DNA from: Patescibacteria group bacterium UBA3466 | Lineage (GTDB): Bacteria; Patescibacteriota; Minisyncoccia; Phycocordibacterales; UBA918 | Direction: 5' to 3' | Length of the DNA: 64,000 bases | NCBI GenBank assembly: GCA_002378195.1 | Contig: DFRJ01000002.1 | Span: 329,677-393,676 of the forward strand | Part shown: positions 1 through 64,000 of the stretch, one piece after another | Layout: every line of letters begins with the position of its first letter | Position numbering within the stretch: position 1 is the stretch's first letter | The notes under the pieces: model-generated | What the model was told of the DNA's origin: nothing | What the model saw: only the letters and a program-made list of their open reading frames with translations | The model's database searches: none | Program-made: the position numbers and the translations under genes

Positions 1-339
1 GGCTTCAGCCTCTTTCTTTCGCTCTTCGTTCCTGATTCTATACTGCTCTGAAGTATCAATTGTGGCAGAGTTGATGTCGTTAAATTCTTGCAACAACGAG
101 TAATCCTCAAGATTTTGGAAAGTGATTGTTTCAAGATTCTCCCACCCTAGACCCTCTACACTTGCCGGGAAAATTTTAACTGTTCTTACCTCGTAAAGGT
201 CAGCAAAGAATTGTGCGTAAGCTGTAATAGCTCCTAGTGATAGCGCTACACCACAAATAGCCCACAGGAGTGGTTTTTTCGCTTTAAATAGGGTTATTTT
301 ATTGTTACCTCCTAAGTTGTGAGAATTAAATTTTTTCAC
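1..339 (-). CDS. 5' portion of a secreted or membrane protein (N-terminal signal/TM segment KKPLLWAICGVALSLGAITAYAQ). The gene continues past the window start and its start codon is uncertain (GTG at 337-339, or ATG at 391-393 inside a palindrome)
   Basis: The minus-strand frame is open from about 393 to position 1 with no stop. There is a hydrophobic signal-like N-terminus. An AGGAGG sits at 308-313 (minus strand) but no canonical start codon follows it. Confidence 0.3.
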   Translation of the reverse strand, partial: MKKFNSHNLGGNNKITLFKAKKPLLWAICGVALSLGAITAYAQFFADLYEVRTVKIFPASVEGLGWENLETITFQNLEDYSLLQEFNDINSATIDTSEQYRIRNEERKKEAEA

Positions 340-380
340 TAACCTACGCACCTGTCCAGGTAGAACAGGGCTTAGAATAA

Positions 381-417
381 TTATAACGCGCATGATCTTT
401 GATCATGCGCGTTATAG
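381..417. promoter_or_regulatory. Perfect 37-bp palindrome TTATAACGCGCATGATC-TTT-GATCATGCGCGTTATAA (17-bp arms). It lies downstream of the cohesin gene and upstream of the partial gene at the window start; it is a candidate terminator or operator
   Basis: The perfect inverted repeat is read directly from the sequence. Its half-site, TAACGCGCATG, resembles the half-site of the palindrome at 33237-33270. Confidence 0.5.
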
Positions 418-445
418 ACATTTTCTGTGGATTTTTCAGTATTAT

Positions 446-1984
446 TTACCGCAAAATCGTTTTTACATCATTGATTTCTTTCTCAATCAAGGTCTCGGAT
501 ACTTCCAATGCTTGAGTGAGCCCTTCTACAGCTTCTTTTTCTTTCGCTGACAACCGTTTCCTCTTAGTTATTTCGTTGATCTGGTCGTAGATTTCATCCC
601 TGAGGGCTGAGAAGATTTTCTCCATCTGATCCTGAATTTCTCTTGTTTCTCGACGCAACTTCTCTTCTTTCTCCTTCAAATTTCGGTGCTCATACCAGAA
701 GTATATTATCTGGAGAATAATTATAACAATTAAGAAGAAAATAAATAAGTTGGTGGCTGTGAAGAAGTCCCAGAACGAGCCTTCATCCAAATCTTCTACT
801 GGTTTTACCCATCCTGCCTCGATCAGAACTGGCGCGCTACTTTCTCGCTCATTCCCAGCCATGTCCGTCGCCACAACCTTTACTGTATAGGTACCGTCTA
901 TTAGTTCTCGCAGCAGATATCCTAGGCGAGCTTCATCTGGCGTAATACGGATTGGCTCATTGTCCGCGATGGTCATCTCATAGTAGTCAATTCCTGAAGT
1001 TTTATCATCTGCCTCAAATCGAACTAGCGGGAATGAATCCGGAGTGTTACCAGGCACAATCGTTACCACGAATGGTTCTGGCGGGGTTGTGTCTATCTTG
1101 AGCTTTCTGTTTGTTACTGCACCCCAGCCTACTTGGTTTTGGAAGTTGATACTTACGTATTGCTCACCATCTGAGACCAACTCTGGTGTAATAGCAAATT
1201 CTTCTACCGGTGGATCAATGATTGCCTCTTCATTATCTTGAGGCACATTCTCTGGATCATCACTAATTTCAATTGCTACGACATTTACATCAAACGGTAG
1301 TGTCCAAGTGAAGAGTCCGGTTGTTTCGTTGTACCACGTATCTGGATCAAGGAAGGTTTGTGATCCGATTTCCGGTGGACGTGGTGGATCTCCAAAGATA
1401 ATAGCTTCACCATCTTCCGAACTAACGTCTCCTTCATCAGATGTTGGCTCTGGTGTCGGAGTAGGCTCCGGAGTTGGAGTTGCAGCGGCAGTCACACTGT
1501 ATGAAGCGTTTGTTGCACTTCCGTACACATCTGTACCTCGTCCGTCTGCCGCCAAAACAGACGCTTCAGAAACTGTTACATTTCCAGTACCCTCACCGAC
1601 CACTCTAAATGTGACGGTCAATAAGTTTGAAGTAGAAGTAAACGGAGTAGGGCTTCCGCCGCCAAACTCAATCGTCCCAGCTGAATTTGAAAAAGTAGGT
1701 TCAGTTGTCCATAGTGAAAAAACTGAACCATCCTTACTAAGACTAACTACAGATAGTACGTCGGAATTAAAGTTCAAGGTAGATTCAACAGCATTAATAT
1801 TATCCCCATTAGGAACGGCTCTGATGGTGGCTGTAAACGTCTGTCCAGATGAATATGAACCGGTGCTTGGCGAAATAGCCAGGTCTGCAGCCAAAGCAAT
1901 GGTTAGAGAAGCGTAAAACGCAAATAGGCCGATTGCTAATGCGGCGAGGAAATGAACGGTTTTTTTAATAAGGTACTGCATCAT
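446..1984 (-). CDS. Membrane-anchored surface protein with an N-terminal cohesin-like domain, a PT/PE-rich linker, a C-terminal TM helix and a cytoplasmic coiled-coil tail
   Basis: The N-terminus is a signal peptide (LAALAIGLFAFYASLTIALA). The next ~140 aa (ISPSTGSYSSGQTF...LTVTFRVVGEGTGNVTV) look like a cohesin domain. The linker is TPTPEPTPTPEPT. A hydrophobic helix (LFIFFLIVIIILQIIYFW) is followed by a K/E-rich coiled coil. Confidence 0.6.
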   Translation of the reverse strand: MMQYLIKKTVHFLAALAIGLFAFYASLTIALAADLAISPSTGSYSSGQTFTATIRAVPNGDNINAVESTLNFNSDVLSVVSLSKDGSVFSLWTTEPTFSNSAGTIEFGGGSPTPFTSTSNLLTVTFRVVGEGTGNVTVSEASVLAADGRGTDVYGSATNASYSVTAAATPTPEPTPTPEPTSDEGDVSSEDGEAIIFGDPPRPPEIGSQTFLDPDTWYNETTGLFTWTLPFDVNVVAIEISDDPENVPQDNEEAIIDPPVEEFAITPELVSDGEQYVSINFQNQVGWGAVTNRKLKIDTTPPEPFVVTIVPGNTPDSFPLVRFEADDKTSGIDYYEMTIADNEPIRITPDEARLGYLLRELIDGTYTVKVVATDMAGNERESSAPVLIEAGWVKPVEDLDEGSFWDFFTATNLFIFFLIVIIILQIIYFWYEHRNLKEKEEKLRRETREIQDQMEKIFSALRDEIYDQINEITKRKRLSAKEKEAVEGLTQALEVSETLIEKEINDVKTILR

Positions 1985-2005
1985 AATGAACTAAGAACTG
2001 TTAAT

Positions 2006-2488
2006 CTATTTTGGTTTTGGTCTACCCCGACCAATACTCCTACTTCCGGTAACACGCAATTTTACTTTTTCTTTCTCACTAGGTTTCAGCAGCGGCAAAA
2101 CTAATATTAGAACACCGTTCTTTATTTTTGCTTCAGCTTTATCAATATTTACACTTTCCGGGAGGATAATTCTGCGATAAAAATCTCCCCATACACACTC
2201 CTCAGCCACAAAGGATCCTTTAACTTTCTTCTTCGGAAAAACAATATATTCTGGGCGAATCCTCTTTCCCTCTATTAAAACAATATCAGCATCACCTTCA
2301 ATCGAGACATGCACATCGTTCATGTCGGCGCCAGCAGACTGTGCATACACAACAATCATGCGTTCGGTCTGGAAAACGTCTACGTGGAGTTGGGCAATTT
2401 TGTCCGCAGCAGTTTCTTCATCTGCTGACAGAAGTGTCTTTTCACCACTTCTTACTCCCTTACCTTTTAGTCTTTGCAGAAAGGACAT
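2006..2488 (-). CDS. Hsp20/alpha-crystallin family small heat-shock protein
   Basis: The alpha-crystallin domain is recognisable, with the characteristic GVLILVLP segment and an I-x-I-like C-terminal tail. It is 160 aa long. Confidence 0.8.
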   Translation of the reverse strand: MSFLQRLKGKGVRSGEKTLLSADEETAADKIAQLHVDVFQTERMIVVYAQSAGADMNDVHVSIEGDADIVLIEGKRIRPEYIVFPKKKVKGSFVAEECVWGDFYRRIILPESVNIDKAEAKIKNGVLILVLPLLKPSEKEKVKLRVTGSRSIGRGRPKPK

Positions 2489-2575
2489 ACCCTAACATTA
2501 TACTGGTGAACCAGGATTATTTTTTAGTTTTACCCACATATTTTATATTTAAGTAACATCTACCAAGGCTAGACT

Positions 2576-4540
2576 CTATCCAGTCCAGTTAAAGAGTAAG
2601 ATTGAGAAGTCAGTCAGGTTTACCGACCCATCCAGGTTGATGTCAGCTGGCGGATCCGAATCTCCCCCGTTACTGTTCCACCAGAACAACAAGATCGAGA
2701 AGTCAATCAAGTTAACGCTGCCGTCCCTATTTAAATCAGCGTTAATTGGCAATTCAGCATCCTGTCCTACTCCATAAAAAGTATAGTTTGAGAATTGTGT
2801 TTCCGCTCCACCATCTTGCTCTGACCTAGCCCGAACCTGGTACGTGTCACGACTAAATCCTTGAGTGCTGAGCTCTATACTCCATAGACCTGCACCGTTT
2901 GAGGTTGTCACCAGACTATCGGTAGCGGGCAAATTAATACGACTATTCTCTACTGTCACTGTAGCATTTGGTAGTGCGGAACCAGAAAACGTTACTGTTT
3001 GTCCAGGATCAACCGGATCCGGCGTGACTAATATAGTTGGTGCGATATTAATATTACTCAAAGCAGATGTACGTGCACCAGTCACCGTGAATGATGTGCT
3101 AAAGGTGGAAGATCGAGTGTCGTCACCATCTTCTGCATAGACACCGAAGGTATAAGCCCCTCTAGCAATTTCATCGATAGTAATATCATACTCACCTCGA
3201 CTGTTTGTCCGGGTACTATCTACAAAATTACCATCTACTAATATGGAAACTGTACTGTTGGGGTAAGCATAACCAGACACAACAACCCGACCGTCTCCAC
3301 TTCGATAAGGCGCATCTTCACTTTCAAAACCACCCCCAGCAGACGAGCCTGAGTTACCCCCAGAACCACCTCCGCCTCCTCCGCCGCCTCCTCCGGTACC
3401 ACTAGAACCACCTTCTAGTGGGGCCTCTCCATCGGCTTCACCTTCAGTTCCTCCACCACCATCACCAGTTCCAGTCCCTGAGTCTCCTGATCCAGTACCA
3501 TCACCTTCAGTTGAACCTTCGTCATTGGCTGTACCAGTTGGCTGCTCGTTCACAACAAAGCTAATGATGTAGTCGTCGATATTAAAGTTTCCTTCGTCGT
3601 CGATACATCTAACATAGAAAGTTGCCAACGTTCCCGGCGTCACAGCCACTACCGTTGAATGATAAATCAATCCGGTATTAGAGAATAATTCAGTCATCGA
3701 GCCGAAAGCCGTACCGGCGGTTGTGGAATAGCGACAAAAAGCAAATTCGTCAGTCTCCAGTGAGATTTCCACACTCAAGGTCGTACCTCCCACTGTACTA
3801 GTCGGCGACCCGTTAAAACGATACGGCGGTATCTCTTCGGTAGTATCAATGTTCGGCATCGATACGCGCCTATTTAAAAAGATTACAAAATCTGCGTTAG
3901 CCACCAAGCCACCGTCATATATCTCCATCTGCACATCATGCCGACCAAGTACCGAACTATTAACTATCGGCTCCACATCAGCAGCGGTAGTGGTGGTACC
4001 GGTACTAGTACTGAATCCTGTAGAAGCGGCATTGGCAGTACCGGTATGACTACCGATCCTTAACTCGAGATTAGAGCTAGAAGAAATTCCTGAGTCAGGT
4101 GCCAGAGTATAGCGAATAAAACCTGGGCTCCCAGTTGTAATATCTACCCCGTCCACCCCAGGCGAAGGTGTGGTCGTAGACACTCTCGGTACACCATCTA
4201 CAAACAGCTGTACATTTCGCACATCAAAAGTAGAAGTGGCCAGGATCTCAAAACCGTCTGGAGGAGTGACTTCTATTTGGCTACTCGGTGAAATATCAGT
4301 ATTAAGTACGAATGATAGCGTATGATTGGCCGGAGCGTTTGGTGCCGAATCAGAAATAACATCACTATACTCTAAGATATTTACTGCCGCAGCCTCATTT
4401 GGGAATAGCACAAACACCCAACTCAGCAAAAGAGCCGCGGCTATAGCCAAAAACTTGTATCGGTTGGATACTAAATTCATATTTAATATATTGTACCTTG
4501 TAGACTGCGGTTTTTTTGTCGCATTACACAGTTGTAGCAA
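2576..4540 (-). CDS. Secreted protein with a Gly-rich linker, Ig-like region and a C-terminal type-I dockerin (two Ca-binding repeats)
   Basis: The N-terminus is a signal peptide. A long Gly stretch (GGGGGGGGGGSGG) follows. The C-terminus has DLNRDGSVNLIDFSILLFWW and DINLDGSVNLTDFSILLFNW, which match the dockerin DxNxDGxVNxxD-helix repeat pair. Confidence 0.65.
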   Translation of the reverse strand: MLQLCNATKKPQSTRYNILNMNLVSNRYKFLAIAAALLLSWVFVLFPNEAAAVNILEYSDVISDSAPNAPANHTLSFVLNTDISPSSQIEVTPPDGFEILATSTFDVRNVQLFVDGVPRVSTTTPSPGVDGVDITTGSPGFIRYTLAPDSGISSSSNLELRIGSHTGTANAASTGFSTSTGTTTTAADVEPIVNSSVLGRHDVQMEIYDGGLVANADFVIFLNRRVSMPNIDTTEEIPPYRFNGSPTSTVGGTTLSVEISLETDEFAFCRYSTTAGTAFGSMTELFSNTGLIYHSTVVAVTPGTLATFYVRCIDDEGNFNIDDYIISFVVNEQPTGTANDEGSTEGDGTGSGDSGTGTGDGGGGTEGEADGEAPLEGGSSGTGGGGGGGGGGSGGNSGSSAGGGFESEDAPYRSGDGRVVVSGYAYPNSTVSILVDGNFVDSTRTNSRGEYDITIDEIARGAYTFGVYAEDGDDTRSSTFSTSFTVTGARTSALSNINIAPTILVTPDPVDPGQTVTFSGSALPNATVTVENSRINLPATDSLVTTSNGAGLWSIELSTQGFSRDTYQVRARSEQDGGAETQFSNYTFYGVGQDAELPINADLNRDGSVNLIDFSILLFWWNSNGGDSDPPADINLDGSVNLTDFSILLFNWTG

Positions 4541-4931
4541 CCGGCTCCTTCTGTCGCAGATAGTCGAGTGCGTAGTTTAGGAGTATCAAGACCAACAGCA
4601 GAAACAAAATGCTGGCCAAAACATAAGTCGAGGTGTCAGATCCTTGCGCAGTGCCGCCAGTAGACAGCTCAACGGCAATCTCTCGCTCTCGCAAAGCTGA
4701 CTCCCGCTCTTCAAGTTCACGCTGCTTTTGCGTTAAAGCAGCTGTGTACTTATTAAGTTCAGTCGGTTCAACTGAAGCTGAGGCACCGACTGCGTTGGCC
4801 AGATAGAGCTGTGTGTCGTCAGCCAATTTTGCCGTCGAATCATCAATCAGTCCGCTTACGAACACCAAGACACAAGTACAGACAACGGCCGACACCCGTA
4901 ACAAACTATGATAGACACTATTTTCAATCAT
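4524..4931 (-). CDS. Small membrane protein with a central coiled coil (TM - coiled coil - TM)
   Basis: Two hydrophobic segments flank QKQRELEERESALREREIAVE. I found no recognised family. Confidence 0.4.
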   Translation of the reverse strand: MIENSVYHSLLRVSAVVCTCVLVFVSGLIDDSTAKLADDTQLYLANAVGASASVEPTELNKYTAALTQKQRELEERESALREREIAVELSTGGTAQGSDTSTYVLASILFLLLVLILLNYALDYLRQKEPVATTV

Positions 4932-4948
4932 GCCTCTATTCTAGCAAG

Positions 4949-6028
4949 CTAAGCAAAAAGGGCTAGTAATACGATGAGGAAGAGCGCTGTCACTGTCAGA
5001 GACACAATAACCACCAACAACAAGGCTGAGGAGTTTCCGTTCCGTCTTCGGCGTACCAAGCGTCTACCTTGACTCAAGTGTGCGAGCGATCGACGGATGT
5101 ATAGTTTTACAATAATAAATGTGATCAGCAATAAGACCCCCAACGCTAGAGCCGCCGGCCCAATCACACTCATTGGCAAAATCCAGAAAGAGACTGTGGT
5201 AGACATGGTCTTTTTTGCCCCTAAGTCTCCATACACCGGACTTACAATCGCTTCATAGCGTCCGAAACCTAGTGAATCACCAGTCCAATTTACATTAAGA
5301 AAGTCTCTTGAATCATTTGGAAAGACGGCGGACTGATCCGGATTAAAAGTAATGCTACCGACTTTGTTTCCTAGCATATTGAAAACTTCTAGCGGACCAG
5401 TTGGTCGCACCAGTACGTTTCCCGTGTTTTCAATACGCACCAAGAAATCGACATTTTGTGAACCATACAAAAACTTTGAAGTCGAGAATTGGCGAATACT
5501 AGCTTGCTCAACAGCTTCCCCTGACACCCTGATACTGATGATGTTTGCTACCTGATATCCAACTGCAGCCCCACTCTTTTCAATCTCAGGCGGTTCAACC
5601 GACAAAAACACGCCACCAAAATGACTCCCAGGAGAGGCATTCTCAGGCACCTCCATCGTAAACTCAATATGAACAATACCTTCGCCCGGTATGGTTATTT
5701 GATCGTAAGGCAATGTTATCCAATCGGCCAACTCGTAGCCAGTTACCTCTAAATTGCTCTGGGCGAATATCGGCGATCCACCCTCTCTAACTCCAGAAAT
5801 ATTCCTAGTAAATAGGTAAAAAGTCTGCTCGTTACTGTTTAGATTCTCAACTTTTAGCGAGTAACTATTAACTGCTCCAGGATCAAGCGTTTCTTCAATG
5901 GTGGCCGGGTTAATACTAACGCCAGTACCTTGGGCATGTAGCGAAGCAGGCACCGCATACGCAAGACATAATAAGAATAGTCCGAAAAATAAGTGTTTCA
6001 AGCGGCTAAGACGACAGTTGTAGTGCAT
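4949..6028 (-). CDS. Cell-surface protein with signal peptide and C-terminal TM anchor plus basic tail, reminiscent of the DUF916/CscA class
   Basis: Signal peptide (LCLAYAVPASLHA). Beta-rich body. C-terminal TM followed by RRSLAHLSQGRRLVRRRRNG. The architecture matches DUF916-type surface proteins, but the family assignment is an inference. Confidence 0.45.
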   Translation of the reverse strand: MHYNCRLSRLKHLFFGLFLLCLAYAVPASLHAQGTGVSINPATIEETLDPGAVNSYSLKVENLNSNEQTFYLFTRNISGVREGGSPIFAQSNLEVTGYELADWITLPYDQITIPGEGIVHIEFTMEVPENASPGSHFGGVFLSVEPPEIEKSGAAVGYQVANIISIRVSGEAVEQASIRQFSTSKFLYGSQNVDFLVRIENTGNVLVRPTGPLEVFNMLGNKVGSITFNPDQSAVFPNDSRDFLNVNWTGDSLGFGRYEAIVSPVYGDLGAKKTMSTTVSFWILPMSVIGPAALALGVLLLITFIIVKLYIRRSLAHLSQGRRLVRRRRNGNSSALLLVVIVSLTVTALFLIVLLALFA

Positions 6029-6102
6029 ATAAAGTTTATAAATTCATTAATGATGATTCATTCTACCACCTAAATACACACACCAAATACTGATGTACAC
6101 AC

Positions 6103-6127
6103 AAAAAGCCCCTTGCGGGGCTTTTTG
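6103..6127 (-). terminator. Intrinsic terminator hairpin AGCCCC-TTGC-GGGGCT flanked by A/T runs (for the 6150-7292 gene, and bidirectional)
   Basis: AAAAAGCCCCTTGCGGGGCTTTTTG read directly from the sequence. Confidence 0.7.
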
Positions 6128-6149
6128 TACCTAAATTAATTCGTAGAAA

Positions 6150-7292
6150 CTAGAATGTAGGTGTTGCAATGTAAGTTAGGTTTGTACTGTAGTCATCAGC
6201 CGCTTCTTGCAGAGCTGTGATTTCAACTTGGTAAAGTACGTCAACCTGACCAATGTTTGCTGTTGAGTTATCAGCTGGGTTATTGTGGTGCATAACTTCA
6301 CGTGGTGTAGTTGATGCTGCGATAAACTCATTAGCTGCAAACTCACTTCCGTAGAATCCTCCAACTGAGTTCAAGTCTGCATCGTTAGTGGTTACACCCC
6401 AGTGTCCCCAGGTAGTTGGGTCATTAACATCTGGTGATGGTGAGGCCCATACTGTATCTGACTCTGACTGATCACCGCCTTCGACGAAGGTGTCGATAAT
6501 AGCTCCAGTTGCAGATTCAAGGTCTCCATCTGTCTGTACTGTAACTACGAATCCGTTTCTTGCATTAGTTTGAACGTTCAACCGTTGCGCTAACGCTTCT
6601 GGTTCTCCAGCTACAAGTGTACCGAAATCTAGCAGCACATCTGAAGATGATCCTGTAGTAGAAGTACCATTAACTGCTGTTGATGTGGCAAGACCTGTAA
6701 TAGTGAAGTCGAACACTGTATCAACGATAGCTCGTACTTCAACGCTATCAACGATAGCTACTCGAGTACGACCTGAGTCACCACTAGCAGAGTCAACGAA
6801 GATTTCATATGATCCGAGTGTTGATGGGTTAGTAATAACTCCAGACGCGACTACGATCTCTACTGTATCACCCGCTGATGCTGCGATTCCGTTGATTGTG
6901 AATGAATCATTGTCTGACGCTACAAATGTTGGAGCTGAGAAACCACCTCCGTTTACTTGAAATGTCAGATCAGAGTTATCGCTGATCACTGAGCTAATGT
7001 CCCCGCCTGCGAAGTCTTGGCCGCCGGCACCGTCATCTTGAGCATCGAAAGTAATTTGGATGTTGTTACCTCCAATAATAGCTGATCCGCCAACTGCAGG
7101 AATCGTAAACTCAATTGAATGAGACGGTTGTGCACTCGGAGCTGAATCAGAAATTGTGTTACTAATGTTTGTAAGGTTAGCTGCTTGTGCATTGTTATAG
7201 ATACCGATTGACATCAATACCATTGCACTTGCAACAAGCGTCGCGACCACTCGTTGCGCAAAGCCAACATTGTTAGTTGCTTTTGCGAACAT
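6150..7292 (-). CDS. Secreted Ser/Thr/Gly-rich surface protein, possibly WxL-like (CscB/C-like). The C-terminus NLTYIATPTF only weakly resembles a WxL motif
   Basis: Signal peptide (MVLMSIGIYNNAQA). It lies next to the DUF916-like gene. The repetitive beta-rich composition is consistent; the WxL assignment is tentative. Confidence 0.4.
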   Translation of the reverse strand: MFAKATNNVGFAQRVVATLVASAMVLMSIGIYNNAQAANLTNISNTISDSAPSAQPSHSIEFTIPAVGGSAIIGGNNIQITFDAQDDGAGGQDFAGGDISSVISDNSDLTFQVNGGGFSAPTFVASDNDSFTINGIAASAGDTVEIVVASGVITNPSTLGSYEIFVDSASGDSGRTRVAIVDSVEVRAIVDTVFDFTITGLATSTAVNGTSTTGSSSDVLLDFGTLVAGEPEALAQRLNVQTNARNGFVVTVQTDGDLESATGAIIDTFVEGGDQSESDTVWASPSPDVNDPTTWGHWGVTTNDADLNSVGGFYGSEFAANEFIAASTTPREVMHHNNPADNSTANIGQVDVLYQVEITALQEAADDYSTNLTYIATPTF

Positions 7293-7602
7293 ATTTTTAT
7301 TATTTATATTTTTGTTAAATAACTTTTACTTCGAAGAAATTCTTTGAAGTGTATCGGCTAAACGGGTTTGTGGAGGGACAAATTTCTACGTTTATGAGAA
7401 AAACTCAGCCTTCGTAGTTTTGTCCTATGCTTAACCGATCTTCCACTATTGTACAAAGTCTTTGAGGTTATGTCCGATTTCAGCTGTTGATAACTATTAC
7501 GGACTGACCTTATTTCCCTTAAATTAGCTTATTTTATATGGACATTTTACTTAAGATTGGGACATTTCTTTTTTTGCTTCTAAAATACAAATGTCCAATA
7601 AT

Positions 7603-8859
7603 TTATCTGGCTTTAACCCTTTTCAGATCTGACCACTGAGTCGTATAAGCTGGTGACCTGGTTTCTGATCTTGATTGCCACTCAGCTTTTTTCAGCCGAC
7701 TTCCGATCTGCACCAATTCACTATCCGCTTTCTCATTTAAAATATCGATAGAACTCATGAGGTCTCTCCTGTCTTCTTCTTTGCAATCATTAAACATAGT
7801 AGTCTGACTTCCTCCAGCCGGCACCAAATTAGATAAGCTAACTCCGACTTTTTTATAGGGCACATCTGGCTCATAGAGCCGCTCCACCAAGTTGCTGGCG
7901 ACTTTCATTAAACTAAGTGTATCGCTAGTTGGGTTGATAAATATCGTTTCATCTGAGCCTCCTCTTAGTAGAAAATCTCCATGTCGATTAGTTCCCAGAT
8001 AAACTCTAATATTCAGTGTTTCTTTAGCTATTCTTCGCAGATCTTCTGCTACATGCCGCACATGATAAGCTACTGCATCTTGCAATACCGCCAGCTCCTT
8101 TGTCTCAACTTTGAAGGATCTTGAACTTAAAATACTCTTTTGTTTTCGATCACCCTGCTCTATCAACAAAGCCGGTTCACTACGCAGTTCAGACTGTATT
8201 CTAAGTCCATTTATACCGAATAATTTAGCCACCACCGACCGATCTAGCGCTGTTAAATCAGCCACTGTTTTTAAACCATGCGATCGATAATTGAGCTCGG
8301 AACTAGCGCCCAGTCCCCATATTTCCGCCAATCTTATACCGTCCACCAATCCGTCCCACTCAGTTTCTCCAATAACCCTTACACCTACGCCTTTTTTGGC
8401 TACGGCGTTGGCGTACTTTGCCTGAGTCTTGGTGAGAGACACGCCAATCGAAACGGGTATACCAACCTCTTGCAAGATGATTGATCTCAGATTATTAGCA
8501 ATATCTTCCACCTCAGCCTCTGGCGGTAAAGTAAAGAATGCTTCGTCGACTGAATACTGCTCAACGTTTGCCAGCTCTCGCTTCACTACCTCAAAAACTC
8601 GCTTTGAGATATCTCGATACAGAGCCAAATGCGAAGAGAACGTTACAATTCCCTCTTTTTTAACAATGTCCTTTATCTTAAAATAAGGGACACCCATAGG
8701 GACACCTATGTCCTTTACTTCTTTAGAGCGAGCCACTACACAGCCGTCATTACTTGATAAAACCAGTACCGGAACATTCTTTAATTCGGGCCTAAAGAGT
8801 CTTTCGCAGGATACAAAAAAATTATTACAATCTAACAATCCGATCCACTGCTTTTTCAT
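7603..8859 (-). CDS. umuC: Y-family translesion DNA polymerase, UmuC-like (Pol V catalytic subunit)
   Basis: N-terminal LLDCNNFFVSCERLFRPEL...VLSSNDGCVVARS matches UmuC (LCDVNAFYASCE...VLSNNDGCVIAR). The catalytic SVDEAF motif is present. The C-terminus YTTQWSDLKRVKA matches the UmuC C-terminus YTTRWSDLLRVK. Confidence 0.85.
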   Translation of the reverse strand: MKKQWIGLLDCNNFFVSCERLFRPELKNVPVLVLSSNDGCVVARSKEVKDIGVPMGVPYFKIKDIVKKEGIVTFSSHLALYRDISKRVFEVVKRELANVEQYSVDEAFFTLPPEAEVEDIANNLRSIILQEVGIPVSIGVSLTKTQAKYANAVAKKGVGVRVIGETEWDGLVDGIRLAEIWGLGASSELNYRSHGLKTVADLTALDRSVVAKLFGINGLRIQSELRSEPALLIEQGDRKQKSILSSRSFKVETKELAVLQDAVAYHVRHVAEDLRRIAKETLNIRVYLGTNRHGDFLLRGGSDETIFINPTSDTLSLMKVASNLVERLYEPDVPYKKVGVSLSNLVPAGGSQTTMFNDCKEEDRRDLMSSIDILNEKADSELVQIGSRLKKAEWQSRSETRSPAYTTQWSDLKRVKAR

Positions 8860-8898
8860 CTGCTAATTATAGCCAGCAAATCAGATGGGAGCAATCGA

Positions 8899-10110
8899 TT
8901 AGAAGAGTTTCCACATTTTTTGATCTTCCTCCCCGTCCACCTTGAATACTGCCACCCCCTTGAGGCCATAATCTTCCGCCAACTCGACCTTTTCTTCGAT
9001 TGCTTTAGCGTCACTCCAAGTGATCATTCTGACTGGAATTTCAATACCAGCATAAGTAGCCACCAGAAGAGCTTTAGCCGCTGCTTCAAATCCTTTTGGT
9101 GTATCGTCTGGAGTAGGTAAAGCATTAAAAATTTGCCAAGGGGAATCATCAGGGAAATAGGTTATCACCGCCTCGCCACCATCTGTCCTACCGATTGGTG
9201 AATCGTATTTATCAGCCAGCTCTAGTATCCTAGGCTGGTTTAAAGTAGCCACTAAATCATAGTCTTTGTACCATTCTGGAGCGACAGTAACATCCCAAGC
9301 CCGGCCATAGGTAGCCACTCCGAGCATCACCTTATCTTCATCAAAATCATCCAGAGCAAATTCAACAACTTTCTCCGCCCAATCGATATCAGCTACTGGA
9401 TTGTAAGGCACACCTCGCCTTTCATTATTCAGTTTAATATCAGCTCTCTGCTGGTCATAAGCCATAATTTCTACCCAATCGCAGTGGCGGTTTATAGCTC
9501 GGTAATCATTTGCATATTCAATCTCCGCTGGGACAGCGCGAAACCGTGACTCAGGTGGAGTTCTGGCTTCGATCGTACAAGTCAGCTCGTCTCTTCCCAG
9601 CTCATCCTCCAGCTCTTCTAAAAACTCAGAAAAGTAATCAATGGTTTCGGCCAGCTTTGATTCATAGTCGATGTTGATACCATCAAAATCATTACGCTTA
9701 ACCAGCCTGACGATATCGTCTATATGATCTTCTCTTAAATCATTATCACTTAAGACACTATGTATCGCCTCACCATCAAACCACGCAATGGTTGGAATCA
9801 CCTCAACTCGTCGATCTTCAGCTTCATCCAACAAGTCGTCCCAATGATCATCGTCAAAATCGACACGATTTTTTATATCTCCCAATCCTTCCACCTCATA
9901 AACAAACGGATAAATAATATCGATATCCCTAATGTTATCTAGAGCACTTTCAACACCAGCCTCATCAGCCCACCACGGTATCCAGACACCCACTTCTTGC
10001 CGAGCCTCAGCCACTGCTGGCAAGAAGAAAAAACCGGCTAAAATAATGCCGACATAGAGATGTAGTAATGTATTAACTGATGATCTCATATTCTTTAAGA
10101 CGCAAATCAT
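8899..10110 (-). CDS. Glycoside hydrolase family 18 (chitinase-like) secreted or membrane-anchored protein
   Basis: N-terminal TM/signal. The GH18 catalytic motif FDGINIDYE (DGxDxDxE) is present. MLGVATYGRAW (the YGR region) and GLKGVAVFKVDGEED (C-terminal GH18 motif) are also present. Confidence 0.7.
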   Translation of the reverse strand: MICVLKNMRSSVNTLLHLYVGIILAGFFFLPAVAEARQEVGVWIPWWADEAGVESALDNIRDIDIIYPFVYEVEGLGDIKNRVDFDDDHWDDLLDEAEDRRVEVIPTIAWFDGEAIHSVLSDNDLREDHIDDIVRLVKRNDFDGINIDYESKLAETIDYFSEFLEELEDELGRDELTCTIEARTPPESRFRAVPAEIEYANDYRAINRHCDWVEIMAYDQQRADIKLNNERRGVPYNPVADIDWAEKVVEFALDDFDEDKVMLGVATYGRAWDVTVAPEWYKDYDLVATLNQPRILELADKYDSPIGRTDGGEAVITYFPDDSPWQIFNALPTPDDTPKGFEAAAKALLVATYAGIEIPVRMITWSDAKAIEEKVELAEDYGLKGVAVFKVDGEEDQKMWKLF

Positions 10111-10139
10111 TTCAGTTTCTTACAAATTTTATTAAATTA

Positions 10140-10589
10140 TTACAACAAAGTACGCGCGCTACCCGTCACCACACCCCAAATATAACAATCCTCCATCTCA
10201 TTAACTGCAATTGGTTCATAACCGACCTGCTCGGAGACCAACACCATAGCCCCAGATATCATTTTTAGGCGCTTTACCACCATTTCACCATACACTGCTG
10301 CCACCACAATATGACCATCTTTTGGTGTGACTGATCTGTCCACCACCAGGATATCGTTATCAAAAATCTTGGCTCCTTCCATCGAATCACCAGATACACG
10401 CACAAAAAAGGTGGCCGACTCGTTTTGCACTAGCAAATCATTGATGTTTAGTGACTTTTCCACTAAATCATCACCGGGAGCAGGGAAACCGGCGGCAGGC
10501 TGGCTGGCATACAAAGGATGTTCTGTAGCCTGATTTATATCAGCCATTGAGATGCTTTTAACTACAGTTTCTTTAGGCTGGTTGCTCAT
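10140..10589 (-). CDS. umuD: UmuD-like S24 peptidase (LexA C-terminal-domain fold without an N-terminal HTH)
   Basis: Ser-Lys dyad context: VRVSGDSMEGAKIFDNDILVVD ... VVKRLK. The likely autocleavage site is AAG|F. At 149 aa it has no room for a DNA-binding domain. Confidence 0.75.
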   Translation of the reverse strand: MSNQPKETVVKSISMADINQATEHPLYASQPAAGFPAPGDDLVEKSLNINDLLVQNESATFFVRVSGDSMEGAKIFDNDILVVDRSVTPKDGHIVVAAVYGEMVVKRLKMISGAMVLVSEQVGYEPIAVNEMEDCYIWGVVTGSARTLL

Positions 10590-10628
10590 TTCAATAACAA
10601 GTATACCTGAATATTGTTAGAGCGTGAA
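10590..10628 (-). promoter_or_regulatory. Inverted repeat TAACAA-N13-TTGTTA (contains GTATAC) immediately upstream of umuD; candidate SOS-type operator
   Basis: Read directly from the sequence. It matches no known LexA-box consensus, so the role is speculative. Confidence 0.25.
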
Positions 10629-11735
10629 TTAGGCTATAATCGCCCCCGTGGTCAGAAGTGAATGGGCATACCATAGTCCTCCCATACCAATCAGTAACAC
10701 AAATCCGTAGGCAACTTGTTCAAAATGTAGTCGTCTAGCCTCTTGTACTATAGAAACCCCCAACATTGACACAATTAAGACAGATAACGCTAAGTACACC
10801 AGCTGCAACATTGTATTAGGTTGAGTCATAAAGGAAGACAAGGTGGCTCCAGCATGAGACTCGGGAGTATGAGAAACCTGCGCTGCTACCAAACCAGAAG
10901 AAGTGGCAATCACTGGAGCTTCCATCACCACCACTTCTTCACCCTCAGGTGTAGTTGCAACATACACCACATCAGATTCTAGTGATTCTGATCCTGTAAC
11001 ACTATCAGCAGTTTCGTCCGGCTCGACTTCAACCAACACGGGAGGAACCTCCACCTGTTCAGGTACTACCTCAGAAACCGTTTTCTCTGCAACGATGTCT
11101 ACAACTTCAGGCAATGGCGTAGCTGTTTCTGCTACCGCCAACTCCACAGCCTCGGGTTCGATCGTTACTTCAGCTAGTGATTCGGGGATATCATCAACCA
11201 CTGCAGGAGTACCGAATAATTGCACTACATAGACGGTCTCGTAACCATCAAATTCACCTTTGTAGGTACCGACGCCAATTTCTGTGTACAAATTACTAAC
11301 AATGTTCTGACGGTGGGTCGGCGAATCCATCCAGGCTTCAACCACTTCCGAAGAATCGGTAAAGTGAATAGCCAGATTTTCTCCTGCGTGGGCGTAGACG
11401 TAACCCGCTTGATCAAACCAATGCCACGGAGAAACTCCATCTGGACTAAAGTGAGAGAAATACTCATTCTTGGCCATGTGCTTAGCCTTCATTCGTGCCG
11501 CCTCATCAAGCACTGCATTTCGCTTTAGAGGCATGGCAGCATTATCAGCCCGCTCTTCGTTGGTTAAATCAACCACCACTGAAGGCAAAACGGTGGACAC
11601 TAACCACTCTGAAGACTGCCATAAAATTGCGTGCAAATTAGCCCCAACAAATGTCAAAAGGATCAGCGCCGCCATCAGCGTAGCCGAAATCTTTTGCAGC
11701 TTATCCAGTCCCCTTCTGGTGGTTTTTTTAAACAT
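10629..11735 (-). CDS. CAP/SCP (YkwD-like) domain protein with N-terminal signal anchor, Glu/Val/Pro-rich linker and C-terminal TM segments
   Basis: YFSHFSPDG...HAGENLA...WMDSPTHRQNIVSNLYTEIGVG matches the YkwD/CAP signature. Confidence 0.75.
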   Translation of the reverse strand: MFKKTTRRGLDKLQKISATLMAALILLTFVGANLHAILWQSSEWLVSTVLPSVVVDLTNEERADNAAMPLKRNAVLDEAARMKAKHMAKNEYFSHFSPDGVSPWHWFDQAGYVYAHAGENLAIHFTDSSEVVEAWMDSPTHRQNIVSNLYTEIGVGTYKGEFDGYETVYVVQLFGTPAVVDDIPESLAEVTIEPEAVELAVAETATPLPEVVDIVAEKTVSEVVPEQVEVPPVLVEVEPDETADSVTGSESLESDVVYVATTPEGEEVVVMEAPVIATSSGLVAAQVSHTPESHAGATLSSFMTQPNTMLQLVYLALSVLIVSMLGVSIVQEARRLHFEQVAYGFVLLIGMGGLWYAHSLLTTGAIIA

Positions 11736-11794
11736 GAAGCTCTTTAAAAGTTGTATATATTTAACTATAAATAACTATTTTGTCAATATATAAC

Positions 11795-11823
11795 AAAAAG
11801 ACCCTGTGGAAAGGGTCTTTTTG
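11795..11823 (-). terminator. Intrinsic terminator (AAAAAGACCCTGTGGAAAGGGTCTTTTTG) after the giant surface-protein gene
   Basis: GC hairpin plus T-run, read directly from the sequence. Confidence 0.7.
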
Positions 11824-11837
11824 CTATCTGACTATAG

Positions 11838-14800
11838 TTAGTCGATATCGACGTTCGAATCAAGGTCTTCTCCTTCAAAGTCAGGATACTCCTCGCTTCC
11901 CGGACAAACTATATCATTGATCTTCCAACGCGTTGTTTTGTAAACAAATCCAGTTGGGTCACTGTGCGGAACAATTCCCTTCTCAAACCAAGGAACTAGG
12001 ATTTCGTCGCTGTAGTTCAATTGGAATTGCTTAACGGCTGCGTCTGTCGCTGCGTCAAACTCACCAGTTACCGCCACGTCGTAGCCCATTACGATACTGA
12101 GGAACATCTGTAGCTTAGTCACTTCCCAACGATCATTTTCCCATCCAACTTGCATGAAATCGATAATGAATGGGCACTGATTCACAGTCGAAGCACCGAG
12201 TACAATTCCTTCTGGAGCTGGTTCAGTTGTTCTGGTTCTAGTTCCAGATGAACTACCGCCAGATGAAGTTTCTTCCTCAGGCTCTTCTGGTTCTTCAGGC
12301 TCTTCTTCCACCACCTGATTTACAAAGTCACAACGGTTACCTTCGTAGATTGGCTCATCAATAACGATCAGAGCCGACAAGCTGTTTCCAATTGTAGTGA
12401 AAATTGATTCGTCCTCGATATAGAACTCACACGACATACTGTCAGTGTCTCCAGTTAACACCTGTAGGTTCTGTCTCACTTCTACTTGCTCATAACCAGC
12501 TGGCATCGCTTCAACCACCACATAGTCATCGCCAAGCAATACGTCGAAGTAATAGTAACCAGTATCATCGGTTGAAGTTGAGGCGATTACATTACCTTCT
12601 CCATCTTCTAGGTAGATAGTCCATCCAGCTTCAGGAACTTCTTGCGCATCTACTAACAAGTACTTGTAACCATCGATTCTTTCAGTCGGCTCTTCAGACA
12701 GAGCGTTGTAGAAGTCACATGTGTATGGTGTCTCATCGTCCATAGACAAGCCTTCGCTACCATACTGCTTTGGATCAAATTCTAGATAACAAGATTCGTA
12801 ACCTTCGCCATTAATGAAGTCATACTCACCTTCATACTCGACTCCGACCTGGTACCAGCCTAGTTGCATAACTTCTGAGACTTCATAATCTCCAACTGGT
12901 GCGTAGAAGTAGTAGTAACCACTGTCGTCAGTTGTAGTTGAGGTGATAAGTTCTTGGTCTTCGTAAAGCTCAATTGTCCAGCCAGCTAGCGGTGTTGCGT
13001 ACTCTGGATCGCCTTCAAACTTATAACCTTCGATCAACATCATGTCTGACGTATCATCGTCACAAGGAACGATAGTTTCTTCATGAATGTCAAAACGGAA
13101 TCCGTCAGATTGAGTATCGACCCACAGTCGGAAGTCTACTCCGTCATAATCTGGAGTCGCGACATCTGAACCATCGTCAGTCGGAACGTTATTAGTTTCA
13201 GAGTGATTCTCTAGCTTGAAACTACCTGAAAGATTACTGAAGTTAGTAATTCCTGCGTCTCGTACTTCAATTCGAGCGTCAATCCATTCATTGTTGGTAT
13301 TACCTCCAGGATTATGCTTACCGTACAACGCCACCTTAACTGTTCCACCTTCTCGACTCACAAACAGACCTGATTTATTACCTGGGTCATCGAAGTTAGT
13401 CACCGTGTGCGGGTCGTTGATCATGGTTGCTGAGGTCTCTCCAGATTCGATAATAGAAACTGGGAACCATTCACCAAATTCAACTGTAGTGTAAGCAGCA
13501 TCACCAAGGATAACTTGCTCATTTAAATGTCCGTTACCAGTATTACCAGTTTCATTCAAGATTACTCGTGCTTCCACAGTCGCCTTACATTCCGGACAGT
13601 TATACTCTTCACCATTGTTTACCTCCACAGCCACAGCGTCTTCACCAGTGGTTAGGTAAAACTCGAAATCTACTCCCTCGTCACCATTCTTATCGAAGAT
13701 GTCAGGATAGCTACTATCCTCAGGATCCTCTAGTTCCCAACCAGGAACCGGACCTCGATCTACTGCCCCAAGATCAATACCTTGAGTCATAATGTTTCCA
13801 AAGGCATAATCGAACTGAGATCCATTATTTCCTCCGCTGATAGCTAACCGGAGATCAGTGCCGTTTCTTTCAACTGCAATTCCGTCCACATCAAGCGCAA
13901 AGCTATTGATAGTTGCATCTCCCACCTCGTCAAAATTGAACCAGGTTCCGGCAGGAATCACATTGTCTTCGTCTCCTAGGTAAATATTCCCATCAAATGA
14001 TACTGATTCAGGAGCATTATCAAGCGAGATCTTTACTAGACGTAAGTCAGTACACTGATTGTCGAGCGTACAATAATCTGTACAGTCGGTGTCACCCGGC
14101 TCACACATTTCCCATCCAGTTACTTCACCGTCACCACAATAAGAGGCGTAGTCTGGCTCCTCAGGCTCTGGCACGTAAGGAATCTCACACAAATCTCCTT
14201 CACCTTCAATTACCAGTTCGTAATACAGTCCAGCCGGGTTATTGGCAGGATTACTGTTACCTGCAAAATTTTCCACCACTACCGACAATTCGTTATTTCC
14301 ACTCTGAATTAGGCCAGTAACATCATACTCCTTAGTAGCAGTATGGTTCACACCACCCAATTCTTCTCCGGCCAGAGCGTCGTTTAGTGAGGCAGAGAAA
14401 TTATTGTCAGCCGCGATATACAGGGTAGCTTCAGTCAAAACGTCACCATTCCAACCAAATTGATTTACAAAAGTCTGTGTTTCTGACTCACTCGGGTTTT
14501 GCGGACCTTGATCTCCCCAGATCCACTCTGCAAGTGGCAATGATTCAGTCCAATTGTCATGGATAAAATCTAGCACTACTGCAAGAGCTCCGTCCTTTTC
14601 AACCACCGTATTTGTATCATCACTCTTAATTGTCACTGTACACTGGGTTGGTACTTCTGGCTCTTCACAGCTTCCGTCAATAATAGTAATCGCGTCAAGA
14701 TCGAAACCGTCACCGTTTGATCCTTGCACACCATTTGACTGGTCCACCAACTTAACAAACTTAACAAAGTCCAGATTGGTATCAGCAATATCAACAGTTC

Positions 14801-16493
14801 CGTCTCCAGTAAGAGTATCGGCTAGTTCGAAGTTAATTCCATCCTCAGACAGATAAACATCAATCATTTCCCCTGTAGCATCAGTGCCTCCGGTAATTTC
14901 CCAGATAGCAATATCTGCACCGGCCTGATCGACAGCGATCTTGTTATCGAATTCATACACCAATTCTCCATTGATACCCATTGAATAGAAGTCTAATGGA
15001 TTCACTTCCCAATCACTCCCCTCGCTACCAAAGAAGTTTGAATATGGTGCTACACCAGCTTCAACAGCTGCCACATCACCTCTAGCAGCATCTACAGCAC
15101 CACCGCCATTTGTTAGACCTTGAATGTGAGACACCACCTGCCCTTCGTAAGTACATACTGACGGAGCTTCGGGCTCTTCTGTTTCTTTCAAGAAGTAAGC
15201 TCGAGCCACCGGTGTGAGCTGTTGCACGAAAGAAGGTGCAACTTGTAGGGTGCTGAGTGCTAGTTGAGGCACTTCTGGGATGTCGATGTAGTCATACTGA
15301 CCATCAATGTCATTAACTACAATACTTGGACCAGCATTGATGTTGTCAGTAAAGATGTGTGGGATGTCGGCACCTTCGTTATGTGTACTGGTATTGGCAA
15401 TATTAAGCACTGAAGGTGATGTAACCTCAAAACCTGGCGCCACATTAATACCGTGCCAGCCGTTATTTTCGGTTGTAATATCACTTGCGTCTACAGTCGA
15501 ACCGTTAACCACGATTCCACTACCTTCAAAATCCTTAACAGTTACATTTTCTAGAGTAATATCGATTGATTCGTAGATATTAATTCCATGCAATTGCTCA
15601 GGCCAAGGCTGATCACCACTGCTCATCAACACAACATCTTTTACAGTCACACCGTCAGTATTGGTAATACCCAACACAGCGTTGTTACTATTGCTAGTTT
15701 TCACAAACTGACCGTCTACGGTAAAACCGTTACCGTCTAGCACAATCGCCTTTGTGATGCTTGTTTGTTCTGTAGTAGAGATGTCAGCTGTCAGCTCAAT
15801 TGTTTCTCCAGCTTCAGTTGTAGCTGCATCAATTGCTTCTTGAATAGTCGCAAAAAATAGATCATCCTCTACATTTCGAACCGTTCCTGCAGGTGCAATT
15901 GGAGTACCGGTAACTACAACATTATCTAGCTTGAACACCTCGTTACTAGTGAAGAAAGCGTTAAATTGTAGCAGTACGCTTGGCTTATCATCCATATCAG
16001 ATGACAAATTGATCTCAGTTAGCGTCCAATCAGAAGTATCGTCACCATCGCCGTCAGAGTAAGTTTTTACTACATCTGCGCCAGTTGGAATAGTCCCTGG
16101 AGTAGCTCGCAGTGTAACACTTTCGCCTGCTTCCAGGTTATCAAGCTGGTAGTAATATGAAACCTTGATGTCTTCATATCCCACAGTTGAAAAACCTGCC
16201 CGTAGTAAAGCATCGGTTGGTGAGGTGGTAGATACCTGGGCGCGGATGTTTCCTTCTTGTGCTCCAGCCGCATTGTTTACGGTTGCCCAAGCGTCACCGA
16301 CTAAAGCTCCGATCCAGTTGCTAAAATCTTCAGTCTCAAAACTGTCTGAAAACAGTACGTCTGGTGCAGCCGCCTCAGCAACATTAAAATTGAAAAAAGT
16401 CGCAGGCACTGCGCTCACTAGTAATGACACGATAGTAAGAGCGGCAAATAGCTTTGCCGAAAATCTCCCCTTCGTCAGAGAATTAATATTCAT
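11838..16493 (-). CDS. Giant (1551 aa) secreted multidomain surface protein: signal peptide, right-handed beta-helix (PbH1-like) repeats, Cys-containing modules, two tandem CnaB/SdrD-B-like repeats, a PEEPEEPEEPEEE linker, and a C-terminal peptidoglycan-binding (PG_binding_1-like) domain
   Basis: Beta-helix rungs (NNAVLGITNTDGVTVKDVVL...NVTVKDFEGSGIVVNGSTV). Repeats GWTIELYEDQELITSTTTDDSGYYYFYAPVGDYEV and GWTIYLEDGEGNVIASTSTDDTGYYYFDVLLGDDYVV. The C-terminus VTGEFDAATDAAVKQFQLNY matches the PG-binding motif. Confidence 0.7.
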   Translation of the reverse strand: MNINSLTKGRFSAKLFAALTIVSLLVSAVPATFFNFNVAEAAAPDVLFSDSFETEDFSNWIGALVGDAWATVNNAAGAQEGNIRAQVSTTSPTDALLRAGFSTVGYEDIKVSYYYQLDNLEAGESVTLRATPGTIPTGADVVKTYSDGDGDDTSDWTLTEINLSSDMDDKPSVLLQFNAFFTSNEVFKLDNVVVTGTPIAPAGTVRNVEDDLFFATIQEAIDAATTEAGETIELTADISTTEQTSITKAIVLDGNGFTVDGQFVKTSNSNNAVLGITNTDGVTVKDVVLMSSGDQPWPEQLHGINIYESIDITLENVTVKDFEGSGIVVNGSTVDASDITTENNGWHGINVAPGFEVTSPSVLNIANTSTHNEGADIPHIFTDNINAGPSIVVNDIDGQYDYIDIPEVPQLALSTLQVAPSFVQQLTPVARAYFLKETEEPEAPSVCTYEGQVVSHIQGLTNGGGAVDAARGDVAAVEAGVAPYSNFFGSEGSDWEVNPLDFYSMGINGELVYEFDNKIAVDQAGADIAIWEITGGTDATGEMIDVYLSEDGINFELADTLTGDGTVDIADTNLDFVKFVKLVDQSNGVQGSNGDGFDLDAITIIDGSCEEPEVPTQCTVTIKSDDTNTVVEKDGALAVVLDFIHDNWTESLPLAEWIWGDQGPQNPSESETQTFVNQFGWNGDVLTEATLYIAADNNFSASLNDALAGEELGGVNHTATKEYDVTGLIQSGNNELSVVVENFAGNSNPANNPAGLYYELVIEGEGDLCEIPYVPEPEEPDYASYCGDGEVTGWEMCEPGDTDCTDYCTLDNQCTDLRLVKISLDNAPESVSFDGNIYLGDEDNVIPAGTWFNFDEVGDATINSFALDVDGIAVERNGTDLRLAISGGNNGSQFDYAFGNIMTQGIDLGAVDRGPVPGWELEDPEDSSYPDIFDKNGDEGVDFEFYLTTGEDAVAVEVNNGEEYNCPECKATVEARVILNETGNTGNGHLNEQVILGDAAYTTVEFGEWFPVSIIESGETSATMINDPHTVTNFDDPGNKSGLFVSREGGTVKVALYGKHNPGGNTNNEWIDARIEVRDAGITNFSNLSGSFKLENHSETNNVPTDDGSDVATPDYDGVDFRLWVDTQSDGFRFDIHEETIVPCDDDTSDMMLIEGYKFEGDPEYATPLAGWTIELYEDQELITSTTTDDSGYYYFYAPVGDYEVSEVMQLGWYQVGVEYEGEYDFINGEGYESCYLEFDPKQYGSEGLSMDDETPYTCDFYNALSEEPTERIDGYKYLLVDAQEVPEAGWTIYLEDGEGNVIASTSTDDTGYYYFDVLLGDDYVVVEAMPAGYEQVEVRQNLQVLTGDTDSMSCEFYIEDESIFTTIGNSLSALIVIDEPIYEGNRCDFVNQVVEEEPEEPEEPEEETSSGGSSSGTRTRTTEPAPEGIVLGASTVNQCPFIIDFMQVGWENDRWEVTKLQMFLSIVMGYDVAVTGEFDAATDAAVKQFQLNYSDEILVPWFEKGIVPHSDPTGFVYKTTRWKINDIVCPGSEEYPDFEGEDLDSNVDID

Positions 16494-16555
16494 ATTTATT
16501 CAGTCTAGTCTGTTAAGTTTTTATACACGGCATCCCAAATTTGTCGCGTAGGAGA

Positions 16556-16582
16556 ATATTACTCTACTGACACGAATTTGCA
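16556..16582 (-). promoter_or_regulatory. Sigma-70-like promoter (TTGCAA-N16-TAATAT) upstream of the giant surface-protein gene
   Basis: Read from the minus strand. The spacing is appropriate. Confidence 0.35.
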
Positions 16583-16616
16583 AGTTGGAACACACAATTT
16601 ATCTGTTGACAAGACT

Positions 16617-17537
16617 CTAACGATCAGCCTCTTTTGCCGGCATACGCCGCACCGACTGGATTGAAGCACAAACGCTTTTATTGGTGCTAGAAGCCACTAA
16701 TTCAGCCCTCTCCGGCACACCAGCTCTTATTTCTATCTCGTCGGCATGTTCACGCATTCTTTTTATAAACATATCTCGCTCGTAACGCATCTCTTCTAAG
16801 GACATCGCCCTATCCATCATCCACGGAAAAGCGCCGCAGGCATAAAATCTACCGCTATCAACATCAGATGATCGACCGATCAGTCTAACTATTTTCTGCG
16901 TAGCCAATAGAGTCAAATCACGCTCGTTTAGCTCACTCACATCCATTACCCAGCGCCCACCATCAACGTCAACAAACACTACTGTCGTACTAGGTACCGT
17001 ATCCTCAAACACTCTCTGACCTAATAGACGACCTTCCGCTGGGGCTTGCCAGAGCTTTTGCTCCATCTTTTCTTGTGACATGTACATTTTGATATGAGTA
17101 CCGAGAGCATTATCAACCACATGCCCCAAATCGCTCGCCTGTAACAAAACTCCGACTACCACGCTCATAGCAACACTACTCCCTACAATCATCCAAGCTG
17201 GATACCTGTAACCCCTCACTGTGTGTCTTATATTAAAGGTTGCAAAATAGGCCATCAAACCAAACACCAAAAACCATAAATACGGCAAAGCTTCCACCAT
17301 AAATGTTAGCCAGTTGTCATGGGTTGCCTCATAAAAAGCATACTGACGGTTCATTACCACAAAGAGAGATACGGCTACGGCCATGGCCCCAACCACCACT
17401 GACAACACCCAAAACAACCAGACCGAACACTCTCGACACAGGAAAAAGAATCGTGACTTTGGACACACCTGCTCTGACTCGATTCTTTTAAAGAGCGCGT
17501 CTTTCAGATTATTCTCGTTTTGATCTGGCTTTTTCAT
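16617..17537 (-). CDS. Membrane protein, putative anti-sigma factor. It has a short cytoplasmic N-terminal Cys motif (C-x10-C-x2-C), then TM helices and an extracytoplasmic domain
   Basis: It lies directly downstream of, and is probably co-transcribed with, the ECF sigma gene. The topology fits; there is no sequence-family match by eye. Confidence 0.45.
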   Translation of the reverse strand: MKKPDQNENNLKDALFKRIESEQVCPKSRFFFLCRECSVWLFWVLSVVVGAMAVAVSLFVVMNRQYAFYEATHDNWLTFMVEALPYLWFLVFGLMAYFATFNIRHTVRGYRYPAWMIVGSSVAMSVVVGVLLQASDLGHVVDNALGTHIKMYMSQEKMEQKLWQAPAEGRLLGQRVFEDTVPSTTVVFVDVDGGRWVMDVSELNERDLTLLATQKIVRLIGRSSDVDSGRFYACGAFPWMMDRAMSLEEMRYERDMFIKRMREHADEIEIRAGVPERAELVASSTNKSVCASIQSVRRMPAKEADR

Positions 17538-17551
17538 AACTATTCACAACC

Positions 17552-18136
17552 TTATATACGTAACTTCTCAGTATTTAATACATTTTGTAGCTGCTTTTTG
17601 CCTCGATGCAATAGCGTACCCACTGACCCCACCGGTATCTTCAAAATATCAGATATCTCATCGTATTCTTTATGTTCAAAAAAACGCAATATGATTACTT
17701 CTCGATACTTATTATCAAGCTGTAGCAATGCTCTATTTAAAACCTCCGCATTGATACCCTGGTCAAACACCACGTCCGCGGCATCTTCCTTCGCGCTCAA
17801 AAAAGAAATAACTTCTTCTCCATCAGCGATCAAATGTCCTTCAGGACGCACATTCTTCTTCCGATACCAACTAATCGCCTCATTGTGGGCAATCCGATAG
17901 ACCCACGAAGAAAACTTCAGAGAAGTATCGAAGCCATTGATATTGCGATAGGTTTTCAAGAAAATGTCTTGTAGGACATCACTTTGGTCTTCTGGATCCC
18001 GTACACCTAGACGGGCGATATACCTAGTTAATTTTGCTTGATAGCGATCCACCAAAACACCAAAGTGCTCTTTGTCACTAATAGTTAACTTTACGATCTC
18101 TTCATCGCTTGGTGGAAGTTCGGGTGTACCGTCCAT
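17552..18136 (-). CDS. ECF-type sigma-70 family RNA polymerase sigma factor
   Basis: Region 2 (DVLQDIFLKTYRNINGF...WVYRIAHNEAISWYRKK). Region 4 HTH (REVIILRFFEHKEYDEISDILKIPVGSVGTLLHRGKKQL). Confidence 0.8.
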   Translation of the reverse strand: MDGTPELPPSDEEIVKLTISDKEHFGVLVDRYQAKLTRYIARLGVRDPEDQSDVLQDIFLKTYRNINGFDTSLKFSSWVYRIAHNEAISWYRKKNVRPEGHLIADGEEVISFLSAKEDAADVVFDQGINAEVLNRALLQLDNKYREVIILRFFEHKEYDEISDILKIPVGSVGTLLHRGKKQLQNVLNTEKLRI

Positions 18137-18406
18137 AAAATAATGTATCCGTGTCTAACAATAGTTGCATGAAACGGACTTAAATTAAACCAGTGCTGAT
18201 TAATAGTACGCTAAGAGTTCGTTAAAATTTCGAGTATCGCCATTCAGGCCGCTTATTTTCACATGCTCCGATGTCCACCCAACCAAACCGAGCACTCAAT
18301 CCCCTCAGGCGCTCAAATATGCGGCCTACACGACTCCATTGTCAAACAACAGTACTTATGCCACTATGCGCATATTCATACCAACCAACAAAATGGAGAG
18401 GATGAC

Positions 18407-18905
18407 TATGAATAGTGTTCTAAAGACTGTAAGTCTGATAATTTTAGCGACAATTGTACCCCTATCTGGCTGCGACAAAAAAGAGGAAGTGCTGCCACCG
18501 GACAACATCATCAAGGAAGAGGTGGCCACACCTGCACCCGCACCAGAGCTGGCGCCGCCAGTTGAGGCTGTAGCTATATCAAATGCAGACATCGCCGGTC
18601 GGCCGTTACCACAGGACGAAATCGTCATCGACCAGGAAGAGGTGGCTGAAATGCTCACCGAAGAAGTAGCGAACGAGATACTTCAGTCCGGCACCGTGGT
18701 ATTCATCTTCAATGATGGCTCGGCTAACACTGAACTGGTAGTAGATGTCTATCACTGCATCAGTGACGATGAAGTTGATCAACAGTGTGTCCAAAATGAA
18801 GCAGAAAAAGTCATTCCTGGCACCGCTTACCGTCGTACGGACTATTGCATTAACAGTTGCAGCTCCAAAGGTCAGTCCGAGATCACGCGAGTGATTGAAG
18901 GCTAA
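18407..18905 (+). CDS. Putative lipoprotein (lipobox LSGC), acidic secreted protein of unknown function
   Basis: The ORF track gives 18339-18905. A GGAGAGG RBS precedes the ATG at 18407 (MNSVLKTVSLIILATIVPLSGC). Confidence 0.5.
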
Positions 18906-18928
18906 AATAACCAAAGAAAAGCTGGTCC

Positions 18929-18956
18929 AGCCGCCTAAAGGCGGCTTTTACTTTTA
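18929..18956 (+). terminator. Intrinsic terminator AGCCGCCTAAAGGCGGCTTTTACTTTT
   Basis: Hairpin plus T-run, read directly from the sequence. Confidence 0.7.
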
Positions 18957-18996
18957 GTATTGAAAATTACAGTTATTTATGGCATAATCACGACCT

Positions 18997-19707
18997 ATGG
19001 AATTCCCGATGCGGATAAATAAATACCTCGCCCACAACAACATCGCCTCACGCCGTGAAGCCGATGTGCTTATTGCGGCCGGAAAGGTACTCATAAATGG
19101 CAAAAAAGCCGAAATGGGGCAGCAGGTGGAAGAAGGTGACAGGGTAGACATCAAGGGAAAAACAAAATCTAAAACCTACCTCGCCTACTACAAAGGTCGC
19201 GGAATCATCACTCACTCCCCTTCCGTCAAAGAAACGGACATCGCTACTAAGCTCGAGACAGACTATGGTCTTACCGGCGTAGCTCCAGTTGGACGCCTCG
19301 ACAAGGATTCTGAGGGTCTTATCATCCTCTCTAATGACGGACGGATTACCGGACCACTCTTAAATCCTGAAGCCAACCACGAGAAAGAGTACGAGGTGCT
19401 GGTAGACAAGCGTGTGTCAGGGATGTTTGTGCGAGCAATGCAAAACGGTGTCGATATCGAAGGCTACCGCACCAAGCCAGCTAAAGTGGCTCCAAGTCAA
19501 AAAAACGACAAACGCTTCACTCTCATTATTACCGAAGGTAAAAAACACCAAATCCGCCGGATGTGTGCTGCTCTCGGCTTCCAAGTGCAAACTCTGAAAC
19601 GGACCAGAGTAATGAACATCAAACTAGGAAAGATAAAACCCAACCAATTCCGTAAGATAGAAGGGAGTGAGCTTGATACACTCCTCAAATCATTAAAAAT
19701 CAAATAA
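18997..19707 (+). CDS. Pseudouridine synthase, RsuA/RluB family (S4 domain plus catalytic domain)
   Basis: S4-like N-terminus (RINKYLAHNNIASRREADVLIAAGKVLINGKKA). Catalytic motif GRLDKDSEGLIILSNDG. Confidence 0.8.
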   Translation: MEFPMRINKYLAHNNIASRREADVLIAAGKVLINGKKAEMGQQVEEGDRVDIKGKTKSKTYLAYYKGRGIITHSPSVKETDIATKLETDYGLTGVAPVGRLDKDSEGLIILSNDGRITGPLLNPEANHEKEYEVLVDKRVSGMFVRAMQNGVDIEGYRTKPAKVAPSQKNDKRFTLIITEGKKHQIRRMCAALGFQVQTLKRTRVMNIKLGKIKPNQFRKIEGSELDTLLKSLKIK

Positions 19708-19733
19708 AAAACCCGCCAAATTGGCGGGTTTTG
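19705..19733. terminator. Bidirectional intrinsic terminator AAAAACCCGCCAAATTGGCGGGTTTTG
   Basis: Read directly from the sequence. It sits between convergent genes. Confidence 0.7.
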
Positions 19734-19750
19734 ACTGAAACCAGACGATC

Positions 19751-20097
19751 TTACTTGATAGTTAGGTAGAGACTCTGGTCGACTAGTTCCTTGACGGGTA
19801 TCTCAGGAACCCGTTCTGACGGGCCGCCGAGTGACGTGTGTACAAGGAATTCTCCATCGAAAGTATACGAGCGAAAATTTCCCAAATCATACGTGTAGCT
19901 CAACTCGAGTGGCGGAACCCCCTCAATCCACACCTTGGTACCATCAGGCACCCTAACTTCATGCTGACCTGCAAATCCATAGCCCGCAACAAACTTACAC
20001 CGCCCCGGTGAATCACCAGGTAACACATGGACTCTTTCACCGCTTTTTGGACAGGTGGGTTCCACATCAGCCGCTCCCAACGATGCTTGTGTCTGCA
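19751..20097 (-). CDS. Hypothetical small cytoplasmic protein. The likely start is the internal ATG at 20097, preceded by AAGGAG; the annotated N-terminal extension would read through the upstream gene's terminator
   Basis: The ORF track gives 19751-20194. The terminator hairpin at 20201-20230 and the RBS position argue for the shorter form. Confidence 0.4.
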
Positions 20098-20200
20098 TCT
20101 CATCTCCTTTTTGTACTATTAGTGGTTTCGCCCCTTGCTCAACCTCTATTTCGAATATAACTCTAAGTCTTGAATTGCGCAAATGGTAATGCACATGAAT

Positions 20201-20230
20201 AAAAGGCCGGAGCGAAGCTCCGGCCTTTTA
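20201..20230 (-). terminator. Intrinsic terminator AAAAGGCCGGAGCGAAGCTCCGGCCTTTTA, overlapping the stop of the CNNM gene
   Basis: Read directly from the sequence. A near-identical copy lies at 25276-25305. Confidence 0.7.
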
Positions 20231-21190
20231 TTCATCCCCATCATCCTCATCCTCAATCTCCTGCTGAATAATCTCTTCGATAATATCCTCCATAGAAACC
20301 ACCCCAATAAACTGTTTTTGACTATTTTGCACAATCGCTAAATGCTGCCGATTCTTAAGCATCCGCGCCAGAACCCGATCCAACATATCGTTTCCTCGTA
20401 CCCGTAAAAACTTTTTATCTACCGCATCTTCAGTTTGTCTCAGTGAAATATCATCATCCTCAACCAACAATTCTTTTACATATAAAATACCGATAATATT
20501 GCTTTCATTTCCGCTATAAACCGGGATTCGTGAGTAGCCGCTGTCAGTGATTTTTTCAAAAAAGTCATCAGTTAGTTTTTGATTTTCATCCGCCGACACC
20601 ACGTCTTTGGCAGGAGTCATGACTTCTCTCACTCGTACATGCGAAAACTGCAGCGCGCCGTGCAAAATCCGCTCCTCATCAGCATCAATATCACTATGCT
20701 CTGAGTTCTCGTGCTCTGAGATAATGTCCATTAACTCAGACTTTGAATAGGTAGTGGGTAATTCCGAACCAAGGAAGTAGTCTAGAACCTTTGAGATCGG
20801 CCAAGCAATCGGAAAACACAGTACAATTGCCAACTTAGTAAACCAAATGGTTTTAGCGCCAAACCATAGCGCATAGCGTGAAATCACTGCTTGCGGGATA
20901 ATCTCACCAAAGACCACGATAAGGGCTGTAGCAATGATCCCTGCGATCAGGCCAGATGCGATTGTACCCAAAAAGATAGATAAGGTGGTGTTAACGGCCA
21001 CGTTACCTAGAAGTAGCGTAGTCAACAGTAAATTTCCATTTTGCCGCACCGGGTAAATAGTTTTAGCATTTTCATCACCGTGCCTGGCCCGTCTAGCGAG
21101 TGATTGGGTATCTAGCGATAGGAGTCCAAGTGTTAAGCCCGAGAAGAGCCCTGATAAAAGCACAAGGACTAAAGATATTATGTATTCCAT
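20228..21190 (-). CDS. CNNM/CorC/TlyC-family membrane protein (DUF21 TM domain plus CBS pair)
   Basis: The N-terminal DUF21-like TM region (LVLVLLSGLFSGLTLGLLSLD) is followed by CBS-like sequence and an acidic C-terminus. Confidence 0.75.
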   Translation of the reverse strand: MEYIISLVLVLLSGLFSGLTLGLLSLDTQSLARRARHGDENAKTIYPVRQNGNLLLTTLLLGNVAVNTTLSIFLGTIASGLIAGIIATALIVVFGEIIPQAVISRYALWFGAKTIWFTKLAIVLCFPIAWPISKVLDYFLGSELPTTYSKSELMDIISEHENSEHSDIDADEERILHGALQFSHVRVREVMTPAKDVVSADENQKLTDDFFEKITDSGYSRIPVYSGNESNIIGILYVKELLVEDDDISLRQTEDAVDKKFLRVRGNDMLDRVLARMLKNRQHLAIVQNSQKQFIGVVSMEDIIEEIIQQEIEDEDDGDE

Positions 21191-21300
21191 GAATTATTCG
21201 CCACATTTCAACACGTTTTATAAAAAATAGCAACTGAATAATCTGGAATCCAGCTGGATTTAAAACCATTATTAATTAAGCAATGTTACAATAAGAAAAT

Positions 21301-22209
21301 ATGGCAACAATGGGTAAATTTTCATTAATGAACGGGAATATTGTTCCTACCGAAGAAGCCACTGTTTCAGTGGCTAGCTCAGCTGTTTTATACGGACTCA
21401 GCGTATACTCTGTCTTCTTTGGCAAACACACCCCAGACGGCATGTTGTGCTTTAGGATCCCAGATCACATTAAGCGACTCCAACAATCAGCTCGCATGAT
21501 TGGCCTCACCGGCACAACTCAGACTCTTGAGAAAGAACCGTTAGTTGAAGAAATCAAAGAGCTGATTGCTATGAACAAACCAACCACTGACCAATTCTTC
21601 AGAGTCACTGTACACGCCGTGTCAGAGGTAGCTGGCGTGCGCACCTCAGATTTAGACTTGGTGACTTCAGTCTTTATGTACGACGCGGTCAATATTTTGC
21701 CGCAAGATCAGGCCAAGCTAAAGACCAGCCTCTGGCGTCGTACGGCCGATACTGCCATCCCTGCTCGAGCCAAGGTGAATGGTGCTTACGTTAATTCGGC
21801 TCTAGCTAAGCAAGACGCTATCGACGCCGGTTTTGATGACTGCTTATTCTTAAATCAAAATGGCTATGTGAGCGAGCTCAGTGCGGCTAACATTTTTATG
21901 ATTAAACGTGGTGAATTGATCACTCCTGACTGCGCTTCAGACATCTTAGAAGGGATCACTCGCCGCAGCATTATCGAACTGGCCGAACAGAAAGGAATGA
22001 AGATTTGTGAGCGCAAGGTCGCTCTCACTGAAATGTATACCGCTGATGAAGTGTTCGCTTGTGGCACCTCAGCTTTTGTGTCACCAATCGTAAATATTGA
22101 CGGACGGATAATTTCCGACGGTACCAGCGGCAAGTACACTAATGATCTCCGTCAACAATTAGCCGACGCTCAAGCTGATCTGACAAGTGACTGGACCACC
22201 TTACTCTAA
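21301..22209 (+). CDS. Class IV (fold type IV) aminotransferase, either branched-chain amino-acid or D-amino-acid aminotransferase
   Basis: Length and motifs match (EGITRRSIIELAEQKGMKICERKV...ADEVFACGTSAFVSPIVNIDGR). The N-terminus resembles IlvE/Dat. Confidence 0.7.
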   Translation: MATMGKFSLMNGNIVPTEEATVSVASSAVLYGLSVYSVFFGKHTPDGMLCFRIPDHIKRLQQSARMIGLTGTTQTLEKEPLVEEIKELIAMNKPTTDQFFRVTVHAVSEVAGVRTSDLDLVTSVFMYDAVNILPQDQAKLKTSLWRRTADTAIPARAKVNGAYVNSALAKQDAIDAGFDDCLFLNQNGYVSELSAANIFMIKRGELITPDCASDILEGITRRSIIELAEQKGMKICERKVALTEMYTADEVFACGTSAFVSPIVNIDGRIISDGTSGKYTNDLRQQLADAQADLTSDWTTLL

Positions 22210-22214
22210 AGGTA

Positions 22215-22598
22215 TTAAAAAATAGCGTGCGCTAAGAGCATAATAGCGAACATGCAAAAAATATAGCCGACTTCAATACTGATGGTAAGGCGGTTTTTTT
22301 GCGCGAAGAAACCGCTGGCTTTAGTGAAAGCGATGATTGTTAGTGTGATCAAAATGGCGAGCGGCAAATCGTTATAGACTTCGGTCATGCCGATTGCCCA
22401 AGCCATAAAAAAAGTAGCGAAAGCCTGCGCAATCAAACCCAGCTTCATGTCTCCCCCTCCAGATTTTGTAAGACCCAAGCCAGACCGCCATTTTGGACCA
22501 AAGGCATAATCGCTATACCAAATATACCCAACCAGAAAAGATACGATTGACCCTAGGCACACGGCTGTCCAGTTAGTATCAATAAATAGAGGTTCCAT
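22215..22598 (-). CDS. Small integral membrane protein (4 TM), unknown function
   Basis: Hydrophobicity pattern only. Confidence 0.4.
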   Translation of the reverse strand: MEPLFIDTNWTAVCLGSIVSFLVGYIWYSDYAFGPKWRSGLGLTKSGGGDMKLGLIAQAFATFFMAWAIGMTEVYNDLPLAILITLTIIAFTKASGFFAQKNRLTISIEVGYIFCMFAIMLLAHAIF

Positions 22599-22673
22599 GT
22601 CAGTATTACTATAAGGACATTGTACTCTGAATCCACAAAAGTAGTACTGTTGGTTGTGGTTATTACGAAGTAA

Positions 22674-22696
22674 GGCCGGCGTCTACGACGCCGGCC
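22674..22696. repeat. GC-rich palindrome GGCCGGCGTC-TAC-GACGCCGGCC, a member of the GGCCGGCG hairpin family
   Basis: Read directly from the sequence. It is downstream of the 22700-23197 gene but has no T-run. Confidence 0.6.
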
Positions 22697-22699
22697 ATT

Positions 22700-23197
22700 C
22701 TATCCACACAAGATTTTCCACCAAAACGGAAACTCGGTCCGAATCACAGTCATAAGTAGCTCTTGATTACGAGCGCCAATATCTGGCAACCACGCACTAC
22801 ACTCCATGACCACTCGACTAGACTTATCCCAGGTATTATCTACAACATGTGACACGTGCACAATGTCATCATCGCCGTACCAAATGACGGAACAAAAACC
22901 ATGCCTCAAACCTTGGTTGACGATTTGATCACGGAAATAATCAATACTGGTCAGTATTTCATTACGCTCATCCAATGACAGAGCGTTCTCACCTGTACCA
23001 GTATCAAACGCCAACAAGAAAATCGGTGCGGATTCGGGAAAACCTTCTGGAGTAACAGACAGAGTCAACAAACCTCTCTCAGTCACTCCACACTCATTAG
23101 CCACTGCTCGCAACTTACTCCTGATTAGATATATTTTTAATAGACCATCAAGCCGATTGAGAAGATTACCCGCATAACGCAAAACTGATTGGAACAT
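22700..23197 (-). CDS. Hypothetical cytoplasmic protein (165 aa), first of a run of small orphan genes
   Basis: ORF with a diverged copy of the conserved leader (TCCTCGCTATTCGCGCATTAG) immediately upstream. Confidence 0.45.
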   Translation of the reverse strand: MFQSVLRYAGNLLNRLDGLLKIYLIRSKLRAVANECGVTERGLLTLSVTPEGFPESAPIFLLAFDTGTGENALSLDERNEILTSIDYFRDQIVNQGLRHGFCSVIWYGDDDIVHVSHVVDNTWDKSSRVVMECSAWLPDIGARNQELLMTVIRTEFPFWWKILCG

Positions 23198-23289
23198 TAC
23201 TAATCCTCGCTATTCGCGCATTAGATAATAAAAAGGTACTAGAACCATCAATATCTTGCAACAAAAAAGCCGCATAGGCTCTTTTGTCC

Positions 23290-23805
23290 TTAGCGGCTGT
23301 TAATTAATACGAACTGGTGACGACAGCGTTTGCCATAGATCAACGCGTTATGGTGAAAGATCTCGACCAGGTTCATTGCTCGACTGCTTGGCGACCAGAT
23401 GAGAAATTCAATAATCGACAGATCATTTCCTGATTCATCTTCCGATATTCCCACCCTGAAAGCATAAGTGTCATTTAGCCGGTACACACCGGTTGTACCC
23501 TTCCACTCCACTTCCAAAGGATGATTAATGAAGGCTTGAAACGCCTCTTCAATTAACCCACGGTCACCCTCTTCCGTATTGCAGGCTACGCACGAATCTA
23601 TAGCATTGATTACCTCATTTTCACCACTCAAACTTGGGCCGGGAAAATGAGCAATAAAATTCATGGCGAACTTGTCGGTAAACTCAATTGATTCAGCGAG
23701 GCTTGCAACTGTATTACACATCAGCTGCACCTGAACACTGGTATCTGGCGGTAAATCGACCTCGACTTCGATATATGATTCTTGTACCTTGTCCTGTTCA
23801 ATCAC
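23290..23805 (-). CDS. Hypothetical acidic cytoplasmic protein (171 aa), GTG start, preceded by the conserved leader and RBS
   Basis: AGGAG lies 6 nt upstream of the GTG. A terminator hairpin (AGCCGC...GCGGCTTTTTTG) lies downstream at about 23245-23285. Confidence 0.45.
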   Translation of the reverse strand: MIEQDKVQESYIEVEVDLPPDTSVQVQLMCNTVASLAESIEFTDKFAMNFIAHFPGPSLSGENEVINAIDSCVACNTEEGDRGLIEEAFQAFINHPLEVEWKGTTGVYRLNDTYAFRVGISEDESGNDLSIIEFLIWSPSSRAMNLVEIFHHNALIYGKRCRHQFVLINSR

Positions 23806-23851
23806 TATTAACTCCTCGCTTTCGCGTAGTTAAGAGTTTTTTAAGATACTG
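23806..23851 (-). promoter_or_regulatory. Conserved ~46-nt leader (minus strand: CAGTATCTTAAAAAACTCTTAACTACGCGAAAGCGAGGAGTTAATA), copy 1, containing the RBS and a CGCGAAAGCG mini-hairpin
   Basis: It is near-identical to 24587-24632, and a diverged copy lies at 23198-23225. Confidence 0.6.
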
Positions 23852-24076
23852 TAGCAATCTAGATAATGCAAATCACAGCATACCCTACTGACCAAGCAGG
23901 TCAGCTGCCTCTTCTGCACCATTAATCATTTCGTTGTATTCCCGCCTTTGCTCAGCCATAGTTTTACCCTCGGTAGACTGATTGGCGCTGGTCATCCACC
24001 ATATTGCAAAAGCAGTTACGAATAAAATAGAAATTAAACTGAATACTCTCATTGAGTTAGTTTACTATATAAAAAT

Positions 24077-24099
24077 GCCGGCGAGCAAAGCTCGCCGGC
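24077..24099 (-). terminator. Terminator hairpin GCCGGCGAGC-AAA-GCTCGCCGGC followed on the minus strand by ATTTTTATAT (for the 24143-24586 gene)
   Basis: Read directly from the sequence. Confidence 0.6.
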
Positions 24100-24142
24100 C
24101 ACCGCACCACCCTCAGTGCTTTCTTGGCATCTTCACAAAGTG

Positions 24143-24586
24143 TCACCAGATTCTTTCAGATAATGCCGCCACTGCTGTGCAAGCTTCCTGAAGCCTGTCA
24201 CCCTGACCAGAAAAACAAAATGCTACTACGGAATCTGCATTGGCATGCCAAAAATCAACCTCCCAGTAAGCAAAAAAGACGGATCCTCCGGCACAATCAT
24301 AGAGTGCCAAGTCTTCAAATTTATGCCTCTGATTAATGTACTCGTCCATAATGACTCCTACATGCGCCTTGAGCTCATCAGATACAGGTAGCAGCAAATT
24401 GGGGTAAACAACCCAATCTTTGTAAGTCACTGACTGATTGCAATCAACCTGAGACGGATACGCCACCTGATAAGCAACGGTCAGCTCACCCTCAAAGCCT
24501 GCCTGATCAATTGCTTGTGCGATCTCATAATTCAAAATGAACACTTTCTCGATTTGCAAGTAACCCTCATCAGCTACAGTCCGCAT
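24143..24586 (-). CDS. Hypothetical cytoplasmic protein (147 aa) preceded by the conserved leader and RBS
   Basis: ATG start with AGGAG 6 nt upstream. No homology was recognised. Confidence 0.45.
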   Translation of the reverse strand: MRTVADEGYLQIEKVFILNYEIAQAIDQAGFEGELTVAYQVAYPSQVDCNQSVTYKDWVVYPNLLLPVSDELKAHVGVIMDEYINQRHKFEDLALYDCAGGSVFFAYWEVDFWHANADSVVAFCFSGQGDRLQEACTAVAALSERIW

Positions 24587-24632
24587 TTCTAACTCCTCGC
24601 TTTCGCGTAGTTAAGAGATTATTAGGATACTG
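24587..24632 (-). promoter_or_regulatory. Conserved ~46-nt leader, copy 2 (minus strand: CAGTATCCTAATAATCTCTTAACTACGCGAAAGCGAGGAGTTAGAA)
   Basis: It matches 23806-23851 over a 29-nt core (TAACTCCTCGCTTTCGCGTAGTTAAGAG), with 4 mismatches in the full 46 nt. Confidence 0.6.
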
Positions 24633-24704
24633 CAAACAATACGCTCTAGCAAATAAAAAAGCTGCTAGAGATACCTCCAGCAGCCTACCGACAGCTTACA
24701 GTGA

Positions 24705-25211
24705 TTAATTCACCATTTTTTGCCGTACTCTAGCCCAGTGCCTATCAATGGATTTTTGTGTTGCCTCCCACAGACAACGCTCCGGATTAGATGTTAGATA
24801 CTTAGTAAAATGTTCCAGATTAGTACCGTCAAATGATCTCAGTAGCACCATCAAGATTGAGACCCCGGGCCAACCCTCTTTATACATCCAAACGTTATCC
24901 AGTACCTGACCAGACACGCTCTTGGCAACCACTTTGCCTGCGCAAATATCCTGATAGAGCCTAGGCAAAGAACCAGGGCCATCTCTCAATATTTGACGGT
25001 CTCCACTATCACAATCTGGACTATAGCCCTGCATCACGTAGTGATAACCAGGGTGACTATTCCAAGGACCAGGCTCATAGCGAGCAATGCATATTTCATA
25101 ACCTACCCTGTCATTTTTTTGCACAACGTTAGCGTGTTTAAAAATATTCACCACCTCAAGAGACAGAGTAGTACCATCTCCCAGATAGTTTAAAGCGTAT
25201 GGGTTAGACAT
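24705..25211 (-). CDS. Hypothetical cytoplasmic protein (168 aa)
   Basis: ORF with its own terminator hairpin downstream (GCTGCT..AGCAGC plus T-run at about 24650-24690). It is not leader-associated. Confidence 0.45.
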   Translation of the reverse strand: MSNPYALNYLGDGTTLSLEVVNIFKHANVVQKNDRVGYEICIARYEPGPWNSHPGYHYVMQGYSPDCDSGDRQILRDGPGSLPRLYQDICAGKVVAKSVSGQVLDNVWMYKEGWPGVSILMVLLRSFDGTNLEHFTKYLTSNPERCLWEATQKSIDRHWARVRQKMVN

Positions 25212-25275
25212 TTCATGCCTCCAAAGAACTTAATAACTAGTAAACTTAGTACCTAAAATTTATGACATTGTCAAT

Positions 25276-25305
25276 AAAAGGCCGGGGCGAAGCTCCGGCC
25301 TTTTT
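25276..25305 (-). terminator. Intrinsic terminator AAAAGGCCGGGGCGAAGCTCCGGCCTTTTTG after typA
   Basis: It is near-identical to the terminator at 20201-20230. Confidence 0.7.
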
Positions 25306-25306
25306 G

Positions 25307-27088
25307 TTATTTATCTCGCTTTCGTTCGCTTTCTTTAAGAAATTGCTTACGTAGTCTAATTGACTCCGGACAAACTTCTAGATATTCGTCGGCCAACATA
25401 ATCTCAAGTCCAAGCTCGATTGAAAGTGGTTTGTGGGGAGTTAGATTGATCGCATCATCACTTCCTGACGCTCTGACGTTGGTAAGCTGCTTTCCTTTCG
25501 TCGGATTTACCACCATCTCTTCTCCCTTTGAGGTATTTCCGATCACCATACCTTCATACACCTCTTCTCCCGCTCCAATATATAACTCACCTCGATCTTG
25601 CAGTCCAAAGAGTGAAAAACCAAGCGCTTTTCCCGTCGCCATTGACGTCATTGAGGCTGTCTTTCGTTTCTTGATCTCTCCCGCATATGGTCGGAACTCA
25701 ATAAATCGTGAGGCCATAATTCCCTCACCTTTAGTATCAATGATGAATTGGTTCTTGTAGCCAAGTAGACCACGGGTTGGACCTTCAAACAATAACCGCA
25801 CCTGATTCTCGTGCGGAATCATGTTTTGCATAATAAAGCCGCGATTAGAAAGTCGTTCGATCACCGCTCCCTGGTACTCTTCTGGAATATCAATAGTTAC
25901 TTCCTCGTACGGCTCAGACTTCACGCCATCAATTTCTTTGATAATCACCTCTGGTTGAGATACGGATAGTTCGTACCCTTCTCGTCTCATGTTTTCAAGA
26001 AGTACCGCAATGTGCATTTCTCCTCGTCCTTTTACTAGGAAGGTGTCACCAGTACTTTCAACTTGCAGACCAACGTTAATCTCCAGCTCTTTTTCGAGTC
26101 GTTCACCAATTTGTCGTGAGGTTACATACTTTCCTTCTCGTCCAGCAAATGGACTTGAATTTACCAAGAATGTCATTGCTACTGTTGGCTCATCTACTGA
26201 GATAGCTGGCAACAGCTCAGCTCCTTCATCATCGGTAATAGTTTCACCAATATTAATATCTTCTAAACCAGCAATCAGAACAATGTCTCCAGCGTAAGCA
26301 TCTTCTAACTCTACCTGCTTTACTCCTTCGTAACCTGAAAGCTTCACGATCTTCCCCTTCTTAGTTTCTTCACCTTCAGATTTAATAAATACTTGTTGAC
26401 CCTTTGAAACCTTTCCGTCGTAGATTCGTGCCACTGCGAGTCGCCCAAGGAAGTTATCGTAACCAAGATTAAACACCTGAGCTCGGAGGGCATCAGCTTC
26501 GTCATATCCCTTAGCCGCTGGCACGTGCTCGAGCACAGTATCAAGAACTGGTGCAAGATCTGTCATCTCGTCTTCCATATTCTTTTTGGCCACACCGTCT
26601 CGTCCAATAGCGTAAACTACCGGAAAATCAGACTGTTCGTCGTTTGCACCTAGTTCTAGGAAAAGCTCCAAGACTTGCTCTTCAGCCCGATCAGGATCAG
26701 CCGCTGGCTTATCGATCTTGTTTAGTACCACAATTGGCTTCAAGCCTAACTCGAGAGACTTCTTGAGTACGAAACGTGTTTGTGGCATTGGACCCTCCTG
26801 CGCGTCGACCACCAACAGCACCGAATCGATTGAACGTAGTACCCGTTCTACCTCTGATCCGAAGTCGGCGTGACCAGGAGTGTCTACAATATTAATCTTG
26901 GTATCTTTGTAGGTTACTGAAGTATTCTTGGCGTAAATGGTAATACCCCGCTCTTGCTCAAGCGCGTTATTATCCATTGACGCATCACCGTCTCGGGAGC
27001 CAGTAAATTCCATCAAACCATCTGTAAGCGTGGTTTTTCCGTGGTCTACGTGCGCGATGATTGCGATATTACGAATTTCCTGTGACAT
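25307..27088 (-). CDS. typA: Translational GTPase TypA/BipA
   Basis: [24 protein letters not shown] and NKID G-motifs, with EF-G-like domains. The true start is MSQEIRN at 27088; the ORF-track extension to 27169 reads through an upstream GC palindrome. Confidence 0.9.
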
Positions 27089-27141
27089 AAATAAAAATAA
27101 TAAATAATAAAACTTCGTGGCCCTACAAAATAGTTGAGAAA

Positions 27142-27170
27142 GGTGGCCGGCGCCTGCGGCGCCGGCCACC
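27142..27170. repeat. 29-bp perfect GC palindrome GGTGGCCGGCGCC-TGC-GGCGCCGGCCACC in the divergent promoter region between typA and the 27290 gene
   Basis: Read directly from the sequence. Its 23-nt core is identical to 62741-62763, inside argS. Confidence 0.65.
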
Positions 27171-27289
27171 CACGAACCCGACTAGAATACTGATTTTATC
27201 CAACTTTGTCTACCTTTTTCATTCCCTCTTGACTAAAATATGTTTTGGAATAAATATACAGTTTGAACTGTACCTTAGGAGCTGAACAT

Positions 27290-27991
27290 ATGACAAATAT
27301 AGATTGTCCGCTATCTGAAACCGAAACAAAGTTTCTTGAATTGGGCGAACTGCTCGTTAATATTGAAAACCTAGAGCAAAAAGCTTGCGAGCTAGGTCAA
27401 TCTTTAGCAGACAACATTGCTGATGGAGCACGAACAGGCGACGATTTTTTCGACTTCTTAATCTGCACCAATAGCGGAAAGTACGATCCGGCCATGCCAG
27501 AACATAACTACCACGAACTCTTCGAAATGCTTGCAACAGAACCTGGGCGCGACATCATGATCTGCCAAATGGCATATTTCATGCACACTGATGCAAAAAT
27601 TTCTCTTTGGTCTATCTATTTGGCAACACTAAGAGAAGGAGAAGTAATTTTCCGACCAGACGAAGAAATGATGACCATTCCGGTCGAGCCGGGTTATATC
27701 AAGTACCAAGAGGTGATCGAAAAAAACCAGTTCAAGTTTGGCTGGCAAATCATTGACCATGATCGGCTGACCGTCGGCGGACTCGAACCACTCAACAATG
27801 ACACTCCGTTTATGGCTCACCGCTTTAGGACGGAAGACATTCGCTATGTTCCCCAGAAGACTCCATGCACCATTCAAAGGCACCCGTACGACCGCGTTGA
27901 GGATGAATACGGCATCAACCCTAGTCTTATTGATAGGCTCGACAAACTATGGCTACGTAGTCGTCGTAAGCTGACCTTAGTCGCCGGTTAA
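27290..27991 (+). CDS. Hypothetical cytoplasmic protein (about 233 aa)
   Basis: AGGAG RBS at 27277-27281 and ATG at 27290. The ORF track begins at 27263. No family was recognised. Confidence 0.5.
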   Translation: MTNIDCPLSETETKFLELGELLVNIENLEQKACELGQSLADNIADGARTGDDFFDFLICTNSGKYDPAMPEHNYHELFEMLATEPGRDIMICQMAYFMHTDAKISLWSIYLATLREGEVIFRPDEEMMTIPVEPGYIKYQEVIEKNQFKFGWQIIDHDRLTVGGLEPLNNDTPFMAHRFRTEDIRYVPQKTPCTIQRHPYDRVEDEYGINPSLIDRLDKLWLRSRRKLTLVAG

Positions 27992-28004
27992 TCTGACTGG
28001 ACCA

Positions 28005-28031
28005 GCCCGCACCTCAGGTGCGGGCTTTACA
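28005..28031 (+). terminator. Intrinsic terminator AGCCCGCACCTCAGGTGCGGGCTTTA
   Basis: Read directly from the sequence. Confidence 0.65.
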
Positions 28032-28099
28032 ATTCACCCAAAAAAGCCAGATTAGCATAATAAGCCAATACCAAGCCGGAAATAATAATCATGATCACC

Positions 28100-28795
28100 T
28101 TAAGAACCATTGGCTATAACCTTACGATATTGCCACGTCCGACGGATTAAGTAGAGTAGTATTACAATACCGATCGGGTAGTAGATCAGTGACGACGTCA
28201 ACATCTTCAAGGCTGAGTAGCCATAAAATGATTGGATAGTACGAGCATTCGAGATCGCTTCAAAATAGCCACTTGATTCTCCAGGCTGACCTAAGTCCAA
28301 GACATATTTACCAATATTAACCGGTGTACTTACCTCAAGCCTATACACACCATCGTCTAGCTGTTGGGTGATAATGTCACTCTGCCAGAAAGTTAAACCA
28401 ACTCCACCATCCTTAATTCTAGTCCAGTTTTCATTCTGTGGATTAAAACGCGCAATCTCGGTCACTCCGCCACCCCGGCGATCTTGCTTAACTAAGATTA
28501 AACCAAACGGTATCGGATCACCTTCCACTTGATACAACTGACGCAGTGACACATTGAAGGCAGTGTCCTCACTAAGTTTAAATTGATACATTACCGGAAA
28601 ATCTTCCAGGGTACCAAGATGGGTTTGTCGTTCATCAATATCTATATCGATATCAACCACCTCATACGGTTTTTGCACTTCAGTCAAAAGCACTTCATAG
28701 GCCAACACTGGTGAGGCCAGTAGGGTCACCCCCAAGATGAACAGTATTTTTTTCATAGCTTTATCATAGCAAAAGCCCGAAGTGCCGTCAGGCAC
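28100..28795 (-). CDS. Secreted protein with signal peptide and C-terminal TM anchor, unknown function
   Basis: Signal peptide (MKKILFILGVTLLASPVLA). C-terminal hydrophobic helix. Confidence 0.5.
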   Translation of the reverse strand: MPDGTSGFCYDKAMKKILFILGVTLLASPVLAYEVLLTEVQKPYEVVDIDIDIDERQTHLGTLEDFPVMYQFKLSEDTAFNVSLRQLYQVEGDPIPFGLILVKQDRRGGGVTEIARFNPQNENWTRIKDGGVGLTFWQSDIITQQLDDGVYRLEVSTPVNIGKYVLDLGQPGESSGYFEAISNARTIQSFYGYSALKMLTSSLIYYPIGIVILLYLIRRTWQYRKVIANGS

Positions 28796-28804
28796 TTCGG
28801 GCTA
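28771..28804 (-). terminator. Intrinsic terminator (GCCCGAAGTGCC-GTCA-GGCACTTCGGGC plus T-run on the minus strand)
   Basis: Read directly from the sequence. Confidence 0.65.
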
Positions 28805-28813
28805 ATATGGCTG

Positions 28814-29416
28814 TTAGTTTCTATTCCAGCCTCTATCTGGCAATTCCACTCCAGCTTCTTCTAAAATTGATCGTACCGTCTCTCTATCATTGGCTGCTCT
28901 TGCCACTCGCACCGCCTCTCGCTGCTCTTCGGTCAAATTCTCAATAATATCTGGTCTTTCCGGCTTGTGCTTACGCTCTATCCCTAAGTCATCAAAGATC
29001 TCTCGTGCCTCTTCGTGCTGCCCATCTTCTCTCAGTTCATGAGCTTCCCTAAATTTCTCAAAGTCAGCTTCAGAGGTAATAATATCGGCCAATGGACCGT
29101 CTTCTATCGCCTCTACAAAAGCTTCGTAGTCATTGTTCTCCACCGCTTCCCTTACCTCATTCTTAATCTCTCGCTTTGCGTCGCGAATAGACCGCATCAC
29201 TTCTTCATCAATACCAGCTTCGATTAGAATGTCTCTGGCTGAATCAGCATCTCCGTTTTTTCTTAGCTCATGCGCTTCTTCCAACGCAGCTATTTGATCC
29301 TCTGAAATATTGGCTCTTTGCAGAACCTTAGTCCCGCCATACGCATGCACTCCGGTCGTAGTGACCGCAAAGGCTGCTATGGCAATAAGTAATGATTTCG
29401 ATTGCATAAATTTCAA
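28814..29416 (-). CDS. Secreted helical repeat protein (three ~35-aa E/R-rich repeats)
   Basis: Signal peptide. Repeats EAHELRKNGDADSARDILIEAGIDEEV, FREAHELREDGQHEEAREIFDDLGIE and VRVARAANDRETVRSILEEAGVELPD. Confidence 0.5.
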   Translation of the reverse strand: MKFMQSKSLLIAIAAFAVTTTGVHAYGGTKVLQRANISEDQIAALEEAHELRKNGDADSARDILIEAGIDEEVMRSIRDAKREIKNEVREAVENNDYEAFVEAIEDGPLADIITSEADFEKFREAHELREDGQHEEAREIFDDLGIERKHKPERPDIIENLTEEQREAVRVARAANDRETVRSILEEAGVELPDRGWNRN

Positions 29417-29567
29417 TAGTTAATTAATTTTTGCAAGTGCTTCCGTCGGCCGCTCTTGTCACTTGCCTTAATTATTACGAACAAACCTTTAGAGCATTTC
29501 AAAAAGACGCAATTCCAAAATGGAATTGCGTCTTTTTGAAGATGTACGTCTCTTCCTTCAATCTATT

Positions 29568-30074
29568 TCAAATCGTATTAAAGTAATCCCAAACAGTAGC
29601 CAAACTTTGCCAAAGTTCACCATCACCATCGACCGCCGTGCCGCACGAATCTAAGAAATACGTCTCACCGGCTACGGTAATTTCATAAATTAGATCCAGT
29701 CCATCAACATCAGAATTACAACTTTCCGGATCAACCGGCTCAGATTCAATCGCCAGCGCTTCTGGTGTTAAATTAACTTTTAACTGCCTACTAATATTTA
29801 ACGGCAACACACCTTCACGAGTCAGTCGCTCACCATTGTCATCAGCACCATAAATAACACGATACTCACCATCATTATTAACATGAAAAGACGGACAAAC
29901 ATTCCGACACCCACCATACATGTCAGCAGTTACCGAAAACTCAGTCAAGGCGATACGATCATCAGCCACTCCGTTATTAACCAACGGCAAAAAACCAGTG
30001 GTATAGAAATATGCTCCGGTAAAAATCCCAGCGATTAAAGTAATAACTACACTCAGCCAATCCTGCTTATACAT
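29568..30074 (-). CDS. Secreted or membrane-anchored hypothetical protein (N-terminal TM, several Cys)
   Basis: ORF with an N-terminal hydrophobic segment. Confidence 0.45.
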   Translation of the reverse strand: MYKQDWLSVVITLIAGIFTGAYFYTTGFLPLVNNGVADDRIALTEFSVTADMYGGCRNVCPSFHVNNDGEYRVIYGADDNGERLTREGVLPLNISRQLKVNLTPEALAIESEPVDPESCNSDVDGLDLIYEITVAGETYFLDSCGTAVDGDGELWQSLATVWDYFNTI

Positions 30075-30141
30075 AATCCTAAGTATATCACCATAAATCT
30101 ACCATTTAATACAATTGGTTATGAGTACCAATATTCATGTA

Positions 30142-30180
30142 CAAAAAAATGGCTTCGCGCATATACATGCGCGAAGCCAT
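30142..30180 (-). terminator. Strong intrinsic terminator: a 14-bp-stem perfect hairpin (ATGGCTTCGCGCAT-ATAC-ATGCGCGAAGCCAT) followed on the minus strand by T8
   Basis: Read directly from the sequence. It lies downstream of the GC-rich ORF. Confidence 0.7.
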
Positions 30181-30224
30181 GGGCAAAGGATTCAAGTGCA
30201 AGCACATAGAATCCAAAGTCTAGG

Positions 30225-30818
30225 TCACCTTGCACCAACCGCCGCGGGGCAGTCGTCGCGCCAGTCGTAGCCGAGCCAGTTAGCGTACCAGTGCCACCTG
30301 TCGCCGACCCAGAGGAGATAACGGACGTAGAGGCGGCCGTCCCGGTTGCGGTAGATCGTCCCCCAGAAGAAAACGGCTTTGCCTTTCCACTCCTCGGGAA
30401 TGAGATGCGGTTTGGCGATCAGGTAGTCGAGAACATTTGCGTTCAAGACAGGCTTGTTCGCCAACCCCTTGCGGAGCTTGTAGCCTTTAATCCTTTTGCC
30501 GTTCTTCTGGCCTTTGTCGCGGTGGAGCGCATTCTTCTGGGATTCTTTGTCCCATTTGAACGCACCGCGTACTCGATTTGGGAGTTGCCCGTCGTCGGAC
30601 AGAATCGACCAGCCGTCGGGAACGTGCGGCTTGGCGTCGCAGTCGATGATGTGCTCAGGGGTGATAATTTCGACATCGCCAAGCAGGACGCGACGGACGG
30701 TGGCGAGCATATCCCCTTGCGAGAGCTTCTTCACTTCAGCCGGAGTCCAGCCATTTCGCTCGAAAGCGTGATCGAGTTCCGCAGCTTGGCGCGTAGACAT
30801 GATGAACCTGTCAGTCAT
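30225..30818 (-). CDS. Hypothetical protein encoded in an anomalously GC-rich segment (W/R-rich C-terminus), probably horizontally acquired
   Basis: AGAGGA RBS 8 nt upstream of the ATG at 30818. Local GC is visibly much higher than in flanking DNA. A long ORF overlaps on the opposite strand (30291-30935), as expected in GC-rich DNA. Confidence 0.5.
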   Translation of the reverse strand: MTDRFIMSTRQAAELDHAFERNGWTPAEVKKLSQGDMLATVRRVLLGDVEIITPEHIIDCDAKPHVPDGWSILSDDGQLPNRVRGAFKWDKESQKNALHRDKGQKNGKRIKGYKLRKGLANKPVLNANVLDYLIAKPHLIPEEWKGKAVFFWGTIYRNRDGRLYVRYLLWVGDRWHWYANWLGYDWRDDCPAAVGAR

Positions 30819-31067
30819 GACGTGTTCCTCTTTGGTTGTGTGACGTGTTCGAAGACGAACGTGTCACTTGCCAGCGGGCCTAACCGAGTATTTAGGGTTT
30901 GCCGTAGCAGCCAAAGTCCAACTTTTAGACACTGACTGCCACGGCAGACGTAAGTTTAAAAGGATCATTCGATCTAAATTTTGCCACAATATATTAGCAT
31001 TGTAAAGACAAGCACCCTAAACCGTCTTACACCTAGAATCAGATTGGTGCACACAGAATCTCAATCA

Positions 31068-31181
31068 TGGTGCAAGGATGCGCCTCGCAAAGAAAGCGGA
31101 GAAGACAGGATTCGAACCTGCTCACGGTAAAATAATCTCCCAGATTATTTTACCCCACACACGCTTTCCCCTGCAGTGCGG
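31068..31181 (-). repeat. 114-nt repeat A, copy 1. It is tRNA-like: a T-arm-like GCAGGTTCGAATCCTGT plus an acceptor-like 3' strand, a perfect 12-bp hairpin (GGTAAAATAATC-TGGGA-GATTATTTTACC), and ...TTGCACCA at its minus-strand end
   Basis: It matches 31993-32106 with 1 mismatch. I could not fold it as a complete tRNA: no 5' acceptor strand is present. Confidence 0.6.
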
Positions 31182-31272
31182 GCGGTCTCGAGTTAGGACC
31201 GTGTGATACCAAGCCCTGCTTGACCGACTCAACGATATTTTGGATTTAAACCGATAGTGCCTCGAGCACTTA

Positions 31273-31869
31273 CTACAATGAAGCTTCAAACTCTTTTTTA
31301 AACACCGCTAATACATACTTTGAAATTGCGTAGATGCCTAAAATATGACTTTCAGTTTCATTGAAGGACCAACTTCTACAATGCAATAGAGTATCGTTAT
31401 AGTTTTTATCTGAATGGGCACCCTCCTTATTCGCAACCGATCTTATCAGTTCTCTTATGGTAATTTGTTCCTTGAAAAGGATTTGATCAACCCATTCATC
31501 CACCGACATTTCTTCCATTTCCTTTGAGAAGAGTAAAGTGAATATAGGTATTGTTTCATTTATTACCTCCAACCTGCCTGGCATCACATTCTGTAAACCA
31601 TTTAGTAACGATGGTGTGTTTTCAAGTATTTTTACAAAGTGGAGTTTATGTAACTTAAAATCTGGAATGATACGATTTATAAGTGGAGAAGGGTTCGTTT
31701 CACACAGTAACTTTCTTAGCTCAACTGCCATTGGTTGATATGTGAGAAAATTACCTGCTTCATAGGTTCCAATGTGAGTTTCGAGAAGTGTGAAACTATT
31801 TTTTAAATCCTGTTTGTTCTTTTCTGAAGCGCTCATGCCGTCATTATAAACAAAACCAGCACGAAACAT
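31273..31869 (-). CDS. Hypothetical low-GC protein (198 aa), the cargo between repeat A copy 1 and the tRNA-Ser 3' fragment
   Basis: ORF with no family recognised. It sits inside the tRNA-associated repeat structure. Confidence 0.5.
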   Translation of the reverse strand: MFRAGFVYNDGMSASEKNKQDLKNSFTLLETHIGTYEAGNFLTYQPMAVELRKLLCETNPSPLINRIIPDFKLHKLHFVKILENTPSLLNGLQNVMPGRLEVINETIPIFTLLFSKEMEEMSVDEWVDQILFKEQITIRELIRSVANKEGAHSDKNYNDTLLHCRSWSFNETESHILGIYAISKYVLAVFKKEFEASL

Positions 31870-31893
31870 AGTGTCTCGTGCTAGCTCTAAACG

Positions 31894-31942
31894 GCGGAGA
31901 GTGAGGGATTCGAACCCTCGATACGATTTCTCGTATACATCC
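31894..31942 (-). repeat. 49-nt direct repeat of the 3' part of tRNA-Ser(GGA) (variable arm, T-arm and acceptor 3' strand); an att-like scar
   Basis: It is identical to 32104-32152 of the intact tRNA. Confidence 0.7.
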
Positions 31943-31992
31943 GCCGACCTGATTTTTAAGGAGGCACGACTATAAAAATGGAAGTGCCCTAG

Positions 31993-32106
31993 TGGTGCAA
32001 GGATGCGCCTCGCAAAGAAAGCGGAGAAGACAGGATTCGAACCTGCTCACGGTAAAATAATCTCCCAGATTATTTTACCCCACACACGCTTTCCCTTGCA
32101 GTGCGG
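31993..32106 (-). repeat. 114-nt repeat A, copy 2, abutting (3-nt overlap) the 3' end of intact tRNA-Ser
   Basis: See copy 1. Confidence 0.6.
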
Positions 32107-32190
32107 AGAGTGAGGGATTCGAACCCTCGATACGATTTCTCGTATACATCCTTTCCAAGGATGCGCGATCGACCACTCTGCCAACTCTCC
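32104..32190 (-). tRNA. tRNA-Ser (anticodon GGA), type II with long variable arm; the 3' CCA is not encoded
   Basis: The minus strand reads GGAGAGT-TG-GCAGAGTGGTCGATCGC-G-CATCC-TTGGAAA-GGATG-TATACGAGAAATCGTATC-GAGGG-TTCGAAT-CCCTC-ACTCTCC-G. The anticodon loop is TTGGAAA. A variable-arm hairpin is present. Confidence 0.75.
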
Positions 32191-32325
32191 GTGGTGGGCC
32201 AGATTATACATTTTTATTACTCGCGGCGTAAGGGCCGTAAACAGATCTCGACCTACCTTGGCCCCTAAATTCACTTCGTTCATATCGAGCGCTAGCACTC
32301 TCATTTGAGATTAGTGGCAAGTAAA

Positions 32326-33231
32326 TTAATTTTGTTTTCCATCCATTCCCCTTAGTTTTGCAATCCGGTCGGTGGCTGGCGGGTGAGTAGCGAACAAACC
32401 ATTAATTTTCTGCATTACTCCCCTGCTGCGCTCTTGAAATGGATCAGAAATAAACAAATGAGCAGTGGCATGTGAAGCTTTTTGCATCGGTCGGGCAGTG
32501 GCGCTAATTTTCTCCAGCGCTGACGCCAAACCTTCAGGATACCGAGTAAGCAACGCTCCAGTAGCATCTGCTAGATACTCACGCTTCCTAGAGATGGCTA
32601 GCTGTATCAGCTTGGCCGCAATCGGTGCCAGGATAATCCCTACAATACCAATCAATAAGAAAGCCGGATGTCGATCACGATTGTTGCCGCCACCGTAAAT
32701 CAACGTGCGCGAAAGCACATCAGCCACGATCGCTACAAAGCCAGCCAACACTACCGCCACGGTCATCACCAACATATCTCGATTGCCAACATGAGCCAGC
32801 TCGTGCGCCATCACCCCCTCGAGTTCGTTGCGATCCAAGAGCTCCAAGAGGCCGGTAGTAGCGGCTACCACGGCGTGTTCTGGGTCTCGCCCAGTCGCAA
32901 ACGCATTGGGCGCCGGATCATCGACAATGTACACCCTTGGCATCGGCAAGCCAGCAGTAATAGATAGATTTTCGACGATGTTATAAAGCTCTCTCGCCTC
33001 TTCTCTGGTCGCTGGCTTGGCGTTCGTCATCCGCAACACGATCTTATCTGAGTACCAATAGCTTCCGATACTGGTCACAAGCGCCATAATCGCACCAATG
33101 TACAAAATAGCTGGATTGCCCATATACCAAGACACCCCGTAACAAATAGCAATCACCATCACCGCAAAAAAACCCATCAACATGAAGGTTTTCATGACAT
33201 TATTCGATTGTTGGGTATATAAAGTCGACAT
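32326..33231 (-). CDS. htpX: Zinc metalloprotease HtpX (M48 family)
   Basis: HELAHVGNRD zinc motif. TM topology and length fit. The start may be the internal MKTF at about 33195. Confidence 0.85.
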   Translation of the reverse strand: MSTLYTQQSNNVMKTFMLMGFFAVMVIAICYGVSWYMGNPAILYIGAIMALVTSIGSYWYSDKIVLRMTNAKPATREEARELYNIVENLSITAGLPMPRVYIVDDPAPNAFATGRDPEHAVVAATTGLLELLDRNELEGVMAHELAHVGNRDMLVMTVAVVLAGFVAIVADVLSRTLIYGGGNNRDRHPAFLLIGIVGIILAPIAAKLIQLAISRKREYLADATGALLTRYPEGLASALEKISATARPMQKASHATAHLFISDPFQERSRGVMQKINGLFATHPPATDRIAKLRGMDGKQN

Positions 33232-33236
33232 TGTTT

Positions 33237-33270
33237 GTTACGTAGCATGTTACGTAACATGCTACGTAAC
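33237..33270. promoter_or_regulatory. Perfect 34-bp palindrome GTTACGTAGCATGTTACG|TAACATGCTACGTAAC (three TACGTA cores 12 bp apart) immediately upstream of htpX
   Basis: Read directly from the sequence. The half-site TTACGTAGCATG resembles TAACGCGCATG at 381-417. Confidence 0.55.
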
Positions 33271-33293
33271 AACACCACATTCGCCTCAAAGCA

Positions 33294-33683
33294 CTACAAA
33301 GGAATGCCCTGCACGCTTTCGTTAGAACGGTAGTCAACATCCGCCGACCAGTGCAGGTAGTAGCCATGTTTATAACCTCCCTTCTCTAACAAATTAGCCT
33401 TTCTGGCTTCAATTAGTTGTTCTTTTGGTATATCCAATTGCTTGATCAAGGTTTCTAGCACTACCATCAAGTCGCTGTATTCCTCCAAAAACTCCTCCTT
33501 GCTTCTGGACATTGCTAGAGACGCCGCCTCTTCCTGAATTTTCTTGAATAATTCCTGTTGCAGTTCTTGAACATCGGTGATATTCCGCACCTCACACTCT
33601 TGGTGCTTAGCCTCGATCTTGGCTGGAATATTATCGCGAATAAGCTTGTTGTAGTAGACTCGATTGATTTCAGACATAGTCAC
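33294..33683 (-). CDS. Small all-alpha protein, possibly a MazG/HisE-like nucleotide pyrophosphohydrolase
   Basis: The N-terminus (VYYNKLIRDNIPAKIE) resembles the KLVRDxIP motif of MazG-like NTP-PPases. The match is weak. Confidence 0.4.
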   Translation of the reverse strand: MTMSEINRVYYNKLIRDNIPAKIEAKHQECEVRNITDVQELQQELFKKIQEEAASLAMSRSKEEFLEEYSDLMVVLETLIKQLDIPKEQLIEARKANLLEKGGYKHGYYLHWSADVDYRSNESVQGIPL

Positions 33684-34276
33684 TAGAATTGTACTTTTAC
33701 ATTCTCCCGTTCTTCTGAACCCTCTTCTAATTCGAAGAATTCCTTAGCTTTAAACTTGGAAAACATTGCTGCCACCATATTTGACGGGAAGGTTTCGAGC
33801 GCAATCGCTAGATCACGCACATTCGTGTTGTAGAAGCGTCGCGCAGCCTGAATCTTGTTTTCAGTGTCTGACAGTTCACGCTGTAGTTCGAGGAAGTTGG
33901 TATTGGCTTTCAAATCTGGATAGTTCTCAGCTACTGCCAATAGTCGGCTAAGTGCACCGCTCAAGGCTGACTCAGCGCCCGCCATAGCAGCGATTTGTTC
34001 TGGAGTCACATCACCGGCATCAATGTGGGTTGAAGTTGCTTGTGCTCGCGCCGCTGTTACCTGATCGAGCGTTTCTTTTTCGTGCGCAGCATAACCTTTA
34101 ACAGTCTCGATCAGATTTGGAATCAAGTCGTACCGACGCTTCAGCTGCACATCAATATCAGCCCAAGCTTCTTCAGCTCGCTTGATCAAGCGAACAAATT
34201 TGTTGTATGCCCCAATAACATAAAGAGCGATTACAACTAAAACAATAATGAAAATCCACAATGGGTTCATAAACAA
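33683..34276 (-). CDS. lemA: LemA family protein
   Basis: N-terminal TM, then GAYNKFVRLIKRAEEAWADIDVQLKRRYDLIPNLIETVKGYAAHE, which is the LemA signature. The LemA-HtpX adjacency is typical. Confidence 0.8.
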   Translation of the reverse strand: MFMNPLWIFIIVLVVIALYVIGAYNKFVRLIKRAEEAWADIDVQLKRRYDLIPNLIETVKGYAAHEKETLDQVTAARAQATSTHIDAGDVTPEQIAAMAGAESALSGALSRLLAVAENYPDLKANTNFLELQRELSDTENKIQAARRFYNTNVRDLAIALETFPSNMVAAMFSKFKAKEFFELEEGSEERENVKVQF

Positions 34277-34455
34277 TGATTTATATTTTTACCCTTACAT
34301 TTTAACACAAAAAGCGCGGACCGTAGGTTCGCGCCTTTTGTTCGAATGGTGTAGAAATTCCTGAAAATACGAGGCGCAAAAGAAAAACGACTTAAGTGGG
34401 ACCAGTGTCCAGCGAAAGTCGTTTTTCTTGAAGCAACAAAGTAGTTTCTAAATTT

Positions 34456-36135
<1,680 letters not shown>

Positions 36136-36138
36136 TTA

Positions 36139-36456
36139 CTAGCTATTAAAGATTCCTAGAATACCTGCTTCAGAGACAATGAAGTATTTATTGTCATTAA
36201 ATTTCACCTCATCAAAACCGTATTTGGTAAATACAATCCGATCTCCTTCTTTCACTTCCATTGGAATACGCTTTTCTCCATCTTCATCCCACTTACCAGG
36301 ACCAGTAGCGATAACAATACCCTGCTCTGGCTTTTCTTCCTTGGCTGAGTCAGGAATGATAATTCCCGAAGCTGAAACTGTACCTAATTCTTCTTCAGTT
36401 AATGGTCGCACCACCACTCGGTCGCCTAATGGCTTGATTGGACTCTTTTCACTCAT
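36139..36456 (-). CDS. groES: Co-chaperonin GroES (Cpn10)
   Basis: [17 protein letters not shown]...[10 protein letters not shown] is the GroES signature. It lies directly upstream of groEL. Confidence 0.9.
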
Positions 36457-36515
36457 ATCTTTCTTTAATAAAGTATTAAGAACTAATTTTTAAATTTCTC
36501 TTCAAATATCAGGTT

Positions 36516-36581
36516 GCGACAACAAAATCAATCGTGCTCATGTCGCGCCGGTATTATACTGATCATAGAACGCTAATGCAA
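36516..36581 (-). promoter_or_regulatory. groESL promoter (TTGCAT-N17-TATAAT) followed by an inverted repeat GCGACA-N19-TGTCGC at the predicted TSS/5'UTR (not CIRCE)
   Basis: The minus strand reads TTGCATTAGCGTTCTATGATCAGTATAAT at 36553-36581. The IR arms are at 36516-36521 and 36541-36546. Confidence 0.5.
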
Positions 36582-36631
36582 TTACTACCAAGCCTTGCCT
36601 ATGCTGACCATTTCTGCTAATATCTGTCGGC

Positions 36632-36871
36632 ATGAATATTATCCAAACAGTGCTACCGGCACTGCCTTACATCCAGATAATTCTCTCCATCCTACTCGTT
36701 GCAGCAATCTTGCTTCAGCAGCGTGGTTCTAGTTTGGGAGGAGCCTTTGGAGGTGACAACTTTAGTTCATCATTCCACAAGCGCCGAGGCGCGGAACTAT
36801 TCCTATTCAAGTTTTCAATCGGTATTGCAATACTATTTGTATTCTCTACTCTCTTGAATATCTTTGCGTAA
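36632..36871 (+). CDS. secG: Preprotein translocase subunit SecG
   Basis: 79 aa with two TM helices and the SecG-typical LLQQRGSSLGGAFGG motif. Confidence 0.65.
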   Translation: MNIIQTVLPALPYIQIILSILLVAAILLQQRGSSLGGAFGGDNFSSSFHKRRGAELFLFKFSIGIAILFVFSTLLNIFA

Positions 36872-36955
36872 GCTTAAATTTTACCTTTTGCTGCAATTAA
36901 TAGTGATCTGGAAAGATTAACTTAGTACTTTAGTAACAATTAGCCTTATTAATCC

Positions 36956-38701
36956 ATGGCCATTCAACCTGAATCGTCACCTAGTCTGATAGACCGTTTT
37001 CTCCATATTATTGAGTCTGCTGCCGCCAGCGACCGCTTTCTACTGCGCTTAGCTTTATTTGTAGTCATTTTTTCTGGTATCTGGGTTCTATATTCTCTGA
37101 ATATTCAACACTCTGAAGATACGCCGACTTACGGGGGTGACGTGATTGAAGGTGTGCTCGGTACTCCACGTTATGTCAATCCGGTCTTAGCTATAACCCG
37201 GGCCGATCAAGACTTAGTAGCCCTGCTTTACAGCGGCCTGATGAAAATCGACTCTAAGGGCGATCTCGTGAACGAAATTGCCGACAGTATCACCATCTCT
37301 GACGACGGTCTCACCTACAACATCATTCTCCGAAACGACATCACCTTCCACGACGGCACACCACTGACCGCCAGAGACGTTGTCTATACCATTCAACTCC
37401 TTCAAGATCCGGAACTAAAAAGCCCCCAGAGAGGAAATTGGACAGACATTATCGTAGAGGAGATCGGCGAGTACGAGCTCAATATTGTACTCGAAGAAGC
37501 CTATGCTCCTTTTATTGAGAATCTCACCATCGGCATTATGCCCGCTCATGCTTGGAGCGACCTGTCAGTAGAAAAACTACCGTTTAGTCAGCTAAACACT
37601 GAACCGATTGGTTCAGGGCCATATCGACTAGAACGCGCTCTGCGAGACACTTCTGGTTTAGTGAGTCAATATACTCTGGCCGCTTTCCCCGAGCACACCA
37701 CTGCGCCCAAGATCAGTCAGATACAAGTGCTATTTTATGAAAACGAAGAAGATCTTCTATCCGCCTTGGCCGATAAGGAAATCGAAGCTACTGCCTATAT
37801 TCCGCAAGCTATCGTGAACGACAATATCCCAAGAGGATACACCTTAATAGAGGAAGCATTACCAAGAACTTTTGCGGTCTTTTTCAACCAAAACCGCTCA
37901 GCTGCTCTCCGTGACACGGCTGCTCGTGAAGCCTTGACAGCTGCCCTAGATCGAGACGAATTAATAGCAAAAGCTTTCTTTGGGCACGGTGTCCCCATCG
38001 AGACACCTACCGGAAAAGCCGGCTCTCAGTTAGAATCAAGTGACGACACCGAAGAAAGCGTCTCCACCTCTACTCCAACTGAATTAGCAATCGAAATTCT
38101 CGAAGAAGGCGGCTGGGAACAAAATGATTTAGGTGTGTGGGAGAAAGAAATTGGCGATGATACAGTTGCCCTTAGTATCACGCTGCGAACCAGCAACGCT
38201 CCATTGTTTGAATCCCTCTCAGGTTTGATTGCTCAGCAATGGGAAACGGTAGGGGTTCAAGTGACCACAGAACAATTTGAGCAATCTGGATTAATTGGAT
38301 CAGTAATTCGACCTCGTGACTTCCAAGCACTTTTATTTGGTCACGATCTCAGTCGATCCTACGATTTATATCCAATTTGGCACTCATCACAACAAAGTGA
38401 TCCGGGGCTGAATGTGGCCCAGTATGCCAACATCAGCGTGGATGAACTACTGGAAGAAGCTCGAGTTGAACGTGATGAGGATGTGCGCATGAGCGCTCTC
38501 ACTGAAGCCAGTCAGATAATTGCGGAGGAGAAGCCAGCTATTTTTATCGCTCAGCCGACTCTTACCTACATTATCAGTGACGACATAACCACGTCAGACA
38601 TCAACGAAATTAGCCGACCAGCCGATCGATTCAGCAATATAGCTGAGTGGCACACCGAAAGTGACTCGCTCTGGCCTATGTTCCGAAGAGACATTGAGTA
38701 A
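36956..38701 (+). CDS. Family-5 solute-binding protein (OppA/DppA-like peptide/nickel ABC SBP) with an N-terminal TM anchor
   Basis: YGGDVIEGVLGTPRYVNPVLAITRADQDLVALLYSGLMK is the SBP_bac_5 N-terminal signature. No permease or ATPase genes are adjacent. Confidence 0.7.
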   Translation: MAIQPESSPSLIDRFLHIIESAAASDRFLLRLALFVVIFSGIWVLYSLNIQHSEDTPTYGGDVIEGVLGTPRYVNPVLAITRADQDLVALLYSGLMKIDSKGDLVNEIADSITISDDGLTYNIILRNDITFHDGTPLTARDVVYTIQLLQDPELKSPQRGNWTDIIVEEIGEYELNIVLEEAYAPFIENLTIGIMPAHAWSDLSVEKLPFSQLNTEPIGSGPYRLERALRDTSGLVSQYTLAAFPEHTTAPKISQIQVLFYENEEDLLSALADKEIEATAYIPQAIVNDNIPRGYTLIEEALPRTFAVFFNQNRSAALRDTAAREALTAALDRDELIAKAFFGHGVPIETPTGKAGSQLESSDDTEESVSTSTPTELAIEILEEGGWEQNDLGVWEKEIGDDTVALSITLRTSNAPLFESLSGLIAQQWETVGVQVTTEQFEQSGLIGSVIRPRDFQALLFGHDLSRSYDLYPIWHSSQQSDPGLNVAQYANISVDELLEEARVERDEDVRMSALTEASQIIAEEKPAIFIAQPTLTYIISDDITTSDINEISRPADRFSNIAEWHTESDSLWPMFRRDIE

Positions 38702-38712
38702 ACATTTACATA

Positions 38713-40707
38713 TTGAAAGTTATTATTAAAAAATTTATGAACGAAACAGAAAAAACAACAACGAATCAATCAACTGACCGACCGCGACGACATCGAAATA
38801 ACAATCGACGAAACGGTGGTCATGGAGGGAACCGCAATCAACCACGACGCGGCAACCAAGGTGGTGCACCTGGCCGCTCAAACGAGCGCTCAAATGGTAA
38901 GCCGCCAGCCAAACGCAATGGACGAAAGCGTCGCAATAATCAATTTCGACGACGATCAAACACGTCACCGGCTTTGGCGCACCGGTTAAACGTCACCGAC
39001 GACAAAATGCCGGTCATTCCAGAAATTACTGATGAAGACACAGTCCGAATTATTCCAGTTTCTGGAGTTGAAGAAATCGGGCGAAACATGAACATTATCG
39101 AAACCAAAGATGACATCATCGTGGTGGACGCTGGTTTCCAGTTTGTTAATGAAGAAAGTAATGCCCCAGGGATCAACTACATCCTACCGAACACGCAATA
39201 CCTAGAAGAGCGGAAGCATAAAATTCGCGCTCTTGTGGTAACTCATGGTCACTTGGACCACATCGGTGGTATTCCATTTATCATGGAGAGAATTGGCAAT
39301 CCACCAGTCTACACCCAATACCTCACTTCCCTAATGATCCTCAAACGACAGGAAGAATTCCCACACATGGATCCAATCGACATGCGAGTGATCAAAGAAG
39401 GAGAAAGCTTCACTGTTGGAAACACTAAGATCAAAACCTTCCGGGTAACTCACTCGATTCCTGACGCAATGGGTGTCTGTGTTGAAACCAAGCACGGAGA
39501 CGTTGTAGTAACCGGTGACATCAAGCTGGTCCATGAAGACGGAAAAGTGGTAGTGGAAGAACGAGGTCAATGGGAAAAGGTTGGCGAAAACAACAACCTG
39601 GCACTTCTGTGTGATTCCACCAACTCAGACCGAGCTGGATTCTCAGCTTCAGAAGCTAAGGTATTTGAAACCCTTGAGGAAATCATTAAAAAATCTACCG
39701 GTCGACTCATCGTTGGTACTTTCGCTTCACAATTCGATCGACTAATCAGTATTGTTAAAGTCTGCGAAGAAATGAACAAGAAGGTAGTAATGGAAGGTCG
39801 GAGTATCAAAACCAACATTGAGATTGCTCTACAAGCAAAGTTAATGGAAGCAAAGCCTGGTACTTTTATTAACGCCGGAGACATCAATGACTATCCTGCC
39901 GATAAGATCGTAATCCTATCGACTGGAGCCCAGGGTGAACAATTTGCCGCCTTGATGCGTATGGCGACAGATAAGCACAAATTTATCACCTTAAGCGAAC
40001 GAGACACTATTGTATTGTCCTCATCTGTGATCCCGGGTAATGAAATTGCCGTACAAAAACTAAAGGATAATATTTACCGTAAGAACGTTCGAGTGATCAA
40101 CTACCAAGGTTCGCACGTCCACTCATCTGGACATGGTAACGCCGGAGAATTGGTATGGGTACACCAGACTGTGAAGCCAAAATTCTTGATTCCGGTACAC
40201 GGTCATCACTATCACCTAAAGAGCCATCGTAACGCAGCCGTTGAGAACGGTTTCCCGAAGGAAAATGTGCCAGTGCCTGACAACGGTTCTATTATCGACA
40301 TCAAAAACGGTAGCGAGTTAACGGTTCAGCCAATGAAGATTCCTAATGAACTCATGATGGTTGATGGAACTACTGTCGGAACAAGACAAGAAGTAGTGCT
40401 ACGCGATCGAACAACCCTGTCTGAGGATGGAATGTTTGTTATTATCGCCACTGTTAATTCGAAGACTGGTAAACTACGAAAGTCGCCAGACATTATCTCA
40501 CGTGGATTTGTCTACCTAAGAGAAAACCAGCAACTACTCTCAGAGGCCAGAGTCTTGATCAAGAAGACCGTTGAGAAGCAGACTGAAAGAATGCATCCAC
40601 TAGACTTGGAAACAGTAAAGGATGAACTGACAGACGTAGTAACCAGTTTCCTACTCCAGAAAACACAAAAGAACCCAATGGTCATTCCTGTGCTAATTGG
40701 TATATAG
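38713..40707 (+). CDS. rnj: Ribonuclease J (metallo-beta-lactamase/beta-CASP) with a ~100-aa highly basic, low-complexity N-terminal extension
   Basis: VTHGHLDHIGGIP and the beta-CASP motifs identify RNase J. The N-terminus (RPRRHRNNNRRNGGHGGNRNQPRRGNQGG...) is R/N/G-rich. Confidence 0.85.
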   Translation: MKVIIKKFMNETEKTTTNQSTDRPRRHRNNNRRNGGHGGNRNQPRRGNQGGAPGRSNERSNGKPPAKRNGRKRRNNQFRRRSNTSPALAHRLNVTDDKMPVIPEITDEDTVRIIPVSGVEEIGRNMNIIETKDDIIVVDAGFQFVNEESNAPGINYILPNTQYLEERKHKIRALVVTHGHLDHIGGIPFIMERIGNPPVYTQYLTSLMILKRQEEFPHMDPIDMRVIKEGESFTVGNTKIKTFRVTHSIPDAMGVCVETKHGDVVVTGDIKLVHEDGKVVVEERGQWEKVGENNNLALLCDSTNSDRAGFSASEAKVFETLEEIIKKSTGRLIVGTFASQFDRLISIVKVCEEMNKKVVMEGRSIKTNIEIALQAKLMEAKPGTFINAGDINDYPADKIVILSTGAQGEQFAALMRMATDKHKFITLSERDTIVLSSSVIPGNEIAVQKLKDNIYRKNVRVINYQGSHVHSSGHGNAGELVWVHQTVKPKFLIPVHGHHYHLKSHRNAAVENGFPKENVPVPDNGSIIDIKNGSELTVQPMKIPNELMMVDGTTVGTRQEVVLRDRTTLSEDGMFVIIATVNSKTGKLRKSPDIISRGFVYLRENQQLLSEARVLIKKTVEKQTERMHPLDLETVKDELTDVVTSFLLQKTQKNPMVIPVLIGI

Positions 40708-40790
40708 CCTTTAAAGGCGTTCGTAAATTCCATCATTCCTAATGGAATTTATCTAACAAAACTAGCCCTGGAGCTGGTTTTGTTAGATGT

Positions 40791-40826
40791 AAAGGCCGAA
40801 AGCTTCGCTTTCGGCCTTTACTTTTA
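40791..40826 (+). terminator. Intrinsic terminator AAAGGCCGAAAGCTTCGCTTTCGGCCTTTACTTTT after rnj
   Basis: Read directly from the sequence. Confidence 0.7.
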
Positions 40827-40876
40827 ATTATTAAATAGTACGATTCCCGCAGAAACCCTTTGCACAGGACGCAACA

Positions 40877-41257
40877 ATGTCAAACCCATACCCAGTTAAG
40901 CAGTTATCTTTTCGCGGAGACAATAACCAATCATTTGCCATTCTCAGAATCCGCCAGGTAGGACCACTATCGTGTCGCTGGCGCATTACTCTGAAAGAAC
41001 CAGGCGGTCGAGACCGACTAGAGATAAAGGAAACCATCAGTGACCCGTATGACGATGTGGACAATATCACGACGGTACATCTTGACCAGTCTCCCCCATC
41101 AACCAGATTTCGGTTTTTGCGTGAGCACACCAACAATCAGCTCATATTTGAGTTTGTGATCAAGCTTAAGAATTCACGTAATTCAGCTACCCAAGTCGCG
41201 GTATTAAACAGCTTTGTTCAGACATTCATGGATGACACTAGACAGAATCCTATGTAG
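40877..41257 (+). CDS. Hypothetical protein (126 aa)
   Basis: ORF followed by terminator hairpin 41272-41302 (TAGCCGGCAGAAAC-TTCG-GTTTCTGCCGGCTA) and a T-run. Confidence 0.35.
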   Translation: MSNPYPVKQLSFRGDNNQSFAILRIRQVGPLSCRWRITLKEPGGRDRLEIKETISDPYDDVDNITTVHLDQSPPSTRFRFLREHTNNQLIFEFVIKLKNSRNSATQVAVLNSFVQTFMDDTRQNPM

Positions 41258-41316
41258 TCACAAGTTGTTCATAGCCGGCAGAAACTTCGTTTCTGCCGGC
41301 TATAATGTTTTTATAT

Positions 41317-42516
41317 ATGCCTACACCAGATCACAACATAAGCTTAAAGCGCAGCAAGCGTAGCAACATCATTCCGGTATACATTGCCACCTTACTACTA
41401 ATCTTTCACTCATTTGTCGTTGCCTATATCAACTCATCCTTCCTGGAGCAATTTATTGATACCTCCAGCGTCGGAACCATCTACACCATCGGTTCGGCAG
41501 TGAGTGTGATCATATTTCTCTTTGTCTCAAGAGTATTGCATAAAGTAGGTAATTATCGCTTATCGCTCATACTACTCATCCTCAACCTGCTCGCAGTCAC
41601 TGGCATGGCTTTTGCAGACAGTATGAGAGAGGCTGTGCCTTTATTCTTGATTCACCTGATATCTGTCCCGTTAATCATCTTCAATCTCGACGTATTTATG
41701 GAAGAACAGATTGGAAATAATGAAACAGTGACTGGCAGTCGGCGTGGTCTACTGCTCACGTTATCTAGCATTATTGGTGCTATTTCTCCTTTTTTAAGCA
41801 GTCTCATTATCGAAAGTTCTGGCGGTACCTTTACTAATGTGTACCTATTGAGTGCCGGTACTCTCATTCCGATTATTGCTATCTTGATTATATTTTTCAG
41901 CAATTTCAGCGACCCGACTTATGATGAAATTGATGTCTTTGCCGCCATCAAAACCTTCTGGGACAACATCAATATTCGCAATGTATTCCTAGCTAATTTC
42001 AGCCTGCAAATGTTCTTTATGCTCATGGTGGTATTTGCTCCACTCTATCTAACTAGAGACATCGGACTAACCTGGGCAGAGTTTGGAATCATTATGTTCT
42101 TCGCTCAAATGGCTTATGTCATCCTGGAATACCCTATTGGCATAGTGGCCGATAAATACATCGGCGAGAAAGAGATGATGGGCTTAGGTTTTTTAATTAT
42201 TGCCATATCAACGTCATGGATATCATTCACCGTCACCACTAGCGTCGTTGTGTGGTCTACCATCATGTTTATCACTAGGGTCGGAGCTAGTTTTGTTGAA
42301 GCCACTACTGAAAGCTACTTCTTTAAGCAAACAAAAAGTAGCGACGCTCAAGTCATCAGTTTCTTTAGAGTCACCAGGCCATTAGCTTATGTATTTGGTG
42401 CCATGATCGCCAGCTTCACCCTGCTCTATTTACCATTTAATCTACTCTTCGTAGTTGTCGCAGCCATGATGATACCGGCCATGTTCTTCACAATCGGCAT
42501 CAAGGACACCAAATAA
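41317..42516 (+). CDS. MFS-type transporter (12 predicted TM helices)
   Basis: Hydrophobicity pattern and length. The start is probably the MPTPDH ATG at 41317, because 41305 falls inside the upstream terminator T-run. Confidence 0.55.
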   Translation: MPTPDHNISLKRSKRSNIIPVYIATLLLIFHSFVVAYINSSFLEQFIDTSSVGTIYTIGSAVSVIIFLFVSRVLHKVGNYRLSLILLILNLLAVTGMAFADSMREAVPLFLIHLISVPLIIFNLDVFMEEQIGNNETVTGSRRGLLLTLSSIIGAISPFLSSLIIESSGGTFTNVYLLSAGTLIPIIAILIIFFSNFSDPTYDEIDVFAAIKTFWDNINIRNVFLANFSLQMFFMLMVVFAPLYLTRDIGLTWAEFGIIMFFAQMAYVILEYPIGIVADKYIGEKEMMGLGFLIIAISTSWISFTVTTSVVVWSTIMFITRVGASFVEATTESYFFKQTKSSDAQVISFFRVTRPLAYVFGAMIASFTLLYLPFNLLFVVVAAMMIPAMFFTIGIKDTK

Positions 42517-42517
42517 G

Positions 42518-42742
42518 CTAGTCTATCTCGTAATCAACGCGCCTCTTAAAATCATCTTTAGGCATCACTATCCAACCAGCCAAATAAAGCAGAATGCCAG
42601 GGAACAAACCAGTCAGGAGCAAGAAGGCAATCGCCAGCACCCTAAAAAGCACCGGGTCCTGATTGTAGTATCTAGCCAGACCTGATAAAACACCAGCTAC
42701 CACCTTCTCCTCCTCATCTCTTTTTAATCGCTTTTTTTTCAT
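42518..42742 (-). CDS. PspC-domain small membrane protein
   Basis: VVAGVLSGLARYYNQDPVLFRVLAIAFLLLTGLFPGILLYLAGWIVMP matches the PspC domain. The likely start is MKKKRL. Confidence 0.55.
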   Translation of the reverse strand: MKKKRLKRDEEEKVVAGVLSGLARYYNQDPVLFRVLAIAFLLLTGLFPGILLYLAGWIVMPKDDFKRRVDYEID

Positions 42743-42743
42743 A

Positions 42744-43430
42744 TTACATGTGATAAACAACGTCTTTACGCTCAACCACAACCTTCCACCCCGACCGCTT
42801 TGCGTATTCGTATAGATGTTTATTTGGATTAAAACATATCTGCTCAGTCACAGATTCTAACAAAGGCACGTCACCTTCTGTATCGCCGACAGCGATCGAG
42901 TCGTCACGTGTTAGGTCTGGATTTCTATCAAAAACCCGTTTTACAATATTAGCCTTATTTTGAATCAGGTGCTCATCTAATACCTCACCGGTAAAACAGT
43001 CCTGTGGTCCAATCTCATAAATGCGACCGTAGACCTTATCAAAACCATACTGCTTACAAAACTCATCCAAAACTGTTTTAGGTGATTGTGATATAGCGAC
43101 CACGAAATAACCATCTTCTTTTAACTTCGAAATCAAATCTCTAGTATAGCGATAGACATACTTACTTTGCTGGTCGACAACTTCTTTACCGATATCAGCT
43201 AATGCACCGTAGTGTACCCCCTTAATATGCGCCAAAAATGTGTCGATAACTGCTTGAATATAAGTTTCATACTTTCCTTCCCGAGACCGCCAAGCTTGAC
43301 GCTCTACTTCAAACTGCTCAGCCGCCTCAGCAGGAAATACACCATCTGCTATCAAGCGATCTACTAGCTGAATCAATAAACTTGATCGGAACACAGTTCC
43401 GTCAATGTCAAAAAAGGCAACCTTTTTCAT
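42744..43430 (-). CDS. HAD-superfamily hydrolase (HAD-IB, phosphoserine phosphatase-like)
   Basis: Motif I FFDIDGTVF at the N-terminus. The length and fold pattern are HAD-like. Confidence 0.65.
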   Translation of the reverse strand: MKKVAFFDIDGTVFRSSLLIQLVDRLIADGVFPAEAAEQFEVERQAWRSREGKYETYIQAVIDTFLAHIKGVHYGALADIGKEVVDQQSKYVYRYTRDLISKLKEDGYFVVAISQSPKTVLDEFCKQYGFDKVYGRIYEIGPQDCFTGEVLDEHLIQNKANIVKRVFDRNPDLTRDDSIAVGDTEGDVPLLESVTEQICFNPNKHLYEYAKRSGWKVVVERKDVVYHM

Positions 43431-43436
43431 AATTGA

Positions 43437-44570
43437 CTAACCAAGATGTTTACGTTTCTCAAGAATTAAGTTGGTGATTCCTCCAAGTGCCAAGATAAAC
43501 AAAATTAGTTTTACCACCCCACCTATGACAGGCAGGAAAGAGAGTACGGCATACCCGACAAAACCAATGATTATGGTAAGCAGGGTTGTAACACGACTAT
43601 TCTGACTAAAAGCTACTTGTAGTAATTTACCTAGCACAACCATCATTGCAATACCGCTCATAAACAACATGACGATATAACCGAACAACAAAACGAAGCC
43701 GAGCATAGAGCCAACAATACTCACAAACAAGAGAATGGCAGCGATCGGTAGCAGGATAAAAGTAGCAAAGCCGAGTAAAACTGGCTTTGGACTAGGCTGC
43801 AACGCACTGTTTATCAAAGCGTTTAGTGAACGCTTTGAAATTAGGAACCAAGCTAGGGCTGCAAACAAAATCATCAAGCTAGGAATAATCCATGACCAAG
43901 TAGAATCAACTGGTTCGACAAAAACAGGATCGGTTCTGACGGTCTCCCCGCCAACAGAGGCGTCGAAAGCTTGAATTAGCTCATTACTACTCTCATAGGT
44001 CACAGAACCAACGATCGCAGCTCTATCACCAAGAGTTAGCTGACCACTAGTGACGTCTACGTCCCCTTCTACCAACGCGTCAATTCGCAAATCACTGACA
44101 GTCCCAATCACGTCACCAGCCACTGGCGCCTCTACCGTGACATCACCTCCGTACACCAACAAATCTCCCGCAATTGAGGCTGTAGATAAAATATCCACTT
44201 CGCCCCCTACCACCATTACATCTCCCTCGACCGGCTCAGCAATAACCACCTCACCAGCCACAATCCTCAAATCGTCACCGATTATCCCGTGTGAATCTAC
44301 GCTACCGGCAATCAAAAAAGCGTGCGAACCTACTGAACCATTGATAACCACCTGCCCACCGGCAGCTACTAGATCTTCTTCCACCACTCCAGAAACACTG
44401 AGCGTCTCAGCCACTGAATAAAAATCTCCATTAATTACTTTCTCTTCGGCGATTGATACATTTTCCCCTGAGCGCACCACTGTATCAGCCCAAGCTGCTT
44501 GAGTTGCGGCAAAAAATACTAGGAGAGCAACAAGTACCGCCGTAAGATAATTGTTAGCTATTGCTTTCAT
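43437..44570 (-). CDS. Membrane protein with a secreted N-terminal GD/V-rich beta-helical (bactofilin-like) repeat region and a C-terminal multi-TM domain
   Basis: Signal peptide. Repeated (A/V)GD(V/L) motifs. Four C-terminal TM helices. The family assignment is tentative. Confidence 0.4.
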   Translation of the reverse strand: MKAIANNYLTAVLVALLVFFAATQAAWADTVVRSGENVSIAEEKVINGDFYSVAETLSVSGVVEEDLVAAGGQVVINGSVGSHAFLIAGSVDSHGIIGDDLRIVAGEVVIAEPVEGDVMVVGGEVDILSTASIAGDLLVYGGDVTVEAPVAGDVIGTVSDLRIDALVEGDVDVTSGQLTLGDRAAIVGSVTYESSNELIQAFDASVGGETVRTDPVFVEPVDSTWSWIIPSLMILFAALAWFLISKRSLNALINSALQPSPKPVLLGFATFILLPIAAILLFVSIVGSMLGFVLLFGYIVMLFMSGIAMMVVLGKLLQVAFSQNSRVTTLLTIIIGFVGYAVLSFLPVIGGVVKLILFILALGGITNLILEKRKHLG

Positions 44571-45357
44571 TGTCTTTGATTATATCATCACTAATAACCT
44601 TTGCTTCCACATTCTTTTCTTCAGATATTTTAACTGCTACTTCCGCAATCACTTTGTTTTCTTCCTCTACTTTCTCGTTTTCTTTCTTTACTGTGGATTC
44701 GGCAATATTCTGCTTCTCAGACAGGTTCATCATCAAAAATATAATGATAGCCGTACCAATAATACCAATCATGTTTAAGGCAAAAATCATCAGTGCGCCC
44801 GACACAACACTTACATCAAAAGCCGCTATCCCCACACCAACAGTCGCCAGCGGTGGCACCAACGCTACAGCAATGGCCACTCCGGGCAGGGCGTCATTCC
44901 ACTCTGGTCGAGCCAACATGTACGCCACTGCACCTCCGGCAATGACTGCTACTAGGAGATGCAGTAAATCTGGCTCTGTGCGTGAAGTAACTTCGTAAGT
45001 CTCGTAAGCCAGATCCATGGCATAAATAGAAATAACAGACGCTAATACCGACAATCCAAGCGCCCACATTAGCGACTTGATCAAGGTCTGCAAAGCTCGC
45101 TGAAATAGTCCGATATGATTACCGGACATTACAAAGCCCATCGCTACTCCCAGAATTGGATACATTAAGGGTGCAATCAACATGCTACCGATAACAATAG
45201 AGCTATTGTTCATCAACAAACCAAAGGTGGCCATCAAGGTCGAGGCACCGATCAAAAAGAAATAATCAAAGTCTGGAGTTCCGTTTTCTACTAGCTTTCT
45301 AATCAAGGCGGCCTTATCTTTGTCAGGCAGTGCTCTAAGTCGGGCAAATACAGTCAT
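44554..45357 (-). CDS. Membrane protein, DUF389-like (TIGR00341 family) with a cytoplasmic K/E-rich C-terminus
   Basis: The N-terminal region IGASTLMATFGLLMNNSSIVIGSMLIAPLMYPILG resembles DUF389. Confidence 0.45.
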   Translation of the reverse strand: MTVFARLRALPDKDKAALIRKLVENGTPDFDYFFLIGASTLMATFGLLMNNSSIVIGSMLIAPLMYPILGVAMGFVMSGNHIGLFQRALQTLIKSLMWALGLSVLASVISIYAMDLAYETYEVTSRTEPDLLHLLVAVIAGGAVAYMLARPEWNDALPGVAIAVALVPPLATVGVGIAAFDVSVVSGALMIFALNMIGIIGTAIIIFLMMNLSEKQNIAESTVKKENEKVEEENKVIAEVAVKISEEKNVEAKVISDDIIKDNESNS

Positions 45358-45729
45358 GTTTATGTGATTACAGTGTAAGTTAGGTAATGTTATTTTGCAC
45401 TAATATAAAAGTGAGCACGGTAGCGATCAGCGCTCCTACCAATAGACCCAAACTGATAAGTAAAAATCTTTTCATCTTACTCAGCAATGTAAACTACCGG
45501 AGTTTGCAAAATACTAATAATGGTCAGAGCTAGCATGATCAAAAAAATCACACAACACAAAATCGCCAATCTCGGACGAGACAGCTCCATCTCACCAGTA
45601 TGCCAATTTCTGACAAACAAGAATGAAAAAGCGAATTTGATAAAACTCATAACTTACTATCTATATTCTATCAAAATAGATTGATAAAACTAAGTATTTT
45701 GTTCACTTTCAAAATTCAAATTGATCGAC

Positions 45730-46725
45730 TTATTCCGCAAACAGCTGCTGGCCTCTCTCCCACAATTCCTCGTGACCCTGCAGGTATAACCAGTACCACC
45801 ACTCCGCTCCCCATAAATATTGTTTTTCGAAGCGAGTTTGCTCAGCGTATAGGATAATATCTTCAAATTTATCTAGATTCATGCGAGTAAACTGCACCTC
45901 AATTGGCACATCAGTGACTGGCGCAATTAGCCACGGCTCAAGGGACAGCTCGACTAAAATAGATTCTTTTTGCCCATAAAAAGTCTTCCAAAAATTATCC
46001 TTCACTCGGTAAAACCAAGGTGGCAAAACTGTTCTAAATTGACCCAACTCCTGATTCCAAAAGTGCACATATACGCTAGTACCGAACATATCGCCCTTTT
46101 CATATGGTTTTTGCCAAGAACCGAGATTACCACTATCGGTCACCAATATCTTCCTAGTCTCATCCAACTCTCTAACCAAGGCTAATTCTTTATCAAAGAA
46201 ATCTTCATCGAGCTTTCCACAGTGCTCAAAGGCAAACAACTCCAAGTAAGGTTCATTTTCAATTTGCCACACGACAATCGCTGGACTGTGCTTGTATCTT
46301 TCGATTACCATCCTCATGTAATCAAGCTGTGATTTCTGCATTTCTTCTTTGGACATATTTTTAGTCCACTCTGGAATATGGCACTCCGGCCAGCGCGGCA
46401 ACCTTCGACCAACTGCAAAAATAATCTCTGCTCCCACCTCTTCGGCTCGTTTGATCTGATAGTCGAGTTCTTCAAAATTGTATATATTCGGCCTCGGTTC
46501 GACCATCGGCCAGTGTGCAGCCAAGCGCAAATGCCTCACACCCAAGTCATCCAAAATAGCGTCGTATGTCTGACGCCAATCCAAACCCAGCTCTCTGGCG
46601 TAAGGAGTATTAAACGACATACCATAGGTAATCTTCTCCGGCACCGGCTTCTGAGCCAGCATGACTAGTACAAAAATCAGTACTATTGCCAGGCCGGTAA
46701 AAATGTACATTAAATTTTTTAGCAT
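45730..46725 (-). CDS. Putative clan GH-A glycoside hydrolase (TIM barrel; VVWQIENEP catalytic acid/base motif) with an N-terminal TM anchor
   Basis: The NEP motif is in the expected context. The exact family is undetermined. Confidence 0.5.
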   Translation of the reverse strand: MLKNLMYIFTGLAIVLIFVLVMLAQKPVPEKITYGMSFNTPYARELGLDWRQTYDAILDDLGVRHLRLAAHWPMVEPRPNIYNFEELDYQIKRAEEVGAEIIFAVGRRLPRWPECHIPEWTKNMSKEEMQKSQLDYMRMVIERYKHSPAIVVWQIENEPYLELFAFEHCGKLDEDFFDKELALVRELDETRKILVTDSGNLGSWQKPYEKGDMFGTSVYVHFWNQELGQFRTVLPPWFYRVKDNFWKTFYGQKESILVELSLEPWLIAPVTDVPIEVQFTRMNLDKFEDIILYAEQTRFEKQYLWGAEWWYWLYLQGHEELWERGQQLFAE

Positions 46726-46731
46726 ACAAAT

Positions 46732-47664
46732 CTAGGTAAACAACACCACAAAACCAGTAAGGATAACCACGATATATAGCATCTTGCGCAGAAAAACTTG
46801 TGGCCTCATATCGCGATCGACCGCCGATTCTGGCAACCAATGCGCAAACAATAAGCTGATCAACAAAATAAACACGTACTGCAAGCCACCTAATGCTTGC
46901 ACCACTGCCACATCACCCATATCTGTTGCCCTCAATAACATAAACGCGGCAACACCCGCCAACAACTTAACCAACAACACGATACCGCCGGTTTTAGCCG
47001 ATGTCTCTTTTGTCTGATTTCTGATTTTATCCAAGTAAGCTGGGACCAGTAAGAGAGATAGTGTAAACAACACAAAACCAACCCGAGACCAGAAAAAGCC
47101 ATCGTCAAAACTGGTTTCCAAAAATAAACCCTTCATGGTGATGTAATGCAGCGCGAAGAATAAACCACTATGCAACACCTGCAGCACCACTGTCGCTTTC
47201 GGTAATGTTTGAGCCACCAGCATCGTACCGACCGACAACAAGACCACTCCGATAATAAAATTATCACTCAGACTTTCACCCAAAAACACATAACTAAGAC
47301 CAAATGAAGACAGTGCTGAAATTGAACCGATAATAGGCATCGTGCTCGACGCATCAGCCCTCTTGAGCGCATCAAACATTGATACCAGTGCAATAAAAAA
47401 TGTGTAGGCTGCCAAAAAAGACATCGCCACCACCTGGATAGTAGGGACTTGTACATTAGACAAAGCTGGCAGGCCGACGTTAGTGAGTCCAGGGATAAAG
47501 CTAAATATATAAATCAACACCCAAAACCCCGTCACTAAACAGGAGTAAAAAGCATACACAAAAGGCTTGGGCAGCACATTGGTATCAGATACTATGTACT
47601 TATCAAAAATTGCCACAATTGCGTTCAGGAATTGTCCAACTGTCGCCAGTAAAAGCCAGGTCAT
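46732..47664 (-). CDS. Polytopic membrane protein (about 10 TM), possibly a DMT/EamA-like permease
   Basis: Hydropathy only. It sits between two glycosidase genes. Confidence 0.4.
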   Translation of the reverse strand: MTWLLLATVGQFLNAIVAIFDKYIVSDTNVLPKPFVYAFYSCLVTGFWVLIYIFSFIPGLTNVGLPALSNVQVPTIQVVAMSFLAAYTFFIALVSMFDALKRADASSTMPIIGSISALSSFGLSYVFLGESLSDNFIIGVVLLSVGTMLVAQTLPKATVVLQVLHSGLFFALHYITMKGLFLETSFDDGFFWSRVGFVLFTLSLLLVPAYLDKIRNQTKETSAKTGGIVLLVKLLAGVAAFMLLRATDMGDVAVVQALGGLQYVFILLISLLFAHWLPESAVDRDMRPQVFLRKMLYIVVILTGFVVLFT

Positions 47665-47669
47665 TAGCT

Positions 47670-48893
47670 TTATTCTACTATGCCGTTATTCTCAATGATT
47701 TCCTTATACACGTACGCGGACGGTCTGATTTTTCTGTCTAGCGTTTCGTAATCTATTTCGATCAAACCAAATTTCTTCTCAAACCCTAGTGCCCACTCGT
47801 AGTTATCCATCAAAGACCAGTACAAATGGCCACGCACATCCACACCGTCTTCTATGGCCTGCCAAGTTGCCTCAATCTGCCTGACAATATACTCGGCTCT
47901 ATCCGAGTCGTCATGATCAGCCAAACCAGCCTCAGACACAAACAGAGGTTTATTGTACTTGGATAGCATTTTTAGCGCAGCATATATTTTGTCTGGAGCA
48001 AAGTTCCAATCCATATCAGTTTTTTTCCACTCACGCTTATCACCAAACTGGGTATAGAAATAATAATTCAAACCGACCGAATCACAGTGACCCTGCACTC
48101 GCTTCATAAATTTACCAGTCCATACGTAGTTGGCTACAAATGCTTTAATTTTATTGAACGGATTCCAGTTGGCATCAAATACGATGACGTGTTTTACCAC
48201 ACTTACCTCAACTGCTGAATTTACTTGCTTGATTGCTGAATATGCTTGGTTGTGCGCTGCAGCCAAATTCTTCATTACCCTAAAATAGGTAAATAGAGGC
48301 TTGATTCCTTTGGAGGATTTCGGTTCATATATTTTGCCGGAGTTGGTAATTGAAACCATATCTGTCACTGCAAAGCGCTTAAAGGGCGGCCAGGTACCGC
48401 GCAACCAGCCATTGCTACCAAATACATTGGGTTCATTCATGGTAGAGAAATGACTACACAAATCTCCAAGGTTCTGCACTACGAAACTGGCGTAACGAGC
48501 AAATACTTCTGGTGCGTCGCTACGCTCAAAACCACCAGACTGGTAAAACCAATCAGGCAATGTAAAGTGCCACAATGTCACAAATGGAGTCAGCCCTCTG
48601 TCGTTGAGTGCTTTTAGGACCGCGCGGTAGTGAGTGATGGCGTCCTCATTAAATTTTCCTTCTTCTGGCTCAATTCGAGCCCACTCCACGGAAAAACGAT
48701 GGGCTGTGTGCCCAAGCTCTTTAGCCAGATCAAAATCAGTCTGGAAACGATTAAAATGATCGCAAGCACGCCCGCATAAGGGCACTCGGCCTTCCTCAGC
48801 GGCAATAGCCCAGTCGCAATTATCAATTCCTCCTTCTACTTGGTATGAAGCTGTAGCTGCACCCCAATAAAACCCCTCCGGAAATTTTTTCAT
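47670..48893 (-). CDS. bglA: GH1 family beta-glucosidase/6-phospho-beta-glucosidase
   Basis: MKKFPEGFYWGAATASYQVEGG N-terminal signature. TLWHFTLP, and ITENG-like and NEP motifs. The start is probably the ATG at 48893. Confidence 0.85.
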   Translation of the reverse strand: MKKFPEGFYWGAATASYQVEGGIDNCDWAIAAEEGRVPLCGRACDHFNRFQTDFDLAKELGHTAHRFSVEWARIEPEEGKFNEDAITHYRAVLKALNDRGLTPFVTLWHFTLPDWFYQSGGFERSDAPEVFARYASFVVQNLGDLCSHFSTMNEPNVFGSNGWLRGTWPPFKRFAVTDMVSITNSGKIYEPKSSKGIKPLFTYFRVMKNLAAAHNQAYSAIKQVNSAVEVSVVKHVIVFDANWNPFNKIKAFVANYVWTGKFMKRVQGHCDSVGLNYYFYTQFGDKREWKKTDMDWNFAPDKIYAALKMLSKYNKPLFVSEAGLADHDDSDRAEYIVRQIEATWQAIEDGVDVRGHLYWSLMDNYEWALGFEKKFGLIEIDYETLDRKIRPSAYVYKEIIENNGIVE

Positions 48894-49025
48894 ATCAATA
48901 CAAGTCAAGAATTATGCTGCTAACAGATTTCCCCTCTTACCGAGGCTGTACACCGTGTCGTTATTTCTTCTCGTGAACTCGAGAAATAACTGGCACGGTC
49001 TTGCGAAGGTCTCCCAGACCTTCTC

Positions 49026-49058
49026 ACCCCAATAAAACCCCTCCGGAAATTTTTTCAT
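49026..49058 (-). repeat. 33-nt duplicate of the bglA 5' end including its start codon and first codons (identical to 48861-48893)
   Basis: ACCCCAATAAAACCCCTCCGGAAATTTTTTCAT occurs twice. The copy creates the spurious ORF 48912-49130. Confidence 0.6.
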
Positions 49059-49077
49059 TACTTTAATAGTATAGCAA

Positions 49078-49106
49078 ATACAAAAAGGCTCCCAATTTGG
49101 GAGCCT
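49078..49106 (-). terminator. Intrinsic terminator (AGGCTCCCAAATTGGGAGCCT plus T-run on the minus strand)
   Basis: Read directly from the sequence. Confidence 0.65.
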
Positions 49107-49122
49107 ATCGAGGTGTCCAGAT

Positions 49123-49626
49123 TTACACACAGGTTACATCCTCTTTTCTGATATCACCTTGCGAAAAAAGTTCGTAATGCTGGCGCACCAAATCTTGATG
49201 AGGACCAGAAGGAAACAAAGTGCCATCAATTGTAAATGGATCATCCAAACCTGGCACATTAACAATCTCTGGTTTTCGCAAATTTCCTTTTGCGCTTAAC
49301 ACCAATACTCGCATCGCGATGTCTCCGATTCTCATTGCAAAGTATGGAGTTTCGACAGGGTGGAAAAACCATTGATAGCGCTTATCATCATCACTAAAAA
49401 CTGGATGATATGCTCCATCTATGCCTGCCTTGAGCAGAATCCACTGGCGGTTACGTCGCCAATTAGCATCGACAGCCTTCGGCAGCACATTTGGATCAGC
49501 TGCCACATGCGCCCAACCAACATTGTAGAGCTCTGAAAAATTAACCATCAGTCGACTATTCCAACGTCGGCCCCCGTCCTCTCGAAAATTACGAAAACGT
49601 ACCGTCGGTTGGTTGATATGTAGCAT
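49123..49626 (-). CDS. Hypothetical cytoplasmic protein (167 aa)
   Basis: ORF only. Confidence 0.45.
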   Translation of the reverse strand: MLHINQPTVRFRNFREDGGRRWNSRLMVNFSELYNVGWAHVAADPNVLPKAVDANWRRNRQWILLKAGIDGAYHPVFSDDDKRYQWFFHPVETPYFAMRIGDIAMRVLVLSAKGNLRKPEIVNVPGLDDPFTIDGTLFPSGPHQDLVRQHYELFSQGDIRKEDVTCV

Positions 49627-49676
49627 TTTGATACCTCAAAAGAAAAGAACTTTACCACAAAAATACTATCTCCACA

Positions 49677-50435
49677 TTAGAAGTCAAGTTTATTAATGAA
49701 TGTTCTCGGGGCCATGTGTTTTAACCAAACATCATACAAGTCTTTAATAATCAAAACATCAGTTGAGTTACGGCGGGCAATGTCGGCAAATTTTTTCTCC
49801 TGAAAAAATTTGCCGACCGCTTCCCCTGCAAACAATTGTTTATTCGACAAGCCGTACGCATCGGCCAAAACCTGCAAAGACGGCTTGTAGTTCATTGCCC
49901 CTCCAAAAGAAAACTCGTGCATCAGATCCACATGATAAGGAGGTGACTGTTGGGTTAAATATTTTTGCTGAGCAATTTCTATACTAGGCCGGATTTTGTT
50001 AATGACGGATCGATGAAATATAAACGGTAGCAAAAATGAACGACCGCCATATGTTACAAACGTGTCATAGTTGCTAGCGCCTTCCCACCAATCCTCTAAT
50101 ATTTCTTTCTCTGATCTGGTCTTGTATGTGAAGGAATTGTCCTTAAAATCACCTGCTGTATCAGCTGTGTAGTAGGTGGCCCCTAAATCCCGTTCGATAT
50201 CATACATAGAGAGCGACACCACCCGCCCAGTAAAGGGCGATAAAGCTAGGCGCTCTCGTGCCTCTCGCATTACACTATCCGTCTGCCCTAGAGACTTATG
50301 GCGACTCTGTAGCCATTTAACCAAACCATCCTTACTACTGTCAGGTACGTCTTCCCACTCGTACCCAACCGTCTCGATGTCTACCACCAAAGTCGCCATG
50401 ACTAATTCAAAGGTTGTGGCGAAGACACGAAGCAC
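49677..50435 (-). CDS. RNase H-like 3'-5' exonuclease, related to the PolB exonuclease domain (DEDD family)
   Basis: VVDIETVG (Exo I, DxE). YGGRSFLLPFI (Exo II-like). HVDLMHEF and SLQVLADAYGL (Exo III region). Confidence 0.5.
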   Translation of the reverse strand: MLRVFATTFELVMATLVVDIETVGYEWEDVPDSSKDGLVKWLQSRHKSLGQTDSVMREARERLALSPFTGRVVSLSMYDIERDLGATYYTADTAGDFKDNSFTYKTRSEKEILEDWWEGASNYDTFVTYGGRSFLLPFIFHRSVINKIRPSIEIAQQKYLTQQSPPYHVDLMHEFSFGGAMNYKPSLQVLADAYGLSNKQLFAGEAVGKFFQEKKFADIARRNSTDVLIIKDLYDVWLKHMAPRTFINKLDF

Positions 50436-51214
50436 TCCAACATACTCAAACTTAGTTCAGCTCCTCCCACGTAATAACCATAATTCAGACCATTTGTAAT
50501 TCCTCCGCAACTATCAGTCGGTCGGTCGGTCGTACCGTAAATAGGCCAACCATCAAGAGCGTAACCAATCAATGTAGTTTCATCAAAAATTCTGTACAGT
50601 AAAAAATCTTCGTTTCTAATCAGTGAACCATCTAGCGCAACGCCAATCACATCAGTCTCAAAGCATTGTGGTGAGCCAGCTAGAGGCGGTGACACGGGCA
50701 GCTGCAACAAAGGCCGCTCAACCAGCTCCAACACTTCTATCATTTCTGTCGACGAACCAGTCGAACTAGCCACTTCCACTACCACCTCTTCTTCGATATA
50801 AAATACCCTAGCGCCCTCTGTCTCTTTATGCAAAACACCTCTTAATGGCCAATCACCCGCATACAGCCGGTAATCAGCGCATCCAACCGTATCAATAGTA
50901 ATCTCATCGTCCACCACCAAACTTTCCGGTAAATCCAAAGCTAGCAATGGGTCATCTAGATCGCTATTATCAGCAATCACCAACTCCTGTCCTTCACTAA
51001 TCTTGCGTCGCATTTCAGCCAAACGCTCTGCCCGGGACAGCTCTTGCTCCTCTGGTACAGTAGCCTCATAATCACCATCTAAATCTTCAGTAAAAGTTAG
51101 ACTGTTGTCACTCTTAAACGCAACACCATTATCATTGAGTATGGTGGCACCTATGGCCACGACCAAAAACACGATGGTAACAAACAGCAAAACGAAATCT
51201 CTCGTCCTAAACAT
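50402..51214 (-). CDS. Secreted or membrane-anchored hypothetical protein. The true start is probably MFRTRDF at about 51214; the annotated extension reads through the upstream terminator
   Basis: An N-terminal TM follows MFRTRDFVLLFVTIVFLVVAIGATIL. Confidence 0.45.
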   Translation of the reverse strand: MFRTRDFVLLFVTIVFLVVAIGATILNDNGVAFKSDNSLTFTEDLDGDYEATVPEEQELSRAERLAEMRRKISEGQELVIADNSDLDDPLLALDLPESLVVDDEITIDTVGCADYRLYAGDWPLRGVLHKETEGARVFYIEEEVVVEVASSTGSSTEMIEVLELVERPLLQLPVSPPLAGSPQCFETDVIGVALDGSLIRNEDFLLYRIFDETTLIGYALDGWPIYGTTDRPTDSCGGITNGLNYGYYVGGAELSLSMLECFVSSPQPLN

Positions 51215-51226
51215 ATAGCCATCATA

Positions 51227-51256
51227 GCAAAAGGCGGCGGCAAAGCCGCCGCCTTT
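51227..51256 (-). terminator. Intrinsic terminator (AAGGCGGCGGC-AAA-GCCGCCGCCTT plus T-run on the minus strand) after the ATP-grasp gene
   Basis: Read directly from the sequence. Confidence 0.65.
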
Positions 51257-51267
51257 ACCCACTCCTC

Positions 51268-52647
51268 CTACTTAGTCTTTTTCGTTGTCTTTCTGACTCT
51301 TTTCTTAACCGTCTTTGGTTTTGCCTTCACAACACCTCCCGACCCTCGACTAGCCACCTTAATGTCCACCAGTTTCTCTACCCGCCGAATATCAGCCAAT
51401 AGTTTTGAACGATCTTGGTTGTACATGAGCAAGTTGAACACAGACCGGCCGCCGTTTCTGGCAAAGACAGATTTATCACCGATTTTCTTGTTCTGTTTAA
51501 TGCTGTGGAAAGACTCTAGAGTTTCAATCTTTTTGATCCCTTTCAATTCAGTAATGACACCCTCATTATCAGCAAACCATTTAATAGCACAAGCAAACCC
51601 CTTACACTTCTTTGGAACAACTGGCTTCTTAGGAATCCTCACCAGAACATCGTTGAGTGAGTGATTAATGTCACAGCTTAGCTGATGCAAGACATGACGA
51701 AAACCTCCTACTCGCGCACCCACCTCAACAATCTTCCACTCATCATCAATTTTCATCAATTCAACATGACAAGTCGTACTGCGTAGACCAAGGGCGTGAA
51801 TGGCTTTCTCAGCCGCTTCTTCAGCTTTTTTCACCGTATGTGCCTTCAGAGCGGTCGGTGTCATTTGTAGATAATTATAAAAATCATCATGACCAATATC
51901 TCGTCCGGTCTTTTGACGGACCAGCGGACAGTGACTGATGCCTCCTCTTGAGTTTACATATGAATCAATTGAGTAGAGATCTCCTTCCATGAACTGTTCG
52001 GCAATCACCTTGGGAACATTCATACTGCTCTCATTAGCGTAAGCGGTTTTGATTTTTCTAAACAGCGTCCGGAGCGTCTTTTCCAACTCCTCTTCGTGGT
52101 AGCAGATAGTCACAAACAGGCTTCCTGCCAAACTAGCCGGCTTAATAATCATTGGAAAACCAATCTTCTTGATAGTTCGCTTTCTTTCTTCGATAGAGTT
52201 TTTCTTTACCCATGTGAACTTAGGGGTAATTTTTGAGTCATACAAATTGAAGCGCTTGCGCATTTCATATTTATCACTAGACCAATCCAATGATTCAGTA
52301 CCAGGTGTGCGCAAATATGGCACATGAGGTATGACTTTCATAAACCGAGCCATATGCTTCTCAGACCGACAGGTAACAGCTAAAAGCTCATCTTGATACG
52401 GCAGTAAGGTTTCGGCGATTTTCCACGGTTTAGAAAAATCACAAGCAGCATAAATATCCAAACCTTCAGTCTCAGCCAACTTGGTGGTATCACGCAATCT
52501 AGAATCCATCAGCAACATCACTCGCAAAGGTCCACCAAAGTCCTTTTCGTATCTTCGAATCTGTTCAATTGTGTCTTTGCCGTCAGGCAAATTCATCACG
52601 AACAAAATAATATTTTTATTAATCTCTTTCATGTATCTTAGAAACAA
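51268..52647 (-). CDS. ATP-grasp domain protein (carboxylate-amine ligase-like) with an extra N-terminal domain
   Basis: KIGFPMIIKPASLAGSLFVTICYHEEELEKTL and ELMKIDDEWKIVEVGARVGG fit the ATP-grasp fold. Confidence 0.55.
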   Translation of the reverse strand: MFLRYMKEINKNIILFVMNLPDGKDTIEQIRRYEKDFGGPLRVMLLMDSRLRDTTKLAETEGLDIYAACDFSKPWKIAETLLPYQDELLAVTCRSEKHMARFMKVIPHVPYLRTPGTESLDWSSDKYEMRKRFNLYDSKITPKFTWVKKNSIEERKRTIKKIGFPMIIKPASLAGSLFVTICYHEEELEKTLRTLFRKIKTAYANESSMNVPKVIAEQFMEGDLYSIDSYVNSRGGISHCPLVRQKTGRDIGHDDFYNYLQMTPTALKAHTVKKAEEAAEKAIHALGLRSTTCHVELMKIDDEWKIVEVGARVGGFRHVLHQLSCDINHSLNDVLVRIPKKPVVPKKCKGFACAIKWFADNEGVITELKGIKKIETLESFHSIKQNKKIGDKSVFARNGGRSVFNLLMYNQDRSKLLADIRRVEKLVDIKVASRGSGGVVKAKPKTVKKRVRKTTKKTK

Positions 52648-52780
52648 AAAATCAGCAGAACTGCCGATATTTAAACATCAATATTTCAGATGCTAAAATC
52701 ATACACTGTAATTTACCCAAATTCATACGTGAACACACATGTTATTAGATGACAACTCTTGACTTTATAAAAAGCAAATT

Positions 52781-53647
52781 CTAAGACCTAGACTCATTTG
52801 CCAACTTTTCATACACATCCAACAAGGCATCTTCGAAAGAATTGTCGACCACCGAATCCAGCCCGTACCAGCTCGGATTTACATTAAGCTCAATTAGTCG
52901 ATACTGTCCATCCTGCTCTGACTTGATCAAATCAACTCCAGCTAAATCATGGGGTAGCGTTGCTATCGCCGCCTCGGCCAGATCAAACACTATCTTTCTC
53001 TCTTCTTCATCCGGAATAGCTTCGGCATATCCTCCCAACGCCAGATTAGCTCTAAAATCATCTGCTTTTGGTACCCGCCTATAACCACAGACAGCCTTAC
53101 CCTCCAATACCAGTACTCGCACATCATTTTTGTGTGGTAGATATTCTTGGAATAAATAGAGCGCTGGGGTATCGACACACTCATCCAAATCGCCTTGAGA
53201 CTGTATTTTGTGTACATGTGCTCCTTGAGTTCCTCTAAAGCGCTTGGCTATTATTGGTTCACCTAGTTTGGACTTTAAGGAATCCCAATTTGGTTCACGA
53301 GTAAACTCTGTTTTAGGAACAGGTAAACCAGCTCGTGAAAAATTCAGAGTCTGATACATTTTGTCGTGGGTTAAGTGTGGTAGTTTTGAGCGGTTGTTTA
53401 ACACCGGTATCTTAAGATCGATACAAATTTCACCAAACATCACACCAACCGGATCTGCCGTCCCTGCATAATAATGCAAGGCATCATAACGCTCAGCACA
53501 TTCCTTAGCAAAGGCCGTAAGACCGGCATGGGACAGTGGCATATCTGGCAGTGGAATATGCTCCACCACGTGACCACGCTCACTCGCTTTAAGAGACAAA
53601 GCAGTGAAACTTTTTTGCGCCTTTGCAGCAATAAAACCAAATTTCAT
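52781..53647 (-). CDS. RimK-like ATP-grasp ligase (alpha-L-glutamate ligase / glutathione synthetase-like)
   Basis: PIIAKRFRGTQGAHVHKI...VRVLVLEGKAVCGYRRV...ANLALGGYAE...GVDLI...ELNVNPSW matches the RimK family. Confidence 0.65.
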   Translation of the reverse strand: MKFGFIAAKAQKSFTALSLKASERGHVVEHIPLPDMPLSHAGLTAFAKECAERYDALHYYAGTADPVGVMFGEICIDLKIPVLNNRSKLPHLTHDKMYQTLNFSRAGLPVPKTEFTREPNWDSLKSKLGEPIIAKRFRGTQGAHVHKIQSQGDLDECVDTPALYLFQEYLPHKNDVRVLVLEGKAVCGYRRVPKADDFRANLALGGYAEAIPDEEERKIVFDLAEAAIATLPHDLAGVDLIKSEQDGQYRLIELNVNPSWYGLDSVVDNSFEDALLDVYEKLANESRS

Positions 53648-53683
53648 ACCAATCCTTCGTTGCGCTTATAGGGATTACGTAGA

Positions 53684-54370
53684 CTAAATCCCAAACTTAA
53701 TGTCAGTTTCCAACCCTGGGGCGACACCTCCTTCTGCCTCAACCTCATCATTCACAGCGTCTCCTGAAATAGCCGCTACAATTTGCGCTTCAAATTGTTC
53801 GTAAGTCTCATAAACTAATCTTTCACCATTCAAAAAGAAAGTCGGGGTGCCGGTGACACCTATTTCTCTACCTCCATTGAATTGACTTTGGATTCTATCT
53901 CGCAATACAGAAGAACCGAGATGTCGCCTATACTGATCCATATCCAAACCAATCTCTTCAGCGTACTTAGCAAAGAAAGTATTAGCCGCTGCACCTCCAC
54001 TCCACTCGGCCTGGTTCTGGAAAATCATGTCGTGCATTTCGTAAAACTTCCCCTGTTGGCCAGCCGCTTCTGCAGCCAAAGCCGCTTGCGCAGAAGCATT
54101 ACTCAAAAATGGAAAATGCCGGTATTCAAATTTAATACTGTCTCCGTGCCGCTCCAAAATATCATCCACCACCATAGCTGCCTGAGCACAAGATGGACAT
54201 TGAAGATCACTATACTTGACCAACTCTACTGACGCCTCTTTATTGCCCTTAACTTGATCTTGGACCACCACTCCTTCATTGGCCTGTTTGGCCGAATTGC
54301 TAGAAATTAAAAAAGCGCCGCCAAACAATACTATTGTTACGATGCCGATTATTACCCATGGATTTTTCAT
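53684..54370 (-). CDS. DsbA-like thioredoxin-fold oxidoreductase (CPSC active site) with a signal anchor
   Basis: VKYSDLQCPSCAQ is the CxxC motif. N-terminal TM. Confidence 0.65.
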   Translation of the reverse strand: MKNPWVIIGIVTIVLFGGAFLISSNSAKQANEGVVVQDQVKGNKEASVELVKYSDLQCPSCAQAAMVVDDILERHGDSIKFEYRHFPFLSNASAQAALAAEAAGQQGKFYEMHDMIFQNQAEWSGGAAANTFFAKYAEEIGLDMDQYRRHLGSSVLRDRIQSQFNGGREIGVTGTPTFFLNGERLVYETYEQFEAQIVAAISGDAVNDEVEAEGGVAPGLETDIKFGI

Positions 54371-54426
54371 ATGGAGCCTATTTTATCACAATCACCCACA
54401 CTGACCCAATCTAGACAGACTTTTCT

Positions 54427-57090
54427 TTGGTACACTTAAACACAATGCAACAAGTTCCCCACAGCCCCTGGTCTGACAACCTGGAGGAAATTGAGAACCT
54501 TCTCGACACCAACCTTGAGTCTGGTCTATCTGAAAGTGAAGCCAAGTCTCGTCTCAAAAGCCACGGCGAAAATGTATTCGACTCAAACAACGAAAAATCA
54601 GCAGTGGCTATATTTTTACAGCAATTTGCCAGTCCTCTTATTATCATTCTATGTGTTGCGGTAGTCATCACCGCTATTTTTGGAGAGTGGCTAGACACAT
54701 CCATCATTGCTTTCGCTGTAATCGTAAACGCTATCCTTGGTTTCATTCAGGAATACAAAGCCGAGAAAGCAATCTCCGACCTGCGTTCATACATTACTCA
54801 CCGCACTCGTGTCATTAGAGACGGTCACGAAATGGAGATTGATCCCCGCTTTTTGGTACCAGGAGACATTATTCATATTACTCACGGCGCTCGTATTACC
54901 GCTGACGCCCGAATCATCAGAGAAATTAATTTCACTGCGGATGAAGCAATCATGACCGGTGAGTCACTGCCGGTTGAAAAACAAGCCGAAATTCTAAGTG
55001 AGACAACCCAACTACCAGAACGCAACAACATGATATTCGCCGGCACACTGGGAATTGATGGTTCTGCTTATGGCGTCGTTACCGCCACTGGCTACCGGAC
55101 CGAAATTGGTAAATTAGCTAAGTTGGTTGATGAAACCGAAGCTGAACAAACACCGCTGCAAAAAGCCATGGGACAACTAACTGTTGCGATTATTGTACTG
55201 ACCTCAATTGCAGTTGGAATATTATTTATCGCCGGTCTAGCCCAAGGCTTACCATTTAAAGAAATGGTACTCATATCCATCGCGGTCTTGGTTGGATCAG
55301 TCCCTGAAGCTCTACCAATTGGCCTGACTGCCATTTTAGCGATTGGTGTAACGCGCATCGCCCAAAAGAAAGGTATCATGCGCAATCTGACCGCCGCTGA
55401 AACTTTGGGCTCAACCACTCTCATAATCACGGACAAAACTGGCACCCTGACCCAAGCCGACATGAAGCTGATCGATATTGATACTACTGACACATTGCTA
55501 GACGCAAACTTTACTCCAGCCGACCATACTGACAATTTCAATCAAGACCAACAAGACATCCTGATGCTGGCCCGCTGCTCAAGCGATGTGGTAATCGAAA
55601 ACCCGACTGATGAAATCGAGAAATGGGTCATGAGTGGCTCAGACCTAGAGACCAATATCGTTAAAGCGGCTGCCAAACACGACATCACCCAGACCGAAGC
55701 TGATCGCAGTGAAATCCAAATCCGCATTCCTTTCAGCTCCAAGCACAAATTCTCTGTAGTCCGAATCCCTTCTTCATACTTGCCGGGTCATTTGGACCAG
55801 TTTGAAGATCCGCACGTCGTCATGGGTGCACCCGACATCATGATTGAACGCTCATACCTTGACCATAACGCCAAAGCACAGCTGCTTAATGCCATCAAAA
55901 CCCATAGCCGTTATGGCCGTCGAGTGCTAGGTATTGGATTACTTACTCCTCACACCGACCCATCAAGCATTACGATAGACCACGTCCAAAATATGACCTT
56001 TTTGGGCGTCTTGAGTTTTCACGATCCAATTAGACCTGAAATAAAAGAGTCTTTAACTCGCATCAATTCATACGGCACCCGAGTCATTATGGCTACCGGC
56101 GATCTTCCAGGCACTGCCCTCGCTGTAGCTGAAGAAATTGGCTGGAAAGTCACTGAAAGTAATGTGTTGACTGGAGAACAACTGAAACAACTGACCGACG
56201 AAGAACTCATAAACCTGCTAGACAAAATTCACATTTACGCGCGCGTTACACCAAAAGACAAGCTACGTATTACCCAACTACACCAAAAACAAGGCGAGGT
56301 GGTAGCAATGACTGGTGACGGAGTGAACGATTCGCCTTCCCTTAAAGCAGCCAACATTGGTATCGCTGTTGGTTCGGGTAGCGATGTAGCTAAGAGCGTA
56401 TCGGACCTGATATTACTAGATGACAACTTCAATACCATTGTATCCACCATCGAAGAAGGTAAACAGATCCTTAGTAATATCAAAAAAATGTTTGTTTACC
56501 TCATGTCCAACGCCCTTGATGAGCTTATTTTGGTCGGCGGCGCAATTGTAGCAGGAGTTGCTCTTCCCCTCACTGCGGTACAAATTATTTGGGTGAACCT
56601 GTTCGCCGGCAGTTTGCCGGCTATTGCCTTTGCCTTTGACAGGCAACAAATGAAAGAGACTGATGCTACCAGCCGAAAACTCTATGATGCCCGTGTTATG
56701 TTCGTTACTATTTACGTCGCCGTAACCATATCTTTACTACTCTTTTCTTTGTATCTATTTTTACTCAGCTACGGCGTAGCTATCGAACTGGCCCGCAGCA
56801 TAGTATTCGCTAGCTTTGGTACTTACGCACTTTTTATCTCATTCTCATTCCTAGATCTTAGTCGCCCCTTATTTACTTACTCTCTACTCAAGAATCGACT
56901 CTTGATAGTCGGCGTCACCGTTGGATCACTAATCATGCTGGCCACTTTCACTGTACCTTTCTTGGCTCATGCCATAGATGTAACACCGCTACCGTGGCTT
57001 TGGATTGGATTTGTCGTTCTCTGGATCGGCTTTAATATGTTGGTAGTAGAATTAGGTAAGTGGTTTGCTAACCGATTCTTGGTCAGGTAG
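54427..57090 (+). CDS. P-type cation-transporting ATPase (type II, Ca2+/Mg2+-like)
   Basis: ITDKTGTLT phosphorylation motif. MTGDGVNDSPSLKAANIGIAVG hinge. 10 TM architecture. 887 aa. Confidence 0.9.
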   Translation: MVHLNTMQQVPHSPWSDNLEEIENLLDTNLESGLSESEAKSRLKSHGENVFDSNNEKSAVAIFLQQFASPLIIILCVAVVITAIFGEWLDTSIIAFAVIVNAILGFIQEYKAEKAISDLRSYITHRTRVIRDGHEMEIDPRFLVPGDIIHITHGARITADARIIREINFTADEAIMTGESLPVEKQAEILSETTQLPERNNMIFAGTLGIDGSAYGVVTATGYRTEIGKLAKLVDETEAEQTPLQKAMGQLTVAIIVLTSIAVGILFIAGLAQGLPFKEMVLISIAVLVGSVPEALPIGLTAILAIGVTRIAQKKGIMRNLTAAETLGSTTLIITDKTGTLTQADMKLIDIDTTDTLLDANFTPADHTDNFNQDQQDILMLARCSSDVVIENPTDEIEKWVMSGSDLETNIVKAAAKHDITQTEADRSEIQIRIPFSSKHKFSVVRIPSSYLPGHLDQFEDPHVVMGAPDIMIERSYLDHNAKAQLLNAIKTHSRYGRRVLGIGLLTPHTDPSSITIDHVQNMTFLGVLSFHDPIRPEIKESLTRINSYGTRVIMATGDLPGTALAVAEEIGWKVTESNVLTGEQLKQLTDEELINLLDKIHIYARVTPKDKLRITQLHQKQGEVVAMTGDGVNDSPSLKAANIGIAVGSGSDVAKSVSDLILLDDNFNTIVSTIEEGKQILSNIKKMFVYLMSNALDELILVGGAIVAGVALPLTAVQIIWVNLFAGSLPAIAFAFDRQQMKETDATSRKLYDARVMFVTIYVAVTISLLLFSLYLFLLSYGVAIELARSIVFASFGTYALFISFSFLDLSRPLFTYSLLKNRLLIVGVTVGSLIMLATFTVPFLAHAIDVTPLPWLWIGFVVLWIGFNMLVVELGKWFANRFLVR

Positions 57091-57129
57091 TGGACTTTTA
57101 TCTCAAACTATCATAGCCTCTACACTAAT

Positions 57130-57861
57130 ATGCCAATGAAACCAAATTTCGTCAGGAAGAAAAAACGCAAGGTGCACGGATCGACCTTTTGGGACCAAGA
57201 ATACACAAACCCTGAGCATCTAAAGTTATCCGATAAAGAAAGTGAGGATTTGGCAAAATTTACCAGATGGCTGATTCGACGTGAACGAGGCGACCTACTG
57301 GCAGAAGGAGCCAGCGCGATTGATGCTGGCTGCGGTAATGGCCGCAACCTGATCTACCTGGCTCGTCACTTCAACATGATTGGCGCCGGGGTAGATATTT
57401 CATCAGCAGCCATTTCTCAAGCGAAAGCTGCCTCGAAGGACCTCAATATTAAGTATCAGGTCGGCAGTGCTGCCGACCCACTACCAACCGATGACGGATC
57501 CCAAACCCTCGCCTTAGACATGATGACATCGCACTTTTTAGATAAGGCTGGCCGAGAACGCTTACGCGACGAACTCTACCGCAGTCTGCAACCGGGTGGT
57601 TATCTATTTATGAAAACCTTCCTCAAAGATAAAGACCTCCATACCGCCAGACTAATCAAAGAGAAACCCGGTGCAGAAGAAGGTAGCTATATCCACCCCG
57701 TCATGGGAGTAGCTGAGTATGTGTACAGTGAGGAGGAATTGGTTGATTTTTTAAGTGAGAAATTTATCGTGCGAAAAATTTATCGATCCCACAAACACGC
57801 CTTTAAGGGTAGAGCTCGCAAACGTCGCACTATCTCCATATACGCTGAGAAAGATTATTAG
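57130..57861 (+). CDS. Class I SAM-dependent methyltransferase
   Basis: AIDAGCGNGRNLIYLA is the SAM-binding motif I. Confidence 0.7.
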   Translation: MPMKPNFVRKKKRKVHGSTFWDQEYTNPEHLKLSDKESEDLAKFTRWLIRRERGDLLAEGASAIDAGCGNGRNLIYLARHFNMIGAGVDISSAAISQAKAASKDLNIKYQVGSAADPLPTDDGSQTLALDMMTSHFLDKAGRERLRDELYRSLQPGGYLFMKTFLKDKDLHTARLIKEKPGAEEGSYIHPVMGVAEYVYSEEELVDFLSEKFIVRKIYRSHKHAFKGRARKRRTISIYAEKDY

Positions 57862-57880
57862 AATGTAGTAAAATGTCGAC

Positions 57881-58234
57881 ATGATACAAAAATACCTCAA
57901 TAGAATTCACTTCGCTCTCAATGGCATTAAACACGCGGCACTGAATGACCTTGGCTTTAGAAGCCAGCTATATTTTGGAGCTTTGGTTTTGTTTGTTGTT
58001 CTGGCTTTTCTACTGCCTCTAGATCGCATGGAGACACTTTTTATTATTCTTAGCTACTTTTTAATTTTAATCACCGAACTGCAAAACTCAGCCATCGAGG
58101 CAGCTTTGGATCAACTGCACCCTGGATTAAACGACCATATCGGAATCAGTAAAGACATGGCCGCCGGAGCGGTGCTATTAGCCGGCCTATTTCTGCTAAT
58201 CACACTAGTTGTGATTGGATGGCCAAGGATTTAG
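57881..58234 (+). CDS. dgkA: Diacylglycerol kinase / undecaprenol kinase family (DgkA)
   Basis: 117 aa, 3 TM, the conserved EL(Q/L)NSAIEA motif. Confidence 0.75.
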   Translation: MIQKYLNRIHFALNGIKHAALNDLGFRSQLYFGALVLFVVLAFLLPLDRMETLFIILSYFLILITELQNSAIEAALDQLHPGLNDHIGISKDMAAGAVLLAGLFLLITLVVIGWPRI

Positions 58235-58235
58235 C

Positions 58236-58272
58236 AATAAAGCGCGCACCCTTCGGGTGCGCGCTTTATTAT
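58236..58272. terminator. Bidirectional intrinsic terminator AAAGCGCGCACCCTTCGGGTGCGCGCTTTATT
   Basis: Read directly from the sequence. Confidence 0.7.
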
Positions 58273-58278
58273 TTAGAT

Positions 58279-58911
58279 TTACGGTAATTCAGCTTCGTAG
58301 ATAGTACCAAACTCCATCCCAGCATTCATAATCTGACCAAAGTCCTGGAACAACACGTCACCCGGAGGTAAGAAAATGGTGCGATCTACATTTTCCCAGG
58401 TCTTACAATCATACGAAACCGCCTGATCAAGCGGAATCGGAGCATTTTCTGACACCTCTGTTTCCGACCTATCCGATAGGCTCATTTGCATCCCATAGCT
58501 GGCCCCATCAATTTCCGACCAAACGTACATATTTCCCCCATCCATAATCAAAGAGGATAAAATTTTTCCATCCAGATCCGGAGAGGCGGTCAAGAAATCT
58601 CCTCGGACACTCCCATCACTTACAAAGTAAGTACCTTCTACGTCAGTTGCAGTCGCTTCGTCTTTATAAATAATTGAGCACTCTAGATCATCCTCCCCAA
58701 TCATTAAACTACGCAAGGTATCTTCACCTTGTTTCACTTCAACTTTCTCAGACATCTCAATAGCTTCAGACTGATCAATTTCTGCATATTCCACTTGCCC
58801 TTCAGTTAAGCGCTCTTGGTTCTCGTGAGCTGGTGTAGAGAAAATAGTGTAGTATCCAAAACCAACCACAACTATTCCAATTACAATTCCAACAATAATA
58901 AAAGTTCTCAT
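58279..58911 (-). CDS. Secreted or membrane-anchored hypothetical protein (N-terminal TM, acidic)
   Basis: ORF with an N-terminal hydrophobic helix. Confidence 0.45.
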   Translation of the reverse strand: MRTFIIVGIVIGIVVVGFGYYTIFSTPAHENQERLTEGQVEYAEIDQSEAIEMSEKVEVKQGEDTLRSLMIGEDDLECSIIYKDEATATDVEGTYFVSDGSVRGDFLTASPDLDGKILSSLIMDGGNMYVWSEIDGASYGMQMSLSDRSETEVSENAPIPLDQAVSYDCKTWENVDRTIFLPPGDVLFQDFGQIMNAGMEFGTIYEAELP

Positions 58912-59005
58912 GATGTGACGCTTTTAATTATAATAATTAAGCTAATTATACCTATTTTTTGGATTATTTCGTTTTATTGTAGGTTGATATGTAATAATAA
59001 ACTTT

Positions 59006-60013
59006 GTGCCAACCAGGAGCTTTGTAATTAGATTTATTTATATACTCACTCTCGCCCTAACTATCGCTGTGGTAGTTGGTCTGGTTTTTATTCTGCAAAG
59101 CAAGGAGAAAGTTTTCCATAACGCGGAGCCAATTTCTACACCCGAAGATTCTACAGAACCTTTTCCAGTATCAATTGATATAGAAGCTAAAAAAATTATC
59201 GAAAACCCAGTAGTGGACAGTTTTTACATGGACACTCTCGCCAACCGACCCGAATCAACTGACCGCTGGTGGAATCAAGTGGCGGCTGTTTTTTCTAGCT
59301 ATAGTTGGTACCAAAACTTGGCTTCACCAGTGAGTCGAATCATCGTTATTTGGCCAGGAGAAAGAAAGGAAGAGTCAGTCAATAATATTGCCAAAATCCT
59401 GAATTGGGACCAGGCAGATAAAGACAACTTTAAGCAACAGGTTGATTCAAGCGAACCTGTCATGCGCGATGGTAAGTATTATCCTGGCCAGTATGTAATC
59501 CACAAAGACGCCACCCCGGCAGAGGTACACGAACTCATCAGGAAGGCTTTCGAAACTCAAATTCTAGAACGATACACAGAAGAAGTGGAGGAAATCGTAC
59601 CCCTTGAAGACGCTCTCATTATTGCTTCTCTCTTGGAGCGCGAGGCCAGTGATTTTGAAAACATGAGAGAGGTGTCAGGAGTAATATGGAATCGCTTATT
59701 TATTGATATGCCCCTGCAGCTAGACGCCACCTTACAGTATGTGAGAGGTAGCAAGTCGTACGAACCAGCTTGGTGGCCTATTCCTAGACCAAAAGATAAG
59801 TACCTCGACTCCCCTTTCAATACCTACCTGAACGAGGGTTTGCCCCCTGCCCCAATCGCGAACCCATCCTCTGAGGCTGTATTAGCAGCCCTAAACCCGG
59901 TTGCTACTGATTGCCTTTACTATTTCCACACTTCCGACGGTGGCTACCACTGCTCCCCTTCTTACGAAGAACATGTAAGCAAATTGCGCTCTATCTACGG
60001 ACGCGGATCTTAA
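59006..60013 (+). CDS. mltG: Endolytic murein transglycosylase MltG (YceG family)
   Basis: N-terminal TM. GLPPAPIANPSSEAVLAALNP...YYFHTSDGGYHCSPSYEEH matches the YceG signature. Confidence 0.8.
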   Translation: MPTRSFVIRFIYILTLALTIAVVVGLVFILQSKEKVFHNAEPISTPEDSTEPFPVSIDIEAKKIIENPVVDSFYMDTLANRPESTDRWWNQVAAVFSSYSWYQNLASPVSRIIVIWPGERKEESVNNIAKILNWDQADKDNFKQQVDSSEPVMRDGKYYPGQYVIHKDATPAEVHELIRKAFETQILERYTEEVEEIVPLEDALIIASLLEREASDFENMREVSGVIWNRLFIDMPLQLDATLQYVRGSKSYEPAWWPIPRPKDKYLDSPFNTYLNEGLPPAPIANPSSEAVLAALNPVATDCLYYFHTSDGGYHCSPSYEEHVSKLRSIYGRGS

Positions 60014-60558
60014 GACAACGGACAAACCAAAGGATCATTAATCTTTTTTGCTAAATATCTAATCGCCAAGGACAGCGAAAAAATCCCAACTAATCCAAAC
60101 TCCAGTCCATGAAGTGGCAAAAAAGTTAGCACGGCACCAGCGCCAGCCAAGCCAAACACAGCTGTCAAAACCACCGAGCCACAAGCAGCACAGCCAATTC
60201 CCAAAAAAGCGCTCACAGCTCCACCAATACTAGCTATCTGAGCTTTCTTCTCAGTCACTGGTCCCTGACGCCGACGTATGTAATAAACCAAAAGCGCAAT
60301 GTTCAAACCAAACAGCAGCGCAACGACTATTAAGTATGCGGCCGACCATACGGTAAAGTTTGTCTTGAGAGAACCATATAAACTCAAGAAGAACGACCCT
60401 TTATCCAGCCAGCCTATTGCGTCAGAAGTCAGTATTTGTTGTATCAGTCCGATATTGGGCAGCAAAAGAGCTGCGCTCACTACCATGAACGCAACTCCAA
60501 CTACCACAAAACTATAGCGCCTATGTCTGAATACTCTAGCGAGAACAGACAACAACAT
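60010..60558 (-). CDS. Polytopic membrane protein with an in-membrane CAAC motif; possible redox partner of the adjacent DsbA-like protein
   Basis: 5-6 TM with GIGCAACGS. The function is inferred from its position. Confidence 0.4.
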   Translation of the reverse strand: MLLSVLARVFRHRRYSFVVVGVAFMVVSAALLLPNIGLIQQILTSDAIGWLDKGSFFLSLYGSLKTNFTVWSAAYLIVVALLFGLNIALLVYYIRRRQGPVTEKKAQIASIGGAVSAFLGIGCAACGSVVLTAVFGLAGAGAVLTFLPLHGLEFGLVGIFSLSLAIRYLAKKINDPLVCPLS

Positions 60559-60560
60559 GA

Positions 60561-61352
60561 TTAACCTTCGTTTCTGGCCACTTCAATCAGTTGCTCAACC
60601 GCTGTCTTAGGTAGCGCACCATTTACTGGATAAGTCTTTCCACTAGGACCAATGATGATACTCCACGGAGTACCACGACCACCAGTTTCGACTGCATTGT
60701 TTAAATCAGCTTCTATGTCTTCAGCTTTCTCCTGATTATTAAAGCACTCGTCATATACTGCTCCAGCTGCTCCAGCTTCTCTTACCAAATCACCTATTAG
60801 CGTTGCATGAGCAGTCTGATCTCCGGCTCCCCGAGCAGCAAAATAACCGTCAGTAAAGGACCAGAAGCCTGTTGGACCGGCTACCTTAGCTACACACTCA
60901 GAAGCCAGAGCCACGGCAGCTGCCTGCGGGTGTAGTTGCTCAAGTGGGAAATGACGATAAACCCACGCCACATCATTATTTTCAGCAACAATCTCATTCA
61001 TTACATCGTGGTATCGACTACAAAACGGGCAATCAAAGTCAGAATACTCAACAATCACAATAGCAGCATCACGATCTCCTTTGATGTGGTCATTTTCATC
61101 CACTGGAGAAACCTTATTGGTAGTATCCACTTCCTCCACCTCAGCAACCGCATCAGTTGGATCAGTGACTGGCTGAGCAAGATTCTGTGTGCCTCCACCA
61201 CCAAAGTACAGTCCTGCTCCGACAAATATTCCCGCGATTATTATTGAAAGTGGAATTAAAAAATCTTTAACTGTAGTACCAGCGGGCACTGCTGCTGAGA
61301 TTGGTTGGCTGGTAGTCGGTACATTTTGCTCAGTTTGATTTTGGTCTGTCAT
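60561..61352 (-). CDS. Thioredoxin-fold DsbA-like protein (CPFC active site) with an N-terminal TM anchor
   Basis: YSDFDCPFCSRYH is the CxxC motif. Confidence 0.65.
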   Translation of the reverse strand: MTDQNQTEQNVPTTSQPISAAVPAGTTVKDFLIPLSIIIAGIFVGAGLYFGGGGTQNLAQPVTDPTDAVAEVEEVDTTNKVSPVDENDHIKGDRDAAIVIVEYSDFDCPFCSRYHDVMNEIVAENNDVAWVYRHFPLEQLHPQAAAVALASECVAKVAGPTGFWSFTDGYFAARGAGDQTAHATLIGDLVREAGAAGAVYDECFNNQEKAEDIEADLNNAVETGGRGTPWSIIIGPSGKTYPVNGALPKTAVEQLIEVARNEG

Positions 61353-61447
61353 GTTAGTCTCTCTAAAATAATAATTTTTTATAAGTATACATCCTATTAC
61401 GCTGGTTCTCTACAATGATTTCAACTACTGTCATTAACTGTAAATAA

Positions 61448-62446
61448 TCATCTCAACCGTCGACTCATTTTTTCTTTCTGAATAGCTGCATACTTTTGCT
61501 GTTGGCGCTTCTGGTTGTGCGCGTAATGTCTGCCAGCCTCAGATGTATCTTTGCTGTCTTGATAATCTTGCTCCCGCAAAATTTTATGATAATTATCCAA
61601 CTCCCTCTCAGTTAAATCGCCAGTTTCCAGCGCTTCCAATACAGCACAGCCGGCACTTTTTTCATGGTCACAGTTTCTAAACTTACACCTCGCTGCGATT
61701 TCATCAATTTTATTAAAAACCTCGGCTTCTTTCTGGTCATCGTTATCAATCACACCAAGCTCTCTCATACCTGGTGTATCAATGATAAAACCACCGCTTG
61801 GTAGTGCAAATAATTGTCTTGAGGTGGTGGTGTGCCGCCCCTTATTATCGTCAGAGCGGGTTGCTTGCACAGCCTGCACATCAGCCTGCAGCAACCAGTT
61901 GGTTATGGTAGATTTACCGGCACCAGATGAACCAAGCAAGACAGCCGTCTTGCCCTCTGCCACATAACCACGCAACGCGGCCATATTTTCACCGTTAGTT
62001 GCAGACACGACCTCTACGTTTATGTCACCGGCCACCGCTTCTACTTCTCTTATTTTCTGTTCCAAATCATCTGCGATGTCAGCCTTATTCAAGACTATCA
62101 CCGCTTCAATACCACTCTGAGCAGCTAGCAATAAATAGCGCTCTAGTCGATTGATGCTGTAGTCGCCATCCAGACCAAGGACAACAAAAATTACATCGAC
62201 GTTTGCTGCAATAATTTGCTCTTCATCTGAATCGGCAGCTTTGCGCTTAATTACGCTTCGCCGATTAACAACCTCTTCGATAACCGCTTTCCCGTCATCT
62301 AATACTTCTAGCAAAACAAAATCACCCACCTTAGGAAAATCTCCTTCGGCATGGAAATTTCCCCGCACCGTAGCTATCAGCTCATCAGCCTCTGTCTTGA
62401 CCACAAAGTTAGTACGATGCACCTCAGTTATTCGACCAACAGTCAT
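61448..62446 (-). CDS. rsgA: Ribosome small-subunit-dependent GTPase A (RsgA/YjeQ)
   Basis: Circularly permuted GTPase (VLNKADI, LLGSSGAGKSTI) and a C-terminal zinc finger CKFRNCDHEKSAGCAV. Confidence 0.85.
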   Translation of the reverse strand: MTVGRITEVHRTNFVVKTEADELIATVRGNFHAEGDFPKVGDFVLLEVLDDGKAVIEEVVNRRSVIKRKAADSDEEQIIAANVDVIFVVLGLDGDYSINRLERYLLLAAQSGIEAVIVLNKADIADDLEQKIREVEAVAGDINVEVVSATNGENMAALRGYVAEGKTAVLLGSSGAGKSTITNWLLQADVQAVQATRSDDNKGRHTTTSRQLFALPSGGFIIDTPGMRELGVIDNDDQKEAEVFNKIDEIAARCKFRNCDHEKSAGCAVLEALETGDLTERELDNYHKILREQDYQDSKDTSEAGRHYAHNQKRQQQKYAAIQKEKMSRRLR

Positions 62447-62458
62447 AAAAAGATTTTA

Positions 62459-64000
62459 TTACATCTCATCGACTGTTTCTACACCGATTAGTCCAAAGCC
62501 ATTCTTTAAAGTTATTGCGACAGCTTGCACCAAAGCCAGCTTGTATGACTCATTATCAGACCCATCCAAAATCGCTTCTTTGGCATACCAGCTATTGAAC
62601 TCATGACACAGTGCAAGCAGGTACTGAGAAACATGATGTATAGACAGATCTTTAACCGAATCCAAAACTGATTGCTCAAAATACAACAAAGTTCTCAAAA
62701 GATCAGCCTCCTGTCCCAGACTAGAAGGTGGGGTTGGTAGGCCGGCGCCTGCGGCGCCGGCCTTCCGCAAGATCGACTGAGTACGTACGTACGTGTACAT
62801 CACATACATTCCAGAATCCCCCTGCACATCGACTGACTCCTCAATATCAAACGCCACATCGAGCTTGCTGTCAGACTTCAAGAAAGCAAATTTTACCGCC
62901 GCTAGCGCTAGCTTTTCAGCTAACTCAGTTTCATTAGCCAGATCAGCTCGCTTGCTCTCACTAAACCTCTCCGCAACTGACCGTTTCACCTCATCAATTA
63001 CTTCATCTGCAAACAATACCGTACCAGCTCTTGATGACATCTTTTTAAATGAACCATTTTCATCCTTAAGTCCTACATAGCCATAAGCAATATGAGAAAA
63101 ATCTTTCCGATCACCAATTTCCAACTGCTCACAAACCGCGAACAGTTGTCGCATATGTAGAGTCTGATCCGGACCAACCACCCAAACCAACTTATCAGCT
63201 TGATACTTTTTCTTCTTCAGGTCAGTCAAGGCGATGTCTTGCGTCATATACAAAGCGGTTCCGTCATTTTTAAGCAGGACCGTATCTGATAAACCATACT
63301 TGTCTTCCAGATCAGTCAAAATGGCACCATCTTCAATTTGCTGAAAAAGATTATTGTCCAAACCTTTCTGTACGTAATTTTTACCATCCTCGTAGTGTTC
63401 ATGTTCATACCACACAAAATCCCAATGACTACCAATACGCCCTAAAGTCTGATCAATTCCGTCATAAGCAAACTGCAACACTCGCTCCCACAGCAACCAA
63501 GTGTTTTTATCATTTGACTCCCAGTCAATCACCATCTGCCGGGTAAACGCCTCCACTTCAGGGTCATTAGAGAAATCTTTTTCGGCCAGCACATAACATT
63601 CGGTCACAAACAAGTCTGGTCGCACATTCTTATCCTCTGGCAATAGCCATTCATCCTGATGTTCGGCCCAGTAACCAATGTCAGTTGGTGCCTCTGGATT
63701 CTTCTTCATGTGTGCCAAGTAACCGTACATATTCTTAGCAATCGCTATACCGCGATTATTGTACACACCATCAGCCACCACCTTGGCTCCCGACGCTTTT
63801 AGCAGTCGAACCAAACTCATACCCACCAAGCTGTTTCGTAGGTGACCAACGTGCATAGCTTTATTAGGATTTGGTGAACTATGCTCAACTACCCAGTTCA
63901 CTCCAGCCTGCGTGGTGTTAGCACCAAAATTTTCACCCAATTCAATAATGCCAAGTGCGTGTTGCACCTTAGCCTCTGCAGTTAAGTAGAAGTTAACAAA
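62459..64000 (-). CDS. argS: Arginine--tRNA ligase; the N-terminus extends past the window end
   Basis: HIGH-region HVGHLRNSL. KMSSR class I motif. DALR anticodon-binding C-terminus (YTYVRTQSILRKAG). The ORF is open to position 64000. Confidence 0.85.
   Translation of the reverse strand, partial: FVNFYLTAEAKVQHALGIIELGENFGANTTQAGVNWVVEHSSPNPNKAMHVGHLRNSLVGMSLVRLLKASGAKVVADGVYNNRGIAIAKNMYGYLAHMKKNPEAPTDIGYWAEHQDEWLLPEDKNVRPDLFVTECYVLAEKDFSNDPEVEAFTRQMVIDWESNDKNTWLLWERVLQFAYDGIDQTLGRIGSHWDFVWYEHEHYEDGKNYVQKGLDNNLFQQIEDGAILTDLEDKYGLSDTVLLKNDGTALYMTQDIALTDLKKKKYQADKLVWVVGPDQTLHMRQLFAVCEQLEIGDRKDFSHIAYGYVGLKDENGSFKKMSSRAGTVLFADEVIDEVKRSVAERFSESKRADLANETELAEKLALAAVKFAFLKSDSKLDVAFDIEESVDVQGDSGMYVMYTYVRTQSILRKAGAAGAGLPTPPSSLGQEADLLRTLLYFEQSVLDSVKDLSIHHVSQYLLALCHEFNSWYAKEAILDGSDNESYKLALVQAVAITLKNGFGLIGVETVDEM
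62739..62763. repeat. GC palindrome AGGCCGGCGCC-TGC-GGCGCCGGCCT lying in-frame inside argS (it encodes AGAAGAG); same core as 27142-27170
   Basis: The 23-nt core identity is read directly. The ORF stays open across it. Confidence 0.65.

Follow-up and report, generated by a model that had tools for sequence, protein, structure and literature searches.

The nearest known system to the locus described here is that of the CPR DGR targets (clade 2 in Roux et al. 2021; in Wu et al. 2018, the 'CPR set' and its UVR classes). CPR DGRs constitute a clade of their own, and their targets typically carry neither TM segments nor recognisable domains; the function of the non-membrane targets has been described as an open question (PMC8144416). 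The VR classes of the CPR are of unassigned fold (PMC5758913). DGR variable proteins with a C-type-lectin fold and solved structures, available for comparison, are Mtd (1yu0), TvpA (2y3c), and TaqVP (5vf4). Retrohoming of the Bordetella phage DGR depends on a hairpin/cruciform located directly 3' of the VR (PMC3240598). The gene reported here, T, is similar to the CPR targets in that its homologs of 50-60% identity reside in target-TR-Avd-RT cassettes with adenine-specific TR/VR mismatches, as well as in its C-terminal VR, small size, and lack of a TM segment and of a Pfam domain. It differs from them in that TR, Avd, and RT are all missing from the 64 kb that hold this copy and in that its VR is constant between assemblies.

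Within the window, i.e. the whole stretch of 64,000 nt of DNA that was analysed, two overlapping ORFs, of 197 aa on the minus strand and of 214 aa on the plus strand, are both present (Table 1). T denotes the 197-aa protein and its gene. The first-pass annotation had drawn attention to a GC content visibly above that of the flanking DNA, and the T CDS is indeed the strongest GC outlier of the window. GC is 58.1% in the CDS and 56.8% in 30225-30935 vs. 44.4% for the whole window, and the CDS has the top 594-bp GC value of the window, about 4.8 sd over the mean. By codon position its GC is 0.60, 0.41, and 0.73. The comparison of GC3 that had been proposed was run against 61 window ORFs and sets the 0.73 of T against a mean of 0.431 (sd 0.055). 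At a resolution of 50 nt the GC-rich block extends from ~30150 to 30950, and it is the entire transcription unit, comprised of 3' hairpins, CDS, and 5' leader. The AGAGGA RBS that had been read from the sequence is present, 7 nt ahead of the ATG. As for the terminator, the 14-bp stem holds but the run of eight T does not, being 7 T with the last stem base having been counted, and its description as 'native-style' is not supported, the terminator being conserved together with the gene in other genomes.

Table 1. Features in and around the T gene, with positions in the 64-kb window
Feature	Position	Strand	Remarks
CDS, 197-aa protein (T)	30225..30818	-	ORF; member of the CPR-restricted DGR variable-protein family
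Variable region (VR), final ~41 codons	30230..30352	-	aligned with VR/TR pairs of homologs
Inverted repeat GGATTC-N15-GAATCC	30188..30214	-	11 nt past the stop codon; candidate DGR target-site hairpin/cruciform
Intrinsic terminator	30143..30180	-	14-bp stem at 30149-30180, 4-nt loop, T run
Shine-Dalgarno AGAGGA	30826..30831	-	read from sequence; the equivalent Met is the start in most homologs
Hairpin GTGACACGTTCG-TCTT-CGAACACGTCAC	30840..30867	-	just 5' of the RBS; sequence varies among homologs
Structured 5' leader RNA motif	30868..30949	-	long two-helix hairpin, variable hairpin, GCCCGCUGGCA tail
Promoter-like site TTTACA-17-(TG)CAAAAT	30978..31006	-	consensus match only; just upstream of the leader
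Antisense 214-aa ORF	30291..30935	+	not a gene; by-product of GC-rich codons
tRNA-Ser(GGA)	32103-32190	-	islet context
Copy of tRNA-Ser(GGA) 3' half	31894-31942	-	49 nt, repeat of 32103-32151
114-nt repeat with tRNA-like T-arm fragment	31993-32106 and 31068-31181	-	99% identical copies
ORF198, AT-rich	31273-31869	-	islet neighbour of T

The T protein has 1273 homologs of ~190 aa and 50-71% identity, and all of their named host organisms are Patescibacteria, Paceibacteria, or Sungiibacteriota. Relatives are encoded in 341 of 185,579 species genomes, and a profile search of 1.84 billion representatives gave 4417 clusters (50% identity), of which 1127 have E values up to 1e-30. Residues ~54-189 make up the module that is conserved in the family. 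In family members P0244 (481 aa), P0245 (804 aa), P0246, and P0247 a C-terminal module of ~135 aa is present in 2-4 tandem copies, which indicates that this unit is a domain open to multiplication. Against Pfam (E up to 1) the T protein gave noise only, with no FGE-sulfatase or DUF1566 match; NCBIfam, PHROGs, and PADLOC gave no match to it, querying PDB sequences with the profile of the family gave none, and Foldseek searches of the T model against PDB and BFVD gave none that was significant. In the AlphaFold (AF2) model, with a pLDDT of 93, three helices make up the N-terminal part and the C-terminal domain is rich in beta structure. Neither a TM segment nor a signal peptide is found in T (maximum KD hydropathy 0.79). 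The C-terminal domain is putatively of C-type-lectin-like fold and would bind a ligand.

Neighbour clustering, GC analysis, and motif counts were carried out on 80 related loci. A recurrent arrangement is seen among these, in which the T gene is followed ~850 nt downstream by a gene for a 330-370-aa protein, with an ORF of 110-135 aa sitting on the opposite strand between the two. The larger neighbour carries the LGNLTSQ and YADD motifs and is a reverse transcriptase (RVT_1, E 1.8e-23); the smaller is bAvd-like (PF22296, E 1.3e-11, over the curated cut-off). A repeat of the final ~122 nt of the T gene lies 320-400 nt downstream of it in 33 of the 80 loci, and where an RT is adjacent (24 loci) TR adenines account for 394 of 445 TR/VR mismatches. 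Adenine-specific mismatches along with Avd and RT identify the arrangement as a DGR, with the T family as its variable protein, the 3' end of the gene as the VR, and the downstream copy as the TR. The T family is thus a CPR-restricted family of DGR variable proteins. The first-pass annotation had recognised no family for the protein and had suggested nucleic-acid binding for its Trp/Arg-rich C-terminus; the family can now be named, and the C-terminus is the DGR variable region and gives no evidence for such binding. A complete cassette is ordered as T gene, terminator, TR, Avd (opposite strand), and RT. In such a cassette an RT-Avd complex copies the TR RNA with errors at adenines, and the mutated cDNA overwrites the final ~122 nt of the T gene, whereby ~12-16 codons of the putative C-terminal ligand-binding domain are randomised.

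DGR state varies within the family. Among the 59 loci with at least 2.5 kb of sequence downstream of T, 22 have TR and RT, 5 have TR only, 30 have neither, and in the other 2 the sole element is an RT that is distant or partial. Solo copies are common, 30 of the 59 being without any DGR machinery. The loci with TR only (L015, L029, L043, L050, and L075) keep a TR with adenine-biased mismatches, but the 7-10 kb downstream are free of RT; such loci may be intermediates in the decay of DGRs to solo genes. Some loci have an additional T-like gene, or an additional VR/TR-like repeat plus RT (L002:10822-11481, L009 at ~+6257 from the T stop, and L071 at ~+7000-9000), which points to tandem paralogs or multi-target DGRs in the family.

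The 3' elements of the window copy are shared with related loci. The inverted repeat past the stop codon is conserved at 80-96% with L048, L015, L003, and L038, of which L003 is a complete DGR, and by analogy with the Bordetella phage element it is a candidate DGR target-site hairpin/cruciform. Homologous terminators follow the T gene in L048, L015, and L003, and their stems display compensatory changes.

At the 5' end, the leader of the window copy gives a CM match of 81 bits. This motif lies 50-150 nt 5' of the T start codon in about 46 of the 80 loci, with and without DGR, and 47 instances were aligned. It begins with an 18-bp two-helix hairpin; the next hairpin is variable, and the GCCCGCUGGCA tail after it is conserved. 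Compensatory changes occur at 17 of the 18 pairs; pairing is seen in 94.9% of cells, as compared with 78.3% for shuffled controls and 34-47% where the partners were slid, and double-change cells number 131 vs. 31 expected. At one pair U.G is present in 38 of the 47 sequences, which indicates that the sense strand is the strand that folds. The MFE z-score of the whole leader is -5.45, and no match to Rfam 15 was found within 30819-31067 at E up to 1. With a conserved and covarying hairpin domain at the transcript 5' end the leader is similar to cis-regulatory or stabilising 5' leader RNAs (riboswitch-like, 5' stabiliser hairpins); unlike those known, it has no Rfam family and it also precedes unrelated genes in two loci. 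These are L068:5975-6059 (+), ahead of a gene for a 177-aa protein, and L032:17648-17725 (-), ahead of one for a 228-aa secreted PEP-CTERM-like protein, and thus the motif may be a more general CPR 5' element. An association of the leader motif with GC-rich genes downstream of it was rejected, as these two non-T cases proved inconsistent.

The nearest relatives of the host have 40-42% GC and share 87-91% (GroEL), 83-85% (HtpX), and 87-88% (BipA) aa identity with it. Gene order in these sisters is GroES, GroEL, LemA, o129, HtpX, (DUF3137), tRNA-Ser(GGA), a variable segment, ORF168, ORF200, ORF231, and BipA. Presence in sister genomes, a check that had been suggested for this ORF, was examined at five sister loci (L089-L093), where the flanking synteny is kept and T and ORF198 are both missing. 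In L089 the ORF168 homolog lies 269 nt after the tRNA; L090, identical in HtpX, has two other genes there, and L092 and L093 have three others. With inserts that differ from strain to strain, the region 3' of tRNA-Ser is a variable islet in which T is accessory. The T gene is accessory and was probably acquired horizontally, so in this part the first-pass annotation, which had argued for horizontal acquisition, was right; its high-GC donor is taken up below.

The sequence that natively flanks the tRNA in the sisters corresponds to window positions 31893-31854, which adjoin the partial tRNA copy at 31894-31942. Nested direct repeats are present by the tRNA, of 49 nt (31894-31942/32103-32151) and of 114 nt (31068-31181/31993-32106), the latter holding a long hairpin and a tRNA-like T-arm and acceptor fragment (GCAGGTTCGAATCCTGTCTTCTCCGC). 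The repeats look like scars of serial integrations. No integrase or recombinase is encoded in the islet, the interval from tRNA-Ser to ORF168 holding only ORF198 and T. ORF198 has 35.5% GC and a GC3 of 0.33, with no Pfam match and a weak match to phrog_7805 (E 1.5e-5); judged by composition, it fits the usual picture of a 'foreign' islet gene better than T does. The motifs that flank ORF198 (31854-31890 and 31177-31222) recur between islet genes of L090 (3402-3439 and 3974-4058), where they are joined head-to-tail as expected at successive cassette junctions, a hint that cassettes may be arrayed behind tRNA-Ser. The region is similar to tRNA-linked islets in that T adjoins tRNA-Ser, in its direct repeats of tRNA 3' fragments, in its absence from sisters, and in its strain-variable cargo. 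It is unlike them in lacking an integrase gene, in its length of only ~2 kb, and in that its atypical GC comes from the gene family and not from a donor. Adjacency to a tRNA was rejected as a feature of the T family, since a tRNA is present within 2.5 kb in only 5 of the 80 loci. Elsewhere in the window, a perfect 38-bp palindrome at 33235-33272 (TTGTTACGTAGCATGTTAC|GTAACATGCTACGTAACAA) lies in the gap of 62 nt that immediately precedes htpX. An operator or a terminator is possible, and the sequence does not follow the CIRCE consensus.

The first-pass annotation had read the GC content of T as the signature of a high-GC donor. A recent import that has yet to ameliorate would agree with T being the GC outlier of the window and with its place in a tRNA-adjacent islet missing from sister genomes, and some CPR hosts of the family do reach 55-60% GC, with only a small excess there. 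However, the T gene is higher in GC than its flanks in 77 of the 80 loci, in hosts that range from 33 to 60% GC (mean excess +0.109; mean GC3 0.71), and the excess begins at the start codon and ends at the stop codon, amounting to +0.09-0.10 in the gene body and +0.18-0.21 in the last 100 nt. Within 24 complete cassettes GC3 is 0.674 for the T body, 0.458 for RT, and 0.479 for host genes, and T exceeds RT in 23 of the 24 (p = 3e-8), so that an RT gene less than 1 kb away in the same cassette has host-like GC3. At fourfold sites of homologs below 65% aa identity, the observed identity of 0.36-0.42 compares with 0.32-0.35 expected from composition. These sites are near saturation, which means that divergence has lasted as long as amelioration needs, and yet GC3 remains ~0.2 above that of the host; the bias is therefore maintained and not residual. 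The nearest homolog, moreover, is only 71% identical, and thus no recent donor is visible. A donor signature is on these grounds very unlikely. High GC is a trait of the T family, not the mark of a high-GC donor, and the excess is equal in solo and DGR-linked copies. Translational selection in a very highly expressed gene would be in keeping with the favouring of C-ending codons in the T body (C3 0.39-0.42 vs. 0.21-0.24 in host genes) and with an mRNA that has a stable 5' hairpin and 3' hairpins. It is nonetheless unlikely as the source of the high GC3, the bias being of about equal size in hosts of very different GC and missing from the chaperone genes of the window, which are highly expressed (GC3 of 0.46 for GroEL and 0.33 for GroES); these two genes also leave expression-linked codon bias unsupported as a genome-wide habit. 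A plus-strand gene whose constraint raises GC is suggested by the 214-aa ORF, which is open antisense to the whole CDS; the first-pass annotation had itself attributed openness on both strands to high GC, and so it turned out. In 81 family genes the longest antisense open run averages 135.9 codons vs. 137.2 after synonymous shuffling, only 44% of family genes have an antisense frame that stays open throughout, the product has no family match, and all conservation tracks the minus-strand frame. The 214-aa ORF was accordingly rejected as a gene, and the probability of such a gene is negligible.

The maintained bias of the T family has two parts. At third positions in the VR, A3 is 0.03-0.05 and C3 is 0.57-0.60. 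Adenines would be tolerated in the VR only where variability is wanted, so that invariant codons would avoid A and variable codons would be NNC; the VR composition fits such a DGR design, with adenines confined to codons meant to vary. In the T body A3 and T3 are each depleted by ~40% and C3 goes up from 0.235 to 0.39, and depletion of adenine over the whole CDS as a guard against off-target DGR mutagenesis was rejected, because outside the VR the two are depleted about equally. The rest of the CDS has a strong synonymous GC/C3 bias, for which the candidate causes are selection for mRNA stability, in view of the hairpins at the 5' and 3' ends, expression-related selection peculiar to the T gene, and GC-biased conversion in a recombining gene. 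The C-terminal half of T is 83% identical to L048 at the nucleotide level and the N-terminal half is unalignable, so the T gene visibly recombines.

For the window copy itself, a sensitive blastn search found no repeat of 30100-30520 in the 64-kb window that would be a TR, and six-frame searches of the same 64 kb for RT and Avd, by tblastn and family HMMs, gave no real match (best E 0.013 and 0.6). This absence covers at least 30 kb on either side of T in a genome whose longest contig is 638 kb. A pattern-based scan of metagenome contigs for a remote TR gave 0 matches and is uninformative, the T gene itself being missing from that collection. The VR backbone is kept and departs from family TRs almost only at AAC-type codons, and the VR thus looks like a product of past adenine mutagenesis. 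In solo copies L048 and L015, which are close in sequence, the VR differs from that of the window at those TR-AAC positions only. The exact T protein was found on 11 contigs, and eight loci (L081-L088, from ENA, JGI, NCBI, and Logan; Tara Oceans) are 100% identical to the window over all overlaps. All seven of these contigs that reach the VR (L081-L085, L087, and L088) are identical in it, and the VR is regarded as static here, as judged from consensus assemblies in which minority variants would be missed. The eighth, L086 (JGI 3300020439), breaks at 30161, inside the terminator hairpin 3' of the gene, where the seven others read through; chance, low coverage, or VR heterogeneity in that sample could be the reason. 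The 90% identity cluster of T holds this sequence alone. That T is instead an active target, on which RT, Avd, and TR act in trans from another part of the same genome, is improbable. Such service would be consistent with the intact VR backbone and with the conservation of the post-VR hairpin and of the reading frame, and remote targets have been documented for other DGRs (PMC5758913). Against it, TR, RT, and Avd are all missing from the 64 kb, the VR does not differ among the independent assemblies that extend into it, which come from several Tara stations, and the 90% cluster is without variants. The survey covers 64 kb of the genome, which leaves a remote DGR some probability. The window ORF is very probably a solo ('orphan') member of the CPR-specific DGR variable-protein family, and the DGR would be lost from this genome and not merely remote. 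The window copy retains the VR backbone, adenine-mutagenesis-like codons, the post-VR hairpin, the terminator, and the structured 5' leader. T is most likely, by prediction, a soluble cytoplasmic binding protein of fixed specificity.

An unannotated 'foreign' ORF can now be recognised as a DGR variable protein whose diversifying machinery is lost or separate, and a local GC spike can reflect the gene family rather than a donor. With about half of the sampled T family standing alone and a few loci with TR only, a stepwise decay of DGRs that leaves fixed binders is suggested. In the DGR literature searched no mention was found of a synonymous GC/C bias in the target gene only, with RT free of it, and the target-specific GC bias and the leader RNA may be new here. 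A bolder reading, which is held tentatively and as rather unlikely, is that CPR DGR targets are self-contained modules, comprised of leader, GC/C3-biased CDS, and post-VR hairpin with terminator, that outlive the retroelement and move alone into tRNA-adjacent cassette sites as 'frozen' binders. If this were true, both the GC bias and the leader would be signs that CPR DGR targets have a requirement so far unrecognised, for which mRNA stability or regulation, or GC-biased conversion tied to frequent recombination or retrohoming, would be candidates.

Follow-up and report, generated by a model that had tools for sequence, protein, structure and literature searches.

Islands that integrate into tRNA genes are bounded by a regenerated tDNA and a displaced tDNA fragment, and crossovers in the anticodon region and in the T region are both common (PMC4383910). 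Integration of genetic elements is also a common source of partial tRNA genes (PMC9897764). Group I introns in the anticodon loops of tRNA genes are frequent in Patescibacteria (PMC13011429).

Here we characterized a 114-nt direct repeat next to a tRNA-Ser gene in a 64-kb stretch of DNA, hereafter the window. The host is a marine Paceibacteria genome. As in the Islander islands, an intact tRNA is followed by 3' fragments in the same orientation whose starting points lie within the anticodon loop or next to it, with DNA of foreign composition between and beside the fragments in a tandem-like array. The locus differs from these islands in that no integrase was found in the window, the "islands" are one gene long and the junctions are unclean. 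Moreover, the 114-nt repeat is no mere fragment of the resident tRNA but combines the 3' part of another allele with a piece of the resident allele. As in other partial tRNA genes, a 3' piece with T arm and acceptor can mislead readers and relaxed predictors; here, however, the fragment is duplicated and its extra arm carries a palindromic enlargement of 20–22 nt. With the group I introns it shares the phylum and the disrupted sub-site of the tRNA gene, but we detected no intron core and no complete exons, and the intervening DNA is either a protein gene or a mere 55 nt.

A further comparison is provided by the CIMEs (cis-mobilisable elements) from the literature on integrative and conjugative elements of Streptococcus thermophilus, which are att-flanked DNA segments without recombination genes. 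The direct, att-like repeats around a short recombinase-free segment resemble such elements, and mobilisation in trans is conceivable. Mobility is putative here, however, and this genome yielded no cognate integrative element.

Architecture of the repeat and its tRNA-Ser neighbourhood

The original prediction described two near-identical copies of the repeat about 0.9 kb apart that differ by 1 nt. A repeat search confirmed this: the copies are identical at 113 of 114 positions and start 925 nt apart (Table 1). On the plus strand the sole mismatch is a C at 31171 versus a T at 32096. Copy b begins within the intact tRNA-Ser, with which it shares 4 nt at the tRNA 3' end.

Table 1. Features of the repeat region, in coordinates of the window.
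Feature	Position	Strand	Basis or remark
Repeat copy a (D1a)	31068–31181	minus	sequence, repeat search, alignment to L024, blastn-short
Repeat copy b (D1b)	31993–32106	minus	113/114 identical to copy a
Hairpin at the extra (variable) arm position of tRNA-Ser	31126–31154	minus	second copy at 32051–32079
T arm GCAGG TTCGAAT CCTGT and acceptor 3' strand CTTCTCC	31098–31121	minus	2 matches, 0 expected
Intact tRNA-Ser(GGA), "B-type"	32103–32190	minus	no other tRNA in the window
Exact 49-nt copy of tRNA-Ser positions 40–88 (3' part)	31894–31942	minus	repeat search
Spacer "S", 50 nt	31943–31992	minus	between copy b and the 49-nt fragment
ORF198	31273–31869	minus	gene between the two repeat copies; GC ~36% (0.35–0.37)
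ORF198-unit tail, 91 nt	31182–31272	minus	conserved in L029, L110/111 and L112/113
ORF197, diversity-generating retroelement (DGR) variable-protein homolog	30225–30818	minus	GC ~57%; variable region ~30230–30352

Read on the minus strand, copy a starts with a 10-nt junction, CCGCACTGCA, after which come the 3' two-thirds of an "A-type" tRNA-Ser(GGA), beginning at the anticodon base G34 (31169–31097, with the discriminator G at 31097). A 13-nt spacer (31096–31084), the trailer of this allele, leads to an 11-nt piece of a "B-type" tRNA-Ser (31083–31073, positions 26–36) and to a final CACCA. On either side, the tRNA-derived part breaks off inside the anticodon loop (CTT/GGAAA and CTTG/, the slash marking the border). 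The B-type piece, GCGCATCCTTG, is identical to positions 26–36 of the neighbouring tRNA-Ser(GGA), where a match to the anticodon-stem region had been noted before. The repeat had also been credited with a CCA-like terminus. The letters GCACCA are indeed present; they lie 38 nt 3' of the discriminator, beyond the spacer and the B-type piece, and thus do not represent the CCA end of a tRNA.

A palindrome search recovered the hairpin GGTAAAATAATC-TGGGA-GATTATTTTACC, in which a perfect 12-bp stem closes a 5-nt loop. The palindrome is confined to the two repeat copies, with 0.01 matches expected in shuffled sequence.

A second direct repeat had been overlooked in the first description: the 49-nt fragment equals 32103–32151 and is interleaved with the 114-nt repeat. 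It is a displaced tDNA fragment of the textbook kind and is followed by a conserved terminator-like hairpin (31851–31889). For spacer S no relatives were found by BLAST against the related loci. All tDNA fragments, i.e. the 49-nt fragment and the A-type parts of both copies, lie on the minus strand like the tRNA itself. Their ends agree with the crossover positions of tDNA islands: G34 is the first base of the A-type fragment as well as the last of the B-type piece, and position 40 is where the 49-nt fragment starts.

The origin of the repeat becomes apparent from the closest relative found, L024, in which a complete tRNA-Ser(GGA) and, behind it, a partial second tRNA-Ser stand in tandem, separated by a spacer of 13 nt. 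The repeat corresponds to this stretch with both ends cut inside the anticodon loop. From GGAAAGCGTGTG on it aligns with the functional tRNA-Ser(GGA) of L024 between the anticodon and the 3' end, matching at 12/12 positions in the anticodon part and at 26/26 in the T arm and acceptor (31096–31121). The T arm, acceptor 3' strand and discriminator, the latter two noted before as resembling Ser-tRNA acceptors, are identical to those of this functional tRNA-Ser. Matches continue through the spacer (9/13) and GCGCATCCTTG (11/11), the latter extending in L024 into the partial second tRNA-Ser. Identity of all 49 tRNA-derived positions versus 9 of 13 in the spacer would be surprising for an old pseudogene and points to a recent origin, gene conversion or selection. 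The history rests on one informative relative, since the repeat was found in no other species.

Among the candidates initially put forward, a chimeric tRNA fragment created by recombination fits this base-for-base alignment with the tandem tRNA-Ser alleles. For another candidate, a tRNA-derived small RNA, no support emerged. We consider it probable that the repeat is a dead chimeric piece of a tRNA-Ser(GGA) gene, i.e. a recombination or attachment-site scar and not an RNA gene. Against this stand the high identity of the tRNA-derived parts to L024, the reliance on a single relative, the unclean junctions and the lack of any integrase, recombinase or reverse transcriptase among the genes screened. 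The best reading is that the scar was duplicated recently at a tRNA-Ser integration hot spot.

One trivial explanation for the arrangement is a chimeric join at repeated tRNA sequence during metagenome assembly. Many contigs of this population end inside the repeat, which indicates that assemblers struggle here. However, the order tRNA–repeat–ORF198 and the junctions are the same across independent assemblies (ENA TARA scaffolds, JGI, the NCBI MAG and megahit contigs). Some single contigs cover all four repeats, and one contig of 1.4 kb covers the tRNA, copy b, ORF198 and copy a. Given this agreement we do not regard the arrangement as an assembly artefact, for which there is hardly any chance left.

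tRNA folds, tRNA-like RNA and the SerX elements

Structure-aware searches, including intron and tmRNA models, provided no full tRNA fold for the repeat. ARAGORN in default, intron (≤ 3000 nt) and tmRNA modes made no call in the repeat and returned only the neighbouring tRNA-Ser. Rfam gave nothing at the gathering score for the repeat and nothing at E ≤ 10 for the region 29900–32400. A 5' half of the A-type (GGAGAAG type) was sought in the whole 64-kb window by blastn-short with the full tRNA of L024, which matched 3' parts only, and these matches were restricted to the two repeat copies. Of a canonical tRNA the repeat retains the T arm with its TTCGAAT loop, the acceptor 3' strand and the discriminator G. 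The cloverleaf is incomplete: acceptor 5' strand and D arm are lacking, as is a regular anticodon arm, i.e. a 5-bp stem closing a 7-nt loop. What is left of the anticodon arm is its 3' side, namely half the loop and one strand of the stem (GGAAA GCGTG), with ACTGC in place of the 5' strand CACGC. The earlier conclusion that the acceptor 5' strand is missing and that the element is not a canonical tRNA therefore holds for the entire window; the label "tRNA-like" does not hold for the element as a whole.

Several further assignments were rejected. For a split, permuted or intron-containing tRNA nothing was found by ARAGORN, by Rfam at E ≤ 10 or in the search of the window for the 5' half, and a one- or two-piece tmRNA failed in that neither the ARAGORN nor the Rfam models matched. 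With no T run behind it on the plus or the minus strand and no call by the terminator scan, the hairpin does not qualify as an intrinsic terminator. An integron attC site does not fit either, the palindrome being perfect and internal to tRNA-derived sequence with no integrase found; no GTTRRRY box, the integron core site, was visible by eye at the repeat ends.

The repeat might encode a tRNA-like RNA that combines a T arm with an acceptor-like stem and a long extra arm but has neither D arm nor normal anticodon arm. Such an RNA might be recognised by tRNA enzymes, be it RNase P or Z, the CCA-adding enzyme, or SerRS, for which the parts read are the acceptor stem and the long extra arm. With a lowered threshold ARAGORN folds 31096–31171 and 32021–32096 into such a three-armed "tRNA", labelled tRNA-Pro, in which GGGGAAA/CTTCTCC forms the acceptor and the hairpin loop CTGGGAG takes the place of the anticodon loop. 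The identity of the tRNA-derived parts to L024 would agree with such a role. Our scan detected no terminator-like site between the intact tRNA-Ser and copy b, so that copy b is probably located in the 3' trailer of the tRNA and may be co-transcribed with it. The fold itself, however, argues against an RNA gene. Its acceptor stem contains a mismatch and a G-U pair, the difference between the copies breaks the first pair, and an "anticodon stem" of 12 bp cannot decode. The fold energy of the repeat is ordinary (z = -1.75, not significant), and by homology the 5' part is an anticodon-arm remnant. Since the whole repeat has no homolog in other genomes, no covariation is available.

A related reading connects the repeat to a tRNA-like element of related Paceibacteria, which we call SerX. 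SerX is an unannotated tRNA-like element that adjoins tRNA-Ser and tRNA-Leu genes and belongs to no Rfam family; its helices are kept by compensatory changes (19 of 29 pairs). Its hairpin P2 shares with the repeat the motif GTAA..TGGGA..TTAC-(C)GTG (L026 and L105–107), which is expected 0.14 times per 64 kb. In both cases the motif is located just 5' of the T-stem strand, and SerX, too, lies directly behind a type-II tRNA gene and in L105 forms a direct repeat around an inserted element. There, two direct repeats of ~160 nt, tRNA-adjacent, tRNA-like and with the same hairpin motif, flank a 6.5-kb segment that carries a recombinase gene and a DGR.

The two elements differ, however, in their remaining parts: SerX has an acceptor 5' strand and no anticodon remnant, and its T loop holds an insertion of 60–110 nt with two hairpins. 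A SerX covariance model (R1: acceptor-like helix, P2 and T-stem helix with the inserted T loop) found new members in L061, L065, L104 and L105, while cmsearch with it against the window returned nothing at E ≤ 1. We therefore rejected the repeat as a SerX member, the P2 motif being the only feature in common. That the repeat encodes a SerX-related, tRNA-like RNA appears very unlikely. Only slightly better are the prospects of a broader proposal, namely that the repeat derives from an undescribed family of anticodon-less tRNA mimics linked to tRNA-Ser and tRNA-Leu (SerX, with a conserved TGGGA loop in the long hairpin and a conserved insertion in the T loop), which would serve as landing or attachment modules or as RNAs handled by tRNA enzymes, and that it is a still-functional site for cassette shuffling. 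Nevertheless, a perfect 12-bp hairpin with a motif shared by conserved elements means that the repeat may not be entirely inert.

Sequences resembling the repeat were also sought more broadly. BLAST against 80 related loci and the loci of ORF197 and ORF198 homologs gave tRNA-level matches only. In metagenome contigs the pattern TGGAAAGCGTGTGTGGGGTAAAAT for a full-length tRNA with the long hairpin was unmatched, and the pattern for the repeat junction gave no match in that collection, which is evidently partial (the JGI contig behind L003 should have matched). Viral contigs contained no match to the hairpin pattern; the left- and right-junction patterns gave nothing or one chance match inside a phage gene. 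The T-arm/acceptor string did match in viral contigs, in phage tRNA-Ser-like genes unrelated to the hairpin.

The ORF198 module and possible mobility of the repeats

The gene between the copies, ORF198, matched no family in Pfam, NCBIfam or PADLOC and showed a weak match to phrog_7805. Its AlphaFold2 model is confident, with weak resemblance to HEPN-fold RNases. Four relatives (L029, L110/111, L112/113 and L116) carry the ORF198 unit directly behind the 3' end of a tRNA-Ser, which in L110/111 is tRNA-Ser(TGA), and the genes downstream of the unit vary among them. In L029, L110/111 and L112/113 the homology ends at ~31178–31181, the 5' edge of copy a, while L116 has just the first ~25 nt of the 91-nt tail. 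Judged by these alignments the ORF198 unit is a discrete module. Its composition (GC 0.35–0.37) differs from that of ORF197 (0.55–0.58) and of the flanks (0.40–0.47).

Such a module raises the question whether the copies are working attL and attR sites, which had been among the original candidates. The ORF198 cassette, including its tRNA fragment, would then be mobilisable in cis as a circle of ~925 bp by a recombinase encoded elsewhere, with the hairpin as part of the recognition site and the locus as an array of tRNA, ORF198 cassette and the remnant of a DGR element. Repeats of 114 nt with 99% identity around a single gene of foreign composition fit this idea, as do the breaks in the anticodon loop, a usual crossover site. 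The occurrence of the ORF198 unit behind tRNA-Ser in different neighbourhoods, in one case with another isoacceptor, points in the same direction, and in L105 the element between the tRNA-like repeats that share this hairpin motif does have a recombinase gene.

For the window, however, the predicted partners of such a system were not found. No integrase, recombinase, resolvase or reverse transcriptase (RT) was present in the Pfam hits within ±10 kb or among 20 further mid-size ORFs; 4 of the ORFs checked for recombinases belong to no family. A tblastn search of the window with the recombinase, RT and Avd of L105 was empty. Neither an empty site (tRNA-Ser, one copy, TGATTGAG...ORF197) nor an alternative junction occurred in any of ~15 independent contigs, and the ORF198 units of L029, L110/111 and L112/113 end before the repeat with no second repeat behind them; L029 lacks both copy a and ORF197. 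The junctions have no shared overlap sequence. At neither border is the full 7-nt loop regenerated, and GAAA is absent between the B-type piece and the 49-nt fragment. A clean junction of a tyrosine or serine recombinase is thereby rejected, no common overlap or dinucleotide being regenerated. An att-like character of the repeats is thus plausible from their arrangement, break points, composition and the analogy to L105, with neither the recombinase nor an empty or excised form found; that they are active sites today we consider unlikely.

The position of the breaks also allows a reading in which a group I intron was once inserted in the tRNA-Ser anticodon loop. The repeat borders would then be its former junctions with the exons, and GCACCA... 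and ...CACTGCARG beside the repeat would be intron ends. Apart from the frequency of such introns in this phylum, the idea draws on the fact that the breaks can be placed at 33/34, with U33 ending the upstream exon and G ending the putative intron. It is largely refuted: the Rfam model Intron_gpI had no match in 29900–32400 at E ≤ 10, and there is no complete 5' exon. The 55 nt between the B-type piece and the 49-nt fragment are far too short for an intron, and the alternative of 830 nt is occupied by ORF198, a gene that relatives carry outside of tRNAs. We regard an intron origin as highly improbable.

Downstream of copy a, ORF197 follows after 249 nt, and a promoter-like site is located at 31006–30978. 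Its homologs are located in VP-TR-Avd-RT cassettes. Within L105 the VR and TR differ at 18 positions, all 18 of them TR adenines; between the VR of the window and the TR of L105, 17 of 23 differences are at TR adenines. ORF197 carries a homolog of a DGR variable region, and the 64-kb window yielded neither a template repeat nor Avd nor a reverse transcriptase. By its sequence, ORF197 is a DGR-derived gene, an orphan DGR target.

Probable turnover of tRNA-Ser alleles at an integration hot spot

What is directly observed are the homologies, break points, repeats, absent tRNA fold and foreign composition. For the preferred reading of a dead chimeric scar we infer from these in which order the events took place and which enzymes took part. 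An ancestor would have possessed two tandem tRNA-Ser(GGA) alleles, as kept in L024, a tandem that would itself result from an element bringing its own tRNA copy. Recombination in both anticodon loops would then have stranded the segment A-3'/spacer/B-5' behind the intact B-type tRNA. Subsequently, an ORF198 segment with its own 49-nt tRNA-Ser 3' fragment would have become bracketed by two scar copies. This may have occurred either by a circle of ~925 bp integrating through the scar or, with a sibling genome as partner, by homology-facilitated illegitimate recombination. At the left junction, microhomology is limited to CCG/CCGC. Finally, ORF197 would be the remnant of another integrated element.

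Two observations speak for a hot spot. The tRNA-Ser(GGA) gene lies near htpX in 57 of 80 related loci (7-kb flanks). Extra tRNA-Ser fragments are present in L024, in L069 with a start in the anticodon loop, and in 9–10 loci with a start in the T loop.

If the SerX-family reading were true, small integrative elements, DGR-carrying ones included, would land at SerX, and the repeat of the window would shuffle single-gene cassettes behind tRNA-Ser. The by-products of the analysis, namely the SerX elements beside type-II tRNA genes in many Paceibacteria and the orphan DGR gene, may matter more than the repeat. As tRNA-gene debris the repeat is ordinary for a tRNA integration hot spot and of little importance by itself, yet it warns against annotating T-arm fragments as tRNAs or tRNA-like RNAs. 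It would further serve as a modest marker of allele turnover, in which incoming DNA has repeatedly replaced and split the tRNA-Ser(GGA) gene in these bacteria with reduced genomes.

A duplicated repeat beside tRNA-Ser(GGA)

The source population of the window belongs to marine Paceibacteria (Patescibacteria/CPR). Both ORFs adjoining the repeat are encoded identically on TARA Oceans scaffolds, on JGI contigs and in the MAG GCA_002320355.1, and the closest htpX neighbourhoods among species-representative genomes all come from Paceibacteria/Parcubacteria MAGs. We describe the locus on the minus strand, since this is the strand of the genes around the repeat. In this direction htpX is followed by the B-type allele of tRNA-Ser(GGA), which is the only tRNA in the window, then by copy b of the repeat, a 50-nt spacer S, a 49-nt tRNA fragment, a terminator-like hairpin and the small gene ORF198. 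Behind it lie a 91-nt tail, copy a, 249 nt with a promoter-like site, ORF197, a terminator and the host gene ORF168.

The two direct 114-nt copies are 925 nt apart and identical at 113/114 positions. Each contains a perfect 12-bp hairpin with the loop TGGGA, a palindrome found nowhere else in the window (0.01 expected), as well as GCAGG-TTCGAAT-CCTGT-CTTCTCC-G. Independent assemblies reproduce this arrangement, among them single contigs covering all four repeats, such that the hairpin-bearing pair noticed originally is real and an assembly artefact is hardly credible. The 11-mer GCGCATCCTTG in each copy indeed corresponds to the adjacent tRNA-Ser(GGA), namely to its positions 26-36. Interleaved with the 114-nt repeat is a 49-nt direct repeat, an exact duplicate of the 3' part of this tRNA. 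The supposed CCA-like terminus did not hold: the terminal GCACCA lies 38 nt past the discriminator and is unrelated to a tRNA CCA end.

The final 10 nt of the repeat, CCTTGCACCA, are found again, in inverted orientation, directly against the ORF197 stop codon (three occurrences in the window, 0.16 expected). ORF197 and its leader are thus bracketed by a 10-bp inverted repeat.

Coordinates of features in the window and in related loci (L-numbers)
Sequence	Feature	Position	Strand
Window	Repeat, copy a	31068-31181	minus
Window	Repeat, copy b	31993-32106	minus
Window	tRNA-Ser(GGA), B-type	32103-32190	minus
Window	49-nt direct repeat	31894-31942 and 32103-32151
Window	CCTTGCACCA, inverted occurrence	30228-30237	plus
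Window	CCTTGCACCA, in the repeat copies	31068-31077 and 31993-32002	minus
Window	ORF197	30225-30818	minus
Window	ORF197 variable region	~30230-30352
Window	ORF197 leader	30895-30959	minus
Window	C(T/A)CGAGAC(ACTAT), hairpin upstream of ORF198	31851-31889	minus
Window	C(T/A)CGAGAC(ACTAT), just past ORF198 stop codon	31253-31269	minus
Window	C(T/A)CGAGAC(ACTAT), end of 91-nt tail	31180-31192	minus
L024	Nested tRNA-Ser genes	7614-7865
L026	Orphaned tRNA-Ser 5' fragment, hairpin and fold-back	11898-12010	minus
L024	SerX	7904-8036
L026	SerX	11637-11768	minus
L043	SerX	8542-8687
L061	SerX	2692-2840
L065	SerX	2572-2690	minus
L068	SerX	8783-8931
L075	SerX	8190-8326
L081	SerX	8795-8930
L094	SerX	8024-8177
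L104	SerX	7263-7381
L105	SerX	1376-1505 and 7886-8010
L112	SerX	3304-3442
L105	~160-nt direct repeats	1342-1500 and 7853-8010

Composition of the repeat

The informative relative is the locus L024, whose HtpX is 83% identical. It carries another allele of tRNA-Ser(GGA), here called A-type, in complete form (acceptor GGAGAAG/CTTCTCC, T arm GCAGG, anticodon stem CACGC/GCGTG), directly behind it the 13-nt spacer CTTTGATTGGCAG, and then a partial B-type tRNA-Ser that begins with GCGCATCCTTGGAAAGG. From GGAAAGCGTGTG on, the repeat corresponds to the L024 A-type tRNA from the anticodon to the 3' end, with 12/12 matches in the anticodon part and 26/26 in T arm and acceptor. The spacer follows with 9/13 matches and the B piece with 11/11; beyond this piece the sequences diverge. 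By this alignment, the repeat has as its tRNA-derived core the part of such a tandem that lies between both anticodon loops, from G34 of one allele to G34 of the next. Among the candidates first put forward, a chimeric tRNA fragment created by recombination is therefore the right one. That the tRNA-derived parts are identical to L024 at 49/49 positions, compared to 9/13 for the spacer, points to a recent origin from a functional gene, to gene conversion or to selection. The hairpin takes the place of the tRNA extra (variable) arm and is 20-22 nt longer than that of functional relatives (L024: GGGG-AGAAAT-CCCC).

The repeat is not a tRNA gene. ARAGORN, run with default settings or allowing introns up to 3 kb, found neither a tRNA in the repeat nor a tmRNA, so that the full fold sought with an intron model did not appear; only at a lowered threshold was a three-armed 'tRNA-Pro(GGG)' forced, in which the hairpin serves as anticodon arm. 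Rfam gave no match for the repeat at gathering score or at E<=10, nothing similar to the missing tRNA 5' half was present anywhere in the 64-kb window, and the fold energy of the repeat region was not unusual (z = -1.75). A tRNA-like function is unsupported, and a functional tRNA-like RNA is improbable. Even less probable are repeat borders that represent group I intron junctions: such introns are common in tRNA genes of Patescibacteria (PMC13011429), but an intron core was not detectable at the locus (Rfam, E<=10).

Further unusual tRNA arrangements were seen in other loci. The D loop of a B-type tRNA-Ser in L024 is interrupted after AGTGG by an insertion of ~170 nt that includes the complete A-type gene. 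Behind the orphaned tRNA-Ser 5' fragment, L024 and L026 both have an AT-rich hairpin whose loop is TGGG(G)GA or TGGGA; in L026 a complement of the fragment comes next and gives a long fold-back. Four viral contigs (L016, L017, L018, L020) carry tRNA-like genes starting with GGAGAAGTGGCG.AA..GGTAGACGC. They end with the T arm and acceptor of the repeat and have long, odd central parts; ARAGORN left them uncalled or read one as 'tRNA-His(atg)'. Phage tRNAs of an unusual type-II or intron-bearing form are a possible explanation.

SerX elements in related genomes

In the loci where the tRNA 3' end is repeated, the unannotated DNA from the tRNA terminator up to this repeat folds into one architecture, for which we use the name SerX: an acceptor-like helix that matches the neighbouring tRNA, a hairpin P2 off the 5' strand, and a T-stem helix whose T loop contains a 60-110-nt insertion with two hairpins, the last one with a conserved ATGTAAT loop. 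An anticodon arm is absent. The element sits immediately past the terminator of tRNA-Ser(GGA) or tRNA-Leu genes. An alignment of eight sequences revealed compensatory changes in 19/29 pairs, of which those in the acceptor and T helices are not independent evidence, being copied from the neighbouring tRNA. Rfam holds no SerX-like family. A covariance model found further members in L061 and L065 and, behind tRNA-Leu, in L104 and L105; it gave no match in the window.

In L105 a 6.5-kb segment lies between two direct repeats, each made up of SerX, the terminator and the CCA end of tRNA-Leu. The segment carries genes for a PF07508 recombinase, a LigT-like protein, bAvd and a reverse transcriptase, together with an ORF197 homolog and a template repeat. 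SerX here looks like an att-type repeat of an integrated element that carries a diversity-generating retroelement (DGR).

The window hairpin follows the motif GTAA-stem-TGGGA-stem-TTAC-(C)GTG immediately 5' of the T-stem strand (0.14 expected per 64 kb). The motif is common to P2 of L026 and L105-107 and also occurs in a hairpin of L026 that adjoins a tRNA-Ser 5' fragment upstream of the tRNA there. This likeness is suggestive of an enlarged extra arm that came from the SerX family.

Flanking genes and origin of the duplication

ORF197 has >1200 homologs, none with a name and mostly from Patescibacteria. Behind its homolog in L105-L109 lie a template repeat, bAvd and an RVT_1 reverse transcriptase. 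Differences confined to template adenines are the signature of DGRs; for the L105 variable region this applied to 18/18 differences, and for the ORF197 variable region compared with the L105 template to 17 of 23. Template repeat, Avd and reverse transcriptase were not found in the 64-kb window. ORF197 is thus a DGR remnant, an orphan target gene. Its leader, possibly a structured 5' UTR of the target family, lies ~80-140 nt upstream, is conserved at the DNA level with the distant loci L104-L109 and contains the hairpin GCCGTGGCAG...CTGCTACGGC.

ORF198 together with its upstream hairpin and the 91-nt tail forms a discrete unit, which also lies behind a tRNA-Ser 3' end in L029, L110/111, L112/113 and L116, for L110/111 behind tRNA-Ser(TGA) in a different neighbourhood. 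Homology of L029, L110/111 and L112/113 to the window ends no more than 2-3 nt from the 5' edge of copy a, and the genes beyond differ. Compared to L029, copy a and ORF197 therefore represent an insertion; compared to L110, copy b, spacer S and the duplicated 49-nt part represent an insertion into the tRNA. The GC content (~0.36 over ORF198 and ~0.57 over ORF197 versus 0.40-0.47 around both) agrees with inserted segments. ORF198 matched no Pfam, NCBIfam or PADLOC family and, weakly, one PHROG of unassigned function; a Foldseek search of the PDB with its confident AlphaFold2 model (pLDDT 88) gave no match. ORF198 cannot be recognised as a recombinase.

The motif C(T/A)CGAGAC(ACTAT) occurs three times around ORF198. 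Its first and third sites are present in L029, L110 and L112, and L116 also has the copy just past the stop codon. A role as a signal for regulation or recombination is possible.

The repeat is situated at a recombination hot spot. Of the 80 related loci, 57 carry tRNA-Ser(GGA) in the 7-kb flanks of htpX, and additional tRNA-Ser pieces are common. In L069 a 3' piece starting in the anticodon loop lies 12 nt behind the tRNA, and 9-10 loci repeat the 3' end of the tRNA, beginning in the middle of the T loop, 126-175 nt downstream. Elements that integrate into tRNA genes restore the tRNA and displace a fragment, with crossovers that centre on anticodon loop or T region (PMC4383910; PMC9897764), a pattern that the locus fits. 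In the ancestor, A- and B-type tRNA-Ser in tandem, like those of L024, would have recombined in both anticodon loops, placing an A-3'/spacer/B-5' segment behind an intact B-type tRNA. This segment would then have been duplicated around the ORF198 unit, either by a ~925-bp circle integrating through it or by homology-facilitated illegitimate recombination. The near-identity of the copies shows that the duplication was recent, as had been proposed. Weak points of the model are the junctions, which are not clean (the left one has CCG/CCGC microhomology only), that no recombination enzyme was identified, and the contrast of 49/49 with 9/13 matches to L024.

The earlier suggestion of an att site of a mobile element is plausible, but a recombinase was not found in the window: precomputed Pfam matches for +-10 kb and 20 further ORFs contained none, and tblastn with the L105 recombinase gave no match. 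Copies that are active att sites are therefore unlikely. A further weak point of the model is that no other species yielded the repeat. Scanning metagenome contigs with TTCTCCGCTTTNNTTGNNAGGCGCATCC gave no match, yet the JGI contig behind L003 has the pattern, such that negatives from this collection are weak.

Overall, the repeat adds one more case to a known class of feature. Its link to an undescribed family of tRNA-like elements in related genomes makes it somewhat more interesting.

Follow-up and report, generated by a model that had tools for sequence, protein, structure and literature searches.

Regulators of the AbrB/MazE type form dimers of swapped-hairpin N-domains and bind to the promoters of their own genes. 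The AbrB protein of B. subtilis is known for its lack of a clear consensus, and the E. coli mazEF promoter reportedly carries an 'alternating palindrome', as the title of a 2001 paper by Marianovsky et al. has it. In the CIRCE/HrcA system, a highly conserved inverted repeat is located just before the start codon of stress genes and is found across wide phylogenetic distances. The operator of YefM-YoeB consists of paired palindromes with hexameric cores 12 bp apart, which lie close to the regulator start codon and are bound sequentially by dimers (PMC1802561). The small palindromic repeats termed REPs are found for the most part downstream of coding regions, in the spacers between unidirectional or convergent ORFs, and can be recognised by a GTAG or CGTC tag that stays unpaired at one end (PMC3733652); a high copy number is a further defining feature.

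In Patescibacteria (Candidate Phyla Radiation), genomes are tiny and hardly any gene regulation has been characterised. The site described here is a palindrome located immediately upstream of htpX in a 64 kb stretch of marine patescibacterial (Paceibacteria/Kaiserbacteria-like) DNA; this whole stretch was analysed and is referred to as the window. The features of the locus are as follows.

32326..33231, minus strand: htpX, encoding an M48 zinc metalloprotease of 301 aa (Pfam PF01435, E=3e-33)
33235..33272, no strand: three-unit array forming a perfect 38 bp palindrome (GYTACGTARC units with 2 nt linkers)
33236..33247, no strand: unit 1, TGTTACGTAGCA, with one change relative to the consensus unit TGTTACGTAACA
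33248..33259, no strand: unit 2, TGTTACGTAACA, a perfect 12 bp palindrome at the centre of symmetry
33260..33271, no strand: unit 3, TGCTACGTAACA, the reverse complement of unit 1
33294..33683, minus strand: upstream, co-directional gene of 129 aa, weakly PRA-PH/MazG-like (sub-threshold NCBIfam match to phosphoribosyl-ATP diphosphatase, E=4e-4)
33683..34276, minus strand: lemA, first gene of the cluster of lemA, the 129 aa gene and htpX (Pfam PF04011, E=5e-59)

The order on the minus strand is groES, groEL, two U-tract terminators, lemA, the 129 aa gene, the palindrome, htpX and tRNA-Ser, with both of these terminators lying between groEL and lemA. No Pfam match was obtained for the product of the 129 aa gene. 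Homologues of the window HtpX carry Paceibacteria or Kaiserbacteria names.

An earlier note on this DNA had reported a perfect palindrome of 34 bp upstream of htpX. The 34-mer GTTACGTAGCATGTTACGTAACATGCTACGTAAC was located at 33237–33270 and is indeed perfectly palindromic, but its true extent is 38 bp, from 33235 to 33272, with TTGTTACGTAGCATGTTAC and GTAACATGCTACGTAACAA on either side of the centre. The three TACGTA cores with 12 bp spacing were confirmed at 33239, 33251 and 33263, and an independent call by Tandem Repeats Finder gave a period of 12 bp and 3.0 copies with the consensus TGTTACGTAACA. All three units match GYTACGTARC exactly (33237–33246, 33249–33258 and 33261–33270) and both 2 nt linkers are AT. 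A perfect palindrome of 38 bp is far beyond chance in 64 kb, since simple arithmetic gives an expectation of approximately 64000 x 4^-19, and no further copy of the 12 bp unit was found within the 64 kb window. A sequencing or adapter artefact was rejected because the palindrome is identical across at least six independent assemblies spanning the site, is intergenic and is absent from viral contigs.

The distance between the palindrome and htpX depends on the start codon, for which the earlier note had considered both the annotated position and a downstream alternative. The annotated start (ATG at 33229–33231) gives a protein beginning MSTLYTQQSNN, and the N-terminus M-A/S-T-L-Y-T-Q/H-Q (MATLYTQQ..N..KT) is kept in dozens of HtpX homologues. 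Judged by this conservation, the annotated start is the true start, which leaves 3 nt between the end of the 38-mer and the ATG. On the other side, 21 nt separate the stop codon of the 129 aa gene from the palindrome. The htpX gene has neither a Shine–Dalgarno sequence nor a usable −10 box before its start. A promoter scan detected no acceptable −35/−10 pair at or upstream of the palindrome, and no recognisable −10 box is present between the array and the htpX ATG or upstream of the array. A sigma-70 or ECF promoter inside the palindrome was also rejected, as neither the scan nor inspection by eye produced an acceptable hexamer pair. Since there is no usable promoter between the 129 aa gene and htpX, htpX is probably co-transcribed from upstream. 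Many other genes of the window have a TATAAT-like box 6–9 nt before the ATG and no Shine–Dalgarno sequence, which suggests leaderless expression. The region upstream of groES (36457–36600) contains a promoter, read by eye as TTGCAT-17-TATAAT, and no copy of the palindrome motif or of CIRCE.

The occurrence of the motif elsewhere was investigated by scanning JGI metagenome contigs with the pattern TGTTACGTA-N6-TACGTAACA, in which the inner six bases are free. At least 118 contigs matched. The free bases were RCATGY (GCATGC, ACATGC, GCATGT or ACATGT) in 103 of the 132 matches listed (binomial P~1e-281). Among these listed matches the flanks of the sites are unrelated to one another, and the exact 38-mer of the window recurs once in L152 and twice in L195, which are unrelated contigs. 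Sequence comparison across the contigs establishes the motif as a real, conserved family that includes the window site. Where motif contigs could be named, their proteins carry Moranbacteria, Magasanikbacteria or Paceibacterota names, and the BipA proteins of three motif contigs are 64–67 % identical to BipA of the window. The motif has no match in 2.9 million viral contigs (IMG/VR) and none in 610 kb around htpX from 80 other Paceibacteria genomes, and one match is listed on each of seven contigs longer than 100 kb.

Two units were present in 98 and three units in 22 of 120 non-redundant sites among the matches listed. In the same set, 112 of 142 linkers are AT, and the linker dinucleotide is the variable position. 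Among these listed sites, 55 of the 120 arrays are not perfect palindromes overall and yet retain intact units, which points to recognition of the array unit by unit, independently of hairpin formation. Palindromy extends by at least 4 bp into the variable flanks at 15 % of sites as compared with 1.5 % in a shuffled control (P=4e-13); hairpin-templated correction or a selected cruciform is suspected as the origin of this extension. The 3′ flanks of the listed sites are A-rich across the family. No larger gene family recurs beside the listed sites, whose neighbours are unrelated housekeeping genes. Three further candidates were rejected. Paired sites enclose ordinary genes (thioredoxin/DsbD, SDR and NYN), contrary to a cassette or recombination module. 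For a phage origin, there were 0 matches in IMG/VR and a looser scan for triple TACGTA produced only unrelated 12 bp tandem repeats. Lastly, approximately 13 of 118 sites have a tRNA within 300 nt, which by a rough estimate does not clearly exceed expectation.

These data also bear on a proposal of the earlier note that the palindrome shares a half-site with a palindrome at 381–417 and with a terminator at 30149–30180, in which case one regulator would act on all three sites within a stress regulon. This explanation is very improbable. The resemblance is limited to the short strings CGCGCAT and GCATG, which were seen by eye. The consensus TWACGYRGCATG misses 381–417 when two mismatches are allowed, and an alignment can be obtained only with an indel. 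A pattern search of the window with TWACGYRGCATG at up to two mismatches gave 12 matches where 23.9 were expected. Support was also lacking for the composite motif TWACGYRGCATG-N(8-9)-CATGCYRCGTWA, and the window has no further unit of the real motif. The 381–417 element had in addition been transcribed with a wrong last base: the sequence ends ...TTATAG and its perfect arms are 382–397 and 401–416. Both this element and 30149–30180 are terminator-like hairpins in which a GC-rich stem is followed by a T-rich tail, each located just after a minus-strand stop codon, and both passed the terminator scan of the window whereas the focal palindrome did not. The proposed kinship with the 381–417 and 30149–30180 elements is thus not upheld. 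Nor is a stress or heat-shock regulon, given that the motif does not adjoin stress genes at other loci and that the groES promoter has no copy.

To identify proteins associated with the motif, small ORFs adjacent to motif sites were clustered, and this analysis found a family of approximately 52 aa with the consensus MKKYIRKVTRVGKRSLSVVIPAEIVDELKIRERQKLV..RSGKKIIIEDWKK. The Pfam domain PF04014 (MazE/SpoVT-AbrB domain) matched nine of ten members, the first at 27.4 bits against a cut-off of 24.7, and a profile of the family matched the AbrB N-domain structures 1Z0R, 2K1N and 1YFB at E~8e-4. An AlphaFold model of the 52 aa protein (pLDDT 82) has the order strand-strand-helix-strand-strand, and the best PDB matches of this model in Foldseek were AbrB-N, SpoVT, MazE and VapB, with query-normalised TM scores of 0.7–0.8. 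Profile and model together show a predicted AbrB/MazE/SpoVT fold, with the protein, referred to as mini-AbrB, being essentially the AbrB N-terminal domain alone. There are 1626 database relatives of the family and all those with names are Patescibacteria.

The start of the 52 aa gene lies 8–68 nt from the motif, with the gene pointing away, at 16 of the 120 sites among the matches listed. Homologues were present in 19 of the 118 motif loci listed and in none of 87 non-motif loci fetched through htpX (Fisher P=3e-5). In L195, one copy of the 38-mer identical to that of the window is located 22 nt upstream of a mini-AbrB gene. In a protein-first test, homologues were picked by protein sequence alone and the motif was looked for afterwards. 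Six of the seven genes have a two- or three-unit array just upstream, its end no more than about 20 nt from the ATG; the seven were arranged as follows.

P0281 (L256): array of three units, its end 10 nt upstream of the ATG
P0237 (L261): array of two units, separated from the ATG by 8 nt
P0304 (L263): likewise two units, separated from the ATG by 8 nt
Paralogue of P0304 (L263): TACGCA/TGCGTA cores in a variant array, separated from the ATG by 9 nt
P0253 (L264): three units, followed by 5 nt, TATACT, 7 nt and the ATG
P0263 (L264): arranged like P0253
P0273 (L262): array on the other side of the gene, 10 nt past its stop codon

These counts show a clear association, at the level of gene order, between the motif and the mini-AbrB gene. 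The earlier note had suggested an operator for a symmetric, cooperatively binding regulator, and this part of its interpretation is strengthened by the position of the motif upstream of a gene for an AbrB/MazE-fold protein of 52 aa at the 16 motif-selected loci and at six of the seven protein-selected ones. A TATACT or TATAAT box is present between the array and the ATG in L264, L195, L166 and L162, and the array ends 5–10 nt upstream of this −10 box, in the spacer/−35 zone, in L264, L195 and L166. The order of array, −10 box and ATG at mini-AbrB genes fits classical autorepressor geometry, and the leaderless expression suggested for window genes fits the same arrangement.

It is reasonably probable that the 38 bp palindrome upstream of htpX is a three-unit predicted operator array for a mini-AbrB protein. 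Mini-AbrB is the most likely cognate protein because the motif elsewhere directly precedes the mini-AbrB gene. Being identical to the array before the regulator gene of L195, the window site is, by that comparison, a full-strength copy of the motif. A tblastn search detected no mini-AbrB homologue within the 64 kb window, and the window site is therefore an orphan. We infer that mini-AbrB binds the motif and that a mini-AbrB gene is present in the genome from which the window derives.

The proposed mechanism is as follows. Each unit would be a 10 bp palindrome, GYTACGTARC, with 2 nt linkers, usually AT, putting the centres 12 bp apart, and two or three such units would accommodate dimers next to one another. 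In other genomes, where the array usually precedes the gene of the regulator itself, it would mediate autorepression. A copy of the array was gained between the 129 aa MazG-like gene and htpX, in a tightly packed cluster of a marine Paceibacteria-like genome, where the regulator, if encoded elsewhere in that genome, would bind 3 nt from the htpX start codon. Once bound, it could block RNA polymerase arriving from upstream or occlude any local initiation, and a block at the array would uncouple htpX from lemA and lower htpX expression. Mini-AbrB bound near the htpX ATG would presumably act as a roadblock within the operon, because there is no −10 box at the htpX array.

The locations of sites elsewhere determine how far this proposal can be extended to htpX. 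A first placement count used genes called at 80 aa or longer, so that the 52 aa genes were left out, and placed 37 sites in tandem, 27 in convergent and three in divergent spacers, as compared with a background of 442, 131 and 94, respectively. With genes called at the same threshold, the sites are often located 2–30 nt after a stop codon. Approximately 87 % of sites among the matches listed have no adjoining mini-AbrB gene. When regulator-adjacent sites were removed, the remaining orphan sites were distributed as 30 tandem, 22 convergent and three divergent against the same background of 442, 131 and 94 (P=0.001). Because most of the other sites are orphans at the 3′ ends of genes, regulation of htpX by a mini-AbrB array in the window organism is put forward tentatively, at slightly less than even probability. 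Canonical terminators are found beside motif sites, either before or after them. Some orphan sites lie beyond a canonical terminator, where classical operators do not sit.

The palindrome might also act at the RNA level and form a hairpin in the transcript of lemA, the MazG-like gene and htpX, serving as an intercistronic 3′-end stabiliser or partial terminator for the upstream genes and masking initiation of htpX. The 38-mer folds into a 16 bp stem (−23.7 kcal/mol, z=−7.6) that persists in its sequence context, and it is positioned between a stop codon 21 nt away and, at 3 nt, an ATG without a Shine–Dalgarno sequence; the stem is, moreover, often lengthened by unrelated flank sequence at other sites. 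This hairpin is nevertheless an improbable explanation. The sequence after the palindrome, ACAAUGUCGAC, has no T tract, and the hairpin consequently lacks the U tract of the real terminators in the window and at orthologous positions. In 21 of 86 oriented cases a canonical terminator precedes the motif, which is thus outside the main transcript. Conservation extends to the primary sequence and is not limited to pairing. Of the 120 listed arrays, 55 are imperfect palindromes. The G-U versus A-C asymmetry showed no strand preference (3 vs 3 in tandem contexts), and no Rfam family matched the palindrome. An intrinsic terminator was rejected because the palindrome lacks a following U tract and sites across the family have A-rich 3′ flanks. 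An RNA thermometer was rejected as well: with a stability of −23.7 kcal/mol, the stem would probably not melt at physiological temperature. The earlier note had regarded a purely Rho-independent terminator function as refuting its operator; this does not apply to the focal palindrome, which has no T tract, a feature that genuine terminators here and in relatives possess. The htpX palindrome is neither a heat-shock operator common to nearby hairpins nor a terminator.

A conserved palindrome of low copy number with a 12-2-12 or 10-6-10 architecture could, in principle, be a chromosome-maintenance site such as dif (Xer), parS (ParB) or a similar element, and in L221 the motif lies 13 nt upstream of parA. 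The probability of this explanation is very slight. A replication terminus, where dif would lie, should be marked by a positive-to-negative flip of GC skew or a switch to converging gene orientation; of the 21 loci that have 3 kb or more on either side, none showed such a change, and the cumulative GC skew of the window is monotonic. With respect to parS, ParA/ParB adjoin the motif in one of the 118 loci listed and are not present in the window, and the motif does not match the parS consensus.

The history of the site was examined in seven relatives whose HtpX proteins are 83–85 % identical to that of the window and which have the same order of lemA, a gene of 127–129 aa and htpX. The spacers between the latter two genes are 9, 14, 16, 27 or 44 nt long in the relatives as compared with 62 nt in the window, and the motif is absent from this spacer in all seven. 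Comparison of these junctions shows a gain, and a recent one, of the array at htpX in the lineage of the window, because the seven relatives have no array at the same position. Sites also differ at other orthologous positions: in L238 a site directly follows a conserved bidirectional terminator, and none is present there in L252–255. Arrays differ by exactly one 12 bp unit between near-identical loci (L196/L143 vs L248/250/251), and another single-unit difference was found between L157/L135 and L173. Copies of mini-AbrB have been duplicated or pseudogenised together with their flanks in L179, L217, L235, L174 and L137. The gain and loss of sites, together with varying unit number, fit a mobile or unstable element as well as they fit regulon rewiring. 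Given site gain and loss, unit changes, flank palindromy and the duplicated or pseudogenised mini-AbrB copies, a mobile or unstable component is likely, and it does not exclude a regulatory role.

Taken further, this evidence would make the palindrome a selfish or neutral repeat that spreads in the manner of REPs or MITEs and has no regulatory role at htpX, with the mini-AbrB gene being merely a part or a frequent neighbour of the spreading module. Presence or absence of the site at orthologous positions (the window vs its seven relatives; L238 vs L252–255), one-unit differences between near-identical loci, the duplicated or pseudogenised mini-AbrB copies and the occurrence of the same 38-mer in unrelated contexts are all in keeping with such spread. 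So are the 15 % of sites with palindromy into variable flanks (1.5 % in the control) and the preference of orphan sites for tandem and convergent spacers with avoidance of divergent ones, as reported for REPs (PMC3733652). Against it, the copy number is low (one in the 64 kb window, none in the 610 kb from other Paceibacteria and one listed per contig longer than 100 kb), there is no target-site duplication when 2–5 bp repeats are looked for, no transposase or recombinase recurs nearby and there is no unpaired GTAG or CGTC tag. The motif is also nearly invariant across contigs of Moran-, Magasanik- and Paceibacteria, which points to constraint by a conserved binding protein. A purely selfish or neutral element is for these reasons unlikely, though by no means negligible, and spread of this kind is not exclusive of an operator array. 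A DDE-type mini-transposon was rejected because there is no target-site duplication of 2–5 bp and no recurrent transposase.

An operator array for mini-AbrB, the preferred explanation, provides, for several candidate phyla, a precise and searchable DNA motif that is tied to one particular small protein of the AbrB fold. The motif and mini-AbrB constitute a directly testable regulator/operator pair and a handle for mapping regulons from metagenomes alone, and both the 52 aa protein and the 24–38 bp site are easily synthesised. If the proposal is true, regulons would be rewired by insertion of ready-made operators in organisms with very few regulators, and the membrane-stress protease HtpX would be under roadblock control by mini-AbrB. 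If the orphan sites are functional, operators would be gained by insertion and not by point mutation; if they are non-functional, the family would represent an unusual low-copy mobile palindrome. No account of the motif or of its pairing with mini-AbrB was found in the searchable literature, and the 18-mers and 12-mers of the motif were absent from any relevant paper in the literature search. The locus could, at a confidence that falls short of even, represent an undescribed minimal system in which a 52-residue AbrB N-domain is paired with a near-invariant operator, orphan operators are scattered, arising and disappearing at the ends of genes and inside operons, and htpX is under predicted roadblock control.

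Comparison with described systems places the site close to the AbrB/Abh/SpoVT and MazE/VapB regulators, since the 52 aa protein matches PF04014 and AbrB-N structures and the array before the mini-AbrB gene overlaps the promoter, as expected for autorepression of the AbrB/MazE type. However, mini-AbrB consists of the N-domain alone and lacks the C-terminal tetramerisation domain of AbrB and SpoVT. It also has no toxin-binding tail, and there is no conserved toxin gene downstream. The operator linked to mini-AbrB further differs from those of AbrB/MazE-type regulators in being near-invariant across several candidate phyla and in that most of its copies are orphans, and the window array precedes htpX and not the regulator's own gene as an autoregulatory operator would. 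The three-unit array resembles the 'alternating palindrome' of mazEF, if this is taken as a middle segment that pairs with either flank. The window array and the YefM-YoeB operator both have hexameric palindromic cores 12 bp apart. These two differ in protein fold (AbrB-type as opposed to Phd/YefM), in core sequence, in unit number, which here reaches three, and in context, the window copy not being beside any toxin–antitoxin genes. CIRCE/HrcA is similar in overall length and in position before the start codon of a stress gene, but the focal sequence is unrelated to TTAGCACTC-N9-GAGTGCTAA and at other loci the motif does not lie beside chaperone genes. With REP/REPIN elements the site shares a length of 20–40 bp, palindromic structure, placement, including that of the window copy between two minus-strand genes, and the gain and loss of copies between relatives. 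In contrast to these elements, the window element is fully symmetric with GTAG inside the stem, no RAYT transposase was seen, and the family combines very low copy number with a sequence kept across distant lineages, 12 bp units and an association with an AbrB-type gene.

The motif (two or three GYTACGTARC units spaced 12 bp apart) and the gene for mini-AbrB, its putative 52-aa binder, behaved like a duplicating module in one GC-richer lineage, in which five contigs (L179, L217, L235, L174 and L137) each carried several copies. The module spanned the motif, the mini-abrB gene and, to either side, approximately 40 nt of flanking sequence that is conserved, and some of its copies contained frameshifts, internal stops or truncated starts. 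Two mini-AbrB paralogues were also found in a single Patescibacteria metagenome-assembled genome (L263), where the standard array preceded one paralogue and the variant TGCTACGCAGCATGCTGCGTAGCA preceded the other, while a further copy of the variant was an orphan without an adjoining mini-AbrB gene. The three sites in L263 lay at 9969-9992, 12342-12365 and 17750-17773, and the orphan variant was flanked by pif1 and purM, which are convergent.

On the basis of these sequences, protein and operator specificity may co-vary.

Copies of the motif were also detected at the ends of contigs. The contig DCKL01000019.1 of the NCBI assembly GCA_002320355.1 (L004) ends within the palindrome, 24 nt before htpX, and contig-end sites were likewise present in L148, L219, L234, L205 and L206. 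The shared motif seems to break assemblies. Four independent assemblies (L003 and L005-L007) stop shortly past htpX, in the direction of a tRNA gene with repeats around it.

31068-31181 and 31993-32106: direct repeat of 114 nt, 99% identity
31894-31942: exact second copy of the 3' 49 nt of the tRNA gene
32103-32190, minus strand: tRNA-Ser(GGA)

The partial tRNA copy and the direct repeat, which bracket an ORF of 198 aa that matched no family (within 31068-32190), resemble scars left by integration at the tRNA. As several independent assemblies end there, the region past htpX is suggested to be a strain-variable islet.

The motif followed bipA/typA at three independent loci (L150, L207 and L230), with differing offsets (3 nt past the stop codon, 32 nt past it and beyond the terminator), and by a rough count, given the number of gene families, this recurrence was not significant. 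Only a canonical terminator was found downstream of bipA/typA in the window (25212-25306) and in L038. A unit-like repeat was also present in a 5.4 kb viral contig from IMG/VR (L107), with five tandem GGTTACGTAACC units and two isolated ones at 118-245. These share the 10-bp core of the Patescibacterial unit and are coding, as they fall within a 548-aa ORF, in its 5' part, and encode (GYVT)n; this viral repeat is probably unrelated to the Patescibacterial motif.

Many window genes had a TATAAT-like box 6-9 nt before the ATG and no Shine-Dalgarno sequence (for example at 2488, 4931, 8859, the 19707 region, 44570 and 47664), and only 23 of 58 window ORFs had a Shine-Dalgarno-like match at any candidate start. 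Together these suggest that leaderless mRNAs are widespread in this genome. In contrast to most window genes, at least three of four tandem ORFs share a near-identical leader containing a Shine-Dalgarno sequence, GCGAA(A/T)AGCGAGGA(G)TTA. These ORFs are listed with other genes of the window.

446-1984 and 2576-4540: genes of large secreted proteins (cohesin, dockerin and bacterial Ig-like domains)
2006-2488: Hsp20, between the two secreted-protein genes
7603-8859: Y-family polymerase (UmuC/DinB-like)
10140-10589: S24 peptidase (UmuD/LexA-like, 149 aa)
17552-18136: ECF-type sigma factor
22700-25211: four ORFs in tandem, each 147-171 aa long, no family match

The hairpin at 381-417, which the earlier note had linked to the htpX palindrome, is a terminator-like structure after the cohesin-domain gene. 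The polymerase and peptidase genes are near neighbours, with a GH18 gene between them. After the sigma factor gene comes an ORF of 306 aa that matched no family and is possibly an anti-sigma factor.
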